The notes under the pieces were generated by a model. It saw only the letters and a list, made by a program, of their open reading frames with translations. It had not been told where the DNA came from and made no database searches. A stretch of DNA of 62,941 bases, counting the filler, from Anaerolineae bacterium (lineage in GTDB: Bacteria > Chloroflexota > Anaerolineae > Epilineales > Epilineaceae), in assembly GCA_029262755.1 (NCBI GenBank). It is 5 parts of 5 records of this genome, joined end to end, with 100 filler letters (N's around TTAATTAATTAA, not from the genome) between each part and the next. Parts side by side here need not be neighbours in the genome. Positions count along the whole stretch, not along the records: positions 51,900 to 62,941 come from JAJCYU010000066.1; 4 more parts are not named here. One strand, given 5' to 3'. This document shows positions 1 to 62,941 of the stretch, in pieces. Position 1 is the stretch's first letter. Every line of letters starts with the position of its first letter. Made by a program: the position numbers and the translations under genes.

Positions 1-47
1 CCGAACGGGCCGCGGAGCTGCTGGCAGAACGGGTGACCGCCGAATAG
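1..47 (+). CDS. 3' end of an unidentified gene (partial)
   Basis: Open frame ...ERAAELLAERVTAE ending TAG at 45-47, convergent with the GNAT gene. Confidence 0.35.
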   Translation, partial: ERAAELLAERVTAE

Positions 48-73
48 GCGCGGCGTGGTCTCAAGCAAGCACG

Positions 74-1084
74 CTACGTAGCCGGAAGATCCTTGGTCAG
101 GCGCTGCAGCGTGCGCGAGGATTCGAAGCCTGCCGACACGAGCACGTCCCGCAACGCCTCTTGTGCTCCGGCGACCTCGATCTCGACCGGCGCCTTGGGC
201 GCCCGCGCCACGGATTCGAGCGTCCGCGCGATCAAGGGCTCTTCCGCTCGACCCTGCCACGCCGGATCGATCACGACCGCCATGCGGTGAATTCCTCGTA
301 GGCCGGGCTCCTGCTGGAGCAGGACCAGCGAGACGGCGCGATAGGTTGCGCCGGTGGAGACGGCCCATCCGACCCGGCTCCGTCCGTGCAGCCAATCGTC
401 GAAGCGCAACCGAAGCTTGCCCCGATCCGCAGATCGCACGAGCAGCTCGCCGGGTATCCCCTGCGCGTACGAACCGGCACGCGTCATCAGACGCATTGCG
501 CGTGCATCGCGCGGTTGTCGCCATGGCTGTACGCTAAACCCGATATCCGTCGCGGTCACCGCCGGTGCGGGCACACCGGCCGATCGGCGCAGCGTGGTCG
601 TGCGCCCCCCGCGGAGAAAGCCGAGCCGGTCGTAGAGTGCCAGCGCGGGCTCGTTGTCCGGGCGCACGTGCAGCTGAACGCGCGCTGCGCCGCGTTCGGT
701 TGCCAAGGCAAGCGCCGCGTCCATGAGCCGAACGGCGATGCCCCGCCTACGCATGGAGGGATGCGTCACGACGTTGGCGATCGTCCAGATATCAGGCGGG
801 CGACGAATCAAGCTGACGTTGGCCACCAGGCGACCGTCCTCATACCAGACCATGCCGCAAAATCCGGTCTCGGCGCGTGGCAAGAGCCGCATCATCCAAT
901 CGAGGGCAGGCCCCGCGCCGGAGAGCGTCGAAAGGTCGCGCAGCCATCGGCGGTCACGCTCGTCCAGGTCGTCCTGGAAGCCGGCCTCCAACAACGCAAC
1001 GACCGCACGCAGGTCACGGCCCGGCTCGAACCGGCACGGACCGTCCGGACCACCGATCGAGCGGGACGCCGTGATTCCGGTCAC
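74..1084 (-). CDS. GNAT family N-acetyltransferase (probably two GNAT domains)
   Basis: IANVVTHPSMRRRGIA acetyl-CoA motif, NEPALALYDRLGF, second degenerate motif IDPAWQGR; GTG at 1084 overlaps the upstream TGA (GTGA). Confidence 0.85.
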   Translation of the reverse strand: MTGITASRSIGGPDGPCRFEPGRDLRAVVALLEAGFQDDLDERDRRWLRDLSTLSGAGPALDWMMRLLPRAETGFCGMVWYEDGRLVANVSLIRRPPDIWTIANVVTHPSMRRRGIAVRLMDAALALATERGAARVQLHVRPDNEPALALYDRLGFLRGGRTTTLRRSAGVPAPAVTATDIGFSVQPWRQPRDARAMRLMTRAGSYAQGIPGELLVRSADRGKLRLRFDDWLHGRSRVGWAVSTGATYRAVSLVLLQQEPGLRGIHRMAVVIDPAWQGRAEEPLIARTLESVARAPKAPVEIEVAGAQEALRDVLVSAGFESSRTLQRLTKDLPAT

Positions 1085-1317
1085 GCCTCGTCGGGCACCG
1101 CGTTGGCGCCGTCGAGCGTCGCCCGGTAGCGATAGCCACGCCCGCCCGCCATCAGCCACACCGTAAGCGCGCCTTCCTCTTCGGCAGCCTCTTCCACACG
1201 GGTCACGGCCACCTGGTCGAATTCCAACCCGAATCGATCACTCAAATCCGACCACGCGGCGAGCACGGCCGGCTGCCAGGGTCCGGGTACGGGAACTTTC
1301 CGTGCATCAGCCTTCAT
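1081..1317 (-). CDS. small hypothetical protein (78 aa)
   Basis: MKADARK...YRYRATLDG; overlaps both neighbours in an operon-like arrangement. Confidence 0.6.
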   Translation of the reverse strand: MKADARKVPVPGPWQPAVLAAWSDLSDRFGLEFDQVAVTRVEEAAEEEGALTVWLMAGGRGYRYRATLDGANAVPDEA

Positions 1318-1606
1318 CAGCCGTCTCCTCGTCCTCGGATCGGTCCTCGACATCGTACTGTTCGTTCCCAAGGTACTGTTCGTTGCCATCCTCTTGCTGG
1401 TCGTCGTAGGCGTCCAGTTCATCAGCCTCCCACGAGATGATCCACGCACACAATCCGGCAACGAGCACCGTCGCGCCGACCAGCCAACTCCATTGCGAGC
1501 TGGTCAGATCCTCGACGCCGCGCGCCGACCATGTGAGGGCGGCGACCATGCCGATGGCGAGCAGTGCCCATGTTGCTAGGTTGGGATGTCGGACGATCCA
1601 CTTCAT
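1307..1606 (-). CDS. small membrane protein, two TM helices plus acidic tail
   Basis: ATG at 1606 overlaps the coaE stop (ATGA); two hydrophobic segments, D/E-rich C-terminus. Confidence 0.7.
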   Translation of the reverse strand: MKWIVRHPNLATWALLAIGMVAALTWSARGVEDLTSSQWSWLVGATVLVAGLCAWIISWEADELDAYDDQQEDGNEQYLGNEQYDVEDRSEDEETADEG

Positions 1607-2238
1607 GGGGCTTCCTCCGGCGTCCATCGGGGCGATCGGTTGGCGTTGTGTCGGTTGCCGCAACCGACGGTCGCACGGCCAAGCTGCCGATCGGTGGCGG
1701 CCAGCGAACCACTATTGTCGATCACGATGTCCGCGACCGCCAGTCGGGGCGCGAGTGGAGCGCGGGAAGCCATGCGGTCGCGAATCTCGTCGGGCGACCA
1801 TCCGCGCACCCGAAGCCGTTCGCGCCGTACCGCCGCGTCACACGTAACAAGCCAGATTTGATCGAAGCTGGGATGCAAGCCGCTTTCCACGAGCTTGACG
1901 GCTTCGACGAGCACGATGTTCGCAGTCGCGGCGGCCATCCACGACACGATTTCGCGCTTCACGACGGGAAACACCAACGCCTCGAGCGCGGCCAACGCTA
2001 CGGGATCCCCGAAAACGAGCGACGCGAGCACGGCGCGGTCGACCCCGTCTTGGGTGCTGACCTCACTCCCGAATCGGAGCGTGATCGCTTCCTGCAACGC
2101 ACGGTCGTGGGCAAGCAGTCGGTGAACGACGTGATCCGCGTCAAGGGTCGCGGCGCCCCTTTCGGCAAACCAACGCCGCACCGTACTCTTGCCGGCCCCC
2201 ACATCGCCGGTGAGGCCTACCCGGAGCGTCTCGATCAC
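1603..2238 (-). CDS. coaE: dephospho-CoA kinase
   Basis: VGLTGDVGAGKSTV P-loop, LDADHVVH, VDRAVLASLVF, ADIVIDNSGS; GTG start at 2238 inferred. Confidence 0.93.
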   Translation of the reverse strand: MIETLRVGLTGDVGAGKSTVRRWFAERGAATLDADHVVHRLLAHDRALQEAITLRFGSEVSTQDGVDRAVLASLVFGDPVALAALEALVFPVVKREIVSWMAAATANIVLVEAVKLVESGLHPSFDQIWLVTCDAAVRRERLRVRGWSPDEIRDRMASRAPLAPRLAVADIVIDNSGSLAATDRQLGRATVGCGNRHNANRSPRWTPEEAP

Positions 2239-2267
2239 GCGCGCGATTCTAGCCGATGGCCGATACC

Positions 2268-2296
2268 TTGTCACTCCGCGGGCCGGCCGGTAGAAT
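2268..2296 (+). promoter_or_regulatory. sigma70-type promoter for the cohesin genes
   Basis: TTGTCA (2268-2273), 17-nt spacer, TAGAAT (2291-2296), just upstream of ATG 2306. Confidence 0.6.
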
Positions 2297-2305
2297 CGCG
2301 CGGCT

Positions 2306-2935
2306 ATGACCAACTGCAACCAGAGCAAGTCATTCAACCCGTGCCCGACACGTTCCGCTGCCCGGCGAACGGGTCGGGTGGGGTCACGACGGATCGTCCC
2401 ACATCTGGCCCTCGTCTCGGCGTTCGCGCTGATATTGGGCGTCAGCGTGATTGCGCGGGCTCAGTCCGCGAGCGGGCGCCTCGAGGCTTCCCCTCCTGCG
2501 CCCCGTGCCGGTGAAGACGTCACCGTCGACGTCCGGGTCGACGGCGTCGAGAGCGTGGCGGCATTCCAGGCTACGCTGCAGTGGGATCCCGCCGAACTGA
2601 GCTTTTCGGAAGGGGCGCTCGGCGAGTTTCTCGGCGCGAGCGGCAGAAACGTGACATTCGTTCCACCGTTTGGGGAGCCTGGCCGGCTCACCTTCGCCGC
2701 GTTCAGCGAGTCGGAAACGCCGCGACCGGGCGCAAGCGGTTCGGGTGTGCTCTTCTCCGTGCGGCTTCGTACCCTGCGCGCCGGTGACGTTTCGATCGCG
2801 TTGGAAGAACTCTTGCTCAGCGATCCGAACAACGCACCCCTCCCGCTCAACGTCGTTTCTCCGGCCGTGGTCCGCGTGCAGGCGCCACCCACCATCTACT
2901 TGCCGATCGGGCTCCGCACCGCGGCGCTGCCATGA
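2306..2935 (+). CDS. secreted cohesin-domain protein with C-terminal IYLPIGLR motif
   Basis: Signal-like hydrophobic stretch ending ARA-Q; VTVDVRVDGVESVAAFQATLQWDPAEL...GSGVLFSVRLR cohesin-like pattern. Confidence 0.75.
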   Translation: MTNCNQSKSFNPCPTRSAARRTGRVGSRRIVPHLALVSAFALILGVSVIARAQSASGRLEASPPAPRAGEDVTVDVRVDGVESVAAFQATLQWDPAELSFSEGALGEFLGASGRNVTFVPPFGEPGRLTFAAFSESETPRPGASGSGVLFSVRLRTLRAGDVSIALEELLLSDPNNAPLPLNVVSPAVVRVQAPPTIYLPIGLRTAALP

Positions 2936-3927
2936 TCGCCGCAGCACATCAGGCAGTGCGCAGGGCGATGCCGGCGCGGGGTCGGCGTCTACGAACGAGC
3001 TTGTTTCGCGTTGGCTCGCATCGTGGACTGCTCGTCGTGCTCGGCGTCCTGGTCGTTTCGGCGTCGGCAACCCGTCCGGTTGCGGCCCAAACGCGTGCGA
3101 CCCGGATACTGCTTGCCCCCGTCAACATCGACGTGTCCGACGGGCCAAGAGAAGTCCAACTTCTGGTGGACGGCGCGCCCGGCCTCAGCCGCGTCGATGC
3201 TACGTTGCGCTGGGACTCCGCAATTTTCGCGCTGACCGCGGTGCAGCCGCTCGGCTCGCTTACCGTCGGCGGCGCAGATGCCGATCCGGCTACGACAGGC
3301 CCCTTGCTACGCTACGACTACGACCCGGCCGAAGGAAGCCTCGTGCTGGTTGCGCTCTGGCCCGCGGAATCGAACGAGTCCGGGGCTGCGGACGATGCTC
3401 CGCCCGAAGCGCCGCCGGGAAATACGGGACAAGAGCAGGGCGAGAGCGTCATCGGGTTGGACGAAGGGATCACGGAAGCAAGCATCGCCTCGTTGACCTT
3501 TGCATCGCTAGCGGAAGGTGAGTCCGTGCTTGCCATCGATCGCGCTGCAACGACCATGCTCGATGCGGACGGCGTTCCCATCGATGCCGCGGAGATTGTC
3601 GATTCGGTGCTGCGTTCCAGCAGCGAGCCAAGTGAGGTCGCGGTCGCGGAAGCGCAGGCCGCGTCTCAATCCCTGGCCGCCTTCGAGCTAGATGGCGGGC
3701 CGGATGAGAGCTCCAACGTTCTTGGAGATGCTTGGAAGCGCATCGGCAGCGCCGTTCGGGGCGAGTCGACCCGTGAAGCGGAGACCGATGAGGGTGACAT
3801 CGCCAGCAACAACGAGCCGATGCTCGCCTGGTTCGGCGCCCTGCTGGGTGGCGTCGTGCTTGCCGGACTCGGCTGGTGGATCGGTCGCGACCCCGAAGAC
3901 ACAGAAGACGCAACGGAAGAGCGCTGA
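2932..3927 (+). CDS. membrane-anchored cohesin-like protein
   Basis: Signal peptide; VQLLVDG..LSRVDATLRWDSAIF...IASLTFASLAEGES resembles the upstream cohesin; C-terminal TM helix; ATGA overlap. Confidence 0.6.
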   Translation: MIAAAHQAVRRAMPARGRRLRTSLFRVGSHRGLLVVLGVLVVSASATRPVAAQTRATRILLAPVNIDVSDGPREVQLLVDGAPGLSRVDATLRWDSAIFALTAVQPLGSLTVGGADADPATTGPLLRYDYDPAEGSLVLVALWPAESNESGAADDAPPEAPPGNTGQEQGESVIGLDEGITEASIASLTFASLAEGESVLAIDRAATTMLDADGVPIDAAEIVDSVLRSSSEPSEVAVAEAQAASQSLAAFELDGGPDESSNVLGDAWKRIGSAVRGESTREAETDEGDIASNNEPMLAWFGALLGGVVLAGLGWWIGRDPEDTEDATEER

Positions 3928-3952
3928 TCCGGGCTGAACTCCGCCGCGATTG

Positions 3953-3961
3953 TGCTATACT
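3953..3961 (+). promoter_or_regulatory. extended -10 promoter element
   Basis: TGCTATACT (TGnTAnnnT) in the intergenic region upstream of the CAP gene. Confidence 0.5.
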
Positions 3962-4073
3962 GGAACGTGGTAGCGGTGAACCGCTGTCAGGTCGCGTAAT
4001 CGTGGCCGAACTAATCACGCCTTCCACTCTTCACCGGCACGACGCGCTGGTGAACCCGTATGCGGAGATCGCC

Positions 4074-4829
4074 ATGACGAGCAACCTTCGGCGCTTGCAG
4101 GACCGAAAGGGCCTGTTCCTGTTGATCTTGCCGGTCTTCGTGGCCGTCGGCCTACTGGCCATGAGCCAGTCCGTGCTCTTGGCCTCCCCGCCCGGCACCC
4201 CGATCCTTCCGCAGGAACAGGAAGTGGTCGATCTGGTGAATGCGGAACGGGCCAAGGTCGGGCGTGCACCGTTGATCGTCAACTACTCGTTGATGGAGGC
4301 GGCGTGGTCGCACAACGAGTTCATGGTGCGCACCGGCGCCTTCTGTCACAACGGCTGCGGCGACGGCACCGTGCAGGAACGCATCGGCAAGACCGGCTAC
4401 CAGTGGTCCACCTTCGGCGAGAATATCGCCCGTGGCCAGCGTAGTCCCGTCGCGGTCATGAATGCATGGATGAACAGCACGGGCCACCGGCGCAACATCC
4501 TCAACGACAACTTCAAGGACATCGGCGTCGCGTACAACCCGAGCGGCCCAACGTGGACGCAGGTCTTCGGCGCCCCGCGGCCGGACTATCAGACGGTGAC
4601 GCCGCCCGGCTCCGGCCCGGCGCCGACACCCGAGCCGTGCAGCCTCGCCAGCGACGTCAACGGCGACGAGAAGGTCGATCAGAGCGATGTCGCCGTCGTC
4701 AGTGGTCATTTCTTGATGCGCCGCGGTGACGAGGGCTGGAACCCTGCGATGGACGTTGTCGTCGACGGTGTGGTCAACATCTACGACATCTTCCAGGTCG
4801 TCACGGACAAGGGCGCGAGCTGCCCCTAA
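4074..4829 (+). CDS. secreted CAP (SCP-like) domain protein with C-terminal dockerin-like domain
   Basis: VVDLVNAERAK, GENIARGQ, WMNSTGHRRNIL CAP motifs; Pro/Thr linker; DVNGDEKVDQSDV and DVVVDGVVNIYDI duplicated Ca-binding loops. Confidence 0.85.
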   Translation: MTSNLRRLQDRKGLFLLILPVFVAVGLLAMSQSVLLASPPGTPILPQEQEVVDLVNAERAKVGRAPLIVNYSLMEAAWSHNEFMVRTGAFCHNGCGDGTVQERIGKTGYQWSTFGENIARGQRSPVAVMNAWMNSTGHRRNILNDNFKDIGVAYNPSGPTWTQVFGAPRPDYQTVTPPGSGPAPTPEPCSLASDVNGDEKVDQSDVAVVSGHFLMRRGDEGWNPAMDVVVDGVVNIYDIFQVVTDKGASCP

Positions 4830-4866
4830 GCCGCTAGACGTACCATGTACGTTCGCATGAAATTTT

Positions 4867-4895
4867 CCGGCCCGGGCCTTCTGCGCCCGGGCCGG
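4867..4895 (+). terminator. GC-rich hairpin after the CAP gene
   Basis: CCGGCCCGGGC-7nt-GCCCGGGCCGG perfect 11-bp stem; weak U-tail. Confidence 0.5.
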
Positions 4896-4966
4896 CTTGC
4901 TTGAATCACCTGCGCCCGCCTGCTTCCGCCATCTCCCAGACGGGCCGCCCCTGCTCAGGATCGTCC

Positions 4967-6781
4967 ATGAACGGCCAAACCGAGGGCCAAGCGCAGCGCG
5001 TAGGCGTCTACGTAGCATGGCCCTATGCCAACGGACCGCTGCACGTCGGCCACATCGGCGGATCGCTGCTCCCACCGGACATCTTCGCCCGCTATCACCG
5101 ACTGCGCGGCAACGACGTGCTGATGGTGTCGGGCTCGGACACGCACGGAACCCCCATCGCGGTGCGCGCCGAGGACGAGGGCATCGAGCCCCAAGACGTC
5201 GTGCGCACGTGGCACGAGAGCTTCTTGCAGACCTTCGACGCCCTTGGCATCGGCTTCGACCTCTTCACGCACACGGACACGGCCAACCACCACCACGTCG
5301 CGCAGGACTTGTTCACGTTGCTGCGCGAGCGCGGCTATCTGGTGGTTCGATCGGAGCCACAGTTGTACTCGCCCAGCCAGGGTCGCTACCTCCCCGACCG
5401 CTTTGTAGAAGGAACATGCCCGCACTGCGACTATGGCGCGGCGCGCGGCGATCAATGCGATAACTGCGGCCGTCTGCTCAACGCCAAGGACCTCATCGAG
5501 CCCCGCGCCAAGGGCGGCGACGGCGAGGTGCTCGAGCAGGTGGAGCGCGAGCACTTCTTCTTGGATCTACCCGCCTTTGCCGAACAGCTTGAGCCGTGGC
5601 TGTCGGCACGCGAAGGCTGGCGTGCCGCCGTGCAAAACTCGAGCCTCGGTCTGATCAAGGAGGGCTTGGAACCGCGTGCGATCACGCGCGACATGGCCTG
5701 GGGCATCCCGGTACCCGTCGAGGGATGGGAAGACAAGGTGCTCTACGTCTGGTTTGAGGCCGTGATGGGCTACCTGTCGGCCACGAAGGAGCTCGCCACG
5801 CTACGCGGCGAGCCGGACCGGTGGCGGGATTGGTGGTACGAGCCGGCGGACGGCTACTACTTCATGGGCAAGGACAATACGATCTTCCACAGCATCCTCT
5901 GGCCCGCCATCCTCATGGGCGCCGCTGGATTCGGCGGCGGCGAGGACCATGACGAGGACGTGCCCAACTTACCGGCCGACGTCGTCGCCAACGAGTACGT
6001 GAACTTCGAGGGCGGATCGATGTCCACCAGCCGCAATATCGGGGTGTGGCTGCCCGATTACCTGGAACGCTACGATCCCGACCCGCTGCGCTACTTCCTC
6101 ACCATCAACGCCCCCGAGACGCGCGACGTCGATTTCTCGTGGAGCGACTTCGTGCGCGCCAACAACAACGAGCTATTGGCCACGTGGGGCAACCTGTGCA
6201 ACCGCGTGCTCAAGCTCACCGCCAGCAGTTGCGACGGCCGCGTGCCGGAGCCCGGCGCGCTCGGCCCTGAGGACGAAGCCGTCCTGGCCTCCACGCGCGC
6301 CGCCTTCGATGCGGTCGGTGAACGTATCGAGTCCCGGCGATTCAAATTGGGCTTGGCCGAGGCCATGGCCGTTGCGCATGAGGTCAACCGCTACTTGAAC
6401 GACCAGGCGCCGTGGAAGCAGATCAAGGACGATCCCGTGCGCGGACGGACCACCCTATACGTTGCCTTGCGCGCGATCGACGATCTGAAGATCATCTTGG
6501 CGCCGTTTCTGCCGCATATCAGCCAGATTGTGCACGAGCAGCTGGGCCACGAGGGCTCCCTGTTCGGCACGACGTCCATCGAGACCGTGGCGGACGAACG
6601 CGGCGAGCACCGTGTGTTGCGCTACGAGCACGCGGGCGCCGTCGGTCGCTGGGCACCGGGGTCACTGGCCGGCGGTCAGCTCCTTGGCGAGCCGGAGGCC
6701 ATCGTGCGCAAACTCGACGAGGCAGCGGTCCTGGAACGCGAGCTGGGCGATGTTCCGTCGGAATCGGAGAGCAGCACCTAA
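4967..6781 (+). CDS. metG: methionine--tRNA ligase (no C-terminal tRNA-binding appendix)
   Basis: AWPYANGPLHVGH, SGSDTHGTPI, CPHC/CDNC knuckle, YVWFEA, GKDN, SMSTSRN. Confidence 0.97.
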   Translation: MNGQTEGQAQRVGVYVAWPYANGPLHVGHIGGSLLPPDIFARYHRLRGNDVLMVSGSDTHGTPIAVRAEDEGIEPQDVVRTWHESFLQTFDALGIGFDLFTHTDTANHHHVAQDLFTLLRERGYLVVRSEPQLYSPSQGRYLPDRFVEGTCPHCDYGAARGDQCDNCGRLLNAKDLIEPRAKGGDGEVLEQVEREHFFLDLPAFAEQLEPWLSAREGWRAAVQNSSLGLIKEGLEPRAITRDMAWGIPVPVEGWEDKVLYVWFEAVMGYLSATKELATLRGEPDRWRDWWYEPADGYYFMGKDNTIFHSILWPAILMGAAGFGGGEDHDEDVPNLPADVVANEYVNFEGGSMSTSRNIGVWLPDYLERYDPDPLRYFLTINAPETRDVDFSWSDFVRANNNELLATWGNLCNRVLKLTASSCDGRVPEPGALGPEDEAVLASTRAAFDAVGERIESRRFKLGLAEAMAVAHEVNRYLNDQAPWKQIKDDPVRGRTTLYVALRAIDDLKIILAPFLPHISQIVHEQLGHEGSLFGTTSIETVADERGEHRVLRYEHAGAVGRWAPGSLAGGQLLGEPEAIVRKLDEAAVLERELGDVPSESESST

Positions 6782-6883
6782 TCTTGGCGCGACCGAGTAC
6801 GCTGTCTTGTGGCATAAAGCGGGACGCAACCCACCAGGCGTCGTACGGCGCTCCGAGCGAACGAACCATGTAGGGAGTGGACG

Positions 6884-7819
6884 ATGGCGCAGCCGGTGAT
6901 CTTGGTGCACGGCGGTGCGGGCACGCACCGAAGCTCGACCCGTTCCGAGAAGATTGCCGGCGTGCAGTCCGCCTCCGACGTCGGCTGGAGGGTGCTCGCC
7001 GACGGCGGGAGCGCGCTGGACGCCGTGGAAGCAGCAACGCGCGTGCTGGAGGACGATCCGCAATTCGACGCCGGGCGGGGCAGCTATCTCAACCTCGACG
7101 GCGAAGTGGAGTTGGACGCCATCATCATGGACGGCTCCCGTCAAGACTTCGGCGCTGTCGCGGCCGTCCCGCGGGTGCGCCACGCGATCAGCCTCGCACG
7201 CTGCGTGCTCGAGGAAAGCCCCCACGCGCTGCTCTCGGGTCCGGGCGCCGAGCGCTTCGCCCGCCAACGGGGCCTTACGGTGCCGTCGGCCGAGTTGATC
7301 GACCCGGAGCTCCTAGCGCGTTGGTACGACAGTCGGTGGCGCGGTGAAGCCCTCGCGGCCGCCGCCGATCCACGTGCCGGGCTCGCTAACGCGACGAAGG
7401 CAGAGCCGGCCGCAACGCCGGGCGACACCGTCGGCGCCGTCGCGCTCGACAGCGCCGGCGGCATCGCGGCGGCAACATCCACAGGCGGAACGAAGAACAA
7501 ATGGCCGGGCCGCATCGGCGATTCACCGATCGTCGGCAGCGGAGCATGGGCGGTCGACGGCGTCGGCGCTATCTCCTCGACCGGCCACGGCGAGTCCATC
7601 ATGCGCGTGTGCCTCGCCCACCGCATCGCGTTCCACTTGGAGGCCGGCATGGACGCTTCCGCCGCGGCCGCGGCCGGCATCGACCACCTGAGCGCGCTCA
7701 CCGGCGGCGAAGCGGGCGTTATCGTCGTGGACGCGGCGGGCCAGGTCGGTCTGGCATGGAACACCGACGGCATGCCCTACGCGTGGCGCACGACGCAGGA
7801 TCACGGCGCGGGGATCTAG
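6884..7819 (+). CDS. iaaA: isoaspartyl peptidase/L-asparaginase (Ntn hydrolase)
   Basis: ILVHGGAG, LEDDPQFDAGRGS, GDTVGAVALD autoprocessing Thr, TSTGG, GRIGDSP, STGHGE. Confidence 0.93.
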   Translation: MAQPVILVHGGAGTHRSSTRSEKIAGVQSASDVGWRVLADGGSALDAVEAATRVLEDDPQFDAGRGSYLNLDGEVELDAIIMDGSRQDFGAVAAVPRVRHAISLARCVLEESPHALLSGPGAERFARQRGLTVPSAELIDPELLARWYDSRWRGEALAAAADPRAGLANATKAEPAATPGDTVGAVALDSAGGIAAATSTGGTKNKWPGRIGDSPIVGSGAWAVDGVGAISSTGHGESIMRVCLAHRIAFHLEAGMDASAAAAAGIDHLSALTGGEAGVIVVDAAGQVGLAWNTDGMPYAWRTTQDHGAGI

Positions 7820-8085
7820 GACGCGGGGGCGGTGTCCTTGCGTCCTCGGCCAATACGGCCTCCTTCATCGCGTGCGCAACCGATAGGAGGTATCGGGGTA
7901 GATGGCAAGCGGGTATTCGAGCGCGATGCAGGCCGAACCGTCGCCTTCACCACCCCCGTGTCGCGCCCGTCCTCATGCTCGCGCGTAACGGACGGGCCGG
8001 GCGCGCCGTTGTCCACCGCGACCGACGCCCGACCCACGCCCGCCCCTCGCGGAGCCGGCAGGGCGCCAGCCTGAGAGGTGGCCGT

Positions 8086-10780
8086 ATGGCCCGCATCGTT
8101 CGAATTCTGACCCTACCCGTGCTCCTGCTGATCGGCCTCGCCGCCGGGATGGCCGCACGCCATGCTCCGACGCGTCCCTTGGAGGTTGCCACCGGCGCAC
8201 AGTCCGGATGGCAGCTTCTTGAGCGCGACGGACCGGCCTCGTGTCCCGCGAGCGACAGTGCACGGGAAGTGAGCGCCGCGTGGTACGCCGTGGAAGGCGA
8301 TCGGCTGCGCTTGCGGCTCTGCGTCGACGGTACGCCCGGTTGGCAGGCCAGTGGCAGTAGCTGGACGGACGTGCGCTACAAGTGGCGCATCACCGCGGGT
8401 CAACAGGCCTATTTGCTCATGGTCGAGGACTACGGCCTTGCGAGCACGGGCGATAACCCCTCCGATGGTCGGGGCGAGGTCACGTTGCTTGACGATCGCA
8501 ACGGCAACGGTCGATTTGAGGACGATTGGGCGGTCTCCTGGCCGCCCGGATACCAGAAGAATTCCGCCGGCTCGCCCCGATGGCGCCGGGCGACGAGCGG
8601 CTCGACGGGCCCCAATCAGAGTTCCTCGTCCGGAATGACCGGCGACGTCGGCTTCCAGCTGGGCTCCGGTTCGTGTGGCCGCGTGATCGACGTCTATGTG
8701 AGCCTTGCAGCGCTCGGCAACCCGCAAGACGTCTGCCTGAGCTGGGCGACGGACGGCGAGGGCCTCGCACTCGACAGCCAGCCGGCGTGTGACCGCGGCG
8801 GCGGCCAGCGCTGTATCGCGCTCGCGGAGCCGACCACGGTGCCGGATACCGCGACGCCGCGCCCGACCGCCACGCTGCGCCCAACCCAGACCAACGTTCC
8901 CCCGAGCGCAACCGCCACCGATCCTCCTGCGACCGCAACCAACGTACCCGCGTCCGCGACACCGGTGCCGGCAACGCCGACCGATCAACCCGCGACGCCG
9001 ACCGATCTACCGGCAACGCCGACCAACGTTCCATCGACCAACGTGCCGCCCACGATCGTGCCGAGTGCCACACCGGTGGTCACATTCCCGTCGGCGACGC
9101 CGACGGCGACCGCGACGGACGTGCCCTCCAACGATCGCACGCCGACACCGGTAGCTAGCCCCACCAAGAACTTCCCGACCCCGACCGCGTCGAGCGTGCC
9201 GGCCACCACGGTGCCGGCCACCACGGTGCCTTCCGCGACACCGACCGACGACATCGCGCCCGCCACCGCCGTCGCGACCGGCACGGCCACGCTGCCACCG
9301 AGCGCGACCGCGACCGCGACCATCGCGCCGATCGAGCCGACCGCGACCCAAACGCCCGTTCCGACGTGGACGCCATGGGTCGTGACCGCAACGCCGGGTG
9401 CGAACTCGGGAACAGCAACGCCGACCGCCACGGCAACGCCTTGGACGGTCGATCCCGCGACGCCGACCCCGGACTTCCGCGGTGAAATGACCGTGTGCGT
9501 GCTCGCGCTCATCAACGGCGAGAACCTGCCCTTCCCGCAGGCCGCAACGGTCCACGCCCTACTGCTCACACCGTGGGGCACCGCCGCGAAGCCGGTCGAG
9601 GTGCGCGACATCGAGTCCAACGGCTGTGCGCGCTTCCGCAACATGGAAGCGGGTCAGTATCGCACCTGGACCACCCTGCCGCAGGGCTGGGAGCCGGTGC
9701 CGGGCACGCCGCCGAGCCACTATCTCTGGGTCGCGCCCCAACCTCCTGGTCCCATGGCGGTATTCCGCTACCAACCGTGCATCTGCCCCGGCGGTCCTGG
9801 AGGCCCCGGTGGCGGCGGCGGAACCGTCCCGACTCCGCCCGGCCCGCCCACCGGTATCGCGCCCGGACCCGGGCCGGGACCAGGACCCGGCGGCCCGACA
9901 CCGCCCCCGCCACCCGGACCGCCCACGCCGGAACCGCCGCCGATCTACGGCGACAGTCCGAATCGACCGATCGTCGGCGCCTGGACGGCGCTGCCGGTAC
10001 TGAGCTTCCAAGGCAACGACCCCGTGTGCTCCACGTGGGTGGAGGTGCAGAACGTCGGCGACCGTCCCTCGAAGGCGATCATGCTGGTCTGGGGCGCGCC
10101 GGGCTTCTGCCCGCCGCAATGCGCCGGGCCGCTCAAGGTGGAGTGTTCCGGTCTCCTCGCACCGGGCAGCGCCTGGAACTTCCTCGGCGCGCAGGTTCCG
10201 GCCGGCGCCCGCAGCGGCCTCGTGATCTCGGCCAGCACGCGCATGATCCAGACCGAACGTGGCGGCGACCTGTTCGCCGATGCGTTGTGCGAAACCCTCT
10301 TCACGGAAGTCGTGGGCTCGTGTGACAACTACCGCCGCTTCTTCAAGGCCTTCACCGAGCGGATCTGGTGGAACGGCTTCGACTTCGGCGCGCACGATTG
10401 CCAGCCGCTTGCCGTCGAGGCGTTGCGCAAGTGCCCAGGTGACCTGCGGCCGGATGTGGAGGTTACCAGCAGCTATGCCGGTGTCGCGGGGGAGAACTTC
10501 GGCGCCTACGATCCGGTCTACGGCGGCTTCGCCTACTTCGCGCCTTCCCTCTACGCCACGGCGGGCGGCTTCACGAGCCTGTTGTACCTTCAGAACGTAG
10601 GCTTGGAGTGCACGTCGGTCGAGCTGTGGTTCAAGGCCAACGATGACTGCTTGCGCGGTCGGATCTGCGACATCCTGACCCTTGCTCCTGGCGAATCGTT
10701 CGCCTTCGACGCCGCCGCCTGCGTGCCGCCCGGTTGGACCGGCAGCGCGTACGTGCGCACCAGCCAGCCCATGGCGATGG
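8086..10780 (+). CDS. large secreted protein with Pro/Thr linkers and Cys-rich C-terminal region (3' truncated)
   Basis: GAGGTGG RBS then MARIVRILTLPVLLLIGLAAG signal; long PT-repeat linker, Gly/Pro linker, many paired Cys; runs into the N linker. Confidence 0.8.
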
Positions 10781-10880
10781 NNNNNNNNNNNNNNNNNNNN
10801 NNNNNNNNNNNNNNNNNNNNNNNNTTAATTAATTAANNNNNNNNNNNNNNNNNNNNNNNNNNNNNNNNNNNNNNNNNNNN
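10781..10880. other. artificial contig linker
   Basis: N run containing TTAATTAATTAA (stops in all six frames), 100 nt. Confidence 0.98.
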
Positions 10881-13800
10881 TTGGGTGGGCGGGGTGGAGG
10901 CGTGCTCGAGCAGCTCGGCCTCGTTGCGGATCACGCTCAGGTCCGGTACGGCGGCGTCGACAAGGACGTAGATGTCGAAGGTCTCGCGTGCACCGGCCTC
11001 GATATCACCGACGAGGCAGTCCAGAATGTTGGCTTGGACATCGCTCGGTCGGCAAAGCGCGCCCTCGGCGCGCAGGAAGGTCACGAGCGTCGTGTCGGGT
11101 AGCGTGTCGCGAACCGTGACGTTGCGCGCGTCGGAGGGCCCGTTGTTCTGAACGGTGATCTCGTAGCGCAAGATCATCCCGGCGGTAACCGCGTCCGGTA
11201 GGTCGGTTGTGATGAATCGGCCGAGGATCGCGTCGTAGGCGACGACGTTCTCGCCGACCGCGGTCTTGAGCAACTCCATGTCCGCCCACGCGTCCACTAC
11301 GGTCTGGGTGAATGCGTGATTGTTGCTGTTGAAGGGATCGAAGATGTCCGACGTCACGAAGGCGTCGTTCTCCAGAACTGCGCCCGGCAAGGTGCTCGAT
11401 TCCACGATGACCTGGAACGAAACGCTCTTGCTCTGGGCCGGGAAGACGGTGCCGAGACCGCAGATGAGCCGGTCGTTCGCTTCACCGGGTGTGCCGGTCT
11501 CGCAGGCGAAGCCGTCGCTGGTGACGAGGCTGCCCGGATAGATCGTGACCCCGGGCGGTAGACGGTCGGTGAGCACGACGTTCTCGGCGGTGGAAGGACC
11601 GTTGTTCGTGACCGTCAGCGTGTAGCTGATCCGGCGTCCGGCGGTCACTTGGCCCGGCGACGCCGCGTAGTTCGGCGCCGCGGGGAAGGCCTGGCCGGGG
11701 ATGCCGGGGTTGAAGATCAAGCCGGGCTGGCCGTCAACCTGGACCTCGCCCACGGCCGTCTTGGTCAGCGCGAGATCGGAGACATCTGTGATCTCGTGTT
11801 GGACCTCGGCGTGGTTGTTGGCGAGGTTGCGGTCGCTGGCGTTGGAGAGGACGTCCGCGATGTTGTTGACGTCCTGCGCCTGCGGCGCGCGCACGCGCAT
11901 GGTGAGGATCCAGCGCCCGGAGTTGGGCGGGCCGTCCGCGGCAAGGACCTCGAGGAAGGACTCGTCCACGTCGAGCGTGGCGGGATCGTCGATAAGCGTG
12001 CAGTCGGTCTCGAGGCGTTCCTGGATGTTCTCGATGCCACCGGCCGCGGCGATGACGCCGAAGGGCGGCGGTGCGACGACGGGTGGCCACGCGGTGGCGG
12101 CCAGCGTCGTGGTGATGGTGGCGCCGTTGGCCAACGTGACGCACACCGCGTCGTGATCGGAGTGAATGTCGATCAGGTCGTAGATGCCCGAGGACTGCAG
12201 GATGTCCTTGATCGCCACGCCGTCGGCCCAACTGGGACCGAAGTTGTCGACGATGACCGTGTAGGTGAGGATCTCGCCTGCGCGCACCTCGCCGTCGAGC
12301 TTGCCGAACTTCACGATGCGCAGGTCCGCATCGTTGAGCACGAGGTTCTTGGCGCGGGCCACGTTGTTGAATCCAAGTAGGTAGAGCCCGTGCAGGTTGG
12401 CCGCGTCGGCGGGAATGGTGCGGTCGGGCTCCGTCGGGCTGGTGACGATCGCGACATTGGCGATCAGCGTGCCCGCCGGGATATCCGGAAGAACCTGGGT
12501 ATAGATGTCGAAGTGACGTCCACCACGGCCGTTCGGATCACCATGATGCTCTTCTTCGCCCTCTTGCTCGACGCCCTCAAAGATGCCGCCCTTGTTGCCC
12601 TCGTCGAGGGTTTCCATGGAACCGGCGAAGGCGCCGATGGATGTCGATGGGCGCGCGCCCGAAGCGATGCCGAGCGGGATGTTGCGCGCGGCATAGGGCA
12701 GGTAGACGTCGAAGACCTGCTTGGAACGACCCGGCTCTCGCGTCCGGAGGAAGCGCGGCGAGCTGTGGAGTTTGCGTGCCGGCTGCGCCTGGATCTTGCC
12801 AAGCTCGCAGCGGAGCGGGCTGTTGACGGTCTCGGCCATTTGGCCGCGAATCTCACCGCCCGGGAAATCGGTGCTGTGGAGGTTGACGTAATGGCCGGCA
12901 GGGTTGGCGGCGATTGCCGCTGCAACACCGGCGTCAAGGATGGCCTCGCCGACCACGGGGCTTGCCGGACTAAATCCGGGGGGTACAACCCCGTCCCACA
13001 GCCACACGGCGATCGGCCCGTTCACCCCGGCGCCGCCCGTGTGAATGTGCATGCCTGCCGCGCCTTCCAGGTTGTCGATATCGTTGATCTGCACCGCATA
13101 GGTCAGGACGTTCGTGTCCGTATCGAGCACGAAGGTCGCGAGGCCCATGGCCTGGGTGACCGCCGGCGGGACCTCGTTCTCGCCCAGCAGCTGCGCGCGG
13201 AAGCCGATCAGGTTGGCCGGCTGCGTGCACATCGTCGGGCTCGTGTCGATCTCGTACACGACCTCATCGGGCAGAATGTCGTAAACCACAACGTCCTGCG
13301 CATCCGACGGGCCCATGTTCTCGACCCAGATCTCGTACTTCTTTTGCTCACCGGCGTTGACCTTGTCCGGCTCGCTGTCCTTTTCGATCTTAAGATCGGC
13401 CACGGTCTCGACCGTTGTCTCTTGGGTGATGTCGACGTTGTTGGCCGGGTTCGGATCCGGCGTCTGTGCGGAGGTCGCGCTGACCGTGTTGATGATCGTC
13501 CCAATCGGCGTGTCCGAACGCACAACGGCGTCGATATAGATCAGGCGCTGCGTCTCGCCCGGCGCGCCGGGCGGGATGTCGCCCAGGGCACAGGTGACCG
13601 TATGTGCGCCGACCGAGTAGGTGCACTTGTCGTTGTCGGTGGGATTCTCGACGCCCGCCCATACGTACTCGAGCTCCACGGGCAGCGTATCGACCAGCAC
13701 GACGTTCTCGGCCGTCGAGACGCCGTTGTTGCTGACGTCGATGGCGTAGGACAGCGGCGTGCCGGCAACGACGGGATCGGGGGCATCGGACTTCGTGACG

Positions 13801-16800
13801 ACGATGTCAGCGGATGGGTTCACGGCAGCCAGGGCGCTCGTGCGGTTGTCGTCGTTGTCGTCATCAAAGGTATCGGACAGGACCCAGGCGTCGTTGCGGA
13901 TCACGTCGGGTGAACCGCTGCTGTTGGCCTGGCTTGCGTTGAAGGAGGGGTCGATGTCCGCGGAGATCGTGATAATCACTCCGCCGCCCACGCCGATCGT
14001 GCCCAGGTCGCAGACCAACGGGTCGAAGGGATCGCCCGGTGTGCCTACGGTGCAGCTGCCGTCCGCCGTGACGGCGGAGACCGTGCCGTCCACGAACGCG
14101 GCGGGAAGGACGTCGACAACGCGTACGTTCTCGGCGGCGGATGGTCCGCCGTTGGTTACGGTGAGCATCCAGCTCGATGTGCCTCCAGCCGTGAAGGGCG
14201 CACCGACAGCCGTCTTCTCTATGTTGAGATCGGCCAGGGCCGATACGGAGATGGCGTCCATGGCCATGTTGTTGGCCATATCGGAGTCCATCGTGCCGTT
14301 GATCCAGCCCGTCGGGGTCTCGCCCGCGCCGACTGGGTTACCGTCGTGATCGACGGCGTCCTCGTTGGGGCCGGTGGCGACGGTCACGATGTTGTCGACG
14401 TCCTGCGTGCCGATGTTCGCGGAAGCGACGACTTGGATGCGCCAGCGGCCGCCGTCGGGCTCGCCGTCTTGGTCGACGTCGGCGCCGATGGGCTCGAGCG
14501 GCTCGTTGAGCATGCAGCGCAGGACGCGGCCGGTCTGCGGCGGCGTGATTGCCGATGCGTTCGCGTCGCAGGTGTCGTTGCGGTCGGGATCGTCGAGGAT
14601 CATCTCGACGGTGAAGGCCTCGTTGCTGACCATGTCGTCGTCGATGAAGACGCCGCGCGCAGAGGAGGTGCCGAGGTTGTCGACGTAGATCGTGTACGTG
14701 AACAGCTCGCCGGCCTTGACCACGGTGTCCGGCTTGCTGACCTTCGTGATCTTGAGGTCCGCCCAGTCCTGGACGAAGGTGGTCTCGGTGGCGGTGTTGT
14801 TGTCAGGGTTCTCGTCGACCTCCGCGCTACCGACGCTGGCCGTGTTGACTATGGTCAGCGTGCCGTTGGGCACGGCGGAGACGGCGTCCGGCGCGACCCG
14901 CGTCTTGAGCACGATCTCGCGCATCTCGCCGAAGCCGAGGTTGCCAAGCTGGCAGACAACCTGGTCCTCGCCGTTGGGCCCTGCGCCGGGGAAGCCGGTG
15001 CAGTCGGTCTCGCTGGCGCCGAGGTAGATCACATCCACCGGCAGGGTATCGGTGACGACGACGCTGGTGGCGGGCAGGCCGAAGCCGACCTGCTGCGTGT
15101 CCTGCAGATCGTCGATATCGTCGGGTTGCTCCAGCAGATTGTTCGTGACCTTGAGCGTGTAGAAGAGCTCGTCGCCCGCGTGCACAAGATCTGGGTTGTC
15201 GGTCTTGGTGATGCTGAGATCGACGTCGCTGATCTCAAGCCGCCATACACCCGTGCCGTGCGTACCTAGGTAGACGTCCACCTGGCCGCCGACGTGATCA
15301 AAGTAGGCGTGGTAGGGCCGCGGAATGTGCGGGACACCGCTGAGATCGGAGGTGCGTGGATCGGTCACCAGACTCCAGGTGCCGCCATTGTCCGTCGAAA
15401 CGAAAATGCCCGCGTCCTTGGAGCCTGCCACCAGGATGTTCGGGTCGGTCGGGTCGAAGGCGACGAGGCTGGGCTGACTGTAGTTGTTGAAGCCCGTAAA
15501 GCGGATGGGGCCGTTGCTGGTGATCATCTTGAAATCACCGCCACCGTCCATCAGGTCGGTCAGCTGCGCGTCGACGGTCCAGCTGGCGCCGCCGTCGTTG
15601 GAGCGGACCATCTGCATGCCCTTCGGCCCGCCGAAGTTGGCGGCGTAGAGGCGATCGGGATCGGCGGGATCAACGGCCCAGATGCTGAAGCCGCCAAAGA
15701 GCCCGTTGTTGTCGACCTGCGTCCAGGTGCCGCCGGGCGCGGTGCCGACGTACTTCCACAGCTGCGTCGGCGCATTGCCTTCGTCGGGACGGCACTGCGT
15801 TTGCGCATAGAAGGTCGGCGTGCCGGCGCCTTCGATGCCGCCCGGCCGTGAGGCCTGCAGCGCGCAGAAGCCGCCGCCTGGCACGTTGGTGCCCAATGCG
15901 GTCCACGGCAGCGGATCCGGCGCGGTGACATCCGGCGTGATCTCCACGCCCTGGCCCGGCGTGGCCGCGGCTACCTCTACGTCGCCGAAGTACACGAAGT
16001 GGTCGGTGAAATCGAAGGTGCCGCGAATGCCGCCCGCGGGCCAAGAGGTCGTTGGAATCGTGGAGGCGCCGGCCATGCCCGGGCCGCCGATATTCCAGCT
16101 CAAGCCACAGCAGACCGTCCAGAGCACGTTCTGGTCGTTCGCTTCCACGTCGAAGGAGTCGCAGCAGTTGCGGTTGGTCCACGACGGTGGGTTCGCCCCG
16201 GCGTCCAGCGTGGCATACGTCCCGTTGTCCTGAAGGCCGAAGTACAAGTCTTCATCGGGATCGCCGGCGCGATCCGCGCCTGCCATGTCAAAGAGCCAAA
16301 GCGCATGTGGGGAGCGGTCCGGCTGCTCGAAGTTCGGCCGCTGACAGCCCTGGGTGCCGCCGCCTTGATCGGAGTTGAAGTAGACGCCGCCATCATTGGA
16401 GTAGAGCATCGGACAGGCGTCGTTGGCAGCTTCGGAGTCGAAGACCAGCGCACCCGCGTCCTGGTGGGCGCACGCTACGTTGTCCGGCTGGTCGTCACAA
16501 TCGGCGAAGCGTCCATCCCAACCTGTGGGTAGCGACCAGGGATTGGGCAGCGCACCCGTGTAGCCGACCGGACACCGGTTTGGGCCTCCGGGCGCATTGC
16601 TGCTCACGCAGACGGCCCGGAACAGGCCCGTATCGCCCGACCACAGGTTGAAGATGTCCGTAGTGCCCAGATCGGACCGCTGGTTTGTCTCGAGGAAGGG
16701 AATACGTCCCTGCCGCCTGTCCTCCGGGACGCCGATGTTGGTCCAACTCGCGCCGGCGTCATCGGACTCGTAAATGTTGTTGTCGGAACCGTAGACGAAG

Positions 16801-17699
16801 AGCACGTAGCTTTCATCCGGACTGGCTGCGATCGAGCAGGGTGTACCGTTGGCGCTGAAGGGCAACCCGACGCCGGACAAGGCCGTCCATGTACCGCCGT
16901 CATCCGTCGAGCGGCTGTGGCCGTTGGGCCCACAGACATCGATGATGCCCTGGTTCGTCGGGCCGCCGGCCTGCACGACGACATCCCAGATGTTCTCCGC
17001 CGCCGAGAACGGCGTCGGGTCCACGATGCGCCATGTTGCGCCGCTGTCGTTGGTGATTGCCAGGCCGCAGTTCGTGCCGATGTACACGTTGCTCGGTGCA
17101 TCCGGCCGAATGGAGATGCCGAACGCGGAGGGCTCGTCGCGCACGGTTGCGGTGCAGTTGAAGGTTGCCTGCGGCGTGTTGTCGTCCGCGGTGCCTTCGA
17201 AGGCAGAATTCGCAACAGACGACGGGGGATGCGTCCACGTGGCGCCTGCGTCGTAGCTGACCAGAATGCCCGACTGCGGATCGACACGCCCGTCGTAGAA
17301 GGATGAGGCGTACACGGTCGAGGTGTTGATCGGATCGACCTCGACATCCCAGGTGTATGTGGGAAGGAAGCCGTCCAAGAAGTCCCACGTGCGCCCGGTG
17401 TCCGTGGACTTGTACAGACCGCCCGCCTCCGTCGCCGCATAGAAGGTTGTGTTGTCGCCCGCCACCGACGCCAGGCCGTTGATACGCCCGCTGGACGCAC
17501 CGTCCGGATCATTGGGATCGAGCGTCGAGTTGCTTGGGCTGATGTCCTCGATGTTGATATCCGCCGCCACGGGCGCGGCGGTGTCGATCGACAGCAGCAT
17601 GGCCAGCAGAAGCGCGAGCAGCGTCGTGATGCGGCGCAGGCGCGGGAACACCGAGCTTCCGGCGGTCATGTCGTGCAGGTCTGGTTCGGGGCGATTCAT
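10881..17699 (-). CDS. giant secreted protein: Asp-box/BNR beta-propeller, multiple DUF11 repeats, CHRD domain (3' truncated)
   Basis: RBS AGAGGA before ATG 17699; Asp boxes (STDTGRTW, SYDAGATW, STDDGGTW, SNDGGASW); repeated DLxIxK...YTIxVxNxGPSxA...D.LP units; CHRD-like ENEVPP...MHIH...YVNLHSTDFPGGEIRGQ. Confidence 0.88.
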
Positions 17700-17830
17700 G
17701 GTTCTTCCTCTTGGCAATTGCGGGGCGTTGCTTAGGTTCTGCGCGATATTGCGCGCATGAAGACAGATTCCAAGGACTACTCGAAAATCCTAAAGCGTGA
17801 GCGTTACTCGATCGCTACGGCCTATGTCCG

Positions 17831-18445
17831 TCAAGGTGCAACTCGGTCCCAAATGCACAAAGCACCGCTAAATTCGCCGCTTTCGCTTGCGGTCCAAGCC
17901 TCACCCCGGCGGGTCATGACCCGCCACTGGTGAAGCGCCCGGCCACGTACGTCCTTCCACTGAAGTTCGTTTACATCGGGTGCGAGTGGGGCGGAAGTTT
18001 CGAATTCAAGCTCCAGACCTACCACGGAGACATCCACTCTCTGTTCGTCGCCGACCGTCGTGGAAGGCGTCCAGCGTAACAAGGCCCACGGGTTGCCTTC
18101 GAAGCACGTGACCTCGGCGCTTAGATCGGACGCGGCCTCCGGTCCACCCGTCGCGACGATGACGTCGGCCGGTCGAACCGGCTTGTCGGTCGGAGCCGAC
18201 CCTGCCGTGGCGTGTATCGCGGCTTCCGTCTGTCGGGCCACGGCCGTCTCGACCCACTTTGCAGTCGAGGTCGGCACGACCCCGGGCAAAGGATCCTTCG
18301 TCGGACCCACCGTGGATCGGGCCGCCGGCCCTGCTGATGTTGCTGTCGCTCCGTCTCCGATCGTACTCGGTGCAGGAGTCGCGGAGGAGCATGCGGCGAA
18401 CTGCGCGGCCAAGACCACGGTCACGAGCCACTGGGGGAACGCCAT
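17831..18445 (-). CDS. putative lipoprotein
   Basis: Hydrophobic stretch ending FAA-C lipobox, Pro/Thr/Ala linker, Trp-rich beta domain; start uncertain. Confidence 0.55.
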   Translation of the reverse strand: MAFPQWLVTVVLAAQFAACSSATPAPSTIGDGATATSAGPAARSTVGPTKDPLPGVVPTSTAKWVETAVARQTEAAIHATAGSAPTDKPVRPADVIVATGGPEAASDLSAEVTCFEGNPWALLRWTPSTTVGDEQRVDVSVVGLELEFETSAPLAPDVNELQWKDVRGRALHQWRVMTRRGEAWTASESGEFSGALCIWDRVAP

Positions 18446-18610
18446 CCAACGTCGTCGAATCAACGGTGTCCTTCGGGATGGAGAACGGGGCGTCTCCCAA
18501 GATGTGCATCGACTTCTATTCAACAACGAATATACAGCCACCGGGATACGGCCGGCTACGCGGTGAGTAAGTCTTAACCTGCATTGCAGTGATCTCGGCT
18601 ACCGTGGCGA

Positions 18611-19147
18611 TCAGGTTTTCGCGCGTGCCGCCGCCTTCTTGGCCCGACTGCGCTTCATGATGTAGGGCAGCAGCCAGAGGTATATGCCGGTCAGCCATAG
18701 CGACGTCAGCACGAGGCCGTTCACGAGAAAGGCGTACTTTCCGTAGTTCTCACTGAAGAACGAGCCATCGTGGATCGCCTCGATGAAGTCGGAGCGGCGG
18801 AACTCGACCTGAAGAATTTCACCGGTGTTGGTGTCGACCTGAACCTCCCACCGGTTCTTGCCGCGCACCTTCACCACGCCGCGGTCGGTGCGAACGTCGA
18901 GGAGCTCGACGTCCTCCCAAGTGGTGATGCCTGCCTCCTCGGCCGTCGTCGCCGCCGCGAGAATCTCGTCGAAGGAGATGGTCGGCTCGATACCGGAGCC
19001 ACGAATCGTGGCGGGTTGGACCCAGGTCCAGTCCTTTTTGAGTTGGAGGATGGCGCCCGTGATGAACACGATGACCGCGGGTATGACGACGGCGACGGCG
19101 CCCCAGCGATGAAGCTTGCGGGACCATGTGCTAAGAATTTTGCGCAT
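18611..19147 (-). CDS. PepSY-associated TM helix domain protein
   Basis: RKLHRWGA...ITGAIL, IEAIHDGSFF, LTGIYLWLLP signature segments. Confidence 0.85.
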   Translation of the reverse strand: MRKILSTWSRKLHRWGAVAVVIPAVIVFITGAILQLKKDWTWVQPATIRGSGIEPTISFDEILAAATTAEEAGITTWEDVELLDVRTDRGVVKVRGKNRWEVQVDTNTGEILQVEFRRSDFIEAIHDGSFFSENYGKYAFLVNGLVLTSLWLTGIYLWLLPYIMKRSRAKKAAARAKT

Positions 19148-19246
19148 GAAGTAACTCTCGGGGGGGGGGCGCGCGGTCGACAGTCGGGGGGGGGTGCGGT
19201 CGGGGAGGGTAATTGGGTGAGCCGGAATGGGCAAGGGCGGTGTAAC

Positions 19247-19358
19247 GGTTGGGTTGTGGTGCCCCTCCGAAAAGCTTTCAAGGGACCCCCGCATGAGGTG
19301 TGGATCGGCGGTGGTGGCCGTACAGGAAAGTTTTTCGGAGGGGCACCACAACCCAACC
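19247..19358. repeat. palindromic MITE/REP-like element, copy 1
   Basis: 33-bp inverted repeat with one mismatch: 19247-19279 GGTTGGGTTGTGGTGCCCCTCCGAAAAGCTTTC versus 19326-19358. Confidence 0.75.
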
Positions 19359-19514
19359 TCACGTAGAGAGAAGAGAAACGCTCCCTAGAGAATCCCCGGA
19401 CATGCAGGCGTCCTGCAAGACCAAGTACAGGGAGTCCGGGGGCGGACCGGCGTGGTGAATCGGGGGCGGGAGGCGCGTTAGTGCCGGGGACGACGAGCGG
19501 AATATCGACGAGAA

Positions 19515-19543
19515 CGAGGGGGCGCCCACTGGGCGCCCCCTCG
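19515..19543. terminator. perfect 13-bp hairpin
   Basis: CGAGGGGGCGCCC-ACT-GGGCGCCCCCTCG followed by CTTT. Confidence 0.55.
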
Positions 19544-19565
19544 CTTTGCCACGAGTCTTGAGATT

Positions 19566-19603
19566 CAGCAGCCGGCAGTCAGCTATCAGCCGTCAGCAGC
19601 CAG
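19566..19603. repeat. degenerate heptamer tandem repeat
   Basis: CAGCAGC CGGCAGT CAGCTAT CAGCCGT CAGCAGC CAG. Confidence 0.55.
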
Positions 19604-19651
19604 GATTTGTCAGTTGTGATCAGCATCCCGGGTGGGTGGGGGAGCAAGCGA

Positions 19652-19761
19652 GGGTGGGTGGTGATGCCCTGGAGAAAACGCTTCTTGATCGGCGGAGGCC
19701 GCCTAGAACCCGATATTGAGGGGGTCCTTTGAAGAGGTTTTTCGGAAGGGTATCGCCACCC
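19652..19761. repeat. palindromic MITE/REP-like element, copy 2 (inverted, diverged, at contig end)
   Basis: Reverse complement begins GGGTGGCGATACCCTTCCGAAAAACCTCTTCAAAGGACCCCC, matching copy 1 GTGGTGCCCCTCCGAAAAGCTTTCAAGGGACCCCC; imperfect terminal inverted repeats. Confidence 0.65.
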
Positions 19762-19861
19762 NNNNNNNNNNNNNNNNNNNNNNNNNNNNNNNNNNNNNNN
19801 NNNNNTTAATTAATTAANNNNNNNNNNNNNNNNNNNNNNNNNNNNNNNNNNNNNNNNNNNN
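19762..19861. other. artificial contig linker
   Basis: N run containing TTAATTAATTAA. Confidence 0.98.
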
Positions 19862-22453
19862 GCCGTCCGGATCGCGCAGCATGGCCCGCGCATCCGCATC
19901 CAGCAACGCGTTCTGGGTCACGAAGGGTTCGCCGAACCCGCCGTGCGGATCCAAGCGCACGACGCCGCGTCCGGTGGTCACCCACAGCCGTCCGCCACGT
20001 GCCACCGCCATGCCGATTGCGCCCGGCGACGTCGCGAGCGATGGCGGCCACGAGTAGGCCTTCATCGCCCCATCGGAATCGAGTCTAATCACACCGCCGG
20101 GAGGCGTCGCACCGGGTGCCCCCCCACGATCGGTCGCCAGCCACAGCGTCCCATCCGGCCGCGCAACCAGCGCGCGCACGGGACCACCCGCCGGCAGCTC
20201 CGCCGCGGGCCACTCGGCCACCAACGCGCCCGCCGCCGACACGAGCGCCAGCCCACCCTCGCCGCCGACCCACACGGCACCCTCTAGGTCGCCGCACTCA
20301 TCGGGCGCATTCGCGTCCTCGAAGTTCAACGCGAGCGCCCAAATGTGCCCCGTGACCACGCCCGTCCCGCCCAGCACGGACCGAAGCCCACCGTCCGCAC
20401 CGCGCCGCACCAGCCCGGCCTTGGTGCCGATCCACGCCGTGCCTTGCGCGTCGACGGCGAGGGCAAAGACCTCGTCGTGGGGCAAACCGTGCCGATGATC
20501 GATAACCTGCCACCCTCGTTCCGGATCGCCGAAGGTCACGCCGCCGCCGTGCGCTACGAGCGGCCCGCCGCGCGCGGGATCGTGCGGACGATAGGTCGGC
20601 GTCGTGCCCAACCACGTGCGCCCATCGGGCCCGAACACGATGGCTTCGACCCGGTCACCGCCTAGCCCATCGGTCGTTCCGAAGCGCTGAACATCGCCAT
20701 TGCCGCGCATGCGCGCGACCCCGCCGCCATAGGTGCCGATCCACAGGGCGCCGTCGGGCGCCGCTGCCAAAGACAAGATGGGCGCGTCGGGCAGACCCTC
20801 GCGCGCCCTCAAGTGGCGGGTTAGGCCGTCCGCTTCGCGGCGCCAGAGTGCGTTGAGATGCCCGACCCATACGCCGCCGTCCTGGTCTACAACCACAGGC
20901 TGCCGGTCGATCCGACCCGTGCGCCACGTCGATCGCGTCCACGTGCCCTGCGGCCCAATCTCCTGTACCCCGCTCCCGTGCCCGACCACGAGCAGCTCTG
21001 CACGAGACGGGTCCGCGAGCACGTTGCTGATCTCGTCGGGCAACGGCGGGCTTGTGCCGCCATAGCCGCGCCACGTGCCGTCGGTTCGCACGTGCGCGAG
21101 GCCGGCGCCCCGCGGAATGTCTCCGCACAAGAGGACGCCCCCGATCGACCCGAATGTTGATGCAGCGCACCGGCTGTAACTTTGGAGTTCCTCGGGGAGC
21201 CCCCTTTGAAACGCAGACTGCGGATGCACCTCCCGCACAGTTTCGACGACACCGGAGGGTAATACGCGCAGAATGCCGGCCGAAGTCTCCCGCCACAACT
21301 CGGGTGGCTCATTGTGAAGGAGTTCGCGCGAGCCGAACAACCACATGGCACCCTCTTCGTCGCTGACGAGTTCACGAATCGACCAGTCGGCAAGGCGCTC
21401 GTTCGCGACCTGGGCCCATGCACCATCTTCCCAGCGCAACACGCCGAGATCGTGCAGCGATACCCACGGAGCACCGCGAGCGTCGACGGCCAGATCGCGG
21501 ATCCACGCATCCTCAAAGTCCCACGCAGCGTCCGACCACTCCCCGTCGCCATCCACATGCACCATGCGCTGGTTGGGCCGACCGTTGTTGCCGAGGGTCG
21601 CCCACAAGCCTCCGCGGCCGTCCGGGGACATGAAATTCAGGGGACCCGTACCATCGTCTCCTTCCTCGCCCCCATCTTCCTTCGGCGGTTCTTCTATGCG
21701 CGTCCAATTCCCATCGGACCATCGGAACAGGCCGTCCGTCCAGGACCAGGCGAACACGTCGCCACTCATCCCGGACACGACGTCCATCACGTGGACGACA
21801 TCCTTCTCAAAGCACGTCCATCGCCCATCGGGCGCTCGCCGCGCTACGGTGCTCGTCACGTCTACGGGATCAGCGACGATTGGCGTACCGCTCGCGGCGG
21901 GGCAGCCGATCACCCACACGCCGCCGTCCCCGTCGATCGCAACATGGGAGGTCGGCTCCAATGTGTGACGCTCCATCCGTTCTGTCCGCAGATCCCACGA
22001 AACCAGCCCGCCGTAGGTCCCCGCCCACACACGTCGTCCGTCTGGATCCGCCGCCACCACCCTGACGCGGTCGGTCGCCGAGAGATGCGTCCAGCCGCCG
22101 GTCCGCGCGGTATCGCCGGACCACGTTGCCTGCTGCGCTTCGAAGACTCCGACCAAGGGTAGGTGGAGGCGTGCGACCGCTTGGGCATGGCTGATACGGG
22201 CACGAAACGGTGCAGCCGGGTGTGGTGCATCGACGTCGATCGCGATGTCGACCGCGAAGAGGGCAGCTACAGCCGCGAAGGTCGCGACCGCCGCGGTGAT
22301 CGCGACGCTCGTCGCGGGCCGCAGCCGGTGGGCTGCGCGGATTCGCGGACGATTCCGGGCGCGTGCCGGGTCTTTGGGCGCGTGCGCCGGCCGCGTTACG
22401 GGCGTCACGCGCGCCTGGCGAGCGCCTCGTTCTGTAGCATTCGGTCGGTCCAT
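19862..22453 (-). CDS. secreted/membrane beta-propeller protein with two-component-regulator-propeller-type repeats (3' truncated)
   Basis: Repeated GLPxxxVxALAxDxxGxxWIGTxxG units; N-terminal TM helix followed by RLHLPLV. Confidence 0.82.
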
Positions 22454-22533
22454 GCCGCCATCATGGCACGAAGCGAGCGAGCAGAGCTAACGGTTGCCCT
22501 TCGCTTGCGGGCCGGAAGTCAGCCGCGCCCATG

Positions 22534-22986
22534 CTAGCCCCGCAGCAGCCGCCGGGTGCGCCACGTCCGAAACGCGAACAAGGGCCGTAGGCTGCCCCAC
22601 ATCCCCCACGCGATGAGCGCGCGCGGCAAACGGCGCGAAGGCGCCGCCTCGATCCGATCGATCACCCAGGTCGCGTCCTCACCGTCGGCCTCAAACGCAT
22701 GCGTGTGCACCCAGCTATCGAAGGGGCCCTCCAGTTGGCGGTCGACGAAGCCGCCCTCGTCCACCTGCTCGATGCGCGCGCGCCAGCGGATGGGCACGGG
22801 GCCGAACCAGATCGTGAAGCGCATCTCGTCGCCTTCCCCGAGCACGTCAGGGGCCTCCGTAACGCGGACGATGGCGGGGGGCGGCGTCAGCAGGCCGAGT
22901 CCGTCGGACCGCGCGTGGAATTCGCGCACCGCCTCGAGCGGCGCGGCAACACGAAAGCGGTGGTCGAAGCGCAGGATCGAAGACAT
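22534..22986 (-). CDS. SRPBCC family (cyclase/dehydrase-like) protein
   Basis: APLEAVREFH...LLTPP, FVDRQLEGPFDSWVHTHAF; typical neighbour of TIGR01777 genes. Confidence 0.85.
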   Translation of the reverse strand: MSSILRFDHRFRVAAPLEAVREFHARSDGLGLLTPPPAIVRVTEAPDVLGEGDEMRFTIWFGPVPIRWRARIEQVDEGGFVDRQLEGPFDSWVHTHAFEADGEDATWVIDRIEAAPSRRLPRALIAWGMWGSLRPLFAFRTWRTRRLLRG

Positions 22987-23004
22987 GGTCGGCTCGAGAC
23001 CCGG

Positions 23005-23922
23005 CTAGCCGAGTAGGTCGCGCACGGCTTCATCGAGATCGCCGAAGCGCGGCGTCCAACCGGCGGCCGTGAGGCGCGCTGGGACCGCGCGCAAGGAGTC
23101 GAGCACGACCTGCGCCTGCTCGCCGAGCAAGAGGCGGATCGCGAAGCCGGGCACGGGCATCACGGTCGGACGGCCGAGGGCGCGGCCCACGGCACGGGTG
23201 AGCTGCGCGTTCGTCGCGGATTCCGGCGCCGCCAGGTTGTAGGCGCCGCTCGCATCCGCATGCTCGATCAGGAAGTGCAGGGCGGAGGCTTCATCGGCAC
23301 GATGGATCCAAGGAACCCACTGCTTGCCGCCGCCGACCGGCCCGCCGACGAAGAAGCGCACCGGCATGGCCAAACGCGGCAACGCGCCCTCGTCGTCGTC
23401 GAGCACGACGCCCGTGCGCGCGATCACGCGCCGCACGCCGGCCGCCTCGACAGGGGCGCTGGCCGCCTCCCATTCGCGCACGACGAGCGCGAGGAAGTCG
23501 TCGGACGAAGGGGCAGGCGTGACGTCCTCGGTGAGCACTTGGTCGCCGCTGTCACCATAACGGCCGACCGCCGAGCCCTGCACGAGCACCGGTGGCGGTG
23601 TGTCGGCCGATGTGATCGCCTCCACGACCGCCTGGGTGGCGCGCAGCCGGCTCTCCAAGCTCACCTGCTTGCGCGCTTCGGTCCAACGTCCAGCGCCGAG
23701 GTTGGCTCCGGCCAGGTTGACGATCGCGCCCGCGCCGTCCGCCTCGTGGGCCCATCCGTCTGCCGTGGCCGCATCCCAGCCGATGGCACGGGCGCCGGCA
23801 GGCAATCCTGTGACGCGTTCCGGGCTACGGCTCAAGATCACGACCTCGTGCTCGTGCGCGACCAGCCGCTTGGTGAGGGCCCGGCCGATCAGACCTGATC
23901 CACCGGTAATGAGGACGCGCAT
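23005..23922 (-). CDS. TIGR01777 family NAD-dependent epimerase/oxidoreductase
   Basis: MRVLITGGSGLIG, IVNLAGA, RWTEARK, RTGVVL, GKQWVPWIHRAD. Confidence 0.92.
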   Translation of the reverse strand: MRVLITGGSGLIGRALTKRLVAHEHEVVILSRSPERVTGLPAGARAIGWDAATADGWAHEADGAGAIVNLAGANLGAGRWTEARKQVSLESRLRATQAVVEAITSADTPPPVLVQGSAVGRYGDSGDQVLTEDVTPAPSSDDFLALVVREWEAASAPVEAAGVRRVIARTGVVLDDDEGALPRLAMPVRFFVGGPVGGGKQWVPWIHRADEASALHFLIEHADASGAYNLAAPESATNAQLTRAVGRALGRPTVMPVPGFAIRLLLGEQAQVVLDSLRAVPARLTAAGWTPRFGDLDEAVRDLLG

Positions 23923-24236
23923 GAGCAGGCTCCTGGGGCAGGGAGGGATCAAGAAGGGATGGATTCGCAAGAAGCAGGATTCGTTGCGCAGGAATCCGAA
24001 GTGTAGACGGGTTGCCGCGGCGCCGCCTTACCTGCCGGACCGGCGCATCGACGCGTCACGTACGGAATGTCGGTGCAGCGGACCGTGTGCGGCGATCATT
24101 TTGCGGCGGGCATCAAGCAGGGCGACACGGAAGATCGACGCGCGACGAACGGTGTCGCGGCGCGGCAAAGCGATCCGGCGGAGGCGGGCGCAAGCTCATT
24201 GTACGTCGAGCTTGCCGTTGCGGGCTTGACGAACGC

Positions 24237-25931
24237 CTAGCCGAGGATGTCGGGCAGCTCCGCGAACTCGCCGCTGTTCGGTCCGGCAACCGGGAGCGAG
24301 AAGGAGATCGTGAGCCCCTTGCCCTCGCCTTCGCTGACGGCCCAGATGCTGCCGCCGTGGCGGCGGATGATCTCGTGACTCAGCGACAAGCCGAGGCCCA
24401 TCCCTTCGAAGCGGCGCGTCATCCCGCCGTCGGCCTGGTAGAAGCGCTCGAAGAGACGCTCCAACTTCTCCGGCGGAACCCCGACGCCCTCGTCGACGAC
24501 CGACACCAGCACGCGTCCATCGCGCTGCGCAGCGTAGACCCGTGCGCAACCGCCGTCCGGGCTGAACTTTCGGGCATTGTCGAAGAGGTTGTTCAAGACC
24601 TGGCGCAAATAGTCGATGCTGCCGATGACCGGTGCGACGTCCTCGTCGACAGAAAGCTCCAAGCCCAGCCCGTCGCGTTCGAGGATCGGACGCCAAGACA
24701 CGGCGGCCTCGTGCAGCAGTTGCGGTATCACGACCCTGCTCATGGGCATCTCTTCGCGGTCCAGCCGTTGGAAGGTAAGCAGCAGATCGACGAGGTGCGT
24801 TAGGTGGTGGGCGCTGACCAGAATGTTCTCGGATGCCTGGTGCGGATCCTCTTCCAGGACGCCGAGCGTGCCGTCGCTGAGCATTTCGGCCCAGGCGGAG
24901 ATGACCGACAGCGGCGAGCGCAACTCGTGCGACACGTTGGCCAGCATCTGTTCTCTGGCTTCCAACGCATCGGCGAGGCGCGTGTAAAGCCGCGCGTTCG
25001 CGACCGCGACGCCGAGATGCTCGGCCAGGGTGCGCAACACCATCTGGTCGACGTCGTCGAAGGCATCGGGACGAGATTCGCTAACGGCCAGCAGCGCCAC
25101 GATCTTGTCGTCCACGCGGACGGGCAGGATCGCTTCCGCCACGATGTCGCTGCGCCCCGGCACCGCGACGAAGGAGGTCTCGCGGCTCACGTCGTTCGAC
25201 ACGTGAGGGTCGCCGTCGCGGTAGACCACGCCGAGCAGACCGGCGTCGAGCGGTTGTTCGTAGCCCGCAACGACCGGTCCGCCTTCCGCTTCCGTTGCCA
25301 TCGCCTCCAGGCGGAACCGTTGGGAGCGTTCATCGACGCTGAAGAGGCTTGCGTCCGCGTAGCCGAAGGTCTGATGAATGGACTCGACCGTGCGAACATA
25401 GAGTTCTTGCAGGTCGCGCGCGGCATTGAGGGCGGCCGACACTTCGTTGATCAGCAGCAGCTGTTGGTTGCGCCGCTTCAACGCATCGGTGCGCGAAGAC
25501 ACCGACTCCTCAAGTTGGCGCCGATAGCGTTGGTTCTCCACTTCGAGCCGCTGCTTCTCGCGCAAGAGACGACAGTGGTTATACGCACGCTCGACCACCC
25601 GCAGCAGGTCGGGCTGATCCACGGGCTTTACCAGGTAGTCGTATGCGCCGATGCGCAGGGCGTCGACCGCGGTCTCCACGGCCGGGCGGCCCGTGACCAG
25701 CACGACGGGCATGCCCGGCGCGTGCTCGACGGCCCAGTTGAGCAGGTCGATGCCGGTCGATTGTGCCATGCGCACGTCGGAGACGAGCACGTCCGCCGGT
25801 GCGGCGTCGAGCAACTCGCGCGCAGCGGCCACCGAGCCCGCGGCGCGGACCTGGTGACCCGTCTCCTCGAGCCAGATGCTGAACAACTCTCGGATGACGA
25901 CCTCATCATCCACGACTAAGATCGATGCCAC
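24237..25931 (-). CDS. cytoplasmic hybrid histidine kinase (REC-coiled coil-GAF-HisKA-HATPase)
   Basis: ILVVDDE/SDVRM/YLVKP receiver, GAF region, SHELRSPL H-box, NLFDNARKF, DEGVG, GMGLGL; no TM helix. Confidence 0.92.
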   Translation of the reverse strand: MASILVVDDEVVIRELFSIWLEETGHQVRAAGSVAAARELLDAAPADVLVSDVRMAQSTGIDLLNWAVEHAPGMPVVLVTGRPAVETAVDALRIGAYDYLVKPVDQPDLLRVVERAYNHCRLLREKQRLEVENQRYRRQLEESVSSRTDALKRRNQQLLLINEVSAALNAARDLQELYVRTVESIHQTFGYADASLFSVDERSQRFRLEAMATEAEGGPVVAGYEQPLDAGLLGVVYRDGDPHVSNDVSRETSFVAVPGRSDIVAEAILPVRVDDKIVALLAVSESRPDAFDDVDQMVLRTLAEHLGVAVANARLYTRLADALEAREQMLANVSHELRSPLSVISAWAEMLSDGTLGVLEEDPHQASENILVSAHHLTHLVDLLLTFQRLDREEMPMSRVVIPQLLHEAAVSWRPILERDGLGLELSVDEDVAPVIGSIDYLRQVLNNLFDNARKFSPDGGCARVYAAQRDGRVLVSVVDEGVGVPPEKLERLFERFYQADGGMTRRFEGMGLGLSLSHEIIRRHGGSIWAVSEGEGKGLTISFSLPVAGPNSGEFAELPDILG

Positions 25932-26109
25932 GTGCGCCGCTGCTCCCCGTTGGACGTTCGAGCACCTCGCCCGCCACCCGCTGGGGTGGACGGAGTGCCC
26001 TTCGCCAGGAGTCTACCGTCGTGCGACCTACTCGCAAGTAGAAACTGGTCTCGTTCCGGTTGACGCCCCTTCGGTTGCACCCGAACGAACAGAGCGTCGC
26101 GTATGCCAC

Positions 26110-26802
26110 TTACTCGGATGCGACGTCCAAAGACACCCGGAGCCCACGCGCCAGGCTTTGGCCGACCACGCGTTCGGCGTCGCCCAGGCGCAACGTGATT
26201 GGGCCATCAAAGGGTGCCGCGGAGCGAAACTCGAAGCCGGATCCCGGAATGAGGCCGATCTGCGCAAGATAGCGCAGGCGCTCGGCGTCGTGGGTCTTCA
26301 CCCTGCTGACGCTCCCCAGCGCACCGGGTTTGAGCGAAGGCGCGACGTCCGCGAGCATCTGGTCGTCCACCACGGGCAGCACACCGTCCGCCGAGGGAAT
26401 CGGTTCTCCATGCGGGCAGCGCGTGGGATGGCCGGTCAGCTGATCCATGCGCGCTTCGATGCGCGCATCAACACCTTGCTCGACCGTGTCCGCTAAATCG
26501 TGGACCTCCGCCCAGTCATAGCCCATGATCTGGACCAGGAAGCACTCCACGAGCCGGTGGCGTCGGATCGCCGGTAGGCACGCCCGCTCGCCCCGGGGCG
26601 TGAGGCAGACGCCCTGGTAACGCTCGTGTCGCACAAGCCCGGCCTCTTCGAGGCGGCGCACCATGCGCGATACGGCTTGGGCGGAGACATGGACGTGGTC
26701 TGCGATGTCGCTGAGCGTAACGGGCGGGTCTTCGCGCTCGAGGCGCCAGATTTCCGCCGCGTAGCGCTGCATGGCCCAGCTGATCGGTGTTCGGGTGGAC
26801 AT
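26110..26802 (-). CDS. DtxR/MntR family metal-dependent repressor with FeoA-like C-terminus
   Basis: HTH SDIADHVHVSAQAVSRMVRRL, IRRHRLVECFL, HPTRCPHGEPIP. Confidence 0.92.
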   Translation of the reverse strand: MSTRTPISWAMQRYAAEIWRLEREDPPVTLSDIADHVHVSAQAVSRMVRRLEEAGLVRHERYQGVCLTPRGERACLPAIRRHRLVECFLVQIMGYDWAEVHDLADTVEQGVDARIEARMDQLTGHPTRCPHGEPIPSADGVLPVVDDQMLADVAPSLKPGALGSVSRVKTHDAERLRYLAQIGLIPGSGFEFRSAAPFDGPITLRLGDAERVVGQSLARGLRVSLDVASE

Positions 26803-27011
26803 GGGGCACCGATTCGCGACATGCGTCGCGTAGACGTTGGTTTCGGAGGTATTCGCAACCCGGTTGCAAAGGGCAGCGGACCGGGTTGCATCGGTCGAGC
26901 ACCTCGGGGCCTTGACCTACCCCCGCCCGATGCGAATAAAATTAGCATCCATGAGAGAAAGTTCAACGCGCCCGGCCTCGCGCCGGCCGCTGCCCCACCG
27001 AGGTTCGTAGA

Positions 27012-28190
27012 ATGACCACCCAGAACAACGGTCGGATAGGTCTACGGCCTATCCCGTTGGTCTCCGGCCTTTGCCTAATCCTCCTGGCGCTCTCCGTTCT
27101 CGCTTGCGCACCCGCCGCCCAGCCGGATCCCGCCGACGACGCCGGCGGCTCGCCCGCCGATGCAGCGACGCCGCTCGACGCGAGCACGGTTCCTTCGGAC
27201 GCGGCCAAGCCCGATCCCGTGACCCCCAGCGCAGCAGAGCCCGAGCCGCCGGCGGCCGATGCACCCGGCCCCCTCGTGGTGTATTCCGGACGTTCCGAGA
27301 GTCTGGTCGGGCCATTGATCGAGCGCTACAGGGAATCGACCGGCGCAAGCATCGAGCTACGCTACGGCGGCACCGCGGAGTTGGCGGCCACCATCCTGGA
27401 AGAGGGCGACCGCTCGCCGGCCGACGTGTTCTTCGCCCAGGATCCCGGCGGCCTCGGTGCGGTGTCGGATCGGCTCGCGCCCCTGCCGGACGACGTGTTG
27501 GAGCTGATACCCGCCGGATTCCGCGCCGCAGACGGACGTTGGGTTGGTGTTTCCGGCCGGGCGCGCGTAATCGCGTACCACACGGCCACGCTGTCGCCGG
27601 AGGACCTACCCGCCGATCTGGACGGGTTCGCGGATCCCGCCTGGCGCGGGCGCATCGGCTGGGCGCCGACCAACGGATCGTTCCAAACCATGGTGACCGG
27701 CATGCGGGCCGCCTGGGGCGAGGAACGTACGCGAGCGTGGCTGGAGGCCATCCAGGCCAACGAGCCGACCGTCTATGCGAGCAACACGCCCCTCGTGGCC
27801 GCTGTGGCGGCCGGTGAGGTGGAAGTGGGATTCACGAACCACTACTACCTATACCGCTTTCTGGCCGAAGAGGGCGAAGACTTCGGCGCGCGCAATCACT
27901 TCCTGCCCGGCGGCGGACCGGGCTCGCTCGTGATGGTCTCGGGCGCCGGTATGCTCGCCACCACCACGCGCCCCGACGCGTCCCGCGCCTTCCTCGCTTA
28001 CCTGCTGAGCGCGGAGGCACAGACCTACTTTGCAGAGAATACGCACGAATATCCCCTCAGCTCCGGCGTCCAGCCGGCCGATGATCTGCCGCCCCTCGCA
28101 TCGCTCAACGCCATCGACCTGCCGTTGGGCGATCTGGCGGACTTGCAAGGCACCGTGACCCTGCTGCAGGAGGTCGGTGCGTTGCCGTGA
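27012..28190 (+). CDS. Fe3+ ABC transporter substrate-binding lipoprotein (FbpA/FutA-like)
   Basis: VLAC lipobox; LVVYSGRSE, EEGDRSPADVF, WVGVSGRARV, NHYY, EYPL; start uncertain. Confidence 0.9.
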   Translation: MTTQNNGRIGLRPIPLVSGLCLILLALSVLACAPAAQPDPADDAGGSPADAATPLDASTVPSDAAKPDPVTPSAAEPEPPAADAPGPLVVYSGRSESLVGPLIERYRESTGASIELRYGGTAELAATILEEGDRSPADVFFAQDPGGLGAVSDRLAPLPDDVLELIPAGFRAADGRWVGVSGRARVIAYHTATLSPEDLPADLDGFADPAWRGRIGWAPTNGSFQTMVTGMRAAWGEERTRAWLEAIQANEPTVYASNTPLVAAVAAGEVEVGFTNHYYLYRFLAEEGEDFGARNHFLPGGGPGSLVMVSGAGMLATTTRPDASRAFLAYLLSAEAQTYFAENTHEYPLSSGVQPADDLPPLASLNAIDLPLGDLADLQGTVTLLQEVGALP

Positions 28191-29815
28191 TCGCACGGGG
28201 CATGGACCGTCGTAGAGCCGGAGGAGGCCTCGCCGACCGCCTGACGGCGCCCGTCACCTGGGTGACGATCGCCGCCGTAGTGGTCGGTGGATTGTCGTTG
28301 GTGCCGCTGGGCTACCTGCTCCTGCGCGCGGTTGACGCCGGGCCGGAAACATGGGCCGTACTGCGTCGTGCTTCGACGCTGGCCACCGTAGGGCGCACGT
28401 TGGCTCTCGCCCTCGCCGTGCCGCTTGCGTCGGCCGTGGTCGCCGTGCCCATCGCGTGGCTGACCGTGCGCACGGACCTGCCGCTACGCCGGTTCTGGGC
28501 CCTGACGTCCGCGTTGCCGCTCTCGTTGCCCAGCTACGTGGTCGCGACGCTGTACGTGGCCGCGATTGGGCCGCGCGGCCTCCTCTACCAGTGGTTGGCG
28601 GAGCGCGGCATCGCCGTGGACGGCCTGCCCTCGATCTATGGCTTCCCCGGCGCCCTGCTCGCCGTCACGGCCGTGACGTACCCCTACGTACTGCTGGCCA
28701 CGCGCGCCGGATTGCAGCGGCTCGATCCGGCCCTTGAGCAGGCCGCGCGCAGCCTTGGCGACGGTCCGTGGCGTTCGTTTCGCCGGGTCGTGCTGCCGCA
28801 GCTGCGCCCCGCGCTGGCCGCGGGCGCACTGCTCGCCGCCGTGTATGCCGTGCGCGACTTCGGCGCGGTGGCCATCATGCGCTTCGACACGTTCAGCCCG
28901 GTGATCTACGTCCAATACCAGAGCGCGTTCGACCGCACGGGTGCCGCAGTCACCGCGTTGCTCGCCGCGGTGGTCGGCCTTGCCCTGGTGATGCTGGAGC
29001 GGCGGATGCGCCCGCATGGCGCCCGCTACCATGCCGCACGGGCACGCGGTCCCGCGGCCGCGCCCACCATCCGCTTGGGGCGATGGCGGATCCCTGCGCT
29101 GCTGTGGTGCGCAGCGGTGGTCGGCGTGTCCCTCGTGCTGCCGGTGAGCGTGTTGCTATGGTGGCTGGTACGCGGCATCGCCGCCGGGCAGACGGTGGGC
29201 ATTGCCGCCCTCGTGGTGGCCGCGCGGCAATCCGCGTTGGCCGCCGGCCTCGCGGCCATCGTCACCGTAAGCGCTGCGGCGCCGGTCGCGCTCCTGCGCG
29301 TGCGCCGGCCCGGCCCGCTCGGCCGCTGGGTAGAGCGCGCGACGTGGACCGGCTTCGCGCTGCCCGGCGTCGCGGTCGCGCTGGCCCTGGTCTTCGTCGG
29401 AATTCGCACCGCACCCGCGCTCTATCAAAGCCTGCCGATGCTCGTTGGGGCATACGTGCTCCTCCTCCTACCACTAGCCGTCGGCACTGAACAGGCCGCT
29501 CTGCGCCAGGTGCATCCCCACCTGGAGCAGAGCGCACGGAGCCTGGGGAGGGGCCCCTGGTCGGCCTTCCGCGCCGTTACCCTCCCGCTCGCGGCCCCTG
29601 GCTTCGGCGCGGCGGCCCTGCTCGTCTTTCTCAGCGCGATGAAGGAGTTGCCGGCCACCCTCATCCTGGGTCCGGCCGGCTTCCGCCCCCTCGCGGTCCA
29701 GGTCTGGTCCGCGGCCAGCGAAGCCTATTTCGCCCGAGCGGCTGCGCCCGCATTGCTGCTGGTGGCCGTGTCGTCCCTTCCGGCCGCACTGCTGACCTTG
29801 CGGCGTGCGGCATGA
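28187..29815 (+). CDS. Fe3+ ABC transporter permease (FbpB-like)
   Basis: Multi-TM; two EAA loops (LEQAARSLG, LEQSARSLG); MKELPATL. Confidence 0.92.
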   Translation: MIARGMDRRRAGGGLADRLTAPVTWVTIAAVVVGGLSLVPLGYLLLRAVDAGPETWAVLRRASTLATVGRTLALALAVPLASAVVAVPIAWLTVRTDLPLRRFWALTSALPLSLPSYVVATLYVAAIGPRGLLYQWLAERGIAVDGLPSIYGFPGALLAVTAVTYPYVLLATRAGLQRLDPALEQAARSLGDGPWRSFRRVVLPQLRPALAAGALLAAVYAVRDFGAVAIMRFDTFSPVIYVQYQSAFDRTGAAVTALLAAVVGLALVMLERRMRPHGARYHAARARGPAAAPTIRLGRWRIPALLWCAAVVGVSLVLPVSVLLWWLVRGIAAGQTVGIAALVVAARQSALAAGLAAIVTVSAAAPVALLRVRRPGPLGRWVERATWTGFALPGVAVALALVFVGIRTAPALYQSLPMLVGAYVLLLLPLAVGTEQAALRQVHPHLEQSARSLGRGPWSAFRAVTLPLAAPGFGAAALLVFLSAMKELPATLILGPAGFRPLAVQVWSAASEAYFARAAAPALLLVAVSSLPAALLTLRRAA

Positions 29816-30963
29816 ACGCACAGCGTGGAACGAACGCACAAAGCGGCATGAACGCGCGCGCCACGGGACCCGCGGTGCGTTGCGCGGGCCTGTCGAAGGT
29901 CTACGGCAGGGTCCGCGCGCTCGACCGACTCGATCTCGAGATCCACGACGGCGAGATCCTTGCGCTACTCGGCCCAAGCGGCTGCGGCAAGACCACAACG
30001 CTGCGCCTGATCGCAGGGCTTGCCCGTCCGGACGAAGGGACCGTGTCCATCGAGGACCGAGTGGTCGCCGATGCCGCCACCGGACGCTTCGTCGCCCCGG
30101 AGCGTCGGCGCGTCGGCATGGTGTTTCAAGACTTCGCCCTCTTTCCGCATCTGAACGCCGCGCAGAACGTGGCCTTCGGCTTGACGGGGATCAAAGACCG
30201 GTCGGCGCGCGCCGCCCATGTGATGCGCATGCTCAGCCAGGTCGGTCTTGGGGGCCTCGGCGGACGCCTGCCGCATGAACTGTCCGGCGGCCAACAGCAA
30301 CGGGTCGCCCTTGCACGCGCCTTGGCGCCCGGGCCGGCCGTGCTCCTGCTCGACGAGCCCTTCTCCAATCTCGACGCTCGGATGCGCTACGTGGTGCGCG
30401 AAGAGGTGCGAGACGTCTTGAAGGCCACCGGCACAACCGCACTCTTCGTCACCCACGATCAGGCCGAAGCGCTCTTCATGGGCGACCGTGTGGCCGTGCT
30501 CAACGGTGGCCGCCTGGAACAGGTCGATGTGCCGGAGGCCGTCTACGAGCGCCCGGCAACGCACTTCGTCGCGGACTTCCTGGATCAAGCACGCTTCGTC
30601 ACGGGTACGATCGTGGAGGACGGCGCGGCTGTCGAGACGGCCCTCGGACGCCTCGCGCAGTCCTACGATCTACCGAGCGGCACCGCGGTCCAGGTTCTGG
30701 TGCGACCCGACGACGTGAGGCTGGACGAATTGCCGGCGACCGATGTGCAGCCGAATGGGCACAAGGCGATCGTCGAGCGGCGCTTCTTTCAAGGGATGAC
30801 CAACCTCTACCGCGTACGCCTGCACGATGGCCACGTGATCAAGGTGCAGACCCCGCATGAAAGGCGGCTCGCCACGGGTGAGGCCGTCGTCGCGCGCTTC
30901 GCAGCCAGTCATCCTATTCCCTGCTACTACGCGGGCCAGGTGCTGCAGCAGCGGGCGGTGTGA
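29812..30963 (+). CDS. Fe3+ ABC transporter ATP-binding protein (FbpC-like)
   Basis: GPSGCGKTT, LSGGQQQRVALARAL, LLLDEPFSNLD, TOBE-like C-terminus. Confidence 0.93.
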   Translation: MNAQRGTNAQSGMNARATGPAVRCAGLSKVYGRVRALDRLDLEIHDGEILALLGPSGCGKTTTLRLIAGLARPDEGTVSIEDRVVADAATGRFVAPERRRVGMVFQDFALFPHLNAAQNVAFGLTGIKDRSARAAHVMRMLSQVGLGGLGGRLPHELSGGQQQRVALARALAPGPAVLLLDEPFSNLDARMRYVVREEVRDVLKATGTTALFVTHDQAEALFMGDRVAVLNGGRLEQVDVPEAVYERPATHFVADFLDQARFVTGTIVEDGAAVETALGRLAQSYDLPSGTAVQVLVRPDDVRLDELPATDVQPNGHKAIVERRFFQGMTNLYRVRLHDGHVIKVQTPHERRLATGEAVVARFAASHPIPCYYAGQVLQQRAV

Positions 30964-30998
30964 ACGGCCGCCAGGCCGTCGCCCGTTGAATGAGCCCC

Positions 30999-31007
30999 TG
31001 CTATACT
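30999..31007 (+). promoter_or_regulatory. extended -10 promoter for the rib leader
   Basis: TGCTATACT upstream of the FMN riboswitch. Confidence 0.5.
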
Positions 31008-31093
31008 GGCGATCGTGACCGGCCGTCCTATTTCATTCTTGGACTGGGGTTGCAGATAAGGGCCGTCTCCGTCGTGGATCGGCCTCTGATATG

Positions 31094-31262
31094 GCCTTCG
31101 GGGCAGGGTGAGACGCGCGGCCGCGACCGCGATCGTCAATTCCCGACCGGCGGTATGGGGGACACGCCCCCGAGCCCGCGAGCCGCGGGCGGCGTTCGCG
31201 CCGCATCGTGGCAGACCCGGTGAGATGCCGGGGCCGACGGTACAGTCCGGATGGGAGAAGGC
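31094..31262 (+). ncRNA. FMN riboswitch (RFN element)
   Basis: CTTCGGGGCAGGGTGA...ATTCCCGACCGGCGGT...AGCCCGCGAG...GCAGACCCGGTGAGATGCCGGGGCCGACGGTACAGTCCGGATGGGAGAAG; P1 GCCTTC/GAAGGC; directly upstream of rib genes. Confidence 0.96.
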
Positions 31263-31325
31263 ATCGACCGTGCGTGGTCGCCCGTGATCGGCGACCTTTC
31301 GTTCGGCGTTGCACCCATGCCTTGC

Positions 31326-31352
31326 GGGCCCTTGAGCCCGGAGGGTTTTTTT
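31326..31352 (+). terminator. intrinsic terminator, probable riboswitch expression platform
   Basis: GGGCCCTT-loop-GAGGGTTT stem running into a T7 tract between the aptamer and ribD. Confidence 0.7.
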
Positions 31353-31407
31353 CTTGCCTGTTGCTCGCTCGTCCGCCGATAGCCACCGTGATGCCCCGTC
31401 CGTGCCC

Positions 31408-32571
31408 ATGGCGCGTGCGCTTGCGTTGGCAGCGTCCGTCGCCGGCCGAACCCGGCCGAACCCGCCGGTCGGCGCGGTGGTCGTGCGCGACGGCGTCACG
31501 GTGGGCGAGGGCGCGACGATGCCGGCCGGTGGTCCGCACGCCGAGGTCACGGCGCTGTCCGAGGCCGGCGATGCGGCGCGGGGCGGGACGCTCTACACGA
31601 CCCTGGAGCCCTGCTGCCACCACGGGCGAACGCCACCGTGCACGGACGCCGTGCTGCGCGCCGGCATTACGCACGTCATCGTGGCGACGCGCGACCCCAA
31701 CCCGCTTGTGGACGGCGGCGGCGTCGCGCGCCTGCGTGACGCGGGCGTTGCGGTCGAAGTCGGCGACGGCGAAGAACAAGCACGGCAGCTCTATGCCCCC
31801 TTCGCCCACTGGGTGACGTCCGGCCGCCCCTTCGTGACGGCCAAGTACGCGATGACGCTCGACGGGCGCATCGCCACCCGGACCGGGCACAGCCGCTGGG
31901 TGAGCGGGCCCGAGGCGCGGCGCCTGGCCCATCGGTGGCGCGATACGCATGACGCGATCCTGGTCGGCGTCGGCACGGTGATCGCCGACGATCCGAGCCT
32001 GACGACCCGCCTGGGCAACACGGAGAGGGAGCCGCACCATCCGCTGCGCATCGTCCTCGACAGCGGCGGCCGCGCGCCGCTTGGCGCACGGCTGTTCGAT
32101 CCGGCTCTTCCCGGCGAGACGTGGGTGGCCACCACGGACCGGATGTCCACCGATCACGCCGCAGCGCTGTTTGAACGTGGCGTCACGGTGCTCACGCTGC
32201 CGGAAGACCCGGACGGGCGCGTGGCGCTACCCGCGCTCCTCGACGCCCTCGGCGAGCGCGAGCGCACCTCGCTGCTGGTGGAAGGCGGATCCGCGGTGTT
32301 GGGCGCCTTCTTCGCGGCGCGGCTGGTACAGCGGCTGCGCGTGTTCATCGCGCCGAAGATCGTCGGGGGGGCACGCGCGCCGGGCCCCATCGGCGATCCC
32401 GGCATCGCAACCATGGACGGCGCGATAGCCATAGAAGGAGCCGGCATGGATACCGTGGGCGCCGATTGGCTGATCCGCGCCGAGCTGTACGACCCTTGGC
32501 CACCTCATGAAAGGACGCGTGACGAATGTTCACCGGTATCGTCGAAGAGTTGGGCCGCGTCCGCGCGTTGA
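31408..32571 (+). CDS. ribD: bifunctional riboflavin deaminase/reductase
   Basis: PNPPVGAVVV, HAE, TLEPCCHHGRTPPC, KYAMTLDG, LLVEGG; start uncertain (31354-31408). Confidence 0.96.
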   Translation: MARALALAASVAGRTRPNPPVGAVVVRDGVTVGEGATMPAGGPHAEVTALSEAGDAARGGTLYTTLEPCCHHGRTPPCTDAVLRAGITHVIVATRDPNPLVDGGGVARLRDAGVAVEVGDGEEQARQLYAPFAHWVTSGRPFVTAKYAMTLDGRIATRTGHSRWVSGPEARRLAHRWRDTHDAILVGVGTVIADDPSLTTRLGNTEREPHHPLRIVLDSGGRAPLGARLFDPALPGETWVATTDRMSTDHAAALFERGVTVLTLPEDPDGRVALPALLDALGERERTSLLVEGGSAVLGAFFAARLVQRLRVFIAPKIVGGARAPGPIGDPGIATMDGAIAIEGAGMDTVGADWLIRAELYDPWPPHERTRDECSPVSSKSWAASAR

Positions 32572-33179
32572 CGCCCCTGGGGGACGTCATCCGCATGGAC
32601 GTTGCGGCAGCTACGGTCATGTCCGACCTCGCGGTCGGCGACAGCATTGCGGTCAACGGAGTCTGCCTGACGGCCGTCGCGCTGCATGAGGCGGGCTTTG
32701 CGGTAGAGATCGTGCCCGAGACGTTGCGCCGCTCCAGCTTGGGGGCGTTGCAGCCCGGCGATTCGATCAACCTCGAGCGCTCGGTCACGCCGACGACCCG
32801 CATGGGCGGTCACTTCGTGCAGGGCCACGTCGACGGGCGAGGCGAGGTGCTGCGGATCGTACCGGACGGCGCGGGCGGCTCCGTGCTCGTGACGATCGGC
32901 GCCGATCCCTCCGTCATGCGCTTCGTGGTGCCCAAGGGCTTCATCTGCGTGGACGGAGCCAGCCTCACGATCGTGGACCACGACGAGGTTTCGTTCCGTA
33001 TCGCGCTGATCCCGCACACCCTCGAGCATACGATCGCCGGCGCGGCTTATGCGCCCGGGCATCCGGTCAACCTTGAAGCCGACATTCTGGGCAAGTACAT
33101 CGCCCGCCTTCTGGAACACGGCACGCAGGATGCCCTTCCAGCCTTGCTGTTCACTGCCACCCAAGGGGAATCCGCATGA
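32526..33179 (+). CDS. ribE: riboflavin synthase
   Basis: MFTGIVEE N-terminus, GDSIAVNGVCLT, GGHFVQGHVD. Confidence 0.97.
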   Translation: MFTGIVEELGRVRALTPLGDVIRMDVAAATVMSDLAVGDSIAVNGVCLTAVALHEAGFAVEIVPETLRRSSLGALQPGDSINLERSVTPTTRMGGHFVQGHVDGRGEVLRIVPDGAGGSVLVTIGADPSVMRFVVPKGFICVDGASLTIVDHDEVSFRIALIPHTLEHTIAGAAYAPGHPVNLEADILGKYIARLLEHGTQDALPALLFTATQGESA

Positions 33180-33940
33180 TCTGGAGCACCGTTGCCGAAG
33201 CGCTGGACGAGGTCAGGGCCGGGCGCCCTCTCATCGTCACGGACGCGATGGATCGCGAGAACGAAGGCGACCTCGTCGTCGCGGCGGAACATGCCACGCC
33301 CGAGGTCGTGAACTTCATGGTGACGCACGGTCGCGGCCTGGTGTGCGTGCCGATGGAATCCGCGCGGCTCGACGCACTTGATCTGCCGTTGTTGGTCGCC
33401 GACAACACGACGCCCAACGGCACGGCGTTCACCGTGCCCGTCGACGTCCGTACGGGCACCACGACCGGCATCTCCGCCTTCGATCGCGCGCGAACCATCC
33501 AGGCGCTGATCGATCCCGCGACACGCCCGGACGACTTACTTCGTCCCGGCCACATCTTCCCCCTCCGCGCCGATCCCGGCGGCGTCCAAGCCCGTCAGGG
33601 GCACACCGAAGCCGCCGTCGAGCTCGCACGCCTTGCCGGGTGCCATCCAGCGGGCGTCGTATGCGAGATCCTCGCCGAAGACGGATCCATGGCCCGCGGC
33701 GACGCGCTGCAGGCCTTCGCCGAACGCCATGCGCTGCGCACCGTAGCGATCGACGATCTCGTCGCATGGCTGGCAGCGCAAACCGCCGCATCGTCGCCCG
33801 ACGCGGCGCGCCCGACGGCACCCGCGCCCCGCATCGTTTCGTCCGGCACTGCGGCACACACGCCGGCCACGATGGACCCACGGGCCACGAGCGCCCCGCG
33901 GGTTGCCGGCGGGCTTACGGCCCTGGCCGGCGGGCAATAG
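33176..33940 (+). CDS. ribB: 3,4-dihydroxy-2-butanone-4-phosphate synthase (stand-alone)
   Basis: DRENEGDL, TAFTV, TTGISAFDRA, RPGHIFPL, RQGHTEA; no GTP cyclohydrolase II domain. Confidence 0.95.
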   Translation: MIWSTVAEALDEVRAGRPLIVTDAMDRENEGDLVVAAEHATPEVVNFMVTHGRGLVCVPMESARLDALDLPLLVADNTTPNGTAFTVPVDVRTGTTTGISAFDRARTIQALIDPATRPDDLLRPGHIFPLRADPGGVQARQGHTEAAVELARLAGCHPAGVVCEILAEDGSMARGDALQAFAERHALRTVAIDDLVAWLAAQTAASSPDAARPTAPAPRIVSSGTAAHTPATMDPRATSAPRVAGGLTALAGGQ

Positions 33941-33943
33941 CGC

Positions 33944-34435
33944 ATGGGCACCGTGTACGAAGGTGAGTCGAGCGGCGCGGGCCTGCGCATGGCCATCGTG
34001 GTCGCACGCTTCAACGAGCGGATCACATCGTCGCTGCTGGAGGGCGCATGCGGGGCCTTGCGTCGCGCCGGCGTGGCCGAGGACGACATCGACATCGCTT
34101 GGGTGCCCGGCGCGTGGGAGATACCCGTCGCGGCCGGCTGGTTCGCCCGCGCCGGCCGCTACGACGCGGTGATCTGCCTTGGCGCCGTGATCCGTGGCGG
34201 AACGCCGCACTTCGACTATGTGGCGGGCGAGGCTTTGGCGGGCGCCGCCGCCCTGGCGCGCGAGACCGGCACGCCCGTGACCGCGGGCATCCTCACGACG
34301 GACACCACGGAGCAAGCGGTCGAACGCGCCGGCGTAAAGCACGGCAACAAGGGTGCGGACGCGGCGGCGGCGGCGGTCGAGATGGCGACGCTGCGCCGGC
34401 ACATGGGCAACGTTGCGGCCGACGCCGGTGCTTGA
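33944..34435 (+). CDS. ribH: 6,7-dimethyl-8-ribityllumazine synthase
   Basis: [35 protein letters not shown]. Confidence 0.97.
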
Positions 34436-34438
34436 ACC

Positions 34439-35953
34439 GTGAACCGACCGGCGCAACGCGCGGCAAGCCGTGGCATCCACCGCCTCTTCGATTCCCCAAC
34501 GTCGCGCGTTCCGCGACGTGCGCTTCGCGCCTTCGTTCCATGCGCGTTCGTATTGACGATCTTCCTTTCCGGTTGCCAGGTGCCGCCGCCGCCCGGCGCG
34601 ACCGCGGTGCCGACCCTTTCTCCGTTCCGCGACCCTTCCGTCGATCTACGTACTGCGACGCCTTCTTCGTCGTCCTCGCGCGATGCGTTGCCGACCGACA
34701 CGGACGTGAGCTCCCGTCCGGAAGCCGGGAATCCAGAGCCGACCACCGGATCCCCGACCCAGCCCCCATCCGAAGGCGCGGCGGCCGCGTCGTTCGATCC
34801 GGCAGACCCCGACACGCTGCTCGCCGCGGCCCGAAGGGGCGGCGATTACCTCACGCGCGCGACGGGACCCGAAGGCCGCTACACCTATCGCTATCGCGCG
34901 GCGACGAACGAATCGGTGGGCGGCTACAACATCCTGCGGCATGCCGGGACGACCTTCAGCCTGCTCCAACTCTTCCGCGAAACCCGCGACCCCCTGCACC
35001 TTGCGGCCGGAGAGCGCGCCATCGAAGCCCTGTTGGCCGCCACCGGACCATGCCCCGGCCCGACGGGTTTCATCGCACCTGCCGAAGCCGCGGCCGCGGC
35101 GGCCGGCATCGCGCCCCCCCGGCTGCTCTGTGTTGCCGAGGACGGTGAGGTCAAGCTCGGCGGCAACGCGCTGGCCGTGGTCGCGCTCGTCGAGCACGCC
35201 GAGGCGACCGGCTCGCGACGATTCGTGGCGGAGGCCCAGGCGCTGGCACGCTGGATCGTCGCCGTTCAGTCCGCGGAGGGTGAGTTTGTGGTCCACAAGA
35301 TCACGGAGCCGGATGGCAACCCAACCGACTTCGTGTCCGGCTACTACCCCGGCGAGGCGTTGTTGGCCTTGCTACGGCTCTACGAGCTGGATGGTGACCG
35401 GGCCTGGCTCGACGCCGCGGAGCGCGGCGGCCGCTGGCTCATCGACGTGCGCGACGGAACTGTGGCCGACGACGACCTCGCCCACGACCACTGGCTGCTC
35501 TACGCGCTGGCCCGCCTGCACCGACATGCACCGGACCCTGTGTGGGTGGCCCATGCATCCCGTCTTTCGCGGGCGATTCTCGATGCGCAACTGCGTCCGA
35601 ATCAGCTCTTCCCCGGGGAGGAATTGTGGGCCGGCGGCTGGTACCGTCCGCCCCGCTCGACACCGGCCGCGACGCGGTCCGAGGGTCTTGCGTCCGCGTG
35701 GGCGATGATCCGCGAATCCGGCGACGACGCGCTAGCCGACGCCGTGCTTAACGGCCTTCTCCGCGCAGCGGCGTACCAGCTGCGCACGCAGGTCGACATC
35801 GCAACGGCAACCGGCTGGCCCGCCCCGGCGGCCGCCGTAGGCGGCTTTCGCCGCGATCTCGATAGCGACGAAATCCGGATCGACTACGTGCAGCACAACA
35901 TCTCCGCGCTGTTGCTGTTGCGCGAGGTGTTGCTGGTGTCGGGTCGCGGCTAG
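34439..35953 (+). CDS. putative lipoprotein with helical-repeat (alpha/alpha-barrel-like) domain
   Basis: FLSGC lipobox, Pro/Ser linker, YNILRHAGT, KLGGNAL, YYPGEALLAL, DHW, IRIDYVQHNISAL; fold is inferred. Confidence 0.7.
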   Translation: MNRPAQRAASRGIHRLFDSPTSRVPRRALRAFVPCAFVLTIFLSGCQVPPPPGATAVPTLSPFRDPSVDLRTATPSSSSSRDALPTDTDVSSRPEAGNPEPTTGSPTQPPSEGAAAASFDPADPDTLLAAARRGGDYLTRATGPEGRYTYRYRAATNESVGGYNILRHAGTTFSLLQLFRETRDPLHLAAGERAIEALLAATGPCPGPTGFIAPAEAAAAAAGIAPPRLLCVAEDGEVKLGGNALAVVALVEHAEATGSRRFVAEAQALARWIVAVQSAEGEFVVHKITEPDGNPTDFVSGYYPGEALLALLRLYELDGDRAWLDAAERGGRWLIDVRDGTVADDDLAHDHWLLYALARLHRHAPDPVWVAHASRLSRAILDAQLRPNQLFPGEELWAGGWYRPPRSTPAATRSEGLASAWAMIRESGDDALADAVLNGLLRAAAYQLRTQVDIATATGWPAPAAAVGGFRRDLDSDEIRIDYVQHNISALLLLREVLLVSGRG

Positions 35954-35968
35954 CGCGAGTAGTCGAGC

Positions 35969-37828
35969 ATGATCAACCGCGAAGCTCCGGACGCCGCTCG
36001 TCCAGTTTCGCTTGAAGCCTGCGCCGCGGAGCACCGCAACCAAGGGGAGATCCCTGTGATCCTCGATGAGACCAAGACGCTTCCACGACGGTTGCCCTGC
36101 AACCGGACCACCATGCTCATCCTCGCGGGTTCCGCCCTTGCACTGGCATGGCTGCTTGCCGGGGAATCGGCTATCCGTTCGTCGAACTTGTTCCAACCAA
36201 TGGATGAGCGCACGCCTCCACCACGCCTCGCGGCCGTCTCGGACGGTGGGGTGCTCGTGATCACGACCAGGATCGGACGCCATGTGGCTCGCCGCTACGA
36301 CGGGGCGGGGACCCTGGTCGACTCCTGGGCAGGCGACGGCACCGTGACGGCAGCGACCGCGCGCGCGGCCGGCGACGTGTTTGCAATCGTCGCCGAGGTC
36401 GACGCGCCTCGGATTGTTCGGTATACCCTCGCCGGAAGACCCGTGGGCGGATGGGAGCTTGAGGAGGTCCCCACCGCACTCGCCGTCACCACCGACGGCC
36501 GTGTCGCGGTTGCCATCCCGGACAGCGGGCTTGCTGTGTACTCTGTAGAGGGAGAAGCCCTGGACGATTGGCTCATCGACGAGGAAATCGTGGACGCAGC
36601 ACCGTCTGGCGACGGGGGTGTTTGGTTGTTGGTACGCGGGCCGGAACAAGGTGGGTCCTCGCTGATCGAGCTCGACGATTCGGGCGAGGAGCGCCGCCGC
36701 ATCCGTGTCGCCGGGGAGGCGCGCAGCCTCAGTGTGGATCGCGCGACCCCTGCCGGCCCCGTCTACATCGCGAGCCGGACGGTCGCGGGCGGGCGTGTAT
36801 ACCGTGTTGCGACGGACGGCACCGTGGAAACACTCGTGGCGGACGAGCCCGTAACCCTCGCTGCCGTCGGCGACACGCTCTATGCAATCGACGGTGATTG
36901 GTACGCCCCGCAGGTGCGCGCGTACTCAACGACCGGGAGCGTCAATCGGGAGTGGCGGGACGCTCCGGCGCCCGCGTCGTTGGCATTGGACGCCTCGGGC
37001 CGCGCCTACGTGGCCGCGGATACGCTAGGCACCCGCACGGTCACGCGCTTCGACGAGCAGGGTGCGATCGAAGCAACCTGGCAGCTCGGGGGGCCGGCTA
37101 GGGACCTGGCGGCTCGTCGGGGCGATGTCTTCGTCCTCACCGACGACAACGGTACGCCGGAACTCCGGTCTTTCGACATTGCCGGCAGAACCCTCCTCGT
37201 CGCGTCGCCGTCTGATGCTTCTCGCTCCTTCGCGGCGCATCCGGCGGGAGGCTTCCTCGTCGTCGACGATCGGGGCGATTCCGTTCGATTGGATGCGAAC
37301 GGGGTGACCGAGGGAATGTGGGGTCTCAGCGGTCAGCCGTTGGCGGTCACGACCTCACTCGGCGGTGTGCCCTTCGTGCTCGAGTGGGATGCCTCGGAAG
37401 GCATCGTAATTCGTAGCTACACGGACGAAGGAGAGCTTGTCACAGAATCGAGCGTCGGGCAGCAAGGAATCGACCTCACGCTCGCCTCGGACGGCCAACT
37501 CCTGGTCGCGACGGACCGATCCATTCTAACCTTCGACGACACCGGCACTGCTACGAACGAATGGGAGATTGATGGCACGGTGCTCGCCGTCTCGGTTGGC
37601 GCGTTGGGCGATCCGGGCCGGTACGTGCTTGTGACGGCGGAGGATGGTCTGATGCTCGATCGCTACGATGCCGAGGGTGCGCGGCTGCGTCGTACCGTGC
37701 TCGCGAGCTCGGTCCCTCCCCCCGCCAGCGCGACACCCGATCCAAGCGCAAGCCCGACTCCTCACGCCACGCCTGACCCGATGTTCGCACCGGCCACGTA
37801 TCTTCCGTGGGCCGGCAGCACGCGCTAG
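35969..37828 (+). CDS. secreted NHL-like beta-propeller protein with C-terminal TYLPWAG motif
   Basis: ~40-aa repeats ending in ...G...W; Pro/Thr linker; start may be downstream (ATG near 36113). Confidence 0.7.
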   Translation: MINREAPDAARPVSLEACAAEHRNQGEIPVILDETKTLPRRLPCNRTTMLILAGSALALAWLLAGESAIRSSNLFQPMDERTPPPRLAAVSDGGVLVITTRIGRHVARRYDGAGTLVDSWAGDGTVTAATARAAGDVFAIVAEVDAPRIVRYTLAGRPVGGWELEEVPTALAVTTDGRVAVAIPDSGLAVYSVEGEALDDWLIDEEIVDAAPSGDGGVWLLVRGPEQGGSSLIELDDSGEERRRIRVAGEARSLSVDRATPAGPVYIASRTVAGGRVYRVATDGTVETLVADEPVTLAAVGDTLYAIDGDWYAPQVRAYSTTGSVNREWRDAPAPASLALDASGRAYVAADTLGTRTVTRFDEQGAIEATWQLGGPARDLAARRGDVFVLTDDNGTPELRSFDIAGRTLLVASPSDASRSFAAHPAGGFLVVDDRGDSVRLDANGVTEGMWGLSGQPLAVTTSLGGVPFVLEWDASEGIVIRSYTDEGELVTESSVGQQGIDLTLASDGQLLVATDRSILTFDDTGTATNEWEIDGTVLAVSVGALGDPGRYVLVTAEDGLMLDRYDAEGARLRRTVLASSVPPPASATPDPSASPTPHATPDPMFAPATYLPWAGSTR

Positions 37829-37857
37829 GGCTCGACATGGCACCCTCCCAACGAAAC

Positions 37858-37887
37858 GCGGGTGTTCGGCCGAAGCCGATCACCCGC
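37858..37887 (+). terminator. hairpin after the beta-propeller gene
   Basis: GCGGGTGTTCGGC-CGAA-GCCGATCACCCGC with one mismatch, at contig end. Confidence 0.6.
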
Positions 37888-37891
37888 ACTT

Positions 37892-37991
37892 NNNNNNNNN
37901 NNNNNNNNNNNNNNNNNNNNNNNNNNNNNNNNNNNTTAATTAATTAANNNNNNNNNNNNNNNNNNNNNNNNNNNNNNNNNNNNNNNNNNNN
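37892..37991. other. artificial contig linker
   Basis: N run containing TTAATTAATTAA. Confidence 0.98.
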
Positions 37992-38238
37992 TCGGCGATC
38001 ACCCGGAAATGATGGACCCACGATGGACTGGGGTTGGCGCTGGGCGCGGGCGGGGAGTTCGTCCACCTCGGCCGAAGCGCATGAAACGGGTCCGCGGATC
38101 GGTCGCAGCAAACAGGCCGTTGTGCCCATAGAAATGCCCGTAGCGCGCCGCGCCCGCGGCCCGTTGAAGGTACCGTAGCGACCCTGCCGTATCTCCCAGC
38201 ATGGGTCTCGCGTCTTTAAGTGCGATAGCACGAGCGGA

Positions 38239-38802
38239 GTGCACACCGTGAGCGAACAGGATAAGGACCTGCGTCGACGCGCCGAGGCTCTCGAGCCGGA
38301 AGCGCTGGCCCAGATCTACGATCAATACGCGAGCAAGCTCTACAGCTACGTCTACCACCGTACCGGCAACGGTTCGGTGGCCGAGGACCTGACCAGCGAC
38401 GTCTTCGTGCGCATGCTCGAGGCGATCCAACAGGACAGGGCTTGGAAGACGAGCCTGCAGGGTTGGTTGTATCGCATCGCTCACAATCTGGTGGTCGATC
38501 ACTTCCGACGAAGCAGCAAACGGGATGGCGTGGAGCTGGACGAGCGCTGGATGGCACCCGACAACGATTCGATGACCTTTGAAGGACTCTTCCACTCCAA
38601 CCAGTTACGGCTCGGCATGCGGTTTCTGACCGACGAGCAGCAGCAGGTGGTGATCTTGAAGTTCGTGGAAGGTCTCAGCAACGCGGAGGTCGCGGAGATC
38701 CTCGGCAAAACCGAGGGCGCGATCAAGGCGCTTCAGCATAGGGCGCTCACGGCTCTACGTAGGGTGGTGGGCACAGAGAGACACGCGGAAGTACCCGCGT
38801 AA
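38239..38802 (+). CDS. ECF sigma-70 factor
   Basis: AEDLTSDVF, WLYRIAHNLVVDHFR (region 2); LTDEQQQVVILKF...AEVAEILGKTEGAIKALQHRAL (region 4). Confidence 0.95.
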   Translation: MHTVSEQDKDLRRRAEALEPEALAQIYDQYASKLYSYVYHRTGNGSVAEDLTSDVFVRMLEAIQQDRAWKTSLQGWLYRIAHNLVVDHFRRSSKRDGVELDERWMAPDNDSMTFEGLFHSNQLRLGMRFLTDEQQQVVILKFVEGLSNAEVAEILGKTEGAIKALQHRALTALRRVVGTERHAEVPA

Positions 38803-38867
38803 CAGGGTTGGCTTTGGTTTGGCTTGATTGGACGGTTTTTTCGAATTCGGAACGGGGGAAGGCGAGC

Positions 38868-41800
38868 ATGCGGGAGGGGAAGCGCAACGGGGATCACCCG
38901 GACGCACGAGTGGCGGAAGCCCTCGATGCGTGTGTGGTCCGCATGCGCGAAGGGGACAGCCTAGAACAATGCTTGGCGGATTTCCCCGACCTCGCGGCGG
39001 AGCTGCGTGCGCTGCTTGGGGTCGCGGAGGCCCTGGATGGCCGGGATGGCGCGGGGGCGCGTTCCGTATCGGTTACCGGTGCTCCATCCGTCGGCCGTAG
39101 CACGGCAGCATCCGACCTGGCCGACACGGCCGCGTTGACCGGCGTCACGCCGCCGCCCGCGCCTCGGGGTTTGCGCCCCGGACGCGCTCGCATGCTGGCC
39201 GCCGCGCAGGCGATGCGCAGCGGGACCACACCACAAGCTGCCGGCATGCATTCCGATCCAGCCTTCGCCGATCCAGTCATGGACGGCCAGGCCGCGCGGA
39301 CATCGGAAGACGCCTCCCTCATGCACGGCGCCGCCGACCTGCCCGAGCTTCTCGATCGCGCCTTGGCGCGCATCGCTGCAGGTGTTTCTACCGAACAGAT
39401 TCTCGCCGAGCTGGCGGGTCGTCCGCGTACCGTCGCAACATTACGTCCTTTGTTGGATACGGCGCAGCGCGTACAAGCGGCGGCCGTCGAGCCGCAGGCG
39501 TCGGCCGCGCTGGCCGCCGGCCTGGATCGCTTGTTGGCGACGGCGCGCTCGATGGCGTCGTCTGTGACGGCGTCCGCTGCGCAGACCGCTACGAAGCCCG
39601 CGGATGCCCGCAACGGGCACGCCTCGAAGCACTCGGTCCAACAGACCTTCGCCACGGACGGCTTGGCGCCCGCCCTTGATGCCGCCATCGAGCGCATCAC
39701 CGGAGGTTCGGACGTCCATGCCGCGCTCAGCGCACATCGCGATGAACCGGCCGTTGCCGCCGCACTGGCACCGCTCCTCGACCTTGCCGCGCACCTGCGT
39801 TCCGACGTATGGACCGTGCCCGACAAGGATGCGGCCGTGGCGCGTGCGCGATCGCGATTCCTGACCGTGGCCGCGACGGCGCGCTCTGTAGTCCAGGCCG
39901 CGGGCGCCTCGCTTGAGGCTGCGCACGAGAGTGCCGCGTCGGAGCTCGTGCATGCAGCCCAACAGACGGACACGTCGGCCGCAGATGAACGCAGCGCGGC
40001 TGCCGGCTCCGAGAGTGATTGGTTGGACGCCGCGCTGACGTGGCGCCGAGAACAGCCGTTGCGCAGCGCGATGGATGCGCTGCGCGCCGTCGGTGTGCCG
40101 GCCGCGAGTCGCCCGGAGTTGATGGCACTGCTGTCTATGGCCGAACACGCGCAGACCGAAGCCGTCGTGCCGCCCGTGCCGTCCGAGGCATCGGCCCGCG
40201 AACGCTTCCTCGCTGCGGCGTCCGTCGCCGCGAGCGCCGTTGCACAGGACCACGTATCGCCCGCGTTGCTGGAGCGGCTCGACCAAGCGGTCGCCCGCGT
40301 GAAGGCGGGCACGAACGTCGAGAGCGCGTTGCTTGCTGCGGGTACACCTGCGGATCAGGCCATGCTACGCGATTTGCTGGCGGTGGCGGGCTGGGTGACC
40401 ACGGATCACGTCACGGCGCCGATCCCGGCCGACGGTCTGGCCGCGGGCAGAGCACGCTTCCTCGCGGTCGGCGCAGAAGCGCGTCGTCACCGCGTCGCCA
40501 TGGCCCGCACCGGGCAGCGGGCAGCCGAAACACGACGCCCTGTGCGCGAAACAGCCGTCGCGGCGTGGTTTGCCACGTTGCGCGGCTTCGTGAACGGCGG
40601 CTTGGCCTCCGGGCCCCGCGCCGCCGCGATGGCGGCCGGCGTTTTGCTCATGTTCCTCGGCGCGAACGCCGTTGCCTATCCGGCCTATGCCAACACCCTG
40701 CCCGGCGAACCGCTGTATGCGATGAAGCGGCTTTCGCGCAGCACCCGTCTGGTAGTCGTGGGCGCGTTGTCACCGGTCAGCCCGGAGCGGGCCGACACGT
40801 GGCGCGGCCAGATTGAGCAAGATCGGGTGCAGGAAGTCCGTCAATTGCAGGACGACGGTCGCAAGGAAGTTGCGGAGTTCAGCGGTCGCCTCGCCGGATA
40901 TCAGCGTGTCGGTGAAGGCTCCAGCGGCTACGGCTCTATCCACGTAGCCGTCGAGCAGGACGAACCGGATCTAGGCCTGGAGCTGGTGATCGTCGGTTGG
41001 GACGCCGACACGGAGTTCAGCTTGCCGGCCGGCTATCCGGACATGGACGCCGTGCCGCGTGGAGCGCCGATCTCGGTGCGCGTCCAGACCGGCACCGAGC
41101 GTCTGCGGGCTCTGCGTGTGCGGATCGGGTTGTTGACACCCACCGAGGTGCTCACCGCGACGCCCACCACCACCGCAACACAACGGACTCCGGCCTCTCC
41201 GAACCCCTCGGGTACGGGCACGCCGACCCTCGTGCCGACGGTGCCCGTCTCCGCCACCGCGACCCTCAGCGCAACCCTAACGCCGGCCGCCAGCCCGACC
41301 GTCAGCGCCACGGCAACGATCCCGCTGCCGACGCTAACGCCGGTCTTGACGCCGACGCTCGCCGCCACGCCGACCGCCACGCCGCCGCGGCCCGGTAAGT
41401 CCGTTGCGCGGCCGGATACGGAAGTCGTACGCGGCTACGTAGTCGATCTGTCGCACAACGTGGACGCCGGTCACTGGGTCCTCGTGTTGCAGATCGGCGA
41501 GGACGCGGCGAACCAACGCAAGATCGATGTCTCGGCCCTAGCCTTGGACAAGAACGTGGCTACCGAATGGTCCGCGATGCGTCCCGGAGCGCGGGTGGCG
41601 CTGGACGTGCTGCCGCGCGACGACGGGCGGATGTGGGTGGCCAAGAGCTTCGCCGGCCGTGTCAAGGCGCCCAGCTGCTCGAACGGACAGCGCATTGCCG
41701 TGGTCGCCGCCTATGAAGCCGGTCAATCCCTGCGGCTGCACGGCGAGGACACGGAGTTCAGGCTCAACGAGATGGCGGAAGACGCGCTCGTCGGGCAGGT

Positions 41801-42353
41801 TGAGGCCGGCGTGCGCGTGCAGCTGCACTACCGCGACTGCGGCTTGGCTGGACTTTATGTAGAGCGCCTGCGCGTGCTCGACAACGCCGCGGACGGTGGC
41901 ACGCAGCAGCCTGCGGAGCGCACGATCGTCATGGGTGGAACCGTGAAGAGTGTCGATCGCGACGCCTCGCCGATGCGTGTCGAGTTCGAAGATTTCGATG
42001 GACGACGCTGGCACGTCGATGTGCCCTCCGATACGAGCATTCAGGGCGGCACGCTCGACTCTCTTGCCGCCGGAATCCGGGTCCAGCTTACGGCGACCAT
42101 CGTGGACGAGAACAAGGGCCTCCTGCGCGCAAGCAAGTTCCAGTTGTTCGCACCCCCGCCGACCGGCACGCCCATGCCGACCGCAACGCTGACCCCACCG
42201 GTACCGACAGCGACGCCAACGGTCGAGCCGATCCCAACGCCCACCGTCCTGCCGGACGGTGGAGCGCCGGGTATCGAGCCGCCGCCGAATCCTGGTGCTC
42301 CCGGCGTCCCCCCGCCCGGCCAGGCACCACCGGACGACGAGGAATCAAGCTAG
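38868..42353 (+). CDS. putative anti-sigma factor: five N-terminal helical repeats, TM, DUF5667-like and DUF5666-like domains
   Basis: Follows the ECF gene; LDAC...GDSLEQCLADFPDLAAELRALL unit with four further degenerate copies; TM then NTLPGEPLYAMKR; PT linkers; OB-fold-like repeats. Confidence 0.8.
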   Translation: MREGKRNGDHPDARVAEALDACVVRMREGDSLEQCLADFPDLAAELRALLGVAEALDGRDGAGARSVSVTGAPSVGRSTAASDLADTAALTGVTPPPAPRGLRPGRARMLAAAQAMRSGTTPQAAGMHSDPAFADPVMDGQAARTSEDASLMHGAADLPELLDRALARIAAGVSTEQILAELAGRPRTVATLRPLLDTAQRVQAAAVEPQASAALAAGLDRLLATARSMASSVTASAAQTATKPADARNGHASKHSVQQTFATDGLAPALDAAIERITGGSDVHAALSAHRDEPAVAAALAPLLDLAAHLRSDVWTVPDKDAAVARARSRFLTVAATARSVVQAAGASLEAAHESAASELVHAAQQTDTSAADERSAAAGSESDWLDAALTWRREQPLRSAMDALRAVGVPAASRPELMALLSMAEHAQTEAVVPPVPSEASARERFLAAASVAASAVAQDHVSPALLERLDQAVARVKAGTNVESALLAAGTPADQAMLRDLLAVAGWVTTDHVTAPIPADGLAAGRARFLAVGAEARRHRVAMARTGQRAAETRRPVRETAVAAWFATLRGFVNGGLASGPRAAAMAAGVLLMFLGANAVAYPAYANTLPGEPLYAMKRLSRSTRLVVVGALSPVSPERADTWRGQIEQDRVQEVRQLQDDGRKEVAEFSGRLAGYQRVGEGSSGYGSIHVAVEQDEPDLGLELVIVGWDADTEFSLPAGYPDMDAVPRGAPISVRVQTGTERLRALRVRIGLLTPTEVLTATPTTTATQRTPASPNPSGTGTPTLVPTVPVSATATLSATLTPAASPTVSATATIPLPTLTPVLTPTLAATPTATPPRPGKSVARPDTEVVRGYVVDLSHNVDAGHWVLVLQIGEDAANQRKIDVSALALDKNVATEWSAMRPGARVALDVLPRDDGRMWVAKSFAGRVKAPSCSNGQRIAVVAAYEAGQSLRLHGEDTEFRLNEMAEDALVGQVEAGVRVQLHYRDCGLAGLYVERLRVLDNAADGGTQQPAERTIVMGGTVKSVDRDASPMRVEFEDFDGRRWHVDVPSDTSIQGGTLDSLAAGIRVQLTATIVDENKGLLRASKFQLFAPPPTGTPMPTATLTPPVPTATPTVEPIPTPTVLPDGGAPGIEPPPNPGAPGVPPPGQAPPDDEESS

Positions 42354-42479
42354 TGCGCAGGCCCCCGGCAGGGGCTTGGGTGGCGGGTCGCGCGAGATCT
42401 ATAATCGCCGCGCTCCCCACAGAGCACATACGACGCATCAAACGACGTTCAACGACATCACGAGTGGGCGGATCACGGC

Positions 42480-45400
42480 ATGGCTGAACGCATCAGCGAC
42501 GGGCGGATCAACGGGGCGGAGGCGGGGCGCGTAGCAGCGCCACGTTCTTCGTCTGATCGCCGCGCAATCCGCGGGCGTCTTACGGTGTCGGCCTTCGCGC
42601 TCGCACTGCTGGGCGCCGGCGCCGTATCCACCTTGCTCTCCTCGACGCCCTCCGCTCCGGACGGCGAAACCGCCTCGCTACTTCAGCAGGCGACACCGAC
42701 TGCGGGTCCAGGCGGCATCGTTCCGGGGGCTGTGCTGTCTTGCTCCATCGTCGGTCTACTCGACCAGGTTGCCATCGAGAACGGCGAGCTATGGGGTCGG
42801 TTGCAGAACACGGGCGCGGCGGACGCCGCCCCCGGCGCCGTTGAACTCGGCTGGGCAGGAAGCGCGCGTCTGCGGCAGGTAGTCAGCAAGGATGCAACCG
42901 GCCGCGAACGTGTGCTTTTCGAGGGCGATGTGGCGAGCCCCGCGTTCGTCTCGCTCGCCGACGCTCCGGCGATTGCTCCCGGCGCGACGGCCGAGCTCGG
43001 GCTGCGCTTCGAGCTCCCGGTCGACGGCCTGCCCTGGACGCCCGGCCCCATCGTGATCCATATGAAGCAGGGTTGCCGGGTCGTGCTCGCGCCGATCGCC
43101 AAGGAGTCGCCCTGCGGCCTCGAGGTGCTCGAGGGACCACGCCCCGCGGATCAACGGCGCGAGGTCATCGAGGTCACGTTCCGAGGCACGGGTCAGAGTC
43201 TCGATCCACGAACGCTACGCGCATTGCGGGCCTCGTGGCCCGTGGAGGCCAACGGTGCGCTCCTGGCGCTCGAGGTCAACGGCCGCAATCGCATCACGCT
43301 CGACGAGCCGCTGACCAAGTCGCCCGCCACCCTGCCGCTGGATCGTTTGCTCGGTCGTGGGTTGCACTTCCTGGACGGCGAGCGGCTGACGCTGGGCCTC
43401 GTCTTCGCGAAACCCGTGGCGGAAGCACCGTATGTGATCACGATCGCATCCGAGACCTGTTCCACGTCCGCAACGACGTGGCTTGGCGCGCCCAGTTGCG
43501 GTCTCACGGCGCGGGACATGTCCTTCGAGAACGGCCTGGCCCTGGTGCGCGTCTCCAACTCGCAGGCCTTCCCCATCGGCTTGCGCTCCGTCTCCTTGTT
43601 CTGGCCGGTTGCGCTGAACGGTCCGCTGGTCGAGGTGACCGCGGACGGTAAGGCGATCTGGAGCGGCGAGGAAACACGGTCGCCTGCGACGGTCTCGCTG
43701 CGGGAATCCGTCGTGCTCGCGGCGCAGGGCGGCGCGGAGCTACGGCTGCGCTTCGGCGGCGCCCCTCCGGACGCTTCGTCCGGCGGATCGGGCGGTATCG
43801 GGCGTGCGGCATACACGGTCGTGGTCGAGAGTTCGGGCGGCTGCCGCGTAGCATTTAGTGGCCGCGAGACGGTGACCGGATGCAACGTATCGGCGGGTCA
43901 ACCGGTCGCGGTCCCGGAACGGAACGGTCTGCGATTGGACTTGAGCAACGCCGGCGGCGATGCGCGCCTGCGCGAGGTCGCGTTGGCGTGGAATGCCCAG
44001 AACGGTGCGTTGACGGGCATTACGCTCGACGGCACGTCGCTGTTCAAGGGTTCGAAGCCTCATTCCACGGTGGCGTTCACATTGCCGCTCGCGGCGGATA
44101 TGCGGCCCCTCCTACCGCGCAACGCGCGCCAGGAGTTGTGGCTTAGCTTCGAACGGCCGCCGGCGGTGGACGGCTACCTGATGCAGCTTTCGTTCGACGG
44201 CGCCGACAAGCTGCCGTGCCAAGATCTGCTTATCAGCCGTCCACTCGCACCCCGGCCGGTTGAGGAATGCCCCTACGAACTGAACGATGTGCGCTTGCAG
44301 GACATCGACGTGCTGGCCAGCCTGCGCTCGCGCGACGCGACGCGCGGCGGCGAACTCGTAGGACTACGCGTGGAATGGCCGACCGAGCAACGGCTAGAGC
44401 CGCTGCGTCAAGTCGTGCTGATCGACGAGGCGGGTGTGGAAACCGTTCTTTGGGCCGGCAGCCGCGCTGCGTCACCGCTGGATGTCGGCGTGCGTTCCAC
44501 CATCTTGCTACCCACGTCCAACTACACGCTGCGGCTGCGGTTTGCGGGCCTCATCGAAGGCGTCAACGATCCTGGCGAGACCTTCAGCATTCGTCTGGAG
44601 CTGGCCGACGGCTGTCAGATCGTCGATCGTAGGGCCGAAGATGCCCCGCCCAAACGAGAGGTCATCGAAGGCGTCCTACAAGCGCCGTTGCCGACGCCGC
44701 TCCTGTCGTGCTGCTTGCTGGTTCTGCGCTCCGACAACAGTGGAGCCGCGGTGCGCATCGAAGCCGACCAGCGCACCCGGATCGAACCCGACGCGGTGAC
44801 CCCGCATCCCGGTGATCTGGTAAGCATCGACGCGCTTCGCTTCGGACCGGACCGCTACGTCGCCGAGCGGATTCGCTTCATTCGATTCCGTCCCACCGAG
44901 CGTCTCGTGGGTCGGATCGACAAGATTGCCGAGGATCCGAACCCAACAACCGGCCTGCCCGCGTGGATCTCCGTCATCGGCCGCAGGACCTATATCGTGG
45001 AGCGCACCGTCGTGGACGGTCGGCTCAGCGTGGGGGCCGTTGCGTCCGTCGTAGGCGAACGGAATCCGGACGGCAGCTTGACCGCGCACACGATCAACGT
45101 CGCCGGCCGCAACGCGGCCCGCGAGTTCGTCGAGATCGAGGGCATCGTCCAGAAGGCCATCGCGGCGGAAGACGTGCAAGTGCCCGACCTGCGACAACTC
45201 TGGTCCGTCGGTCGCTACGACGTACGGGTCATGGTCGGCACGCTGGTAACGGGGGGCTCAATCGTCCCCGGCGAGGACCCGGAGCCGCCGCGGCCCGGCA
45301 CGGGCGTGCGCGTGTACGGTGCCACGGTGCCCGCCGCGGATTCGTCGGGTGGCCGCATCACCATCGACGCGGAGGAGATCGAGATCTTCACGCCCACGCG

Positions 45401-45632
45401 CCCACGTTCGCTGGCCGGGCGGATCGAATCCCTGCCGGCGGGAAGCCTGATCGGCGCTTGGACGGTGCGCTCCGCGGCCGGCGAGAGCGTGACCTTCCAG
45501 GTCAGCTCACTCGCCGTCGTCGACTCTCGACTGGCGCCGACCGAGGTCGGATTGTGGGCGAGGGTACGCCTCGAATCGGATGGCGCAGACGGTTGGATCG
45601 CATTGGACGTCGAAACGGATTGGGAAGAGTAG
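42480..45632 (+). CDS. secreted protein with Cys-bounded beta repeats and C-terminal DUF5666-like domains
   Basis: N-terminal TM; five repeats with W-P..NG.L..V..G...W/F; T.V.G.L.VG..V.V.G...DG.L.A..I OB-like units; TATAAT at 42400. Confidence 0.75.
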   Translation: MAERISDGRINGAEAGRVAAPRSSSDRRAIRGRLTVSAFALALLGAGAVSTLLSSTPSAPDGETASLLQQATPTAGPGGIVPGAVLSCSIVGLLDQVAIENGELWGRLQNTGAADAAPGAVELGWAGSARLRQVVSKDATGRERVLFEGDVASPAFVSLADAPAIAPGATAELGLRFELPVDGLPWTPGPIVIHMKQGCRVVLAPIAKESPCGLEVLEGPRPADQRREVIEVTFRGTGQSLDPRTLRALRASWPVEANGALLALEVNGRNRITLDEPLTKSPATLPLDRLLGRGLHFLDGERLTLGLVFAKPVAEAPYVITIASETCSTSATTWLGAPSCGLTARDMSFENGLALVRVSNSQAFPIGLRSVSLFWPVALNGPLVEVTADGKAIWSGEETRSPATVSLRESVVLAAQGGAELRLRFGGAPPDASSGGSGGIGRAAYTVVVESSGGCRVAFSGRETVTGCNVSAGQPVAVPERNGLRLDLSNAGGDARLREVALAWNAQNGALTGITLDGTSLFKGSKPHSTVAFTLPLAADMRPLLPRNARQELWLSFERPPAVDGYLMQLSFDGADKLPCQDLLISRPLAPRPVEECPYELNDVRLQDIDVLASLRSRDATRGGELVGLRVEWPTEQRLEPLRQVVLIDEAGVETVLWAGSRAASPLDVGVRSTILLPTSNYTLRLRFAGLIEGVNDPGETFSIRLELADGCQIVDRRAEDAPPKREVIEGVLQAPLPTPLLSCCLLVLRSDNSGAAVRIEADQRTRIEPDAVTPHPGDLVSIDALRFGPDRYVAERIRFIRFRPTERLVGRIDKIAEDPNPTTGLPAWISVIGRRTYIVERTVVDGRLSVGAVASVVGERNPDGSLTAHTINVAGRNAAREFVEIEGIVQKAIAAEDVQVPDLRQLWSVGRYDVRVMVGTLVTGGSIVPGEDPEPPRPGTGVRVYGATVPAADSSGGRITIDAEEIEIFTPTRPRSLAGRIESLPAGSLIGAWTVRSAAGESVTFQVSSLAVVDSRLAPTEVGLWARVRLESDGADGWIALDVETDWEE

Positions 45633-45637
45633 TGACC

Positions 45638-47215
45638 ATGCAAGCGCGCTGGGTTCGGGCCTCCGCTTTGCCGCTCGTCGGCCTCCTGAGCATCTTGATG
45701 CTCGGGCTTGCCTCCGCGCACCCCGGGCACGCCGGCGCAAGCGCCCGGCCCGCGTCGGGGCCGGCGATCGCCGCCGTGCCTGCCTTGGTCAACCAAGACC
45801 GGTCGCAGCTCTCCGTCGCAGGGGAAGCACGCCGGCCCAGTGTCGCGATCGCGATCGACGAAGCTGCTCAGTTGGCCACGATCCACGTCGTGTGGCAGCA
45901 GGCATCGCTGCACCTTCCCGGCCACTACGATCTCGTACACCGCTTCCGCCCGTACGACCTGCGCGATGCTTCGTGGGTCACATCGGACTGGTCCGTCCCG
46001 AAGATATTCCAGACGCCGGGCGAGGCCGTCTCCTTGACCGCGTCCGGCGGGCGCGTGTTCGTCGCGTTCGAAAAGCCGGTTGCCTATGTGGGCGACAAAC
46101 CTACCATTCGGTTGCGGCGTTGGGACACGGAGGGGCTTGAGTGGAGCCAAGAGCTCACCGTGACGCCGGACAACGTGATCGACGAGGCGGAAGAAGGCAA
46201 CCAGCCAACATTGGCCGTGGACGTCGCACAGCCCAACCGACTGTGGCTGGCCTGGATCGACAACCGCAACAACACGCGCACCGCCTATGCAGCCCGACTT
46301 GGGCTCGACGGCACCGTGGAGCTCAGTGGTCCGATCGACAGCGGCTTCGATGACGTGCAGTCGCCGTCGATCGACGCCGATCACGAAGACCAAGGCAGCG
46401 TATGGGCCGCCTGGAGCACCCACGTGGCGTTCGGCGACCGGACCGAAGGGCGCGTCTGGCGGGCGGAGCATCAGCGCGACGAGAACTCGTTGACCTGGCG
46501 GCAACCGAAGTGGCTCAACAAGCAGAAACAGGGTTCGGGCCCGCGGCTGGTGGTCAGCGCGGACGACGTGTGCGTAGCGTGGCAGGAGCGGATCGGCGAG
46601 GTGCCCGGGTTGCCGGACATCCTGCTCGATTGCGCGAGCAGCCAGAAAATCCACAACTTCAGCGACTCGGCGGGTGTCCTTTCGAGCGCACCGGGCCTCG
46701 CCTTCGGCGAAGGTATCGGCGCGATGCTTGCCTGGCGCGAGGGCAGCCCCCCGACCGACGCGATCGATTTCCGACTGGGCCCGCCGCCGTCCGAAGACAC
46801 GCACCAAGTCGATCAGGGAAGCGTACGCTCGCCCGCGCTCGCCTTCGACGGCAGCTCCGTGCACGCCGTATATGTGCTCGGCAGCGGCGCGGAGGCACGC
46901 ATCTTCTATACCCGCCTCGAAGGCGTGACCGCACCAGCGACGCCGACCAATGCGCCCACCGCTCCTTCGGCGACCGCGACGTCGCGCGCCAGCGCCACGG
47001 CAACGGTGAAGGTGCCGGCGAGTGCAACGCCGACCGCAAGCGCAACGGCGACGAAGGGCACCCCGACGCGAACACCGACCACGGAGCCGACGACCGGTCC
47101 GGGGACGCCGTCGGTCACCCCGACGCCCACCGAAGATCGCCCGCGGCACACGATCTTCATACCGTACACGAGGCGTCCTCCGCTCCCCTCCGATCCCACG
47201 CCCACCCCCCGCTAG
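45638..47215 (+). CDS. secreted beta-propeller-like protein with PT linker and C-terminal IFIPYTRR motif
   Basis: Signal peptide; repeated P.[IL]A......[HW][VL][AV]W units; ATG 6 nt after the previous stop. Confidence 0.75.
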   Translation: MQARWVRASALPLVGLLSILMLGLASAHPGHAGASARPASGPAIAAVPALVNQDRSQLSVAGEARRPSVAIAIDEAAQLATIHVVWQQASLHLPGHYDLVHRFRPYDLRDASWVTSDWSVPKIFQTPGEAVSLTASGGRVFVAFEKPVAYVGDKPTIRLRRWDTEGLEWSQELTVTPDNVIDEAEEGNQPTLAVDVAQPNRLWLAWIDNRNNTRTAYAARLGLDGTVELSGPIDSGFDDVQSPSIDADHEDQGSVWAAWSTHVAFGDRTEGRVWRAEHQRDENSLTWRQPKWLNKQKQGSGPRLVVSADDVCVAWQERIGEVPGLPDILLDCASSQKIHNFSDSAGVLSSAPGLAFGEGIGAMLAWREGSPPTDAIDFRLGPPPSEDTHQVDQGSVRSPALAFDGSSVHAVYVLGSGAEARIFYTRLEGVTAPATPTNAPTAPSATATSRASATATVKVPASATPTASATATKGTPTRTPTTEPTTGPGTPSVTPTPTEDRPRHTIFIPYTRRPPLPSDPTPTPR

Positions 47216-47356
47216 CGGTTCGTAGGGCGAGTGGCAGGAACCGGGAATAGAGCCGGGCAGGAACGGACAAGAGGAACGGGGGGAATGGGGAAGGGCCTGC
47301 ACTGAGTTCGCACGCGAACAGCCACGCGGCCCTGGAAACGACTGTCGATCGTCGCT

Positions 47357-47752
47357 TCATCCCCCGCGCGGTGTCGCCGTCACGATCCGAGGCGGCGTCG
47401 CCGTGGGCGCAGGGGTATCGGTCGCGCGCTCGATCGGCAGCGGCAGCGGTGCGACCACGGTGGGTGCCGCGAAGGGCTCGTTGCCCGTCTCCGCGTCCAT
47501 ACGTACGGGCAAGCCGGGAAACAGCACACCGGCCACCGTACGTACGCCAAGCGCGATCGTGCCAAGAAGCAGGAGGGTGATCAGCGCGCGCACCATGCGC
47601 CCTGTCGCCGACTCGCGTTCCAGGCCGAAGGCAGCGTGCCGTCGATCTTGGGCGGCCCGCAACGCATTCGCGCCCTCTCGCAGCGCAAGGAGCCCGAGGA
47701 GCGCGAGTAGCCACGGCGCGTACGCGGCAATGGCCTCCACGACGATCGTCAC
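47357..47752 (-). CDS. small membrane protein
   Basis: Two TM helices flanking AAFGLERE; Pro/Thr tail; downstream of prs. Confidence 0.65.
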   Translation of the reverse strand: MTIVVEAIAAYAPWLLALLGLLALREGANALRAAQDRRHAAFGLERESATGRMVRALITLLLLGTIALGVRTVAGVLFPGLPVRMDAETGNEPFAAPTVVAPLPLPIERATDTPAPTATPPRIVTATPRGG

Positions 47753-47768
47753 CCGTCGCCGCTAGCGG

Positions 47769-48758
47769 TCACTCGTTGAACATCTCGCCGACCGAAAGGC
47801 CGGTGTGGATGCGCCGAATGACTTCGCCGAGCAAGGGGCCGACATCCAGCACCTCGATGTTGGGAAGCTGCTTTTCCGCGGGAATCGGCACCGTGTTGGT
47901 CACGACGATCCGTTCGAAAGGTGCTTCCCGCAGCCGTTCCGTGGCCGGAGGCGAGAAGATGGCGTGGGTGGCCAACGCATATACCCGCCGCGCCCCGCGC
48001 GCCTTTGCAAAGTTCGCGGCGCGCACCATGGTGCCTGCCGTGTCGATCTCCTCGTCGATGATCACCACATCGCAGCCATCGACTTCGCCGATGAGGTTCA
48101 GCGCCTCGGTTGATCCTCCGTCACGGCTGCGTCGCTTCTCGATCAACGCAAGAGGCATATCGATCTCTTCGGCGAAGTTCCGTGCGTCCTTCGCGCGCCC
48201 GAGGTCCGGCGAGAGCACAACGCCGTTGGTGATGCCCTGCCCGCGCACCCAATCGGCGAGCATGTGCTGCGCGGTGATGTCGTCCACGGGAATCGTAAAG
48301 AAGCCCTGGATCTGCCCGACGTGAAGATCCATCATCAGCACCCGGTCGGCGCCGGCGGTCGTGATCATGTCGGCGACGAGCCGCGCGGTGATGGGCACGC
48401 GGGGCTGGTCCTTCTTGTCGCTGCGCCCATAGCCGTAGTACGGCACAACGGCGGTGATGCGCCCTGCCGAATCACGGCGCAGCATGTCGATCGCGATCAA
48501 CAGTTCCATGAGGTTGTCGTTGGCCGGTGCACAGGTCGGCTGAATCCAGAACACATCGCAGCCGCGCACCGATCGATCGAGCTTCATGAACGTATTGCTG
48601 TTGGGAAACTGTCGGATGTCGCTGGGGTGCAGATCTACGCCGAGATAGGCGCCGATCTGGTTGGCCAGCGCCGGATTCGCGGTACCCGAGCACAGCACGA
48701 GCTTGCCGTAGAGCAAGTCGTCGCTCGCGTCGGTTCCCGTCTTTGCACTGGACCCCAT
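47769..48758 (-). CDS. prs: ribose-phosphate pyrophosphokinase
   Basis: SVRGCDVF, NDNLMELL, PYYGYGRSDKK, DLH..QIQGFF, SPDLG, IDEEIDTAGT. Confidence 0.96.
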   Translation of the reverse strand: MGSSAKTGTDASDDLLYGKLVLCSGTANPALANQIGAYLGVDLHPSDIRQFPNSNTFMKLDRSVRGCDVFWIQPTCAPANDNLMELLIAIDMLRRDSAGRITAVVPYYGYGRSDKKDQPRVPITARLVADMITTAGADRVLMMDLHVGQIQGFFTIPVDDITAQHMLADWVRGQGITNGVVLSPDLGRAKDARNFAEEIDMPLALIEKRRSRDGGSTEALNLIGEVDGCDVVIIDEEIDTAGTMVRAANFAKARGARRVYALATHAIFSPPATERLREAPFERIVVTNTVPIPAEKQLPNIEVLDVGPLLGEVIRRIHTGLSVGEMFNE

Positions 48759-48833
48759 GGCGTACCTCCGATGGCGTGGTCTGCTCGACGGGGGATGATA
48801 CCGGTCGAGGGTCGATCTTGTCACGTTGTAGGC

Positions 48834-50159
48834 CTATTCGGCCCGCAACGCCCGCAACGGCTTCATGTTGGCCGCACGAAGCGCAGGAAAGACCCCGCTG
48901 ATCAGGCCGATCAGGGTGGCGAAGCCGATCGCGAAGAGCATGAGCCACAGCGGTGTGACCACAATGTGCTCGGGCGCGTCCGCACCGCCGCCCTGGCGTG
49001 CCAGAAAGCCGCGGAAGAAGAGATCGATGGCAAAGCCTGCCATCCAGCCGAAGGCGACACCAAGGCCGCCACCGACCAAGCCGATGGCTCCGGCCTCGCC
49101 CAAGAAGATGCGGAGCACGTCGTTGTTGGACGCGCCGAGCGCCTTCATGATCCCGATTTCCTTGGTCCGCTCATAGATTGCCATCGTCATCGTGTTCGCG
49201 ATCCCGATCGCCGCGACGAGCAGCGCCACGGCGCCGATTCCGCCGAACACGAGCTGGATGATCACAAAGACCTGGTTGATGCTGCGAAGCATCTGCATGG
49301 CCGAGAAGCTGTTGAGCTGGAGCGCCTCAATTTCCGCCTCGACGTCCTCCACGTGCTCGCGCGCATCCACCTTGACCAGGGCCTGACTGTAGCCGTCGCG
49401 CGGGTTGCGGCGCGTCCCCGTGTACCAGCGGTTGTATTCGTCCAGCTCATCCAGGGACAGAAAGATGCTGTAGTCGTTCTCGCCGCTCGACTCTTCGATA
49501 ATGCCGGCCACCCGCAAACGCTCGCGGCGTGTCAGCTCGTTGCCCTCGTCGTCGTATCGAGTCAGCAGCAGCGTCACGGAGCGACCCACCATGTTCACCG
49601 GATCCGTGGGCTCACGGCCACGGACGTTGCGCTCCGTGATCGCGCCGTCGCGGCCCACGGAGATAAAGCTCCCGCTTTGCCCTTCGAAGACGCTGTAGCC
49701 CGCCACGATTTGCCCGCCGCCGATTCGTGTGCGGCCCGCGGCCATCGTCCAACCCAGTTTTTCCACGGCCACGGGGTCCACGCCGTTGACCTGACCGTAG
49801 AACGAGTCACGTCCCACGATCAGCTCCGCACTCCCTTGCAGGCTCTCTCGTGGGGTCACAGCAACGACATGATCCAGTTCCTTCAGCGCCACGAAGGCTT
49901 CGCGGTCGAGTGGCAATCCGCCGCCGTCCGCATCTCCGAAGGGCCCCCCGGAACTCGTACCCGGGAAGACCGTGATGACCGTCAGATCGCCGAAGGAGTC
50001 CAGCTGCGAGCGCGTGCTGTTTTGCAATCCCACCGCGAGCGAGATCAGCAGGATGACGGCCGTCGTTCCGATGATTACGCCGATCGCGGTCATCGCCACG
50101 CGCCCGCGCATGCGGTTGAGGTTGCTCAGGATCAGGCGCAGCATGTCGCGTTGGCTCAC
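48834..50159 (-). CDS. MacB/FtsX-family ABC transporter permease
   Basis: TAIGVIIGT, periplasmic domain, GIANTMTMAIYERTKEIGIMKALGA, PALRAANMKPLRALR. Confidence 0.93.
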   Translation of the reverse strand: MSQRDMLRLILSNLNRMRGRVAMTAIGVIIGTTAVILLISLAVGLQNSTRSQLDSFGDLTVITVFPGTSSGGPFGDADGGGLPLDREAFVALKELDHVVAVTPRESLQGSAELIVGRDSFYGQVNGVDPVAVEKLGWTMAAGRTRIGGGQIVAGYSVFEGQSGSFISVGRDGAITERNVRGREPTDPVNMVGRSVTLLLTRYDDEGNELTRRERLRVAGIIEESSGENDYSIFLSLDELDEYNRWYTGTRRNPRDGYSQALVKVDAREHVEDVEAEIEALQLNSFSAMQMLRSINQVFVIIQLVFGGIGAVALLVAAIGIANTMTMAIYERTKEIGIMKALGASNNDVLRIFLGEAGAIGLVGGGLGVAFGWMAGFAIDLFFRGFLARQGGGADAPEHIVVTPLWLMLFAIGFATLIGLISGVFPALRAANMKPLRALRAE

Positions 50160-51799
50160 GGGACGGCACGCTCCTCCACCGCCGGCTCTACGTTTCCGCT
50201 GGAGCGACCATTGGGCGGCCGGTCCGGACCGATCGAGGGTTCCTGCATTGGCTCCGTCGGCGGCGACGCGCCCAGCCCGAACAACCCCCGTAGCAGGCGC
50301 GCGAAGAAGCCCCTCTCCGGCGGCGGGGGCGCGGTTTCCTCGAGGCCTTCATCGAAGTCCGGCACGTCATCGATGACGAACACGAAGGTTTCCGTGAACG
50401 TCTGCGTCTGGTTGAAGTCGTCCAGGTACTCTACGACGACCTGAACCTCGGCGTCCTCGCTTGGCGCTCGTGGGTTGAGCGTGGCTTCGATCAGGTCGGC
50501 GCCGCCCTGGTCCAAGGCTCCGACGAATCGCGGCACCGACTCGACGTCCATGTAGCGACCACCCACGACGCTTACGTTGCCGATGCTCACCGTCGCCGCG
50601 CCTGCGTTGATCAACTCCACGGCGAAAGGTAAAGAGGCGCCGACCATCGTCTGCGTGACCACCGCATAGGGGTTGATCGCAAGCGAAACCCGCCGGCTCA
50701 CCAGCATGGTCACGATCTCGTTGGACGAGAGCGGCTCGCCGTCGACGTCGTTGTAGCTCAGGCCGATATCGAGCACGTAGACGCCCGGCTTTGCAGCGCC
50801 GTCCACCACCATGCGCTGCGAGACCGTGGTGCTTGCACCCGGTGCCAGATCGTCGATGAACCGCCGGTTGCTCCGGTCGAGCGGGGCGAATACGCCGAGC
50901 GCGGAGCCCGCCGCGCCCGCCCCCGCGCCGGTACCGCCTCCCAGCACCAGCATCATGCTGCGCGCCGCCGCAACGCCCACGTTTGTAATCTCCAACTCCA
51001 AATCGAAGACCTCGCCCGGATGCACCGTTCCACCGGCATCGTAGCGGGCGATCATCGGCAAGGGACCGAAGGCCGCATCGTCCGTGATGCTGAGCCCAAT
51101 GTTGACTCCATCGGTGTAGCGCTCACCCTCCGCGTCGTCGTAGCGCAACTCGAAGCCCTGCTGGGTGGCGCCGGGCGCACCCGGCGCGGCGGCGATCAGG
51201 CGCAGCGTCAGGCTGCCTTCGGCGCCGGGGGGCAAGGTCAACGGAGCCCCTTGTCCGGTGCCTTGGAGCGCGAGCGGTCCCGCGGTGGGTACCAGCAAGA
51301 CCGTGCGAGCATCCTTGCCTCCTACGTTGCGCAGGTTGAACACGGCGGTGAACGGGACGCCGGGCGCTACCCGCCCGGGCACGCGCGAACCAATCACCAC
51401 CACCTGCGGCCGCGTCGCGGTGTTGCCGACGACCTCGACGCCGATCGTGGTCTGCAAGCTGTACTCCTCGCCCTCCGCATCGAGCCACGTCAACGTGATC
51501 GCGATCGGATGGCTGCCCGCCACCGTCGTGGACGCCACCCGCAGACCGCTTTCGAAGTCGCGCTCTTCGCCCGGCTCGATGCGATCGCGATAGATCTCGC
51601 TGCTCCCACGGTCCGGTAGGAAGGCATCCGCCGTCCATTGCATCCGAATATCGAGCGCATCGCTGTCGCCCACATTCTCCACATCGACGTCGAGCTCAAA
51701 GGCTTGACCCGGGGCCGGCCGATCGGGTCGTACGTGCACGCGGTCCAGAACGAGGATCGGCCGGTCCGCATCGAGCTTCGGCGGCGCGGTCGGCGTCGG
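50156..51799 (-). CDS. COG1361-like Ig-fold/S-layer-domain protein (5' truncated)
   Basis: Repeated PG..F.L...[VI].NVG...A units; frame open to the contig edge; GTGA overlap with the permease gene. Confidence 0.75.
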   Translation of the reverse strand, partial: PTPTAPPKLDADRPILVLDRVHVRPDRPAPGQAFELDVDVENVGDSDALDIRMQWTADAFLPDRGSSEIYRDRIEPGEERDFESGLRVASTTVAGSHPIAITLTWLDAEGEEYSLQTTIGVEVVGNTATRPQVVVIGSRVPGRVAPGVPFTAVFNLRNVGGKDARTVLLVPTAGPLALQGTGQGAPLTLPPGAEGSLTLRLIAAAPGAPGATQQGFELRYDDAEGERYTDGVNIGLSITDDAAFGPLPMIARYDAGGTVHPGEVFDLELEITNVGVAAARSMMLVLGGGTGAGAGAAGSALGVFAPLDRSNRRFIDDLAPGASTTVSQRMVVDGAAKPGVYVLDIGLSYNDVDGEPLSSNEIVTMLVSRRVSLAINPYAVVTQTMVGASLPFAVELINAGAATVSIGNVSVVGGRYMDVESVPRFVGALDQGGADLIEATLNPRAPSEDAEVQVVVEYLDDFNQTQTFTETFVFVIDDVPDFDEGLEETAPPPPERGFFARLLRGLFGLGASPPTEPMQEPSIGPDRPPNGRSSGNVEPAVEERAVP

Positions 51800-51899
51800 N
51801 NNNNNNNNNNNNNNNNNNNNNNNNNNNNNNNNNNNNNNNNNNNTTAATTAATTAANNNNNNNNNNNNNNNNNNNNNNNNNNNNNNNNNNNNNNNNNNNN
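51800..51899. other. artificial contig linker
   Basis: N run containing TTAATTAATTAA. Confidence 0.98.
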
Positions 51900-51900
51900 C

Positions 51901-52116
51901 CGCCCGCTCATCCACGAGGCCAAGCAGATGGAGACCGAGCTACGAAGTCCCGCCGCCGGCCTCGTCCGTACGGTCACCGCCACGCCCGGCGCCACGGTCA
52001 ACCAGGGCGACCCGCTCGTGGTGATCGATCCACCGACTGCGGTGGAGGCGGACGGGGACGGCGAAGGCGGGACGGATGCGGACGTGCGAGGCGATGCCGA
52101 CGGGGCCGCCGGATGA
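51901..52116 (+). CDS. biotin/lipoyl attachment domain protein, C-terminal fragment
   Basis: EAxxMETELRSPAAGLV...GATVNQGDPLVVI matches a biotinyl-domain C-terminal half. Confidence 0.75.
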   Translation, partial: RPLIHEAKQMETELRSPAAGLVRTVTATPGATVNQGDPLVVIDPPTAVEADGDGEGGTDADVRGDADGAAG

Positions 52117-52514
52117 GCGCCGGAATATGCTGGGAGATCGTCTTCGATGGCGGCAGCAAGGGCAATCCGGGCCGCGGCTACGGCTCATACCGCCTGCGCG
52201 AAACGGGCGGCGAATGGGAGCCGCCGGTGGAGCTGAACTTCGAGGGCCGACGAACCAACAACGAGGCCGAATACCTCTCGCTCACGGGCGCCTTGCGCGG
52301 CCTCGCGCAGCGCGTCGCCGACCCGAGCGCCGTGGCGATCACGGTCCGCGGCGACAGCAAGCTGGTACTGGAGCAACTGGCCGGCCGCTGGAAGGTCCGC
52401 ACCGCGAGCCTGCGCCCGTACTGGGCGGAGGCCAAGCAAGAGCTCGAGCGCTTCGGCCCGGTAACCTTCGCCTGGCACGGGCGTCAGAACTCGGTGGATC
52501 TGCTGGGGCACTAA
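52113..52514 (+). CDS. ribonuclease HI family protein
   Basis: FDGGSKGNPG, TNNEAEY, RGDSKLV..Q..G.WKV; ATGA overlap. Confidence 0.9.
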   Translation: MSAGICWEIVFDGGSKGNPGRGYGSYRLRETGGEWEPPVELNFEGRRTNNEAEYLSLTGALRGLAQRVADPSAVAITVRGDSKLVLEQLAGRWKVRTASLRPYWAEAKQELERFGPVTFAWHGRQNSVDLLGH

Positions 52515-52594
52515 CGGGGTTGGGGAGATGGTGTTCTTGGAGAGTGGGTCGGCCGCAAAGATTCTGGGTTAGACCGACCTGGCACGAGCCATTC

Positions 52595-52672
52595 GTGCAA
52601 CGCCCGATTACCGCATAAATACGCCGCGATGAAGCGATGTGCAACGGTCGTGCAACGGTAGCACGCTACGCT
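52595..52672 (+). promoter_or_regulatory. putative SARP-activated promoter 1
   Basis: GTGCAACGGT at 52639 and 52650 (11-bp period), GTGCAACG at 52595 (44 bp upstream, in phase); 9-mer followed by 8 nt and TACGCT (52667-52672). Confidence 0.7.
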
Positions 52673-52700
52673 TCGGTCACGAGTTGGCGTTGACGCCGAT

Positions 52701-52858
52701 CCGGGGCCATCCCCAAAGCGGCCTGAGATGCGACAATACGGGGACGGGGTAGGAATTCAATCCGGCGGGCATGACGATGCCCCACGGTTGGGCCGCAATA
52801 CGACGGAAGACCCGCGGGAGCGACGGCCCCGCGACGACAAACGAAGGGGTAGCGAGAA
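52701..52858 (+). ncRNA. conserved structured 5' leader, copy 1 (candidate cis-regulatory RNA)
   Basis: Aligns with 57021-57180; hairpins GGGCAT-GACG-ATGCCC and CGCGGG(A)GC-GACG-GCCCCGCG. Confidence 0.6.
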
Positions 52859-53296
52859 ATGATCAAGCGCATGATGGTTGCGGTTGCGATGGCAGCACTG
52901 GTGTTCGGGGTAGGTGCGGGGTTGGGGTACGGGAGTGCACATGCGGCGGAGAGTTCGGTCGGCACTTATGGAGAATCGATGCAAGAGCGGAATGTGTTGC
53001 AAAATGACCCATGCGTCGATCCTACCGGCCGGCCGATTGCCCCAACCGGGGAAGCGCCTCCCTGCCAGGGGTCGTGGCAACTGTACGTCGCGAAGAGGTT
53101 GAATGGCGAACAGAACTGGCAGTTGGCAGTAGCGAGCGATTTCTGCCCGGAGCCGCCACCGGGCTGGAGCTCGTGTACATGGCAGCCGACTAACGACACG
53201 TTCTGGGTTTTCGATCCGTTTAAGGATTACTGCTGGCACGTTGAGTGGGTATGCTGCAACGGCACTGGCATCCCCGTCTGCGGCTCCGTGAACTGA
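52859..53296 (+). CDS. secreted 8-Cys mini-protein A
   Basis: Signal peptide ending AHA-A; AAGGGG RBS; paralogous to 57181-57648 (GRPI.PTG, AVASDFCP.PP.GW..C, DP.K.YCW..EW.CC). Confidence 0.88.
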   Translation: MIKRMMVAVAMAALVFGVGAGLGYGSAHAAESSVGTYGESMQERNVLQNDPCVDPTGRPIAPTGEAPPCQGSWQLYVAKRLNGEQNWQLAVASDFCPEPPPGWSSCTWQPTNDTFWVFDPFKDYCWHVEWVCCNGTGIPVCGSVN

Positions 53297-53369
53297 TTTC
53301 CGACAGGCTAAGAGGCTCGCTCAGGCATCAGCCGGATTGGTAGGTTAGATTCGTAGGGCTGGATGAAGC

Positions 53370-53408
53370 AGCAGACGCGGTGGCTTTGGCCACCGCGTCT
53401 GCTATTTT
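53370..53408 (+). terminator. perfect 15-bp hairpin between mini-protein A and regulator 1
   Basis: AGCAGACGCGGTGGC-TTTG-GCCACCGCGTCTGCT followed by ATTTT. Confidence 0.75.
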
Positions 53409-53457
53409 CAAGACATTGGAAACTCCTTCAGATCCCCCGAGTTCACCAAACTACTGA

Positions 53458-56400
53458 GTGGAGCGCCTTCTGTTGCAACTCCATGTCTTCGGTCCACTTG
53501 CTGCCGTGTGCAACGGAGCTGAGGTCTCCCTGCCGCTACGCAACCACAGCCGACACCTCTTAGCTCGTCTGGCCATTGACGTAGGAGTTTGGCTGGATCG
53601 CGACATGTTGGCATTGGAGATGTGGCCTAGTCTCGAGCGTTCACTCGGCCGACAGAAGTTGAGGCGTCATCTATTCGATGTCCGGGCCTGGCTAAACAAA
53701 CACTGTGGCGACGGGGTACTGATGGCTCAGCGGGAAAAGGTGAGGCTTGTCACCAATCCGGCACTCCAAATCGATCTCTTTGAGTCTCCGTTGTATGCTG
53801 ACGGAGCCTTGGGAGGGTCTCAGGTCCATGAGTGGCTCCTTGGGACAAACATCACACTATTGGAAGGCATCGACGAATTGTGGGTGCAGCCTCATCGTAC
53901 ACGTATACGTCGGAAGATCGACGAGATTCTTCCGAAGGGAATCGACGACTTGGTTGCCGACGATCGACTTTCTGAAGCCTATTATCTTGCGCAACACTGG
54001 TGCGAATTCGAACCTACAAGCGAGCGCAGATACCGAGTGCTCATGTGGCTCTCGAGTCGACTAGGAGACACTGGTGCCCTCAGGAGATGGTTCGCGAAGT
54101 GCCAGGATGAGCTTGCACGTGAACATGGGATTGCCGTTTCTGCCCGGACCGAGGCGTTTTTCAAGTCCATCGTGCAGGGAGTCGTTCCAGCTTGGGAAAA
54201 CCTTCATTCGGCCGGATTCGAGGCGGAACCACATGGACTAAATCGCGGCTTGCCCTCCTGGAAAGGTGAGCTGTTCGGCCGGCGCGAGACCTTGAACGCC
54301 ATTCAGCAACTCCTATCCCGATCAAACCGAGTCACCATTGTTGGCACGGGCGGGGTAGGCAAGACTGCGTTGGCAACGTGTCTCGCCCAGAACGTAGTTG
54401 ATCGATACAGGGATGGTGTGAACTGGGTCGACCTTGCTGGGATCGATGACCCGAAACTACTAGCCCAGTTTATCGTCGAATCAATCGGGATCGATGCTGT
54501 GCCAGGGAGGGAACCCGTGGTACAACTGCGTTCCTACCTAGCTCAACATCGCGTACTATTTGTGCTCGACAACTGCGAACATCTCCTAGATGCCATCAAG
54601 ACCCTAGTTGAACGGATTTGGGACGGCGATGTATCAGCCGACTTGCTTGCTACAAGCAGAATTCCAATCGGATTTGAATACGAACATGTATGGAATCTGG
54701 AGCCACTGTCTTGCGAAAGCACCACGCCAGGAATCCTTGGGCCTGCGCTCCAGTTGCTTATCGAACGTGTGCGGCAATCACGCAACCCCGACGAGTTTCA
54801 CGACTCAGAGTTGCCGGCAGCATTGCGAGTATCGGAGCTACTCGATGGAATTCCATTGGCGATGGAACTCGCCGCTGCCCGGTGCGAGTTCCTTGACCTA
54901 CATCAGGTTGCTGACATGCTGGCGCAGTATTTCAATGTCCTAGTTGACTCTCGTCGTGACCGAGCGACGCGCCAAAGTACGATGTGGTCCGCCATCGATT
55001 GGAGCTGGCAACTTCTCGAACAACAACATCGGGACTTGCTTACCACAACTGCCGTGTTCCGAGGCGGTTTCGACACGAGGGCGGCCGTGGAGTTAGAGCG
55101 AGCCCGTCAAGAGGGTCGATTGCCCGAGTGGTCGGACTCGCCACCAAGGTCCCGTTCCGAACGTGAGCAGTATCGTGAAGTGGCTGACCAATTGGAATGG
55201 CTGGTACGCAATTCGTTGATCGCCAAGGTAACAGATGCCCGCCAGAGAGTCCGATTTCGGCTTTTGGAGCCCATTCGTCATTTTGCAGAAGCCAAAATGG
55301 TCGCAGAGAAACGCGATCGAGCCGCTTCGATGGGGCATATCGAGTACTTCGCACAGCTAGCAATAGCAGCGCGGGGAGGATTGTCAGGTGAAGAACGACC
55401 GCGCTGGAACGAACTGCTAAAGTTGGAGCACGATAATCTCCGGCACGCCATGGCCGGAATGCGAATCCAAGAAGACGCGCAGCAGCGATTGCAAGTAGGG
55501 ACGAGTTTGTTTCGATATTGGTATGCAAGTGGACACTTTGGGTGGGAACTTGATTGGTTGCGCGCTAGTGTCGCGCAGCGAGAGCCATTTGGCCCGGACG
55601 AAACCGTTGCCGAGGCGCTCCACCTGATAGGGATCTGTCACTATGCCAAAGGAGAGTGCGTTGTCGCGCTAGAGTTCTTCTCGCGGAGCAGCGAACAGTA
55701 CTCTGCACTCCAGGATGATGCATCGATTGTTCGTTCGATGGTCATGTGCGCGTATTGCCACACTCTATTGGGTGAGATCGGGAAAGCGCGCAGCGATGCG
55801 AATCGCGCACTAACGCTTGCAAACGAAGATCCTGCGCTAAGCATACAAGCGCTTGATGCACTTGGGTACATAGACCGAATATCAGGACATTACACGCAGT
55901 CTCGGGAGAGTATGATGCGCGTACTCGACCTCCATCGGGATTCCGATAGCACTCCCGACGAGCAGTATTCAACGATCTCGAACCTCGGGTGGATAGCGTG
56001 GAGTACCGGTGCGCTCGACGAGGCAACGGATTGGCTGCACGAAGCGCGGATGATCGCGGAGACCATCGACAGTAAGCCTATGCGGCTTGAGGCAACGGTC
56101 GCGCAGATCGAAGTCCTAGTCTGCTACGGCCGATTGGAAGAGGCAGCCTTGGCTGCCCGTGAAGGTGTGGAGCTCGCGAAGGATCTCGGTGATGGTTTCG
56201 GCGAGGCGAACGCTCTTACAATGCTCGGGATCATCGAACTCGCGAAAGAACGGTGGCCAACTGCGCGACTCTACCTGCGCCGCGCGGATTCTGGATTCCG
56301 GGCTGTGGAAGCCATTAGCGAACTGGCCACCGTTCTCTGCTATGCGATGGAGCTCACGGATCGCATGGGCGATGAGACCGTTGGGCTCAATGCCAGGACC

Positions 56401-56859
56401 GACGATGATCAGTTGCCTGCGATCGAGCACGACCCCCACGCCCAAGCCATGCTGCACCGCAGCTTCGCATGGCGCGCCTGGACCGCCGGCGATCACGAGA
56501 CCGGCCTCCGGACGATGGTCGAAGCCCTCCGCATGCACGTTGACTTGGGCGAGCGCTTTGAGGCGCTTCGCTGCTTCGAAGCCGTCGGTTCGCTGCTCGC
56601 TCGACTTGGAAGAGGCCGTCTCGCCGAAGGCGCCCTCGCCGCGGCCGCCGCACTTCGCGACGAGATCGGCGCGCGCCCGTGGCCCGTGGACGTGACCGCA
56701 GTCGCCGCTGCGCGCGAGGCGATTCGGGAGGCGGCCATGGAGACGCACGACTTAGACGCCGACGATGAGTTGGAGGCGCTGCCAGTTGGAGCGGAGGACG
56801 TGGTCGCGTGGTTGGAACGGGAGCTCGAGTACGACGGAGCTTCGCCTGCTGAGAACTGA
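53458..56859 (+). CDS. AfsR/SARP-like STAND regulator 1 (wHTH-BTAD-NB-ARC-TPR)
   Basis: LHVFGPL...LDRDMLALEMWP wHTH, BTAD region, GTGGVGKT, VLDNCEH, LDGIPLAMELAA, C-terminal TPR-like helices. Confidence 0.9.
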   Translation: MERLLLQLHVFGPLAAVCNGAEVSLPLRNHSRHLLARLAIDVGVWLDRDMLALEMWPSLERSLGRQKLRRHLFDVRAWLNKHCGDGVLMAQREKVRLVTNPALQIDLFESPLYADGALGGSQVHEWLLGTNITLLEGIDELWVQPHRTRIRRKIDEILPKGIDDLVADDRLSEAYYLAQHWCEFEPTSERRYRVLMWLSSRLGDTGALRRWFAKCQDELAREHGIAVSARTEAFFKSIVQGVVPAWENLHSAGFEAEPHGLNRGLPSWKGELFGRRETLNAIQQLLSRSNRVTIVGTGGVGKTALATCLAQNVVDRYRDGVNWVDLAGIDDPKLLAQFIVESIGIDAVPGREPVVQLRSYLAQHRVLFVLDNCEHLLDAIKTLVERIWDGDVSADLLATSRIPIGFEYEHVWNLEPLSCESTTPGILGPALQLLIERVRQSRNPDEFHDSELPAALRVSELLDGIPLAMELAAARCEFLDLHQVADMLAQYFNVLVDSRRDRATRQSTMWSAIDWSWQLLEQQHRDLLTTTAVFRGGFDTRAAVELERARQEGRLPEWSDSPPRSRSEREQYREVADQLEWLVRNSLIAKVTDARQRVRFRLLEPIRHFAEAKMVAEKRDRAASMGHIEYFAQLAIAARGGLSGEERPRWNELLKLEHDNLRHAMAGMRIQEDAQQRLQVGTSLFRYWYASGHFGWELDWLRASVAQREPFGPDETVAEALHLIGICHYAKGECVVALEFFSRSSEQYSALQDDASIVRSMVMCAYCHTLLGEIGKARSDANRALTLANEDPALSIQALDALGYIDRISGHYTQSRESMMRVLDLHRDSDSTPDEQYSTISNLGWIAWSTGALDEATDWLHEARMIAETIDSKPMRLEATVAQIEVLVCYGRLEEAALAAREGVELAKDLGDGFGEANALTMLGIIELAKERWPTARLYLRRADSGFRAVEAISELATVLCYAMELTDRMGDETVGLNARTDDDQLPAIEHDPHAQAMLHRSFAWRAWTAGDHETGLRTMVEALRMHVDLGERFEALRCFEAVGSLLARLGRGRLAEGALAAAAALRDEIGARPWPVDVTAVAAAREAIREAAMETHDLDADDELEALPVGAEDVVAWLERELEYDGASPAEN

Positions 56860-56958
56860 CACGGAGTGTCCCGCACATGCGATTTCCAGCATTTCTGGAC
56901 CTGCGACCCCACACGCGACACCTAAAGATACGCCATAGAGACCCTGCGCGGGACAAAT

Positions 56959-56981
56959 TTGCAACGCAAGCCGGGTAGGCT
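56959..56981 (+). promoter_or_regulatory. putative SARP-activated promoter 2
   Basis: TTGCAACGC (56959-56967), 8 nt, TAGGCT (56976-56981); same geometry as promoter 1. Confidence 0.6.
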
Positions 56982-57020
56982 TCCTCCAGAAGTGCGCGGC
57001 GGAGAGAGTCGCGATATGGA

Positions 57021-57180
57021 CCGGGGCCATCCCCTGAGCGGCCGAACGGACGACAGAGCAGGGGACTGGGGTAGGGAAATGGACCGGTGGGCGTGACGGC
57101 GCCTCACGGTTGGGCCGCAAGAAATTCGACAGGCAGCGGGCGCGACGGCTCCGCGGCAACGTCAAGGGGTGGTGGTGGAA
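57021..57180 (+). ncRNA. conserved structured 5' leader, copy 2
   Basis: Shares CCGGGGCCATCCCC, GCGGCC, GGGGTAGG, CACGGTTGGGCCGCAA, GCGACGGC and AAGGGGT with copy 1; hairpins GGGCGT-GACG-GCGCCT and GCGGG(C)GC-GACG-GCTCCGC. Confidence 0.6.
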
Positions 57181-57648
57181 ATGAATACGATGAAGATGAT
57201 CGCGACCGGGTTCGCGGTATTGATGTTCGGGGTTGCGCTGGGACTGGGCCAAAGCAGTGTGGCTGCCGCGGAGATTTCGTCGGCCTCGCTGGCGATCCCC
57301 GCTGTCGGCTTCGAAGTTCAGGGCGCCTGCAACAACCCAGAGGGGCGGCCGATCGTTCCGACGGGAGATCCCGAGGACTGCACACCACCACCGGGAGAAG
57401 GATTGTACCGGCTGCACGTGTGGAAGAGCTTGGACAACGGTGCTAGCTGGATGCCGGCGGTCGCGAGCGACTTTTGTCCTTCACCGCCCTCTGGATGGGC
57501 GAACTGCGTAAACTTCGGACCCGGAGGCAGCGGGGTGAACGCACCGATCACGGTGTACGATCCGCTCAAAGAATACTGTTGGTACGCCGAATGGACGTGC
57601 TGCGGTGCGCAGATAGGTAGCCCGTATTGTATGGGGGAGACGACCTAG
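57181..57648 (+). CDS. secreted 8-Cys mini-protein B
   Basis: Signal peptide ending VAA-A; all 8 Cys align with protein A; ATG 57181 aligns with the copy-1 start (GAAATG). Confidence 0.88.
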   Translation: MNTMKMIATGFAVLMFGVALGLGQSSVAAAEISSASLAIPAVGFEVQGACNNPEGRPIVPTGDPEDCTPPPGEGLYRLHVWKSLDNGASWMPAVASDFCPSPPSGWANCVNFGPGGSGVNAPITVYDPLKEYCWYAEWTCCGAQIGSPYCMGETT

Positions 57649-57718
57649 AGCGGTCACGTACTCCACGTTGGAATTGTGGATAGCTAGGAACTACCTGGAC
57701 GCGATTCGGGTGAGCTAG

Positions 57719-57754
57719 AGTAAGGTGCGGTGGCCGTGGCCACCGCACCTTACT
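57719..57754 (+). terminator. perfect 16-bp hairpin between mini-protein B and regulator 2
   Basis: AGTAAGGTGCGGTGGC-CGTG-GCCACCGCACCTTACT; same GCGGTGGC/GCCACCGC core as 53370. Confidence 0.7.
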
Positions 57755-57805
57755 GTTCGTTGTGTCGGGCGCTTCGTGACGGGCGGCCGAAACGAGCCGA
57801 TTGGA

Positions 57806-60800
57806 TTGCGGAGCGAAACACTGGTTCGCCTTCAGGTCTTGGGGCCAATGGCCGTCGTTTATCAGGGAGCGACCGTGGTGCTTCCCAAGCGTCGCGACAG
57901 TCGGGCCCTGTTGGCTGCTCTCGCGATCGAGTCCAACCACTGGTTGGAGCGGCAGACGTTGGCGGCACGACTTTGGCCCGCCGACGAGCCTCGAAGCGCA
58001 CGCAGCAAGCTACGGCGGCACATCTCGGACGTGCGTGCCTGGCTTGCGACGGTGGAGGCGGCAGACCATCTTGAGACCATTCAAGGCCGAGTGCGATTGT
58101 GCGTAGGTCCCGGATTCCGAGTTGACCTCGGGGACGCGCCCCTCGGGTTGGACGGTCCCATTGCGGCCCAAGAAATCGTAGGTTGGCTAAGCGATCACGA
58201 TATTCGACTCCTCCCTGATTTGGAAGGCGCGTGGGTTGAGACGGCGAGGCAGCATTTCGAGCAGCAGCTAGATGCAGTTCTCCCACGGGCCATTGACGAG
58301 TTGGTCGCGCGACAGGACATTGTCAGCGCACTAGCCATCGCCACCCAATGGCACAGGCTAGACAGGACCGCGGAGCAGCGCTACCAGGCACTCATCTGGC
58401 TGACTGCAAGCCTGGGTGACTTTGAAGAGTCAGCACGCTGGTTTGTTCGGGCGAGCGAGGCCCTGGCTAGTTCGCTGGCGCTTGAAGTTTCGCATGCATC
58501 GAAGGATCTCCACAACGCGATCCAACGTGGACTAGAGCCGCCCTGGACCCCGTTGCGTCCGAGGAGTGAGGAGTTCCCAGATCGTGCCAATGGTCCGGGT
58601 CTTCCTGCATTGCAAGGGGAGCTGTTCGGCAGAGAGCAAGACTTGGAGCGAGCGCGATTACGCTTATCACGCGTCGGACGCATGACCGTTGTGGGTACCG
58701 GAGGCGTTGGCAAGACCTCGCTTGCATTGCGCTTGGCACATCGGATGAGCACCCGCTATCCGGATGGCGTGGGGTGGGTAGATCTCTCGGCACTTAGCGA
58801 GCCTCGACTCGTTGCGCAACATGTCCTCGAGTCGTTTGGCCTGGAAACACCGCCCGGCCAGGATGAGCGAGTACGGTTATCCTCGTTCGTCATGCAGCAC
58901 CGCGCGCTGATCGTGCTCGACAATTGCGAGCACTTAGTGGGCCACGTCCAAGAATTGGTGAATTGGGTGTGGGCACCCGGTGCTACGGTTCACTTGCTTG
59001 CCACAAGCAGAATTGCTGTCGGGTATGGCTCTGAGGAAGTATTGAACCTAGAGCCATTGCCTTGGGAGTCTGGAGATGTAGGGCGGATCGGCCCTGCTCA
59101 GGAACTTCTGCTAGCGCGAGTACGCATGGCGCGTGGAGGTAAAGAGGCTGGAAAATCTGAGCGCGCGGCAGCCGCCCGCGTCGCTGAGCGCCTCGAGGGT
59201 ATCCCGCTGGCTCTCGAATTGGCCGCCGCGCGAACGACCTTCACCGGCCTAGATCAGGTCGCGGAGCTGCTCGATCGATACTTCGAGGTGCTCGTAGACC
59301 GACGACGTGATCGTGACGATCGCCAAAGAACCATGTGGTCAGCAATCGACTGGAGTTGGCGCCTACTCGAGGCCGAACAGCAGCGGCTCCTTGCCGTGAC
59401 AGGCGTGTTTCGCGGAAGCTTCGACACATCGGCAGCGGTCGAGATCGCCGGAGCCCTGAGAACGGGGCGCACTCCACGCTGGACGGGCGAGGCGCCGGCC
59501 ATGCGTGAGGAACGCGAAGCGGCGAAGCAGGTTGCGAGTGGCCTGGACACTTTGACCGCACATTCGATGGTCACACGGATCGTTGGGTCCGATGGGGCGT
59601 TGCGCTATCGAGTTCTGGAACCGATCCGAAGATTTGCCGTTGCCCGACTGGAAGAGGCGGGCCAGTTGGAGATCACGACGCGTGGCCATGCTGCGTACTT
59701 CGCAGAGTTGTGCATCGCGGCCCGTGCTGGAATGGCTAGTGAGCAGCGACCTACGTGGCACGCACGACTAGATCTCGAATTGGATAACATTCGCCACGCC
59801 ATGGTGGGCCTGGGTCTCCCAGAAGCACTCGATCGCAGATTGCAAGTAGGAACGAGCTTGTTCCGCTATTGGTACGCTAAAGGACTCTTCCACTGGGAGT
59901 TTGACTGGCTGCGCGAAAGTGTCGTGCTCGCTCAAAGGGTTGCTTCGGTACCTGATGAGACCATTGCTTCCGGGCTTCACATGCTCGGCGCCGTCGAGTA
60001 CGCAAAGGGCCAATTTTCGGAAGCGGTTGAGTTCTTCAATCGCAGCATCGACCAATCCAGAATCCTTGGCGATGATCATGCCCTTTCCAAGAGTCTGGTA
60101 ATGCGCGCCTACTGCCGGACCTTCGTTGGTCAGACAGTCCAGGCGAGAGAGGATGCCGAGGAGGCCGAACGTAGAGCTGGGAAAAACCTCGGCCTACGGA
60201 TTCAGGCTTTGGATGCTCAAGGATTCATCGACCGCAGACAGGGTCGATACGCAAACGCCCGTGCGAGCATGATGCGAGCGCTACAGCTTCATCGGGATTC
60301 AGACAGTCCCCCTGACGAGCAATTCGCCACCATCTCAAATTTGGGATGGACAGCATGGCGCACAGGGGAAATGGACGAGGCATTAGACTGGTTTCGCGAG
60401 GCACGGATGGTGGCCGAGACAGTTGACAGCAACCCGATGCGCATCGAGGCCGCAGCAGGCGAAGCCGAAGCGAATCTTTGCCTTTGTAGGCTCAAAGATG
60501 CGGATGGCCTGGCGCGCGAGGCTTTGGAGTTGTCGCGCGAGGTCGGGGACGTGTTCGGTGAAGCAAATGCCCTCACGGTGCTCGGATTGCTCGAATTCGC
60601 TCAAGAAAACTGGACGAAGGCGCGCGTCTTGTTTCGCCGAGCGGAGGTCGCATATCGAGGAATTGAGGGGGGAGGCGGGTTGGCGACAACCCGTTGCTAT
60701 CGAGCCGAGTTGGCAGATCGTATTGGGGACGTAGCGACTTGGCACTCGGGCGAATTGGACAGGCAGACGTTGGCTGTAGAAATCGACGACCCTCACGCTG

Positions 60801-61195
60801 CTGCCAAGATTCTGCGACGCGACGGCTGGATGTCCCATTTCGCGGGTCATGAGGACGCTGCAGTCCAGAGATTGATCGAAAGCCTCCGCATGCACATCGA
60901 CCTCGGCGAACGCTTCGAGACCGCCCGCTGTTTCGAAGCGGTCGGCCGGCTGCTTGCGCGCAGCGCACGTCCCCGCCTTGCCGCAGGCGCCCTGGACGCC
61001 GGCGCGGCCTTGCGCGACGAGATCGGTGCTCGACCGTGGCCCGCGGACGTGTCCGCCGTTGCAGAGGCGCGCGAAACGATTGACAGCCTATTGTCCGACG
61101 ACGCCGGAAGTCGTCTCGACGACGCGTCGTCGCCGGCTCCGGTCGGCGCAGAGGCCGTAGTGGCATGGCTCGAAACGGCGTCGGCGCGATCTTGA
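57806..61195 (+). CDS. AfsR/SARP-like STAND regulator 2 (wHTH-BTAD-NB-ARC-TPR)
   Basis: Full-length paralogue of regulator 1: LQVLGPM, GTGGVGKT, VLDNCEH, LEGIPLALELAA, RLQVGTSLFRYWYA; start uncertain (TTG 57806 assumed). Confidence 0.9.
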   Translation: MRSETLVRLQVLGPMAVVYQGATVVLPKRRDSRALLAALAIESNHWLERQTLAARLWPADEPRSARSKLRRHISDVRAWLATVEAADHLETIQGRVRLCVGPGFRVDLGDAPLGLDGPIAAQEIVGWLSDHDIRLLPDLEGAWVETARQHFEQQLDAVLPRAIDELVARQDIVSALAIATQWHRLDRTAEQRYQALIWLTASLGDFEESARWFVRASEALASSLALEVSHASKDLHNAIQRGLEPPWTPLRPRSEEFPDRANGPGLPALQGELFGREQDLERARLRLSRVGRMTVVGTGGVGKTSLALRLAHRMSTRYPDGVGWVDLSALSEPRLVAQHVLESFGLETPPGQDERVRLSSFVMQHRALIVLDNCEHLVGHVQELVNWVWAPGATVHLLATSRIAVGYGSEEVLNLEPLPWESGDVGRIGPAQELLLARVRMARGGKEAGKSERAAAARVAERLEGIPLALELAAARTTFTGLDQVAELLDRYFEVLVDRRRDRDDRQRTMWSAIDWSWRLLEAEQQRLLAVTGVFRGSFDTSAAVEIAGALRTGRTPRWTGEAPAMREEREAAKQVASGLDTLTAHSMVTRIVGSDGALRYRVLEPIRRFAVARLEEAGQLEITTRGHAAYFAELCIAARAGMASEQRPTWHARLDLELDNIRHAMVGLGLPEALDRRLQVGTSLFRYWYAKGLFHWEFDWLRESVVLAQRVASVPDETIASGLHMLGAVEYAKGQFSEAVEFFNRSIDQSRILGDDHALSKSLVMRAYCRTFVGQTVQAREDAEEAERRAGKNLGLRIQALDAQGFIDRRQGRYANARASMMRALQLHRDSDSPPDEQFATISNLGWTAWRTGEMDEALDWFREARMVAETVDSNPMRIEAAAGEAEANLCLCRLKDADGLAREALELSREVGDVFGEANALTVLGLLEFAQENWTKARVLFRRAEVAYRGIEGGGGLATTRCYRAELADRIGDVATWHSGELDRQTLAVEIDDPHAAAKILRRDGWMSHFAGHEDAAVQRLIESLRMHIDLGERFETARCFEAVGRLLARSARPRLAAGALDAGAALRDEIGARPWPADVSAVAEARETIDSLLSDDAGSRLDDASSPAPVGAEAVVAWLETASARS

Positions 61196-61199
61196 AGGC

Positions 61200-61343
61200 C
61201 TGACCTTTTTGCTTTCCCCTCGACGTGACGGCGGACCCCTCCAGCGCTGTGTGCGCCTCAGGGGCCCGCCCGTCTTTCACTCCAAATCCAAATCAAAGCT
61301 TCAAGCCGCGTTCGTCTGTGTTGCCTCCCGCTCCCGTTTCCAT
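61200..61343 (-). ncRNA. candidate small RNA or leaderless 16-aa peptide transcript
   Basis: Downstream of promoter 3; hairpin 61227-61274 has G-U pairs on the minus strand but A-C mismatches on the plus strand; ATG at 61343 opens METGAGGNTDERGLKL. Confidence 0.4.
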
Positions 61344-61349
61344 GATTGG

Positions 61350-61383
61350 ATACTACGGCCCCACCGTTGCAAGAGCGTCGCAT
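61350..61383 (-). promoter_or_regulatory. putative SARP-activated promoter 3 (divergent from regulator 3)
   Basis: Minus strand: ATGCGACGC (61383-61375), TTGCAACGG (61372-61364, 11-bp period), 8 nt, TAGTAT (61355-61350). Confidence 0.65.
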
Positions 61384-61498
61384 CGCGGAACTGCGGCGCT
61401 CCCGTAGAGCGCGGGACGACGATTCGAACCCTGCTACCATCCTCGAATCGATCCTCGTCGGTTTGTGCCCGGCGGGGAAGCTTTCGCACGGAGACTGG

Positions 61499-62941
61499 AT
61501 GGCCAAGTACCCAGGAGCAGGATCGGGAGAAAGTTCGGGCGATGGAGCGGACAAGGCTCCAATTCGCATCCAAGTCCTCGGACCGTTCCAGGTCTACGTC
61601 GGCGACGAGGCGTTGCCGCCGCCGCGCCGATCGCAAACACTGCGCGTGCTTGCCTACTTGCTGCTCCACCCGGAGAAGCCGCTCGAACGGGCTGCGTTGG
61701 CGGAGACGTTGTGGCCCGACGAAGATGGCGCCAAGGCGCGCTTCAACCTTCGTCACGCGATCCATGCCATCAAGGGCTATCTGCCCAAATCGGACGACGG
61801 CGACGAATGGATCGAGTCCGATCGCCAGACGGTGCGCTGGACGCCGGATGATCGCGTGCGGCTCGATATCGACCAGCTCGCGCACGGGCGCGAGATCGCG
61901 GAGGGCGATACGCCGGCGGTAGCCCTTGTAGAGCCCTTGCAGCAAGCAGCGGATGGCTACGGCGGCCCCTTCTTGCCGGCGATCGAGGACGACTGGGCGC
62001 GAAACGTGCGTGCCAGGGCGGCGGAGGACCTCACGATCGTGCTGGAGCGCCTGCTGCGGTTGCACGAGCGAGATGGCCGAACCGACGCCGCGGTGGAAGT
62101 GGGACGGCGATTGCTTGCGCACGATGGCACCCGCGAGACCGCGTACCGGGCGATGATGCGCGTGCATGCCGGGCGTGGCGACCGGGCGGCGGCGCTGCGG
62201 CTCTATCAGGCTTGCGTGGAGCTGCTGCGCGATGAGATGGGCGTGGAGCCCTCCGAGGAAACGGAGGCGCTCGCGGAGTCCATACGGCAAGGCGACGAGG
62301 TGGCGCACGTCGACGAGGCGGCCACGGGCAGTGCAACGACCGCCGGAACAGGGACTCACGCTATCGCACCGCCGTCATGGCCTTGGCCGCTGATCGACCA
62401 GATGGGCCGACGTCAGGCGTTGGCCGCGTGTATCGCGCGATCGCGCCTCGTGACGGTCACGGGGCCCGCGGGCGTCGGCAAGAGCCGGCTCGCCGCGGCC
62501 GTCGCGACCGACGCTGCGGGGATGGACGATCCCGAAGGGCAGGTAGTCTGGTGCGATCTTGAATTCGAGTTTCCCGACGGAGGCAACGTGCTTGCAGCCA
62601 TCGCGACAGCCGCGGGCCTACCTGCGGACGCCGGTGATCCTGTTCGCGTTCTGGCGTCGGTCGTAGAGGACGACCCCTGGTTGATCGTCCTCGACGACGC
62701 CGATGCCGTGCTCGACGAGATCGTACCGGCGTGGAACGCGCTCTCGCGCGCCATGCCTGCGTTGCGCGTTGTGATCACCAGCCGCGAGGCGTTGCGGATT
62801 CAGGACGAAGAGGTCTTCCACGTTGCGCGACTCGATGAACGGGATGGCGATGCACCACCGCTCGCACGCGGGCCCGAATTGGAGAGCGCCTCGCTGCTGG
62901 ATGCCGTGGTACGGGAGTTGGCGCCGGCCAAGATGCCGACG
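61499..62941 (+). CDS. AfsR/SARP-like STAND regulator 3 (3' truncated; absent from ORF track)
   Basis: GGAGA RBS, ATG 61499; hand translation gives IRIQVLGPF, RVLAYLLLHPEKPLERAALAETLWPD, RETAYRAMMR, GPAGVGKS, LIVLDDAD, VITSRE; open to window end. Confidence 0.9.
   Translation, partial: MAKYPGAGSGESSGDGADKAPIRIQVLGPFQVYVGDEALPPPRRSQTLRVLAYLLLHPEKPLERAALAETLWPDEDGAKARFNLRHAIHAIKGYLPKSDDGDEWIESDRQTVRWTPDDRVRLDIDQLAHGREIAEGDTPAVALVEPLQQAADGYGGPFLPAIEDDWARNVRARAAEDLTIVLERLLRLHERDGRTDAAVEVGRRLLAHDGTRETAYRAMMRVHAGRGDRAAALRLYQACVELLRDEMGVEPSEETEALAESIRQGDEVAHVDEAATGSATTAGTGTHAIAPPSWPWPLIDQMGRRQALAACIARSRLVTVTGPAGVGKSRLAAAVATDAAGMDDPEGQVVWCDLEFEFPDGGNVLAAIATAAGLPADAGDPVRVLASVVEDDPWLIVLDDADAVLDEIVPAWNALSRAMPALRVVITSREALRIQDEEVFHVARLDERDGDAPPLARGPELESASLLDAVVRELAPAKMPT

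Follow-up and report, generated by a model that had tools for sequence, protein, structure and literature searches.

Tandem cassettes of an exported eight-cysteine protein and an AfsR-like regulator carry a promoter box of SARP-type geometry found across a Chloroflexota genome

Two diverged copies of a five-element unit

The window analyzed here is the whole 62,941-nt stretch, in which positions 51900-62941 represent one entire contig (~11 kb) of a metagenome-assembled genome. A unit of five elements occurs twice on this contig in the same order, as the initial annotation had proposed: a promoter box, a conserved leader, a gene for a Sec-exported protein with eight cysteines, a perfect hairpin, and a gene for a SARP/NB-ARC/TPR regulator. 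Every element was located in both cassettes, all on the plus strand.

In cassette 1, the putative activator box TGCAACG-gtcg-TGCAACG (52640-52657) consists of heptamers starting at 52640 and 52651, an 11-nt period, and the -10-like hexamer TACGCT (52667-52672) lies 9 nt downstream of the proximal heptamer. An extra TGCAACG at 52596-52602 is in helical phase, since 44 nt (4 x 11) separate it from the next heptamer. The conserved leader core (52699-52836) is a candidate structured 5' UTR. It is followed by mini-protein 1 (P0001, 52859-53296), an orphan of 145 aa with a Sec-type signal peptide and eight cysteines, and by a perfect 15-bp stem-loop and ATTTTC (53370-53403), a terminator or attenuator candidate. 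Regulator 1 (P0003, 53458-56859) has 1133 aa, with a winged helix and BTAD (together SARP), NB-ARC, and TPR.

Cassette 2 begins with the putative box CGGGACA-aatt-TGCAACG (56949-56966) and the -10-like hexamer TAGGCT (56976-56981). The TGCAACG box and -10 first described are present in both cassettes; the cassette 1 homologue of the cassette 2 box is the heptamer at 52651, not the one at 52596. The leader core spans 57019-57158. Mini-protein 2 (57181-57648) may start at ATG 57181 or 57190; its database form, P0006, has 152 aa, with a signal peptide and eight cysteines. Regulator 2 (P0004, 57806-61195) is preceded by a stem-loop (57719-57754) whose 16-bp stem is perfect and whose U tract is weak. 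The open frame of this regulator begins at 57725, within the hairpin, and TTG 57806, which best matches the N-terminus of regulator 1, is the probable start.

Beyond regulator 2 lie a further stem-loop (61226-61273, plus strand) and, on the minus strand facing its 3' end, another full box, TGCGACG-ctct-TGCAACG-N9-TAGTAT (61350-61382). The third, more divergent regulator noted earlier is a SARP-NTPase 26% identical to regulator 2 (within P0005, ATG 61499, 61499-62941, plus strand; SARP and STAND NTPase), and it is interrupted by the contig end. The tandem layout is not an assembly artefact, because unitigs of the only public run containing this DNA, which may be the source sample, bridge 53713-57372 and 60523-62828. 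None of the RNA runs contains it.

The copies are well diverged and have kept their elements, as was claimed from the outset. The mini-proteins are 41% identical (E 6e-34; seven cysteines aligned, one shifted) and regulators 1 and 2 share 49% of 1118 residues. When the DNA of the copies was aligned globally, the leader core proved best kept: its identity is 68%, compared with 53% for the whole alignment and 29-39% in the remaining non-coding parts. The leader had no Rfam 15 family at gathering score, the two hits obtained being at chance level (E above 5) and neither on the leader, and its sequence was found nowhere beyond the two cassettes. The mature mini-proteins, of ~115-130 aa with eight cysteines, had no homologues beyond the two copies in searches of 5.8 and 1.84 billion proteins; they are orphan, fast-diverging, disulfide-rich exported proteins.

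A third unit lies on another contig of this genome (C253), with the box TGCAACGgtagacgccTAGACT, a secreted eight-cysteine protein of 159 aa, a hairpin, and a 1143-aa regulator 31% identical to regulator 1. All the stems are very stable: the cassette 1 hairpin reaches -35.7 kcal/mol (z -9.1, 0/200 shuffles as good) and that of cassette 2 has z -5.6. The U tract is ATTTTC in cassette 1 and weak or absent in cassette 2 and C253. The sole in-frame start of the C253 regulator is within the 3' arm of its hairpin, which we counted for read-through.

Homology of the regulators to AfsR

Pfam places Trans_reg_C and BTAD near threshold in regulators 1 and 2 (BTAD 20.1 versus a cut-off of 22.1 in P0003; Trans_reg_C 25.4 versus 26.2 in P0004). 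Both proteins reach 34 bits for NB-ARC (cut-off 23.5) and have the P-loop GTGGVGKT, and TPR_12 and TPR_MalT exceed their cut-offs. Regulator 3 has Trans_reg_C, and BTAD at 75 bits. The regulator profile matches AfsR (PDB 8k60, E 6e-49) over the SARP and NOD modules (AfsR residues 25-622), and a second AfsR stretch, 730-979, aligns over the TPR; EmbR gave 7e-16. All three modules of AfsR-like large SARPs were found: winged helix plus BTAD, NB-ARC/NOD, and a C-terminal TPR array. The profile match to AfsR supports the original assignment of these proteins to AfsR-type STAND activators.

Against the AfsR equivalog model (NCBIfam NF053617), the regulators scored 29-72 bits, far under the curated cut-off of 1430. 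The F/Y-HD latch, reported as conserved in 3853 actinomycete AfsR-like proteins (bioRxiv 10.64898/2026.09.02.748808), is absent: AfsR RYRFHDLVRLYA aligns with RYRLLEPIRAFA, reading LLE here, and we count this against control by AfsR-like proteins. PADLOC 2.0 defence models, including anti-phage STAND systems (Avs), returned only a generic TPR model at 22-31 bits. No membrane or export signal was seen in the regulators by eye. STAND proteins form a greatly expanded family, many relatives having at least 12 hits in their genome.

Regulators 1 and 2 have in common the recognition helix KLRRH[LI]xDVRAWL. The residues aligned with the base-contacting T88 and R92 of AfsR are R/D in these two, N/M in the C253 regulator, and H/A in regulator 3. 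All three mini-protein gene promoters have TGCAACG despite these paralogue differences, another observation counted against the preferred reading developed below. The winged helix of regulator 1 had no homologue above 36% identity among 16 family genomes, and we count on the same side that the box is kept across genera while this domain is poorly conserved.

A bipartite promoter box and its distribution

The box consists of two heptamers 11 nt apart, nGsGACG-N4-TGCAACG, with TAnnCT 9 nt downstream. TGCAACG-N9-TANNCT occurs 14 times in the 5.06-Mb genome versus once for a reversed control, and the spacing is strict, with no N8 variants and two N10 variants. By itself, TGCAACG shows no enrichment in the window (16 copies versus 10.3 expected); the enrichment is that of the bipartite, fixed-spacing motif. 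Across the 19 TGCAACG-N9-TA...T sites, fixed positions of the distal heptamer, which lies 4 nt upstream, are occupied by A (18 sites), C (16), and G (15). The 11-nt period holds in 17-18 of these 19 and in all 18 sites examined in relatives (18 of 22 family matches); the distal heptamer is present in every one of those 18, and its AC in 17.

This layout matches that published for SARPs. According to PMC10936776, the direct repeats of SARP-dependent promoters recur every 11 bp and the 3' one stands ~8 bp away from the -10; the same paper places the afs box at -40 to -19. Here the distance from box to TAnnCT is 9 nt for a heptamer repeat, or 8 nt when TGCAACGS is taken as the repeat. The mini-protein gene promoters show the same geometry, with 11-nt direct repeats (SARP promoters having periods of 11 or 22 bp), a fixed distance to the -10, and the -35 replaced. 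PhoB-type response regulators have a near-identical repeat geometry, the pho box being a 7+4+7 layout close to the -10, so geometry alone cannot single out SARPs.

Some 17 other genes of the genome, the majority encoding exported or surface proteins, are preceded by the same box, and related genera have conserved it. A signal-like N-terminus was found in 10 of 17 downstream ORFs versus 16% of 4005 background ORFs (crude score; binomial p 7e-5), and Pfam domains among the products include LVIVD/beta-propeller with VWA, Reg_prop, CarboxypepD_reg, and SPFH. Since the box is common to these genes, the cassettes appear to belong to a single regulon and not to form private signalling pairs, and the initial notion of a self-contained circuit fails.

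Two contigs together carry four of the 19 sites and 4 of the 12 SARP-domain loci. No SARP gene accompanies the other 15 sites on their contigs, and the remaining 8 of the 12 SARP loci are likewise on contigs that lack a box; this separation, counted against the preferred reading, weighs little because the contigs are short. In relatives, same-strand units of box, signal-peptide ORF, and AfsR-like gene occur at G015:C1, G001:C83, G016:C85, and G003:C47, a convergent unit at G005:C5, and a box directly 5' of a SARP gene at G001:C14. When the regions upstream of 20 more regulators in relatives were inspected, a box with a signal-peptide ORF was present in only 2, which was likewise counted as contrary. 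The upstream partners in related modules have no detectable sequence similarity, some have few cysteines, and they probably differ in fold as well.

Interpretation and known systems

Our preferred reading, in which we place about even confidence and which is drawn from sequence comparison, is that a regulon of exported proteins is under the control of AfsR-like activators, the cassettes being autoregulated members of this regulon. Each cassette would be a transcription unit dependent on an activator of the SARP kind (OmpR-type winged helix plus BTAD), with a promoter lacking a -35 hexamer in which two 11-nt-phased heptamers end 9 nt upstream of a TAnnCT -10. The transcript would carry a ~185-nt leader followed by the gene for the small Sec-exported, disulfide-rich protein, after which the very stable stem-loop may terminate or attenuate it. 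Read-through would probably provide weak expression of the AfsR-like gene, making the unit positively autoregulated. The cassettes would then be both members and candidate drivers of one exported-protein regulon, switched on once a signal activates the NB-ARC/TPR portion of at least one AfsR-like paralogue. The sequence elements, the duplication, the regulon-wide motif and its conservation, and the homology to AfsR are observed; binding of the box by a SARP, which SARP does so, read-through, the signal, and the extracellular role of the mini-proteins are inferred.

The box could instead be read by another conserved OmpR/PhoB winged-helix factor, such as a response regulator or one master SARP whose gene lies elsewhere, with the AfsR-like genes as co-regulated read-through cargo. 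We regard this as possible, though clearly the weaker proposal. It would account for a box conserved across genera beside regulators whose DNA-reading helices are not, for the majority of boxes lying far from any SARP gene, and for a SARP gene (G001:C14) that is itself box-driven; the pho box, too, has a similar 7+4+7 layout near the -10. Against this, boxes and SARP-STAND genes are repeatedly linked in 5 genomes, the layout closely fits the SARP rule, and no candidate factor was identified. It appears rather improbable that the cassettes are conflict modules, in which the Cys-rich exported proteins would be antimicrobial or anti-competitor effectors and the STAND-TPR proteins NLR-like sensors of an invader or competitor cue, switching on the effectors and a surface-protein regulon. 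Orphan, rapidly diverging, disulfide-rich mini-proteins, the strong STAND expansion noted above, and a biofilm metagenome as source would suit this, but PADLOC gave nothing beyond generic TPR, no toxin, immunity, or lysis gene was seen on the contig, and other regulon members resemble structural or surface proteins.

The initial annotation had proposed a self-contained sense-and-secrete circuit, possibly with cognate pairs. Read as a private circuit, this would make the exported eight-cysteine protein, whole or in part, the cognate signal for the TPR of the regulator next to it, much like peptide/TPR quorum sensing. AfsR-type regulators, a SARP-geometry promoter, and the recurrence of the pairing, once more here and in four related genomes, survive from that reading; self-containment and cognate pairing do not, and we now consider the private circuit very unlikely. 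Pairing and gene order have survived the duplication and divergence of the unit and are seen again at a third locus, and both partners diverge fast. However, the promoter box is common to the whole regulon, the partners are folded exported proteins of ~115 aa with eight cysteines here and differ between modules, with regulators lacking an export or membrane signal (by eye), and no importer gene was seen by eye on the 11-kb contig. Moreover, the TPR is not the most diverged part, its DNA being 58% identical between copies, above BTAD (44%) and the mature mini-protein (50%). A broader version, in our view a long shot, would make the eight-cysteine proteins cognate extracellular signals or decoys, the cassettes diverged private channels of protein-based cell-cell or self/non-self signalling into a shared exported-protein regulon, and the 140-nt leader a new cis-regulatory RNA gating signal synthesis.

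To our knowledge, AfsR-type regulators have been studied almost only as antibiotic switches of actinomycetes. The bipartite box, its regulon-wide distribution, the C253 unit, the units in four related genomes, the orphan mini-proteins, and the unmatched leader are new here. The strictly spaced box yields a predicted set of ~17 target genes, mostly for exported proteins, for AfsR-like regulators in another phylum. Three regulator genes directly behind box-driven genes make it testable which paralogue reads the box, and also whether a single promoter class is the common endpoint of many STAND sensors. Databases do not explain the three orphan disulfide-rich exported proteins or the one candidate structured leader.

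Several known systems resemble parts of the arrangement. As in RRNPP systems, a TPR-containing cytoplasmic regulator is encoded beside a gene whose product is secreted; in RRNPP signalling, short peptides are processed and taken up again by the cell, whereas the product here is a disulfide-rich protein of ~115 aa and no importer or transporter ORF was seen by eye on the contig. In class II activation at the pho box, 7-bp direct repeats with 4-bp spacers replace the -35 at a fixed distance upstream of the -10, but SARP-STAND genes, not response regulator or kinase genes, stand beside the boxes here. The promoters of ActII-ORF4, DnrI, and other SARPs share heptamer-type 11-bp repeats and a 3' repeat ~8 bp from the -10, as PMC10936776 describes, whereas here the two repeats differ (nGsGACG, TGCAACG), the spacing is 9 nt by heptamer count, and there are ~19 sites genome-wide rather than one gene cluster. 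In the 2026 preprint (bioRxiv 10.64898/2026.09.02.748808), a survey confined to Actinomycetota, the AfsR-like paralogues are many per genome and largely uncharacterised, with most targets unknown and the HD motif conserved; paralogues are likewise many here, but in another phylum, with HD absent and a target box predicted.

The arrangement, at first not recognised as a described system, is not wholly unknown. Its nearest described counterpart is the pair formed by AfsR and afsS, the small target gene beside it. AfsS is cytoplasmic, while in the cassettes the small gene lies upstream of the regulator and its product is an exported eight-cysteine protein. The regulators here reach only 29-72 bits on the AfsR equivalog (cut-off 1430), the HD of the latch reads LE, the predicted regulon comprises exported proteins rather than antibiotic clusters, and the host belongs to Chloroflexota rather than Actinomycetota. 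The likeness to AfsR-AfsS of Streptomyces coelicolor (PDB 8k60, 8jke; PMC10936776) nonetheless extends to the same SARP, NOD/NB-ARC, and TPR architecture with profile homology over all modules, to an activator gene that adjoins a small target gene, and to a target promoter in which two 11-bp direct repeats overlap and replace the -35 close to the -10.

Cassette architecture and its constituent genes

The region under study, 51900-62941, is the entire contig C66 (11,042 nt) of a metagenome-assembled genome of 5.06 Mb, 428 contigs and 84% completeness. It carries two tandem cassettes, at 52595-56859 and 56949-61195, and every element listed in the initial annotation (promoter box, leader, mini-protein gene, hairpin and regulator gene) is present in both, in the same order. 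This observation is genuine and well above chance. Only one public run contains this DNA, a biofilm metagenome that is possibly the source sample. Its unitigs span 52135-53729, 53713-57372 and 60523-62828 with no more than one mismatch. They bridge the cassettes, so the tandem layout did not arise from misassembly. No RNA run is listed as containing this DNA.

The true upstream gene is RNase H-like (RVT_3), represented by its end only (51900-52514); an ORF at 52076-52618 was rejected as a wrong-frame artefact. G+C content is 0.54-0.61 across cassette 1 (52500-56000), compared with 0.66-0.70 in the 2 kb before it, a higher-G+C stretch that itself drops briefly to 0.55 at 51500-52000. Elsewhere in the window, on contig C63, an FMN riboswitch lies at 31090-31266 on the plus strand (84.9 bits; gathering score 66.2).

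Regulators 1 and 2 share 49% identity across 1118 residues. Their Trans_reg_C/BTAD matches in Pfam are near threshold, and NB-ARC and TPR are clear. A six-sequence profile of the regulators and their relatives matched AfsR (PDB 8k60) at E 6e-49 over SARP and NOD, and again over the TPR region. No close regulator relatives were found in metagenome contigs. The third regulator, which starts at 61499 and is cut by the contig end, is indeed more divergent, being a SARP-NTPase gene with 26% identity to regulator 2. In many family genomes, an AfsR-like gene (~1150 aa) adjoins a regulator-3-like SARP-NTPase gene (~550-825 aa): besides C66, large and medium SARP genes stand side by side at G005:C5, G012:C58, G003:C47, G003:C174, G013:C4, G007:C28, G015:C1 and G002:C149 (genome:contig). 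This suggests that the two-regulator locus is conserved in the family.

The mini-proteins, of 145 and ~155 aa, each have a Sec-type signal peptide and eight cysteines, and are 41% identical to each other. The hairpin stems are perfect over 15 and 16 bp, with equally good folding in 0 of 200 shuffles. Global DNA alignment of the cassettes gives 53% identity overall, 44-60% in coding sequence and 29-39% in non-coding sequence other than the leader.

A two-sequence mini-protein profile retrieved only the two copies from 5.8 billion clusters, and the two copies plus one spurious match from 1.84 billion representatives. P0007 (E 3.6e-4) was rejected as a homologue, being a repeat protein aligned through 'TGDPED', as was a single locus in GTDB genome contigs with a 21-residue match. 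JGI metagenome contigs yielded no credible homologue, every match in 60 relatives had E above 1e-3, and the ESM Atlas holds no entry for these sequences. AlphaFold2 on the two-row alignment gave an unreliable model (pLDDT 43.5) containing beta strands only. We commit only to describing the mini-proteins as exported, disulfide-rich, lineage-specific and fast-evolving.

The 140-nt leader core is the best-kept stretch of the cassette alignment (68% identity), and the leader is therefore under constraint. It matched no Rfam family. In the own genome, neither BLAST nor a covariance model of the two copies retrieved any further one; in 100 relatives the model gave a single match, at E 0.035, which we do not count as a copy. 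RNAalifold predicts five helices in which 8 of 8 varying pairs remain paired, two of them through double changes; this covariation is not significant, as shuffles equal it in 117 of 500 cases and the fold was itself predicted from these two copies. The minimum free energies are ordinary relative to shuffles (z +0.6 and -0.1). An upstream ORF was rejected because the two copies differ at first codon positions and such an ORF would enter the mini-protein gene out of frame. We found no element shared between the cassette leader and the leaders of other regulon genes. The long leader of a box-driven LVIVD/VWA gene on G000:C232 contains GGTTGGGCC and ATGACGAT, which the cassette 1 leader has too, in the opposite order; this may be chance. 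Judged from sequence, the leader is a constrained element, with cis-regulatory RNA as the leading guess.

A composite promoter box and the genes behind it

Alignment of the upstream regions points to the heptamer at 52651, and not to that at 52596, as the cassette 1 counterpart of the TGCAACG in cassette 2. Cassette 1 has another TGCAACG exactly 11 nt 5' of the heptamer at 52651; in cassette 2, this distal position reads CGGGACA. TAsGCT follows 9 nt 3' of the proximal heptamer in both. The TGCAACG at 52596-52602 is thus a third copy, 44 nt 5' of the cassette 1 box (four 11-nt helical turns), and may serve as an additional activator site in phase with it.

By itself, TGCAACG shows no enrichment in the window (16 occurrences, 10.3 expected). 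The composite TGCAACG-N9-TANNCT, in contrast, has 14 sites in the genome, compared with one for the reversed control, and its spacer is strict, with no N8 and two N10 sites in the own genome. Across the 19 sites of the form TGCAACG-N9-TANNNT, a heptamer of consensus nGsGACG stands 4 nt further upstream, with A, C and G at fixed positions in 18, 16 and 15 sites, respectively. [quoted passage not shown] PMC10936776 describes the same layout both for the targets of SARPs and for the afsS promoter, whose afs box spans -40 to -19. On inspection of the site alignment we rejected a sigma-54 promoter (the GG-to-GC spacing is too small by 1 nt, and it is not GG that is conserved in the distal heptamer) and an ECF-type -35/-10 promoter (spacers of 10 or 20 nt are unsuitable).

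Seventeen of the 19 own-genome sites lie upstream of ORFs. The C115 site was discarded as a true box; it is probably a chance occurrence, because it lies within a gene (resembling ThiG by eye) and lacks the distal heptamer. A minus-strand box at 61350-61382 (TGCGACG-N4-TGCAACG-N9-TAGTAT) lies between the regulator 2 stop and the regulator 3 start. Its transcript would be short and leftward, antisense across regulator 2's 3' flank, and would reach the stem-loop at 61226-61273. An ORF of 16 codons begins nearly at the predicted transcription start.

By a crude score of hydrophobic N-termini, 10 of 17 box-driven ORFs are export-like, versus 16% of 4005 background ORFs (p 7e-5). Their Pfam matches include LVIVD/beta-propeller plus VWA, Reg_prop propellers, CarboxypepD_reg-like domains and one SPFH protein. 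Several are Cys-rich orphans; BLAST comparison of the box-driven Cys-rich proteins other than the mini-proteins showed no similarity. One of the orphans, encoded at G000:C143:540-1427 (L057), is a secreted 296-aa protein without a Pfam match; each of its two ~120-aa domains has 10 cysteines and ends in CC-x-C.

In 16 other family genomes, the exact pattern gave 22 matches, versus 8 in controls. Among the 18 of these that we inspected, all have the distal heptamer (AC in 17), at least 11 precede signal-peptide proteins as judged by eye, and one lies directly 5' of a 648-aa SARP gene.

Association with AfsR-like genes and competing readings

The own genome contains 12 SARP-domain loci. Boxes are present on the contigs of just four of them, those on C66 and C253; the other eight have no such exported-protein partner. 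On C253, a third unit comprises, in order, the box TGCAACGgtagacgccTAGACT, a short leader, a secreted 8-Cys protein of 159 aa (P0008), a 14-bp hairpin and a 1143-aa regulator with 31% identity to regulator 1. The sole in-frame start of this regulator, a GTG (L034 6839), lies within the 3' arm of the hairpin of the mini-protein gene, a position implying that the regulator would be co-transcribed with that gene and its translation initiation occluded. P0008 is an orphan too: homologues were not found, and hhalign detected no relation to the mini-proteins P0001 and P0002 (probability 2%).

Four loci of related genomes have a box, a signal-peptide ORF and an AfsR-like gene on the same strand: G001:C83, G016:C85, G003:C47 and G015:C1, the last with a long hairpin and the variant heptamers TGTAACG/CGAAACG. 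At G005:C5 the arrangement is convergent. The partners at these modules show no mutual BLAST similarity, and some are Cys-poor. The 174-aa partner at G001:C83 has a cysteine pattern resembling that of the L057 protein, yet no BLAST similarity to it. Under a relaxed, crude signal-peptide filter, 20 further regulator upstream regions gave two with a box and a signal-peptide ORF, one with a lipoprotein-like ORF and no box, and 17 with neither; L036-L038 were scanned by a cysteine filter. Pairing of an exported-protein gene with a regulator is thus not general.

We put at roughly even odds the reading that AfsR-like activators drive a regulon of exported proteins, of which the cassettes are autoregulated members. 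Activation by the AfsR-like protein would turn on the box-driven exported-protein genes, and read-through of the leaky hairpin would express the regulator gene and so close an autoregulatory loop. Another conserved winged-helix factor may instead read the box. Regulator 1's wHTH has no homologue above 36% identity in the 16 family genomes, though the box is conserved across genera, and the residues aligned with the base-contacting T88 and R92 of AfsR vary among paralogues. We retain this somewhat unlikely alternative because the box is conserved while the DNA-contact parts of the regulators differ.

The initial annotation had envisaged a self-contained activator-target circuit. It is partly right: its regulator-target link is plausible; privacy and cognate signalling are not supported. 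That the exported mini-protein is a signal received by its own regulator is very improbable, for four reasons: other genes have the same box; the partners are folded proteins that are exported; they lack homology from one module to the next; and other parts of the regulator have diverged more than the TPR region. A conflict module would be another home for such tandem units, and we consider it improbable, as PADLOC reported nothing specific.

Relation to AfsR and afsS

Our literature search, at the level of result listings, found no paper on SARP-type regulators in Chloroflexota and none pairing SARP-type regulators with secreted Cys-rich proteins, which does not exclude that such work exists. 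The regulators are not AfsR orthologues, scoring 29-72 bits against a cut-off of 1430. According to section 8 of bioRxiv 10.64898/2026.09.02.748808, an F/Y-HD latch is conserved in actinomycete AfsR-like proteins; in the regulators here, this position reads LLE. Their architecture is that of a 'large SARP', with all three modules, as in AfsR. Among described systems, AfsR and the small target gene next to it, afsS, come closest.

Follow-up and report, generated by a model that had tools for sequence, protein, structure and literature searches.

Why should two diverged genes for small secreted proteins, lying in tandem in one metagenome-assembled genome of an Anaerolineae bacterium, share exact blocks of sequence just ahead of their start codons? 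In the stretch of DNA analysed here (the window, 62,941 nt), the 14-nt block CCGGGGCCATCCCC occurs at 52701 and 57021 and the 16-nt block CACGGTTGGGCCGCAA at 52783 and 57105, each at these two leader sites and nowhere else in the window; that exact blocks of 14 and 16 nt are shared had been stated in the preliminary description of this locus. The 5' exact block of the leader core includes CCAUCCCC. We find that a lineage-specific, structured leader RNA acting in cis is the best reading of this conservation, and give it about an even chance of being right.

Judged from sequence, the two copies are an ancient tandem duplication of a unit made of the leader, an orphan secreted Cys-rich protein, a hairpin and an AfsR-like regulator, with identities of 40% and 49% between the duplicated proteins. 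The leader had been said to control mini-proteins; it does precede small genes, but their products are signal-peptide proteins of 145 residues (52859..53296, + strand) and 155 residues (57181..57648, + strand, counted from the ATG at 57181; the longest ORF starts from the GTG at 57169). A word-indexed search with the small protein returned the query itself alone (one of three candidates), a profile search across 1.84 billion representatives yielded both window proteins and, besides them, 3 matches in proteins of 888-974 aa (E 5e-4 to 1e-3), and scanning a collection of genome contigs gave a single locus with a 21-residue match (E 2e-4), probably by chance. The AlphaFold2 model of the small protein has a mean pLDDT of 49.6. 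After small ORF 1 the sequence shows a terminator-like 15-bp hairpin followed by TTTT (53370..53408, + strand), which gave alifold z values of -6.7 to -13.3 in two covering windows on both strands, and after small ORF 2 a 16-bp hairpin (57719..57754, + strand) overlaps the longest-ORF start of regulator 2; the core GCGGTGGC...GCCACCGC is common to both hairpins, the stems being otherwise different. Regulator 1 (1133 aa, 53458..56859, + strand) and regulator 2 (at most 1156 aa, 57725..61195, + strand, its true start probably lying further downstream) both carry an NB-ARC ATPase domain (34.0 and 34.2 bits, cutoff 23.5) followed by TPR repeats (TPR_12, 52.6 and 78.2 bits, cutoff 30.1), the arrangement of large SARP regulators. 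Of the OmpR-type winged helix and BTAD domain that large SARPs carry at the N terminus, each regulator shows a single below-cutoff match, BTAD at 20.1 bits against 22.1 in regulator 1 only and Trans_reg_C at 25.4 bits against 26.2 in regulator 2 only. The NCBIfam AfsR model aligned its positions 25-557 with residues 30-564 of regulator 2 at 72.6 bits against a cutoff of 1430, and no PDB sequence matched the regulators.

When the two modules were aligned globally, 104 of 159 leader positions were identical, compared with 74/149 in the upstream spacer, 71/159 in the spacer 3' of the small ORF, 245/428 nucleotides in the small CDS and 1854/3378 in the regulator CDS. As read from this alignment, conservation of the leader exceeds the neutral level, and its neutral retention is excluded because identity in the spacers is down to 45-50% and the two regulators are saturated at third codon positions (445 of 660 sites differ). 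The leader itself is a mosaic in which exact blocks alternate with fully diverged linkers (at alignment columns 101-117, identity drops to 5 of 17 columns). Reads over 52500-57700, fully covered by one of three DNA runs (possibly the source run), showed no variant in either leader.

On the + strand, the same helices can be drawn in both copies. The 5' hairpin P0 (GGGG-CCAT-CCCC; 52703..52714 in copy 1, within the 14-nt exact block 52701-52714, and 57023-57034 in copy 2) has pairs that are invariant between the copies and so neither support nor contradict pairing. The long-range helix P1 joins GCGGCC to GGCCGC (52718-52723 with 52791-52796, spanning 52718..52796; 57038-57043 with 57113-57118), again with invariant pairs, and in copy 1 encloses the hairpin P2 and the G-rich stretch 52740-52753. 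P2 (52762..52787, GACG loop at 52773-52776; 57084-57109, loop at 57095-57098) has a CCG/CGG base in copy 1 and a stem reading GGGCAT-GACG-ATGCCC in copy 1 (52767-52782) versus GGGCGT-GACG-GCGCCT in copy 2 (57089-57104), that is, one double change from A-U to G-C and two changes to G-U. P3 (52814..52832, stem GCGGG-A-GC/GCCCCGC, loop at 52822-52825; 57136-57154, loop at 57144-57147) reads GCGGGAGC-GACG-GCCCCGC in copy 1 versus GCGGGCGC-GACG-GCTCCGC in copy 2, so that the stem, the GACG loop and a bulge of one base (A or C) are all retained and a single G-C pair has changed to G-U. The substitutions in the first GACG-loop hairpin, the retained architecture of the second and the invariant GCGGCC/GGCCGC pairing all agree with what had been described before, and so does the caution that covariation support is limited, with two copies alone and 22 of 26 pairs never varying.

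Among the remaining pairs of these two paralogous copies, one change is compensatory and three are one-sided (to G-U), so that all five substitutions among the 52 stem positions preserve pairing. Pairing holds in 100% of cells, versus 42-58% once the partners have been shifted by 1-3 columns; 270 of 500 pair shuffles reached the observed value, and signal and chance are thus inseparable on this measure with two rows. A strand-specific signal of conserved structure in the leader is supported by RNAalifold, which gave -49.6 kcal/mol on the + strand versus -39.5 on the - strand. Against column-shuffled alignments, a shuffle that does not preserve dinucleotides and here bears on a structure chosen on the same two sequences, the + strand scored z -3.90 (0 of 300 as low) versus z -0.81 (63 of 300) on the - strand. 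When 43 scanning windows were run on both strands over the module, z fell below -3 only in the leader (+ strand, z -3.1) and in the two windows that cover the post-ORF hairpins. G-U pairs function on the + strand only. Single-sequence folding energies of the two leader copies were no better than those of dinucleotide shuffles (z +0.80 and -0.13). P2 was retained in all single-sequence folds and P1 was present in the copy-1 MFE structure; in the MFE structure of the full predicted UTR of copy 2, P2 was kept and both P1 and P3 were replaced.

The preliminary description went on to propose a translational switch or a pseudoknotted leader, which our results leave unsupported. In copy 1 the 5' CCATCCCC can form just 4-5 bp with the ribosome-binding site, and the extent of this pairing is not conserved. 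In ensemble folds of the two copies the SD region is about half unpaired (mean P(unpaired) 0.59 in copy 1 and 0.53 in copy 2) and no clear SD-sequestering helix appears; neither leader contains a terminator-like site, and no pseudoknot partner of the GACG loop is common to both. Specific switch mechanisms are not readable from two sequences because many alternative conserved helices can form among the G and C runs of the leader, one example being a conserved 7-bp helix between the 3' arm of P3 and the 5' CGGGGCC, in which the SD is not involved. Pairing of the GACG loop with CGUC was rejected, CGUC being found in copy 2 only, and so was a G-quadruplex, the third G-run being merely GG in copy 1.

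Whether the conserved blocks would be transcribed depends on where transcription starts. The flanks had been called dissimilar, but they are not so throughout: upstream of both blocks lies a shared, gap-free, promoter-like TGCAACG-N9-TA(C/G)GCTTC. In copy 1, activator-type direct repeats of TGCAACG (52640-52646 and 52651-52657, + strand) follow an 11-bp period and precede a predicted -10 element TACGCT (52667..52672, + strand); in copy 2, GGGACA (56950-56955) and TGCAACG (56960-56966, + strand) keep the 11-bp register of copy 1 ahead of a predicted TAGGCT (56976..56981, + strand). Both -10 elements come from motif enrichment: with its spacing of 9, TGCAACG-N9-TAnnnT has 19 occurrences in the genome, whereas any other spacing between 0 and 29 has 0-4 and a reversed control has 4, and the 11-bp repeat register recurs among the 17 other genomic sites of this type, holding in most of the 19. 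With predicted starts at A52679 and A56988, the promoter predicts 5' UTRs of 180 nt (52679..52858, + strand, conserved core 52701-52832) and 193 nt (56988..57180, + strand, conserved core 57021-57154) that contain the conserved block. A start downstream of the blocks would have spoken against a leader RNA; the predicted starts lie 5' of both, and a search within the leaders gave no sigma-70-like site. A sigma-54 promoter was rejected: the sigma-54 consensus has a GG-to-GC spacing of 10 nt, the spacing here is 8-9 nt, and such a promoter would not account for the enrichment of TAnnnT. A -35 element of the ECF or plain sigma-70 type was likewise rejected, since it would require spacers of 21 or 10 nt.

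At the majority of these 19 sites, an ORF for a signal-peptide or membrane protein lies within 0-300 nt downstream. An AfsR-like gene lies beside the site in the module arrangement in four of them (three on contig C66, one on C253), at a site on C308 it lies about 4 kb off on the other strand, and the promoter type also stands 5' of some 15 genes with no adjacent AfsR-like regulator. The motif is perhaps the more practically useful by-product of this study, marking about 18 genes for secreted or envelope proteins and predicting a regulon, with its transcription starts, for an organism that has not been cultured. According to PMC10936776, SARP targets carry direct repeats 11 or 22 bp apart with the 3' repeat about 8 bp from the -10 element; the predicted promoter geometry upstream of both copies matches that of such SARP/OmpR-type promoters, with 11-bp repeats at each copy and a distance of 9 nt, or 8 if the repeat is taken as GCAACGG.

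No Rfam family accounts for the leader. cmscan of 52300-57700 against Rfam 15 placed no family in the leaders even at E<=10, which agrees with the earlier remark that familiar riboswitch consensus sequences do not fit the element; two chance-level matches fell outside the leaders (mir-6827 at 53362-53412, E 6.3; Yar_3 at 55510-55586, E 7.5), and at Rfam gathering scores the sole match in the whole window is an FMN riboswitch at 31090-31266. BLAST found no leader homologue in 61 relatives. A covariance model (R1) built on the two sequences found no credible match in 17 family, 35 order and 151 class genomes; such a search had been put forward as a route to more homologues, and as none were found the covariation support is not extended. 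The family search gave weak matches in 8 other genomes (E 0.015-0.084, 16.8-19.5 bits), compared with 161-169 bits for the true copies. Two class-level matches at E 0.002 were rejected, both being antisense within long ORFs. Of the 10 stretches listed by one metagenome pattern scan, none matched model R1 at E<=1 or showed further similarity. Upstream of 5 full-length regulator homologues of the same family no leader was found (the best of 59 listed matches reached 10.4 bits with filters off), and in four of the five a signal-peptide ORF lies just upstream. The leader is thus known from two paralogous copies in one metagenome-assembled genome.

We infer the transcription start sites, the action of the element at the RNA level and every step of the following mechanism. 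Each small secreted-protein gene would be transcribed from an activator-dependent promoter with two (T/C)G(C/G)(A/G)AC direct repeats spaced by 11 bp, the 3' repeat lying 8-9 bp from a TAnGCT -10 element, yielding a 5' UTR of 180 or 193 nt. The conserved UTR core of about 135 nt would fold as + strand RNA and act in cis, with the 5' hairpin P0, P1 enclosing the G-rich stretch and P2, and the 3' hairpin P3, so that P2 and P3 each display a GACG loop. Its role would most likely be to control translation initiation or the lifetime of the small-protein message, and those loops and unpaired blocks that are conserved (GACG, GGGGUAGG, CACGGUUGG) may be contacts of a trans-acting factor, putatively a protein and less likely a small ligand, or part of a tertiary structure.

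The first alternative, a DNA-level operator, we consider unlikely. The blocks downstream of the promoter would then be bound by a transcription factor, whether one of the neighbouring AfsR-like regulators or some other protein, so as to form a roadblock for a repressor or auxiliary sites for an activator, and the palindromes seen as hairpins would be a coincidence. The 11-kb contig carries genes for three AfsR-like DNA-binding regulators, the leaders repeatedly show variants of the promoter repeat (GCGAC, GGGAC, GCAAC), and conserved loop and linker sequence is expected of protein sites, the conserved unpaired blocks suiting a DNA site equally well. GACG occurs 5 times in copy 1 and 3 times in copy 2, versus 1.6 expected in each, but this enrichment is weak (P 0.02 and 0.22); similarly, two pairs of these repeats lie 11 nt apart in copy 1, but in copy 2 the corresponding distances have grown to 12 and 14 nt. 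Scanning the leaders with a position-weight matrix gave no further site of the promoter type. What favours RNA over DNA is that the G-U changes in the stems degrade DNA palindromes yet keep RNA stems, and that the structure signal is confined to the + strand.

It is still more doubtful that the blocks hold no regulatory structure at all and are a remnant of duplication or gene conversion, or reflect a constraint other than folding, such as a ribosome standby or an unstructured binding region. The whole leader is just 65% identical versus 55-57% for the CDSs, single-sequence folding z values are near zero, and the searched genomes hold no homologue that would show long-term maintenance. Against a neutral remnant stand the diverged spacers and saturated third positions given above, and recent conversion would be expected to leave long uniform identity, whereas a mosaic with a compensatory pair is seen. 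Control of the main gene through translation of an upstream ORF, as a leader peptide, is extremely improbable, since the 44-codon ORF of copy 1 (52728-52862), which ends in ATGA and overlaps the main start codon, has no counterpart of at least 25 codons ending at the start codon in the equivalent frame of copy 2, the aligned peptides are fully diverged across the variable linker, and the leader mismatches lack both a third-position excess and 3-periodicity (6, 5 and 3, and 11, 7 and 11 per codon position), a pattern that, with the ORF not being conserved in copy 2, marks the leader block as non-coding.

Within the leader-RNA reading, there is a slim prospect that the element represents an undescribed class of ligand- or protein-responsive leaders, built on a core of three helices and displaying a pair of GACG loops, which would add a post-transcriptional layer to its regulon. 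That regulon would be lineage-specific and made up of secreted proteins driven by SARP-type direct-repeat promoters, and the leader would here be coupled with AfsR-like STAND regulators outside actinomycetes. If real, the leaders would form a new structured cis-regulatory family ahead of orphan secreted proteins beside AfsR-like signal-transducing regulators, and such modules would join activator-dependent transcription with an RNA-level checkpoint; their reach is limited by the two paralogous copies in one metagenome-assembled genome, with no ligand clue and no culture.

Among known systems, the two hairpins with the same 4-nt loop recall protein-titrated leaders such as those of CsrA/Rsm, suggesting a dimeric or repeated RNA-binding partner. 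CsrA/Rsm targets carry GGA motifs in hairpin loops and at the SD, whereas both conserved loops here are GACG in place of GGA and the SD does not lie in a hairpin loop. The conserved 5' UTR, multi-stemmed and about 135 nt long, keeps its loops and junctions and varies in its linkers, and in this it resembles Rfam Cis-reg leaders and orphan riboswitch candidates, but differs from them in matching nothing in Rfam 15 at E<=10, in occurring as two paralogues of a single genome instead of being widespread, in having neither a terminator nor a clear SD-sequestering platform, and in downstream genes whose function gives no ligand clue. In the AfsR-afsS system of Streptomyces, the large SARP switches on a small neighbouring gene by way of a 22-bp box, composed of two 11-bp direct repeats, that overlaps the -35 region, and a long conserved structured 5' UTR of afsS is not described in the available part of that account (PMC10936776). 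The regulators here differ in scoring 70-73 bits against the NCBIfam AfsR cutoff of 1430 and in being at most about 30% identical to homologues from outside the genome; the small proteins are signal-peptide, Cys-rich orphans of 145-155 aa, the small gene comes first, and the promoter type also precedes about 15 genes away from such regulators. The likeness to AfsR-afsS lies in a large SARP-like regulator with NB-ARC and TPR domains adjoining a small gene, and in a small-gene promoter with direct repeats of 11-bp period whose 3' repeat stands about 8 bp from a weak -10 element, a geometry described in PMC10936776.

Both copies of the candidate leader lie on C66, an 11,042-nt contig (window positions 51900-62941) from a MAG of 5.06 Mb with 67% G+C and 84% completeness. 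The contigs of the window are joined by N runs (51847-51900 and elsewhere), into which ORF translations run as X, and adjacency across such joins is not real; on another contig an FMN riboswitch (RF00050) was identified at 31090-31266 (84.9 bits, gathering score 66.2). C66 carries an RNase-H-like ORF (52113-52514) and a duplicated module, in which a non-coding stretch is followed by a small protein, a strong hairpin and a regulator. In module 1 the small protein (52859-53296) is a Cys-rich product of 145 aa with a signal peptide and the regulator (53458-56859) has 1133 aa, and module 2, arranged likewise, encodes small protein 2 (57181-57648) and regulator 2 (57725-61195). A third AfsR-like regulator, truncated at the contig end (~61346-62941), is without a preceding small-protein gene or leader. 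The small proteins share 40% identity (61/152) and regulators 1 and 2 share 49% (545/1118), with 445 of 660 sites differing at regulator third codon positions; judged from these sequences, the two modules are old duplicates.

Global alignment of the modules gave 65% identity for the leader, compared with 55-57% for the CDSs and 45-50% for other spacers. Within the leader cores (52701-52832 in copy 1 and 57021-57154 in copy 2) identity reached 70-73%, with exact blocks alternating with fully diverged linkers, a pattern which indicates purifying selection on the core. The exact blocks of 14 and 16 nt reported in the preliminary description were confirmed, and are absent elsewhere in the window.

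Upstream of the leader, both copies share the gap-free stretch TGCAACG-N9-TA(C/G)GCTTC. Genome-wide, 19 sites have TAnnnT exactly 9 nt after TGCAACG, against 0-4 sites at each other spacing from 0 to 29 nt and 4 sites for the reversed-motif control. A second element, (C/T)G(G/C)(G/A)AC, is common to the 19 sites 11 nt upstream, thus the motif consists of two direct repeats one helical turn apart, the 3' repeat lying 8-9 bp from a -10-like hexamer. This promoter class, (C/T)G(G/C)(G/A)AC-N5-TGCAACG-N9-TAnnnT, occurs in the window at 52640-52672, 56950-56981 and, on the minus strand, 61371-61350; the two TGCAACG repeats of copy 1 are perfect and separated by 11 nt, and in copy 2 GGGACA and TGCAAC keep this register. 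This geometry is the one described for SARP targets, whose direct repeats are spaced by 11 or 22 bp and whose -10 element is 8 bp away from the 3' repeat (PMC10936776). The minus-strand motif (TGCAACG-N9-TAGTAT, 61350-61371) sits in the spacer that precedes the third regulator, points left into regulator 2 at its 3' end, and possibly drives an antisense or small transcript. TGCAACG by itself matches 16 times in the window (mean 10.3 in whole-window shuffles), with 9 matches in the last 11 kb, on C66 (52596-62338), and a third TGCAACG at 52596 lies 44 nt (4 x 11) upstream of the copy 1 repeats.

One of the 19 sites, on contig C115, falls within a coding sequence which we take, from its translation, to be ThiG-like, and is probably a chance occurrence. 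At most of the other 18 sites an ORF encoding a signal peptide or a membrane segment follows 0-300 nt downstream, and 7 of the 15 downstream proteins scanned had Pfam matches (LVIVD repeats, VWA, SdrD-B-like, regulator-propeller and Band 7), the remaining 8 having none. The genes downstream of this promoter class, which are mostly for signal-peptide or envelope proteins, resemble a secreted-protein regulon controlled by a winged-helix activator. An AfsR-like gene adjoins in the module arrangement at just 4 sites of the 19 (three of them on C66 and one on contig C253), so either one of these regulators or another winged-helix protein may be the activator. At the site on contig C308, the opposite strand carries an AfsR-like gene at a distance of ~4 kb. 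The exact motif is far weaker in 16 other genomes of the family (37 matches vs 24 control).

Taking the start as the A seven bases past each hexamer, transcription is predicted to begin at 52679 (copy 1) and 56988 (copy 2), giving 5' UTRs of 180 and 193 nt; an 11-nt length difference falls 5' of the conserved block, which starts at ~+23 and ~+34. It is mainly because this prediction would place the block in the transcript that we read it as a putative RNA. The main rival, a DNA operator for the neighbouring regulators, would account for the promoter-repeat variants that recur within the leaders; however, their enrichment is weak and their spacing is not kept between copies, and we consider an operator unlikely. 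Neutral retention does not account for the exact blocks and diverged linkers within saturated surroundings, nor does recent gene conversion account for the block and linker mosaic.

The proposed RNA fold comprises a 5' hairpin (P0), a long-range GCGGCC/GGCCGC helix (P1), and hairpins 1 and 2 (P2 and P3), which match the preliminary description together with their substitutions. Neither sequence, folded by itself, gave a signal relative to dinucleotide shuffles (z +0.80 and -0.13). In the two-sequence consensus, 22 of the 26 proposed pairs are invariant and all 5 substitutions keep pairing, namely a double change from A-U to G-C and three that turn a pair into G-U; every cell pairs in the proposed fold, whereas only 42-58% do so after a shift of the partners by 1-3 columns. 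RNAalifold gave -49.6 kcal/mol on the plus strand and -39.5 on the minus strand, where hairpin 1 was shorter and hairpin 2 was lost, and as G-U pairs are valid on the plus strand only, this strand comparison bears on RNA versus DNA. Shuffling identical, different and gapped columns separately, with dinucleotide content ignored, gave z -3.90 on the plus strand (0/300 as low) and -0.81 on the minus strand (63/300), in a test of two rows with the fold chosen on those same two sequences. As an empirical background, the test was applied to 43 windows of 150 columns over the whole duplicated module on both strands, and 5 of the 86 values were below -3, namely the leader plus strand (-3.1) and two post-ORF hairpin windows on both strands. 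Runs of G and C permit many alternative conserved helices, and the minimum-energy fold of the full predicted copy 2 UTR keeps P2 and loses P1 and P3; support is best for P2, followed by P3 and then P1, and P0 is uninformative. Leader mismatches have no codon periodicity, and a 44-codon uORF in copy 1 was rejected as it has no counterpart in copy 2.

Taken together, we put the chances that the leader is a cis-acting structured 5' UTR at about even. Neither leader contains a terminator-like site. It had been proposed that the leader is a translational switch or pseudoknot, with its 5' block pairing with the SD; since in each of the two ensembles the SD region is roughly half unpaired, and pairing of the 5' CCAUCCCC with the SD differs between copies (it spans 4-5 bp in copy 1 and is longer, with a bulge, in copy 2), such an anti-SD switch is possible but not supported. 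The 3' arm of P3 has a conserved alternative partner in the 5' CGGGGCC (7 bp), through which a conformational switch could operate, and the two identical GACG loops of P2 and P3 with the conserved single-stranded blocks suggest a putative trans-acting partner. Immediately 3' of small ORFs 1 and 2 are hairpins of 15 and 16 bp (53370-53408 and 57719-57754), whose fold is conserved with many altered pairs (alifold z -6.7 to -13.3). TTTT trails the copy 1 hairpin, and both hairpins probably act as terminators or attenuators that separate the small gene from the regulator; in copy 2 the hairpin overlaps the point where the longest ORF of regulator 2 begins, thus this start is probably annotated too far upstream.

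BLAST searches with the leader in 61 genomes (60 relatives and its own) returned only chance matches of 22-32 nt. The covariance model R1, built on the two copies and thus liable to miss distant relatives, scores them at 161-169 bits and found nothing else above 19.5 bits in 17 family genomes and nothing at E<=0.01 in 35 order genomes; two matches of 22-23 bits in 151 class genomes were rejected as antisense within long ORFs. A three-block pattern scan of a metagenome collection yielded 10 stretches, none of which fit R1. In everything searched, the putative element is these two paralogues only. A literature search on candidate structured RNAs in Chloroflexi gave known motif surveys only, whose motifs are deposited in Rfam. 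The leader matches no known Rfam family. If functional, it would be a new family among structured cis-regulatory leaders, of modest reach given that its two copies come from a single uncultured genome and offer no hint of function.

The small proteins matched no Pfam or NCBIfam family, and had no credible relative beyond C66 in a word search of 5.8 billion proteins and a profile search of 1.84 billion representatives. Regulator homologues beyond this genome have ~30% identity or lower. Upstream of 4 of the 5 full-length homologues in the family (L075, L076, L077 and L079, from genomes G013, G007, G015 and G005), a signal-peptide gene lies just upstream on the same strand, its products being unrelated, and the fifth (genome G001) has another SARP-like gene there; no leader match was found upstream of these five. 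This suggests that a secreted protein with a STAND regulator is a recurrent pairing. A third case of the architecture occurs in the same genome (G000:C253:3678-7487, minus strand), where the promoter motif precedes a 166-aa signal-peptide protein and an AfsR-like regulator with 29% identity to regulator 1. Its leader is short (~45-65 nt), and its small protein has only faint similarity to those of the window, a C..P.RPI.P...PPC motif (BLASTP E 6e-4 in one comparison; hhalign probability 0.2%).

Both complete regulators of C66 have NB-ARC and TPR domains (Pfam), with BTAD (regulator 1) and Trans_reg_C (regulator 2) slightly under Pfam cutoffs. AfsR is their top NCBIfam model, at 70-73 bits against a cutoff of 1430, and with the score so far under this cutoff and NB-ARC and TPR present, they are AfsR-like in architecture and not AfsR. 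They fail AfsR equivalog membership. The arrangement shares one feature with AfsR-afsS, namely that a small gene with a direct-repeat promoter has a large SARP-like regulator next to it.
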